Below are positions 1 to 10,073 of a DNA stretch of 10,073 nt, piece by piece. How positions within the stretch are numbered: the stretch's first letter is position 1; each line of letters opens with the position of its first letter. The DNA is taken from positions 1 to 10,073 of the forward strand of contig JAHQWW010000133.1 in the NCBI GenBank assembly GCA_029856365.1. Direction: 5' to 3'. This DNA comes from Candidatus Hodarchaeota archaeon. GTDB taxonomy: Archaea > Asgardarchaeota > Heimdallarchaeia > Hodarchaeales > Hodarchaeaceae. The translations under genes were made by a program, and so were the position numbers. Under the pieces are notes generated by a model. The model was not told where the DNA came from. It worked only from the letters and a program-made list of their open reading frames with translations, and did no database searches.

Positions 1-11
1 TTTATTTTTTA

Positions 12-620
12 TTATTTTCCAGTAAATATTAGTTTTAAAAAAGAACTTAGATCTTTAAAATGTGGCAAGAAGCAAGGTTTATTTCTTACATATGCCTCAA
101 ATGATGATCCAAATCTACAAATTAGTTCTTTATCCTCTGCTTGAGCGATAAAATAGTAGCTAATTGCAAATAATAATGCTAAAATAAGAGCCATTAAGTT
201 CTGTGACAATAATGCAAATCCAAAACACATGTAGATTCCACTAGCATAATGAGGATGCCTTATGTATTGATAAAGGCCTCTCTGTAGCTTTTTAGCCTTC
301 TCAGGATAAATAATATATAAAAAAAGTTCTGTTTCCAAGGTAAACCCACCATTGACGGAATCACGACTCATAAGGGGATAAAGTATTAATAAAAGAATGC
401 CTAGAGGAAATGCCAATAACCAAGGTATAATGGTTTGGTAAAGGAGGTTATTATTATACGAGGGATAGATCATCGGAAGAAATGTGCTGTTCTCAACCAT
501 AATAATTAAGAGCCAGACTAGTACATTTGGTGGTATCGCAGGAATCAGATAATGATAGAAGAATTTTCCATAAGCCTTGTCCCCATATTTGTTCCGATAG
601 CTTTCGCGTATTTTTTCCAA
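12..620 (-). CDS. Isoprenylcysteine carboxylmethyltransferase / PEMT-family integral membrane methyltransferase (start uncertain, possibly 5'-truncated)
   Basis: Hydrophobic segments followed by the family C-terminal motifs L..RGLYQYIRHPHY and AEDKELICRFGSSFEAYVRNKPCF (consensus G.Y..vRHP.Y ... EE..L...FG..Y..Y...vP.F). TTG start; an in-frame TGA lies at 629-627. Confidence 0.8.
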   Translation of the reverse strand: MEKIRESYRNKYGDKAYGKFFYHYLIPAIPPNVLVWLLIIMVENSTFLPMIYPSYNNNLLYQTIIPWLLAFPLGILLLILYPLMSRDSVNGGFTLETELFLYIIYPEKAKKLQRGLYQYIRHPHYASGIYMCFGFALLSQNLMALILALLFAISYYFIAQAEDKELICRFGSSFEAYVRNKPCFLPHFKDLSSFLKLIFTGK

Positions 621-775
621 AACTCTTCAAATGATCTTAATTTTAATTTTCATTTTGTACGAAAAAAGAGAGAAGAATTTACTTTTAAAGAAAAAGAATA
701 ATTTTAGTAAGACTAAGTTGGAGAAAATTAATGAAGAGAATATTAGAATTTTACAAAATACTTCTAAACTTTCGT

Positions 776-780
776 AGGAG
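776..780 (+). promoter_or_regulatory. Shine-Dalgarno site for the Fe-S oxidoreductase
   Basis: AGGAG 8 nt upstream of ATG 789. Confidence 0.6.
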
Positions 781-788
781 ACTCTTTA

Positions 789-1820
789 ATGTTTCATCAT
801 GAAAAATGTACCCTTTGTGGAGAGTGTCTGATTCAGTGCCCCTATTTAGCTTTTTCTGAAGAACAAGCTAAAGAAGAATTCAAGAAATTGATAGATGGTG
901 AACCAACATCAGTTACTACAGAATGTATTACCTGCGCCGCGTGTAATATGTTCTGTCCTGAAACAGCGAATCCCTTTGATCTGATAAATGAAAGACAAGA
1001 AGAGACAGGAACTTTTCAGGCTACAAATCAAGCATTAGAAATGTTTAATATGGCATCAATGATGCCTTCTGAAGTAATAAAAGGTGAATCAGGCAAACCA
1101 ACCATCAATCTTTGTACAGTGACTGATTTTCTCCCAGGGGTCATTGAAGGCCAGCTTTTTGATGGATTGACTCTTCTTAAAGGTGGTGATTATTTCTGCT
1201 ATTTTGGCTGGATACACATCGGAAAGCCTAGAATAGTTAAGGAAAATGCTCAGAAATTCGTTGATAATCTTATAAAAACTGGTGCTGAGGAAATAATTTG
1301 CTTCCACGATGATTGTTATGCTATGTTAACAAATAAAGTGAGAGAATTTGGAATATCAATTCCATTTAAACCGATTCACATTATTGAGTATCTCCGAGAC
1401 TTCGTTAAAAACCACAATGATCAAATAAGGAAATTAAACTTGAAGATCGCTTATCAACAGCCTTGCGCTTCAAGATTTACGTTTGAGAAGGACAACATCC
1501 TTGATGAGCTCTTTGAGCTCATTGGTGTTGAGAGAATGGAGAGAAAATATGACCGTATGGGTGCTCTCTGCTGTACCTCCGCAATGAGTGCAATGCAAAA
1601 CCTCTCGCGAGATTATATTGAGGAATGGAGAATGAAGAACATTCTGGATGCAAAAGAAGTTGGAGCTCAAGCAATGGTGTTTTTATGTCCACTATGTGTT
1701 CTTCCTTTAAGAAGTAGAGCAAAAGCGCAAGGATTGGAGCCTTACATCCTGAGTAATCTCGTACGTCTTGCTTTGGGAGAAAAACTCACATGTGGAGGAG
1801 CAGGTAAAATTTATGATTGA
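789..1820 (+). CDS. (Fe-S)-binding oxidoreductase, HdrD/GlpC-like (2x[4Fe-4S] ferredoxin domain plus CCG cysteine-rich domains)
   Basis: CTLCGECLIQCP and CITCAACNMFCP (two CxxCxxCxxxCP motifs); C-terminal CCG-domain elements AYQQPC...ALCCTS...FLCPLC; degenerate first CCG domain (YFCYFG...CFHDDCY); good SD. Confidence 0.85.
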   Translation: MFHHEKCTLCGECLIQCPYLAFSEEQAKEEFKKLIDGEPTSVTTECITCAACNMFCPETANPFDLINERQEETGTFQATNQALEMFNMASMMPSEVIKGESGKPTINLCTVTDFLPGVIEGQLFDGLTLLKGGDYFCYFGWIHIGKPRIVKENAQKFVDNLIKTGAEEIICFHDDCYAMLTNKVREFGISIPFKPIHIIEYLRDFVKNHNDQIRKLNLKIAYQQPCASRFTFEKDNILDELFELIGVERMERKYDRMGALCCTSAMSAMQNLSRDYIEEWRMKNILDAKEVGAQAMVFLCPLCVLPLRSRAKAQGLEPYILSNLVRLALGEKLTCGGAGKIYD

Positions 1821-1827
1821 TAAAAGT

Positions 1828-1865
1828 TTGGAAGCTATCCCTGGAGGGATTTATTCCAATTTTTT
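1828..1865 (+). terminator. Hairpin plus T-tract, putative intrinsic terminator between convergent genes
   Basis: TTGGAA(1828-33)/TTCCAA(1854-59) and ATCCC(1837-41)/GGGAT(1846-50) stems with a 3x3 internal loop, followed by T6 (1860-65); starts 8 nt after the stop at 1820. Confidence 0.5.
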
Positions 1866-1951
1866 CCCTAATACATGAGATTTTTCTATTGGTTTTATTC
1901 ACACAGTATACAGAGGATTAAAACAAGGATAAGAACTTGAATACTTTATCT

Positions 1952-2587
1952 TTATACTGTTATTACTCTACCCACACCCCCTTTAATATATTTTAAAGGG
2001 TATAAAGCTTCTATTTTTGATTTATGTCGAGTACAATGAGCAGGACAAATATATTGTAATTCCTTGATTAAATCAAATCTACTGAATCCATGCAATCCTC
2101 CAATGAGTGCTATTATTTTCCCAAATTGTGATACTACATTTAGAATAACATGAACTCCTGGATGTGAACATCCAACAATTACAACTATTCCTTTCTCTGT
2201 ATTAATCACGAGAGATTGTTCAATACTCTTGAGTTCGCCTGTGGAAAAAATATTTTCAGAAATTTTAAGTGTATCTTTAACTTTTATTATTTCTATTCCT
2301 TTCATATGAATTGAATAAGAGTCTGGAACATATACTGGAACTTGATGCATTCTAAGAATGTCTCTAAGTCCGCCTGTATGATCCCCATGTGCATGGGAAA
2401 TGAAAATCGAATCAATGGTGGTAGGATCTATATTGAGCTTCTTCATGTTTTCAAGAAGTATCGTACCATTACTGCCAGTATCAAAAAGGATTTTCTTCTC
2501 ATATGCCTCCACAAAACACGCGAAACCCCAAGTTGCCCTCAGTCCTTCTGTCCACACTTCATTATCAAAAACAATCGTTATCCTCAT
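1952..2587 (-). CDS. MBL-fold metallo-hydrolase, COG1237 family (often annotated 7,8-dihydropterin-6-yl-methyl-4-(beta-D-ribofuranosyl)aminobenzene 5'-phosphate synthase)
   Basis: MRITIVFDN...WGFAC...ILFDTG...ISHAHGDHTGG...EQSL...GCSHPG...GGLHG...PAHCT. Start moved from 2656 to ATG 2587 because AGGAG (2599-2595) lies 7 nt upstream and the family N-terminus begins there (211 aa). Confidence 0.85.
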   Translation of the reverse strand: MRITIVFDNEVWTEGLRATWGFACFVEAYEKKILFDTGSNGTILLENMKKLNIDPTTIDSIFISHAHGDHTGGLRDILRMHQVPVYVPDSYSIHMKGIEIIKVKDTLKISENIFSTGELKSIEQSLVINTEKGIVVIVGCSHPGVHVILNVVSQFGKIIALIGGLHGFSRFDLIKELQYICPAHCTRHKSKIEALYPLKYIKGGVGRVITV

Positions 2588-2771
2588 ATAATTTCTCCTA
2601 ATTCTTGAATTAGCCGTATTGATCCAAAGATATGAGAGGAAATTAATGCTGTTCAAACAAAGGAGCTAGGGCTAAGATCTGTATTTAACTATAAAGATAG
2701 AGCAGTTAGTGTTGTTTGGATAAAATAATAAAACACATCATGGGCTTTCATGATCCAATGCTGATATTTCA

Positions 2772-3296
2772 TCATATATCACCTTTAAAAAGTAATTTTA
2801 GAAGTGAAGATGGATTGGGAATCCATCTGGGAACTTCTTTTTGATATTCAAAATACTCATTCCCAAAAATCCGTTCCAATTCCTTTTCTTCAAAAATAGC
2901 GATTTTATTATAGAGAATGAATGCAATAACCCACGGAATGAGGGAAATCACTGATAGTGATAGGAAGATAAAACCAAGATATACTACTAGCGTACTAAAA
3001 TACATAGGGTGACGAACTACTGCAAATACATCATCTGATATTAACCTAGTAGGTTGGTTTATGTCTCCAAATAGCCTATTATGTGATGTCATCCCAAATT
3101 TTATAGCTAGAATCAAAAAGATAAGAAATAATAATATTTGAATAATGAAAAGGTTGTTATTTAGAATATCATTAGGTATTTGAATAAGAATCAAATCTAA
3201 TAACCATACAATGAAAAATACTAAACCACAACTAGCTTGAATTAGATGCGATTGTGGATGCTCTTTTCCAATCCCATGTTGATGAGAGTTATGCAA
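2772..3296 (-). CDS. Isoprenylcysteine carboxylmethyltransferase / PEMT-family membrane methyltransferase
   Basis: Several hydrophobic helices; LISDDVFAVVRHPMY and FEEKELERIFGNEYFEYQKEVPRWIP motifs. TTG start. Confidence 0.85.
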   Translation of the reverse strand: MHNSHQHGIGKEHPQSHLIQASCGLVFFIVWLLDLILIQIPNDILNNNLFIIQILLFLIFLILAIKFGMTSHNRLFGDINQPTRLISDDVFAVVRHPMYFSTLVVYLGFIFLSLSVISLIPWVIAFILYNKIAIFEEKELERIFGNEYFEYQKEVPRWIPNPSSLLKLLFKGDI

Positions 3297-3319
3297 CTTT
3301 ATTACCCTAATGAGATAAC

Positions 3320-3346
3320 AAGGATTTTAACTCTTATAATATCCTT
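3320..3346 (-). promoter_or_regulatory. Possible TATA-like promoter embedded in an imperfect palindrome upstream of the 3296 gene
   Basis: AAGGATTTTA(3320-29)-N7-TAATATCCTT(3337-46), 9/10 matches; on the minus strand a purine run precedes ATTATAAG about 37-44 nt before the start. Confidence 0.3.
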
Positions 3347-3448
3347 TTTTTTCAGGCTAGAGATATCATTATAGTATTGTTCTTACACTCCACAACAGTG
3401 TAAAATCATTGTAAAACCCAATCCATCCAATTAATCAAATTACTTCAA

Positions 3449-3841
3449 TTAATATTTAATGTTCTGTTGGATTTTTTCAGCCATTTTTTCAGCTTCAGCC
3501 TTTGAACCGCAAATAATCGCTTTATACCCATGGTTCGAGCTGGAAACTTGCTGCAAATCCGTTTCTGAAGCATCTGAAACAATTCTAATAGTTGCACCCA
3601 TTTTTGTTTCTACTGCTGTTCCCATTGTTTTACTCAGAATCTCAAGATTATCTTCTGACGCAGGTACATATGCACTAACATCAGAGATTGCAAGATAACC
3701 AGGTTTAAGCTTATTAGCCTCGCGTCGAAGGTCATCAGGCAAAGTTAAGATGTCTTCCTTAGTAAGAAATCCTTTTAATGTCGTATAAAGCCGGTTTTTC
3801 TTTATATTAGCTTTAACGGAAACTTCTTTTTCTTTAATCAT
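3449..3841 (-). CDS. Hypothetical protein, probable STAS/SEC14 (SpoIIAA-like) alpha/beta fold
   Basis: 130 aa, GAGAGG upstream of the ATG; pattern KNRLY..LKGF......L.PG...I.D.S...P...RIV...F/C.S.AEAE resembles small SpoIIAA-like proteins. The fold call is pattern recognition only. Confidence 0.6.
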   Translation of the reverse strand: MIKEKEVSVKANIKKNRLYTTLKGFLTKEDILTLPDDLRREANKLKPGYLAISDVSAYVPASEDNLEILSKTMGTAVETKMGATIRIVSDASETDLQQVSSSNHGYKAIICGSKAEAEKMAEKIQQNIKY

Positions 3842-3879
3842 CCTTATTTCCTCTCTTTTATCAAGGTTAAAAGAAACGT

Positions 3880-5037
3880 TCAGACTGTTAGAGAAGATAA
3901 ATCTTTAGGAGAATCTGTTAATATCTCATAACTATCCTCGGTAACAAGAACCGTGTCTGAGTGGCGCATTCCACCAAATTCTGGAATATAGATGCCTGGT
4001 TCTACTGAAAAAATGTGTCCTGGTTCTAAAACTGTTGGATCTTCTTCTTTTAAGGAAGGTCGTTCATGGAGTTCCAACCCGATTCCGTGTCCTGAACGAT
4101 GGATGAAGTATTTCCCAAATCCGGCTTTATTAATGATTCCCCTAGCGATTTTATCAAGCTCAGAAACCTTAATTCCAGGTTTAATAGCATTTATTGTGGC
4201 CTGTTGCGCTGTACATATTACTTCAAACATCTTTTCCTGTTTCTGTGATGCTTCCCCTATAATGAATGTTCTTTCACATTCTCCATGATATCCACCAAGT
4301 GATACGACACGTGTATGAATTACAGAGTCCCCCTCTTGGAGTCTTCGAGATGTGGAAAAGACATGAGGAAGAGCACTTCTAATTGGACCAGAAGGGCTCA
4401 TATTAACGGTAAAACGTAATACAGACTCAGGATAGTCAATACTACTACGTTTCAATATGGCATTATTCCCTATAGTATCTAATTGGATTTCTGTTAGTCC
4501 TTCTTTTGCTTCTTCAATAGTTCTAGAAACTCCATAAGTAGCTAGTTCTGCAGCTCGCCTGATTGCTTCAATCTCATCACTGGATTTAACCATTCTTAGC
4601 TGCTCAATTATTTCAGAACTATCTGAAAACGCTGCTTTGGGGAAAATTCTCTTTAATAGGGAAATGGAAGAAAGAGAACAAAAATTCTCTTCAATTCCGA
4701 TATGCTCCTGATGGAGTCCATGAGTTTCTACTATTTGTTTCATTATTTGAAATGGATCAGTTTCTTTCTGTTCTTCGCCTTCCTCTAAAGAAAATTCGAC
4801 ATAAGAGCGGATATCCTTTATTACTGATTCTTTTTTCGCATGTTCTTCATCAAGAGCAGGAACAATCAATGTGGGTTCTTGTTCCAAAGGGAAAATAATG
4901 ATTATAGGTCTAGAGTAGGTCAAGGCAAAAAATGTACTCAAATAGACGGTATGGGGGGGGTGCCAAGTTATGAGAACATTGATAGCTTTTTCTTGCATCA
5001 AGCCTTTGATTTTACTCCATCGTTTCATATAATTCAA
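3880..5037 (-). CDS. M24 (Xaa-Pro peptidase/creatinase) family hydrolase with a non-canonical metal site
   Basis: Creatinase-type N-domain (VYLS.F...YSRP...LIVPALD...IGIE), LRMVKSSDEI linker, LPH, ERT, HRSGHGIGLELHERP, SVEPGIY, GMRHSDTVLV. Start probably TTG 5037 (AGATGA 7 nt upstream) or ATG 5028, not 5139, which would overlap the upstream gene. Confidence 0.85.
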   Translation of the reverse strand: MNYMKRWSKIKGLMQEKAINVLITWHPPHTVYLSTFFALTYSRPIIIIFPLEQEPTLIVPALDEEHAKKESVIKDIRSYVEFSLEEGEEQKETDPFQIMKQIVETHGLHQEHIGIEENFCSLSSISLLKRIFPKAAFSDSSEIIEQLRMVKSSDEIEAIRRAAELATYGVSRTIEEAKEGLTEIQLDTIGNNAILKRSSIDYPESVLRFTVNMSPSGPIRSALPHVFSTSRRLQEGDSVIHTRVVSLGGYHGECERTFIIGEASQKQEKMFEVICTAQQATINAIKPGIKVSELDKIARGIINKAGFGKYFIHRSGHGIGLELHERPSLKEEDPTVLEPGHIFSVEPGIYIPEFGGMRHSDTVLVTEDSYEILTDSPKDLSSLTV

Positions 5038-5092
5038 TCTGAAATCATCTTTTTTGAGTGTATTGCTAAAATAAAGACTTTGGAAAATAAGG

Positions 5093-5815
5093 TTAGGGTA
5101 GATTATCAATATCCAGATATTTCTTATCATGGGGAGCAATAATTATATCAGCGATGTCTTGAATTTTCCTTACCGAGTCATATGCTTGAAGGGCATTAAT
5201 ATGTATTCCTGGTGCTATCGCTACTACTCCCATATCTTTCATCTGCTGCGGGGGGTCATAATTCTCCTGGATTGAACACAAACCGCTGATACAGACCTTT
5301 CCTTTATCAGTTTCAACCAGAACACTTTGATTACCTGGTGTATGGCCAGGTGTCTTGATAATTTTGACTCCTGGGACAATCTCTTTGTCGCCATCAACAA
5401 CCTCTAGTTTTGTTTCCTCTGGGGGAATAATAAACCACCCTGTTTGTGTTGGATGAGGATTTTTGGCATATTCTAATTCATCTTTTTGAACAAATACCGT
5501 TGCATTCTTGTATTTGGCAATATCCGCTGCATGGTCAGTGTGAAGATGTGTTAAAATTAAAATATCAATGTCTTCCACTGACAACCCGATTTTTTCTAAA
5601 GCTTCCTCTTGTGTTTGGCCATCAATCCCTGGGAAGCCAGTACTTCTAATTAATTCACCTGAACAGCCAGTATCAACTAAAATGTTTTTATCAGCGCCTT
5701 TTATTAACCAAGAATAAACTCCTAAAGTGATCTCTGTACCATGACCCATTAAATAAGTCATAAACCCCATATCAATTGGGGATTCTGTAGCAATTGGTAA
5801 TGGAATAATATTCAT
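5093..5815 (-). CDS. N-acyl homoserine lactonase-like MBL-fold hydrolase
   Basis: ILVDTG, THLHTDH (HxHxDH), VQKDEL, TPGHTPGNQSV, IIAPHD. GAAGGAG at 5830-5824 is better spaced for ATG 5815 than for ATG 5821. Confidence 0.85.
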   Translation of the reverse strand: MNIIPLPIATESPIDMGFMTYLMGHGTEITLGVYSWLIKGADKNILVDTGCSGELIRSTGFPGIDGQTQEEALEKIGLSVEDIDILILTHLHTDHAADIAKYKNATVFVQKDELEYAKNPHPTQTGWFIIPPEETKLEVVDGDKEIVPGVKIIKTPGHTPGNQSVLVETDKGKVCISGLCSIQENYDPPQQMKDMGVVAIAPGIHINALQAYDSVRKIQDIADIIIAPHDKKYLDIDNLP

Positions 5816-5821
5816 TATCAT

Positions 5822-6023
5822 AACTCCTTCTTTGCTGGATAGAGAATATATCTTTAATAAGTCAATTCTCTAATAAACATTTCTTAGTTTATTGTTTCTG
5901 TGTAATTCCTGATATTGATAACAAATTTGAGTAATTATTTTTGAAATCTCATTGTGAGAATTCCCATATAAGATAATGAAAGCGTATTCATTTAGTTAAG
6001 CCCTATTTTTCAGGAGATTAATA
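5822..6023. promoter_or_regulatory. Divergent promoter region with several palindromes
   Basis: About 200 bp AT-rich gap between divergent genes; TAGAGAAT(5840-47)/ATTCTCTA(5865-72); GAAATCTCA(5943-51)-N3-TGAGAATTC(5955-63); AATGAA(5975-80)-N6-TTCATT(5987-92); SD AGGAG at 6012-6016. Confidence 0.45.
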
Positions 6024-6809
6024 ATGATAGAGATAAAAAAACTAAAAACGGTTGAAGAGTTCAAACAAACCTTCGAAATTCAAAAGAGCGCTTGGGGGAT
6101 TAGTGATTTAGAAATAGACCCTCATTTTTTAATGAGTAGAGTTCAAAAATATGGTGGCTTACTTCAGGGCCTTTTTATAGATACAAAATGTGTTGGTTTC
6201 ACTTATGGTATTCTTGGAAAATGGCAGGGAGAGATCTTTTTTTTCTCCTATATGGCAGCAGTGATGAGAGAACACCAAGGACAAGGATTTGGATTTCTAT
6301 TAAAAAAAGCTCAAAGAGAAGAAGTCCTAAAGATGGATTATAATATCATTCGGTGGAATTTTGACCCACTAGAATCCTTAAATGCTTATTTTAATTTTCA
6401 TAGGCTGGGAGTAATCAGCTCAGAATATGAAAGGAACATTTACGGAGTGGGGGATAGCGGACTTGACAAAGGTCTCCCAACCGACAGATTACTTGTCACC
6501 TGGAATTTAACCTCTAAACGAGTGATCAAAAAAATGGAAAAAAAAGAATCAAAGATTATAGAAATGATTCCTACGTCAAAAATAGGGAGCTTTAAAGACA
6601 AAATTGCTTATATCGAAATCCCTAGAGATATCCGTTCTTTGAAAAAGAATAATTTAAATCAAGCATATGAATGGAGAGTGAAGACACGTGAAAAATTTGA
6701 GTCCGCTTTTAGAAGTGGATTTGTTGCTGAAAAAATCGTTTTTTCAGAGGATCAACAGAGAATCTTCTATAAATTAACCAAAAAGGATGATGATGTTGAA
6801 TCGGATTAA
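6024..6809 (+). CDS. GNAT-family N-acyltransferase (COG3375-like), putative succinyl-CoA:D-amino acid N-succinyltransferase
   Basis: AV..EHQGQGFGFLLK..QR acyl-CoA-binding motif A, WNFDPL...NAYFNFHRLG, IYG....LDKGLPTDRLLVTW, IEIP.DI..L.....A.EWR; overlaps the start of the NSAR/OSBS gene as in the Geobacillus-type operon. Confidence 0.85.
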   Translation: MIEIKKLKTVEEFKQTFEIQKSAWGISDLEIDPHFLMSRVQKYGGLLQGLFIDTKCVGFTYGILGKWQGEIFFFSYMAAVMREHQGQGFGFLLKKAQREEVLKMDYNIIRWNFDPLESLNAYFNFHRLGVISSEYERNIYGVGDSGLDKGLPTDRLLVTWNLTSKRVIKKMEKKESKIIEMIPTSKIGSFKDKIAYIEIPRDIRSLKKNNLNQAYEWRVKTREKFESAFRSGFVAEKIVFSEDQQRIFYKLTKKDDDVESD

Positions 6810-7920
6810 TCATATCGACTCTATGGAATTATTCATTGTTAAGCTCCCTCTTGTGGAACCTTTCGAGACTAGCTTTGCAATTGAGACCCACAAGGAAGCT
6901 CTTCTATTGAAGATAAGCTCTGAAGGAATAGATGGCTGGGGTGAATGTGTCGCTTCTCCAGATCCCTATTACAGTAGTGAAACTAACGAAACTGCCCTTC
7001 ATATAATTCGAGCTTTTTTACTACCATTAATTATAAAGATGAAGAATTTCTCACTTCAAGAGGTACTAGAAGAGTTCGAGAGGATCAGGGGTCATAATAT
7101 GGCTAAAGCAACTGTAGAAAATGCTCTTCTTGATCTTCTAGCTAGAAAACAAAATCTTCCTCTATACGAACTAATTGGTGGAGAAAAAAAAAGGATTATG
7201 TCAGGTATTAGTATTGGGATAAAAAAGAACCCTGATGAACTTCTAGAGTCCATTAAAAAAGCATTAAGCAAACAATATCATAGGATCAAAATTAAAATAA
7301 GAAAAGGAAGGGAAATTGAACCTTTAACCAGAGTGCGAGAGAATTTTCCAGATATCAAACTCATGGTAGATGCCAATGCTGATTATTCCATTTCAGATAT
7401 CGAAATACTCAAACAACTCGATGATTATGATCTAATGATGATCGAACAACCATTAGAATACGATGACCTCTATTTTCATTCATTAGTTCAGAAAGAATTA
7501 CAAACACCGATTTGTCTTGATGAATCAATTGAGAATCTCAACGATGTTAAAACTGCTATTAATTTGGGAAGTTGCCGAATCATTAATATTAAACAAGGAC
7601 GTGTAGGGGGTATTTTGAATGCAAAAGTCATTCAAGATTATTGCAGGAATAATGGTATAAAAGTCTGGTCTGGAGGTATGTTAGAAACGGGAATCGGAAG
7701 AGCGTTTAACATTCATTTACAAACGCTCCCTGGCTTTCTACTACCAGGTGATACTTCTGAAACTTCCCGCTATTTTCAAGAGGATATTGTTGAACCTCCA
7801 GTAACACTTCAAACAGATGGGTTTATTGATATACCTGAAGGTGATGGAATAGGGGTACGAGTCATCCCAGACAGATTGACACGCTTCACAGCTTTTTCTG
7901 AAAAGATAGAATATAAATGA
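6793..7920 (+). CDS. menC: N-succinylamino acid racemase / o-succinylbenzoate synthase (NSAR/OSBS; enolase superfamily)
   Basis: PFETSF, GWGECVA...PYYSSET, RGHNMAKA, KIKI (KxK), MVDAN, IEQP, CLDES, INIKQGRVGG, WSGGMLETGIGRA, LPGDTS.TSRYF. Start is one of ATG 6787/6790/6793; AAGGA at 6783-87 favours 6793. Confidence 0.92.
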   Translation: MLNRINHIDSMELFIVKLPLVEPFETSFAIETHKEALLLKISSEGIDGWGECVASPDPYYSSETNETALHIIRAFLLPLIIKMKNFSLQEVLEEFERIRGHNMAKATVENALLDLLARKQNLPLYELIGGEKKRIMSGISIGIKKNPDELLESIKKALSKQYHRIKIKIRKGREIEPLTRVRENFPDIKLMVDANADYSISDIEILKQLDDYDLMMIEQPLEYDDLYFHSLVQKELQTPICLDESIENLNDVKTAINLGSCRIINIKQGRVGGILNAKVIQDYCRNNGIKVWSGGMLETGIGRAFNIHLQTLPGFLLPGDTSETSRYFQEDIVEPPVTLQTDGFIDIPEGDGIGVRVIPDRLTRFTAFSEKIEYK

Positions 7921-7922
7921 CT

Positions 7923-9281
7923 CTATGTATCAAGATATTTTATACCTGCTTTACCCCAAGAATCTAATGCTTGTTGTAATTCTACGTATTCATCCTCGTG
8001 GTCATCTAAGTAATCTTCAAGATCCTCAGCTGCTTCATCTAAGTGAGTCATGCCAATATCAATGACCTGACGAAAAGCTTTGGCTCCTGCTCGTGTACCC
8101 TTTGGATGGGAATGAATTCCGACACCTGCTCCAATCATAATGTCTTTACCCAAATCTTTCATAATACGTAATGCAATTCCTGGAGTTACTCCTCCAGATG
8201 GCATGGGGAGTACTGGTTTTAACGGTCCAAAAGGATAACGGAGTGCTTTAGTACAGGCAAGATATTTGTCCCGAATAAAAGGAGCTTTACTGTATGCACT
8301 GGGATAAACAAGCGCGTCAAGACCAGCTAATCGGGCAAGTTTTCCCATGACCAGAAAAGAAGAAATACCAGACATTGCAGACTCATAATATACTCCAGCA
8401 AAGTCCATGTGTCCTAAAATAGGAACATTAATACTCTCATCAGCAGCTATCTCCCGAACAACAGGAAGACCAACAGTGAGATAATTGACCATCAACCCAT
8501 TAGTACCGCAATCGATCGCTTTTTGAGCATTCTCTAGAATCTTGTGAGGGCCTGCTGTTATATTCACCATATAAATGGTGTCTTCTCCAGTTTCATCTTT
8601 AGCTTTATCCCGCATCTCCATGTAAGCAGTTACTCGATCCTCCAATGGCAAATATTTAATGTCTCCTGCTGTACTTTCATCATCCTTGATGAAGTCAGCG
8701 CCACCCATTGCTGCTTCGTAGAATAAAGCCTTCCCATCATCCAAAGTGTACGCATGATCAATATTTGTTAAGAAAGGTCTGTCAGGAACTTTCAAACGAT
8801 TACGAATGCCTTCTATGCCAAGTTTCGGCCCTTTAAATTCAGCTAGGAAAGTAGAGGGGAAAATGACATCGAGAAGTTTTATTTTCCCTCCCATACTGAT
8901 ATTGCCCATTAGAGTTGTTAAAAGCAGAGGAAATTGCGTATCTAACCCCTCAAGGGGATAAGCTATCTGAATGATGTATTCTCGTTCTTTCACACCATCA
9001 GGAATCCCAATTTCGTAAGGGGGTATTTCATAAACTCCTATGACCTTACCAGAAAACTTGCGAAGGATTTCTTTGGGATCTGAATGCACAGGATAATAAG
9101 ATCCAACAGTTTGCTCTTGTATAACCACCTTTCCCATGTACCAAGGATCTAGAGTGCTACTAAATGCAGCATAATAAATCCCAATAACATAATTATCTGA
9201 GTCGATACTCTCCTGCACTCCTTCGGGGTAATATCCCCATTTTTCATCCGCATAACTATCAAACTTTGGTCTTTTGGTCAT
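7923..9281 (-). CDS. RuBisCO-like protein (form IV RLP) with a divergent active site
   Basis: EQTVGS, IAYP, LMGNIS, KLLDV.FP, FKGPKLGIEGIR, GGADFIKDDE, YMVNIT, ILGHMDFAG, GKLARLAGLD, PMPSGG, GAGVGIHSHP.G..AGAKAFRQ, AL..WG. Lacks R295 (H-M instead of H-R) and H327 of bona fide RuBisCO. Confidence 0.93.
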   Translation of the reverse strand: MTKRPKFDSYADEKWGYYPEGVQESIDSDNYVIGIYYAAFSSTLDPWYMGKVVIQEQTVGSYYPVHSDPKEILRKFSGKVIGVYEIPPYEIGIPDGVKEREYIIQIAYPLEGLDTQFPLLLTTLMGNISMGGKIKLLDVIFPSTFLAEFKGPKLGIEGIRNRLKVPDRPFLTNIDHAYTLDDGKALFYEAAMGGADFIKDDESTAGDIKYLPLEDRVTAYMEMRDKAKDETGEDTIYMVNITAGPHKILENAQKAIDCGTNGLMVNYLTVGLPVVREIAADESINVPILGHMDFAGVYYESAMSGISSFLVMGKLARLAGLDALVYPSAYSKAPFIRDKYLACTKALRYPFGPLKPVLPMPSGGVTPGIALRIMKDLGKDIMIGAGVGIHSHPKGTRAGAKAFRQVIDIGMTHLDEAAEDLEDYLDDHEDEYVELQQALDSWGKAGIKYLDT

Positions 9282-9344
9282 TAAACGAGCCTCACTCTTT
9301 TATCCTAATTTATATTAAATAATATTGGTTATGTGTTCATTCTT

Positions 9345-9356
9345 TTTTATATAAAA
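9345..9356. promoter_or_regulatory. Palindromic TATA-like box between divergent RLP and DsrE-like genes
   Basis: TTTTATATAAAA is a perfect 12-bp palindrome matching the archaeal TTTA(A/T)ATA consensus on both strands. Confidence 0.35.
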
Positions 9357-9473
9357 TAGAACAGCTATTCTCTAGTACAATCTATAAGAAGTTTTATACT
9401 GTGTATTTTACTAATATTTGATAGAATCAATCCCATTAATCCAAGAAATATGAAAATATAAAGGTGACATCTC

Positions 9474-9587
9474 ATGAAAAAACAGCTTTTTGTCCTTTTT
9501 AATAATAATAAAGGCATTTTCACACATATTCTCTTGAATGTTTTTGATTTAGCCCAAAAAGGCTATGAAGTTGGTGTTGTCTTCGAA
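9474..9587 (+). CDS. 5' fragment (38 codons) of a DsrE-like/sulfur-relay-fold small protein, cut at the junction
   Basis: AGGTGA SD at 9462-67; MKKQLFVLF...FTHILLNVFDLAQKGYEVGVVFE resembles the DsrE N-terminal beta-alpha-beta unit, normally continuing E-G. After E38 the frame (open to 9881) is merely antisense of dctP. Confidence 0.6.
9579..9587. other. Sequence junction between low-GC and high-GC DNA
   Basis: Hand counts: 9481-9540 = 16/60 GC, 9601-9660 = 33/60, 9661-9720 = 36/60; genes on both sides lose family similarity at GTCTTCGAA. Confidence 0.85.
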
Positions 9588-9947
9588 CATGTAGGGAAGC
9601 ATCAGGGCATCCAGGCGCGGCGCATACTGGGTAATCAGGTTGATACTGGTCACGAAGCAATCGAGCGCACCGGAAACGATAAGGTCCGCCATTACGGAGT
9701 CGTTCCCGAGCTGAGCGTTGGGATAGATCTCCGCCTGGATGCGGCCGTCGGAGTACTCCTCAATCAATTCCTCGAACACCATACCAGTCACATGCAGAGC
9801 GGAGTTATCCGCCGCCATGTTGGAATGGCCGATCCTCAAATTGAAGGTTTCCTGCGAAGCTGGTTGCCCGCCGGCCCATAGGCTCAGGGAGCCCACAAGC
9901 AGCATAAGGGCAGCGAACAGTACGAGCACAGTCTTAGTTTTGCCCAT
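9579..9947 (-). CDS. dctP: 5' fragment (about 123 codons) of a TRAP transporter substrate-binding protein, DctP family
   Basis: Signal peptide ending SLWAGGQ, then LRIGHS...FEELIEEYSDGRIQAEIYPNAQLG.D......SGALD......P.LDALMLPYMFED. Full DctP proteins are about 330 aa; here the frame runs into AT-rich DNA and stops at 9549. AAGGAGGT SD at 9960-9953. Confidence 0.88.
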
Positions 9948-9986
9948 TTCGTACCTCCTTGAAATGATAGTTACATAAGGGAAAAA

Positions 9987-10016
9987 ATTATAACCTTACT
10001 GATTTTCTTGTGTCAA
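9987..10016 (-). promoter_or_regulatory. Consensus sigma70 promoter for dctP
   Basis: TTGACA (10016-10011) - 18 nt - TATAAT (9992-9987), with an A/T-rich UP-like tract upstream; 39 nt between the -10 box and the ATG. Confidence 0.8.
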
Positions 10017-10021
10017 GAAAA
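10003..10021. promoter_or_regulatory. Perfect inverted repeat over the -35 box, candidate repressor operator
   Basis: TTTTCTTG-TGT-CAAGAAAA (8-3-8). Confidence 0.45.
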
Positions 10022-10073
10022 AACCCACCACATTACTCAGATTTATCCTAATCGGCTATTCGGATCAGAAGCG

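Follow-up and report, generated by a model that had tools for sequence, protein, structure and literature searches.

The window analyzed here comprises 10,073 nucleotides and is an entire contig (C168) of a 4.24-Mb, 84% complete MAG. Positions 7923-9281 of its reverse strand form an uninterrupted open reading frame that translates into a 452 amino acid RuBisCO-like protein (RLP), P0001. Upstream of the gene is an AT-rich intergenic region (9282-9473), with the same arrangement in close relatives, and on its other side the forward strand carries the first 38 codons (9474-9587) of a divergent gene. Comparison with relatives shows that this is a conserved gene for a 112 amino acid DsrE-like protein, cut off by foreign DNA. 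The far end of the contig, from about position 9587, is a chimeric join that lies about 300 nt outside the RLP gene.

P0001 is a member of the RuBisCO large-subunit superfamily based on domain scores, an N-domain and TIM-barrel fold, and a KDDE metal site. It matches PF00016 with 112.4 bits (cut-off 30.1) and PF02788 with 21.8 bits (cut-off 20.7). The AlphaFold2 model has a pLDDT of 93.2 and a pTM of 0.91, and it aligns to RLP and RuBisCO structures with TM scores of 0.8-0.9. A Foldseek search with the model returned MtnW structures first, with 2oem as the top match (TM 0.91 by target). By sequence, the nearest solved structures are also MtnW/YkrW RLPs (3fk4, 2oek, and 4nas, E about 1e-66), and IV-Photo RLPs and form III RuBisCOs rank behind them. 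P0001 scores far under the cut-off of every NCBIfam equivalog considered (MtnW, form III, OiaX, and form II), including the MtnW models TIGR03332 (259.2, cut-off 513.6) and NF007095 (311.5, cut-off 409) and the 3-oxo-isoapionate-4-phosphate decarboxylase OiaX model NF042437 (110.7, cut-off 700). A homodimer is expected by homology.

We established residue equivalences with a HMMER alignment to MtnW of Geobacillus kaustophilus (2oek) and with MAFFT alignments to 120 homologues, to the genome's own form III RuBisCO, and to 149 cluster representatives. RuBisCO numbering is used for the equivalents. A preliminary description made from the sequence had listed a set of retained active site residues, and the alignments bear it out. 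All of the following lie on the reverse strand: the carbamylated lysine and Mg2+ ligands K199-D200-D201-E202 (8676-8687; K201, D203, and E204), Asn127 within an MGN motif (8901-8903; Asn123, from the HMMER alignment), His291 within GHMD (8409-8411; His294), the loop-6 Lys332 within SAYSK (8286-8288; Lys334), and S362-G363-G364 within PSGG (8190-8198; S379-G380-G381). The equivalent of E60 is Glu56, at the start of the motif E56-Q-T-V-G-S61-Y62 (EQTVGSY, residues 56-62, 9096-9116).

The same description had pointed to changes in three other elements, and codon arithmetic reproduces its positions for the KDDE motif (8687-8676), the altered barrel segment (8780-8745), and the GVG motif (8126-8118). 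The segment at the end of barrel strand beta1, residues 168-179, reads RPFLTNIDHAYT (8745-8780). As had been proposed, it lacks a lysine and is shorter than usual: His176 (8754-8756) aligns with Lys147 of MtnW, the Lys175 equivalent, in the HMMER alignment, with agreement from MAFFT, and a three-residue deletion directly behind it removes the P-C/K-x of the IKPCxG motif. In the AlphaFold2 model, strand 170-175 is followed by a shortened loop and a helix (180-192), with His176 right behind beta1. In EQTVGSY, on the N-domain side of the P1 pocket, T65 is replaced by Ser and W66 by Tyr, and in G386-V387-G388 (8118-8126) G403 is kept and G404 is replaced. In RuBisCO, Lys175 touches O2/C2 of the enolate or enediolate intermediate and serves as an acid, and T65, W66, G381, G403, and G404 bind the P1 phosphate. 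There is also an acidic C-terminal insert, E416 to D423 (8013-8036), that is absent from the wider family.

P0001 also lacks K177, R295 (the residue after His291 is Met292, as in the parent clade), and H327. Sister clades that look canonical lack them as well, with Cys, Met, and Pro/Tyr in their place, so these losses are an inherited RLP trait and are not particular to P0001. The proposal that the K175/K177 segment had been lost holds in part: the Lys175 to His change and the deletion are specific to the clade described below, and the loss of K177 came from the parent clade. T65S, W66Y, the replacement of G404, and a few second-shell changes are also particular to this clade. The full catalytic and RuBP-binding residue set of bona fide RuBisCO (forms I-III) was not found in P0001. 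A substitute for Lys175 had also been considered, and the alignment contrast revealed no new conserved Lys or Arg among the clade-specific positions near the motifs; K228 is distant in sequence.

A homologue search over 5.8 billion proteins recovered 21 further clusters with 65-91% identity to P0001, all from Asgard MAGs labelled Heimdall-, Hod-, or Hermodarchaeota. Every one carries EQ[TS][VI]GS[YF], N-I-[DN]-H followed by the deletion, and a residue other than Gly at position 387, and none of these close homologues keeps the IKP or GGG motif. We refer to the 22 sequences as the His clade. His occupies the Lys175 position in 22/22 members (Lys in 100/100 sister-clade sequences), and Ser61 is likewise fixed, with Thr in all 100 sisters. 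Position 62 is Tyr in 20 and Phe in two members (Trp in 100/100 sisters), and position 387 is V in 16, S in four, A in one, and T in one (Gly in 100/100 sisters). Gly386, the G403 equivalent, is invariant, as are K199, D200, E202, E56, N127, H291, and K332; position 201 is Asp in 19/22 and Asn in 3/22, and the Ser of PSGG is Ala in some members. The residue before His176, Asp175, is Asp in 15/22 and Asn in 7/22.

Position by position, the His clade differs from its sisters at few fixed sites, which cluster at active site elements: T65S, W66Y, M174I, I175D/N, K175H with the deletion, L203S, N211L, and G404X, with A328S/P329A adjoining loop 6. We also ran a profile search over 1.84 billion 50%-identity representatives, in which the His clade appears as one full-length cluster and one fragment, and aligned the best 150 with seven reference sequences. 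In this set the Lys175 position is Lys in 134, Arg in four, Glu in two, Gly in two, and gapped in ten; among the best 150 representatives, His there is restricted to the His clade. Pairwise dN/dS of the gene against its orthologues is 0.02-0.05, a sign of strong purifying selection.

A maximum-likelihood tree with the form III RuBisCO of the same genome as its root recovers the His clade as a monophyletic group (SH-aLRT 100), with a long stem of 0.65 substitutions per site. The suggestion of a distinct, conserved RLP subtype is well founded, as His176, the deletion, Ser61, and a residue other than Gly at position 387 occur in all 22 members. The His clade and an Asgard sister group (group B, 51-55% identity to P0001) form one clade with support of 100, share the acidic C-terminal insert, and sit within a larger RLP family linked to FGGY kinases. 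The source genome encodes three members of the superfamily: a form III RuBisCO with a complete catalytic set (C60, positions 2617-3927), a group B RLP (C54), and P0001. Among 83 genomes of the class Heimdallarchaeia, matches to P0001 with at least 66% identity are limited to the GTDB genus of the window, where 12 of the 22 genomes have one. The group B paralogue is present in 10/12 genomes of this genus with the His form and in 7/10 without it. A His form restricted to one genus and coexisting with group B is what a duplication within the lineage would leave behind, if fast change and then stasis came after it.

The remainder of the parent family, group C, has 43-50% identity to P0001 and comes from Theionarchaea, Baldrarchaeota, Actinomycetota, Chloroflexota, Caldisericia, and P. 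syntrophicum MK-D1. EQSTGTW, MIKPC, and GGG are kept in 100/100 sequences of groups B and C and in 0/22 of the His clade. The group C RLP gene lies directly behind an FGGY kinase gene in 36/48 loci, and common companions are a class-III aminotransferase, a HisC-like aminotransferase, or a saccharopine-dehydrogenase-like gene. Because the adjoining kinase is xylulokinase-like (TIGR01312, 358 bits, under the cut-off of 380), a ketose phosphate made by the kinase is the most probable substrate of the parent RLP. The enzyme would hold the phosphate of this compound in the P1 pocket, by analogy with MtnW, which likewise keeps T65/W66/GGG and is without the P2 residues.

In the window and in the closest relatives the RLP gene stands alone, and its conserved neighbors are convergent or divergent. 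The closest relatives have in common the divergent DsrE-like gene, a convergent OSBS/NSAR-like gene, a gene for a 261 amino acid partner, and ApgM. The OSBS/NSAR-like gene and the 261 amino acid partner were rejected as RLP partners; their synteny extends to the closest relatives only, and their distribution among genomes is independent of the RLP. An MBL gene was rejected as well (present in 3/22 genomes), and ApgM, which scores above its equivalog cut-off, is a housekeeping phosphoglycerate mutase that gives no functional clue. Methionine-salvage genes (mtnA/K/X/D and others) are absent from the neighbors in the window and in 13 related loci, in agreement with what had been said of the window. 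Neither aminotransferase genes nor the saccharopine-dehydrogenase-like gene were found beside the His-clade RLP, and none of the 13 His-clade loci examined has a kinase beside it. The lack of an adjacent sugar kinase, which the preliminary description used as an argument, is thus real; it says little, because the canonical group B RLP of the same genome also has no adjoining FGGY kinase. The two FGGY kinase cassettes of this genome (C204 and C123) do not adjoin an RLP either.

More diverged members of the His clade have a different neighborhood. A gene for a UbiA-family prenyltransferase lies directly downstream of the His-clade RLP on the same strand at L002/L003 (18 nt), L015 (39 nt), and L106 (146 nt), and the order is RLP, PHP/PHP_C phosphoesterase, UbiA at L018 and L107. 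The UbiA-linked loci amount to five diverged loci drawn from three subclades. The best matches of the UbiA protein are an archaeal prenyltransferase model without a name and DGGGP synthases, all under their cut-offs. Within the genus, a UbiA orthologue occurs in 11/12 genomes with the His-clade RLP and 1/10 without it, and the PHP gene in 9/12 and 1/10, respectively; two neighbors from the window, used as controls, have distributions unrelated to the RLP. In an aEF-2 tree, the genomes without the UbiA and PHP genes fall in at least two clades. A phylogeny-aware analysis of co-occurrence on a single-marker tree gave one independent contrast on well-supported branches and four on all branches, which is not significant. 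Since co-occurrence is inseparable from shared ancestry and supported contrasts are so few, we regard the link to UbiA and PHP as a lead, with repeated adjacency as its main basis.

We think it somewhat better than an even bet that P0001 is a functional, neofunctionalized RuBisCO-like enzyme, born by duplication of an Asgard RLP of the FGGY-linked family. Judging from its residues, it very probably catalyzes a reaction hitherto undescribed in the RuBisCO family, given the change of Lys175 to His and the rebuilt anion pocket. To our knowledge, all characterized members of the superfamily stabilize a Mg2+-bound enolate or enediolate made by proton abstraction. P0001 would likewise bind a carbonyl substrate on Mg2+ and form an enolate or enediolate by abstracting a proton. 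We infer the placement of His176 relative to the metal from the alignment and the modeled secondary structure; on its shortened loop, this residue may take over the role of Lys175 in stabilizing or protonating the enolate, as a proton donor or acceptor or as a hydrogen-bond partner. Since His has a lower pKa than Lys and reaches less far, the substrate would differ, and probably the outcome too, an isomerization or tautomerization and not a carboxylation. The conservative exchanges T65S and W66Y might not alter phosphate binding, and Gly386 is invariant, so the P1 pocket is reshaped rather than abolished. It may accept another kind of anionic group or a phosphate in a shifted position, and the anion-binding end of the substrate would then be unlike that of the parent's substrate. 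The most likely pathway partners would be the DGGGP-synthase-like UbiA prenyltransferase and the PHP phosphoesterase, and not a sugar kinase.

A more specific proposal, speculative and rather unlikely as a whole, is that the three proteins form an undescribed pathway of Hodarchaeales-type Asgard archaea. The RLP would enolize or isomerize a small carbonyl compound via His, the PHP protein would dephosphorylate it, and UbiA would prenylate it. The step from RLP to PHP can be likened to the MtnW/MtnX enolase-phosphatase pair.

The preliminary description had suggested a substrate without a P1 phosphate, with His176 and Asp175 as the acid-base pair. Three elements of the P1 pocket are indeed altered together, and none of the His-clade loci has an adjoining kinase; the canonical paralogue in the same genome also has none. 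Asn in place of Asp175 in about a third of the members means that this residue is not essential, and an obligatory His/Asp pair is unlikely. The G403 equivalent is present, as are S/A379 and G380-G381, and Ser and Tyr remain able to bond phosphate. The gene sets of diverged members also include a PHP phosphoesterase, placed between RLP and UbiA in two loci, which would be more in keeping with a phosphorylated intermediate. We regard a substrate of this kind as possible but not probable. P0001 could also be an isozyme of the canonical Asgard paralogue, with an identical reaction and an identical substrate, a kinase-made ketose phosphate. His would then stand in for Lys, and the pocket changes would compensate one another or adjust, for example, to another pH, metal, or form of regulation. 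The retained metal ligands and equivalents of E60, N123, H294, and K334 would suit such an enzyme, as would the conservative nature of T65S and W66Y and the presence in the genome of two FGGY kinase cassettes without an adjoining RLP. Both paralogues occur together in most genomes with the His form, however, and the stem is long, with concerted and then frozen changes at four active site elements. Linkage also changes from the FGGY kinase to UbiA/PHP, and Lys is otherwise kept at the Lys175 position in 134 of about 146 representatives with data. An isozyme therefore appears unlikely to us.

The near-invariance of Lys175 across the superfamily can be read to mean that catalysis was lost with it, and that P0001 is a conserved, non-catalytic ligand-binding or regulatory protein. 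We know of no demonstrated reaction for the IV-Photo RLP of Chlorobaculum tepidum, which we count in favor of this possibility. The carbamylation Lys, E202, H291, K332, E56, and N127 are nevertheless invariant in all 22 sequences, with position 201 always Asp or Asn, dN/dS is very low, and His is itself a typical catalytic residue, all of which make a pseudoenzyme quite improbable. It is barely credible that the signature stems from faulty assembly or sequencing, or that the gene is a decaying allele: the contig does have a chimeric far end, but the join is outside the gene, the frame is intact and under purifying selection, and the signature recurs in the 21 independent protein clusters and in 11 species genomes, two of which are closed chromosomes.

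A functional enzyme with a new activity, our preferred reading, would have several implications. Few residues of the superfamily are as conserved as Lys175, and a natural clade with His in its place, maintained by selection together with the carbamate/Mg2+ machinery, is a ready-made experiment on the role of this lysine. The superfamily has only a handful of known RLP functions, to which the His clade very likely adds a new reaction. The clade is limited to Hodarchaeales-type Heimdallarchaeia, currently regarded as the lineage nearest to eukaryotes, and its recurring prenyltransferase neighbor may point to lipid or quinone chemistry peculiar to this lineage. The parent cassette of FGGY kinase and RLP, found across many phyla, is exposed as an uncharacterized, testable pathway. 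A full-text literature search, with several key reviews outside its reach, returned no description of the His clade or of the FGGY-linked parent. New in this analysis are the kinase linkage of the parent, the distribution restricted to a genus, the three coexisting paralogues, and the association with UbiA and PHP.

Among known systems, the closest are the MtnW/YkrW DK-MTP-1-P enolases of Geobacillus kaustophilus, Bacillus subtilis, B. cereus, and Alicyclobacillus (2oek/2oem, 2zvi, 3fk4, and 4nas), with 32-35% identity to P0001. Both types have the KDDE metal site and are without the P2-site residues R295 and H327 and without K177. MtnW differs in having Lys98 where P0001 has Asn127, and it keeps Lys147 (the Lys175 equivalent), T65/W66, and GGG. 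Lys98 of the G. kaustophilus enzyme is reportedly catalytic (Imker et al. 2007). The loop-6 Lys is kept in P0001 and is absent from MtnW. The FGGY-linked parent, at 46-55% identity, resembles P0001 in having Cys or no residue at K177, Met at R295, the loop-6 Lys, and, in the Asgard subgroup, the acidic insert.

Form III RuBisCO (e.g. 3a12 of Thermococcus kodakarensis) shares with P0001 the fold and the residues E60, N123, K201/D203/E204, H294, K334, and S379-GG. It has K175, K177, R295, H298, H327, T65/W66, and GGG, and P0001 is without these. With K175, K177, R295, and H327 absent, RuBP carboxylation by P0001 is not expected.

The DeepYkr RLP of Rhodospirillum rubrum (PDB 3qfw) is distant from P0001 (E 6e-25). 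It keeps the Lys175 equivalent, as all KDDH-type representatives aligned have Lys, and no UbiA linkage is described for it. An actinobacterial RLP from Hakuba (PMC7325909) is of a different, Moorella-like type. The DeepYkr RLP offers a precedent for an RLP that feeds isoprenoid-related metabolism: as cited in PMC7325909, it is a 5-methylthioribulose-1-P isomerase that ties SAM metabolism to isoprenoid synthesis (Erb et al. 2012).

The genome that contains the window (G000) encodes, besides the window RLP, a form III RuBisCO that retains every catalytic residue (G000:C60:2617-3927, minus strand) and a canonical RLP of group B, the Asgard sisters of the His clade (G000:C54:4759-6096, minus strand), and thus has three RuBisCO-family paralogues. 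Orthologues of the PHP phosphoesterase, whose gene lies between the RLP and UbiA prenyltransferase genes in some diverged His-clade loci, contain one in-frame TGA within the match in three genomes (G058:C1:101478-102134, G062:C9:157783-158439, and G051:C243:9159-9818). The alignment may extend beyond the stop codon, the gene may be broken, or the TGA may be recoded.

Two overlapping plus-strand genes (6024-7920) encode a 261 amino acid protein, for which we found no match in Pfam or NCBIfam, and an enolase-superfamily protein that scores 364 bits for TIGR01928 (OSBS/NSAR type), above the cut-off of 200.65. The pair occurs in 8 of the 22 genomes of the genus and its synteny is kept in close relatives. 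The M24 peptidase ORF, listed with a TTG start (3880-5139, minus strand), overlaps the upstream MBL gene (5093-5821, minus strand) by 47 nt. Its real start codon is probably downstream of this TTG, because the gene in a relative encodes only 382-385 amino acids.

An AT-rich DsrE-like gene starts at 9474, with 89% identity to relatives across 38 codons, and breaks off at ~9587, where the DNA turns GC-rich up to 10073. This GC-rich DNA is foreign, the junction is probably a chimeric assembly join, and the contig end codes for the N-terminal part of a TRAP solute-binding protein of the DctP type (9549-9947, minus strand).

The parent family occurs in a widespread and uncharacterised cassette (L019-L085; e.g., L022:3372-8800 and L032:5110-9300), in which an aminotransferase (class-III or HisC-like) and/or a saccharopine-dehydrogenase-like gene is followed by a xylulokinase-like FGGY kinase and then by a canonical-looking RLP. 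A TetR regulator is a frequent companion, and the hosts include Actinomycetota, Chloroflexota, and Baldrarchaeota, among others.
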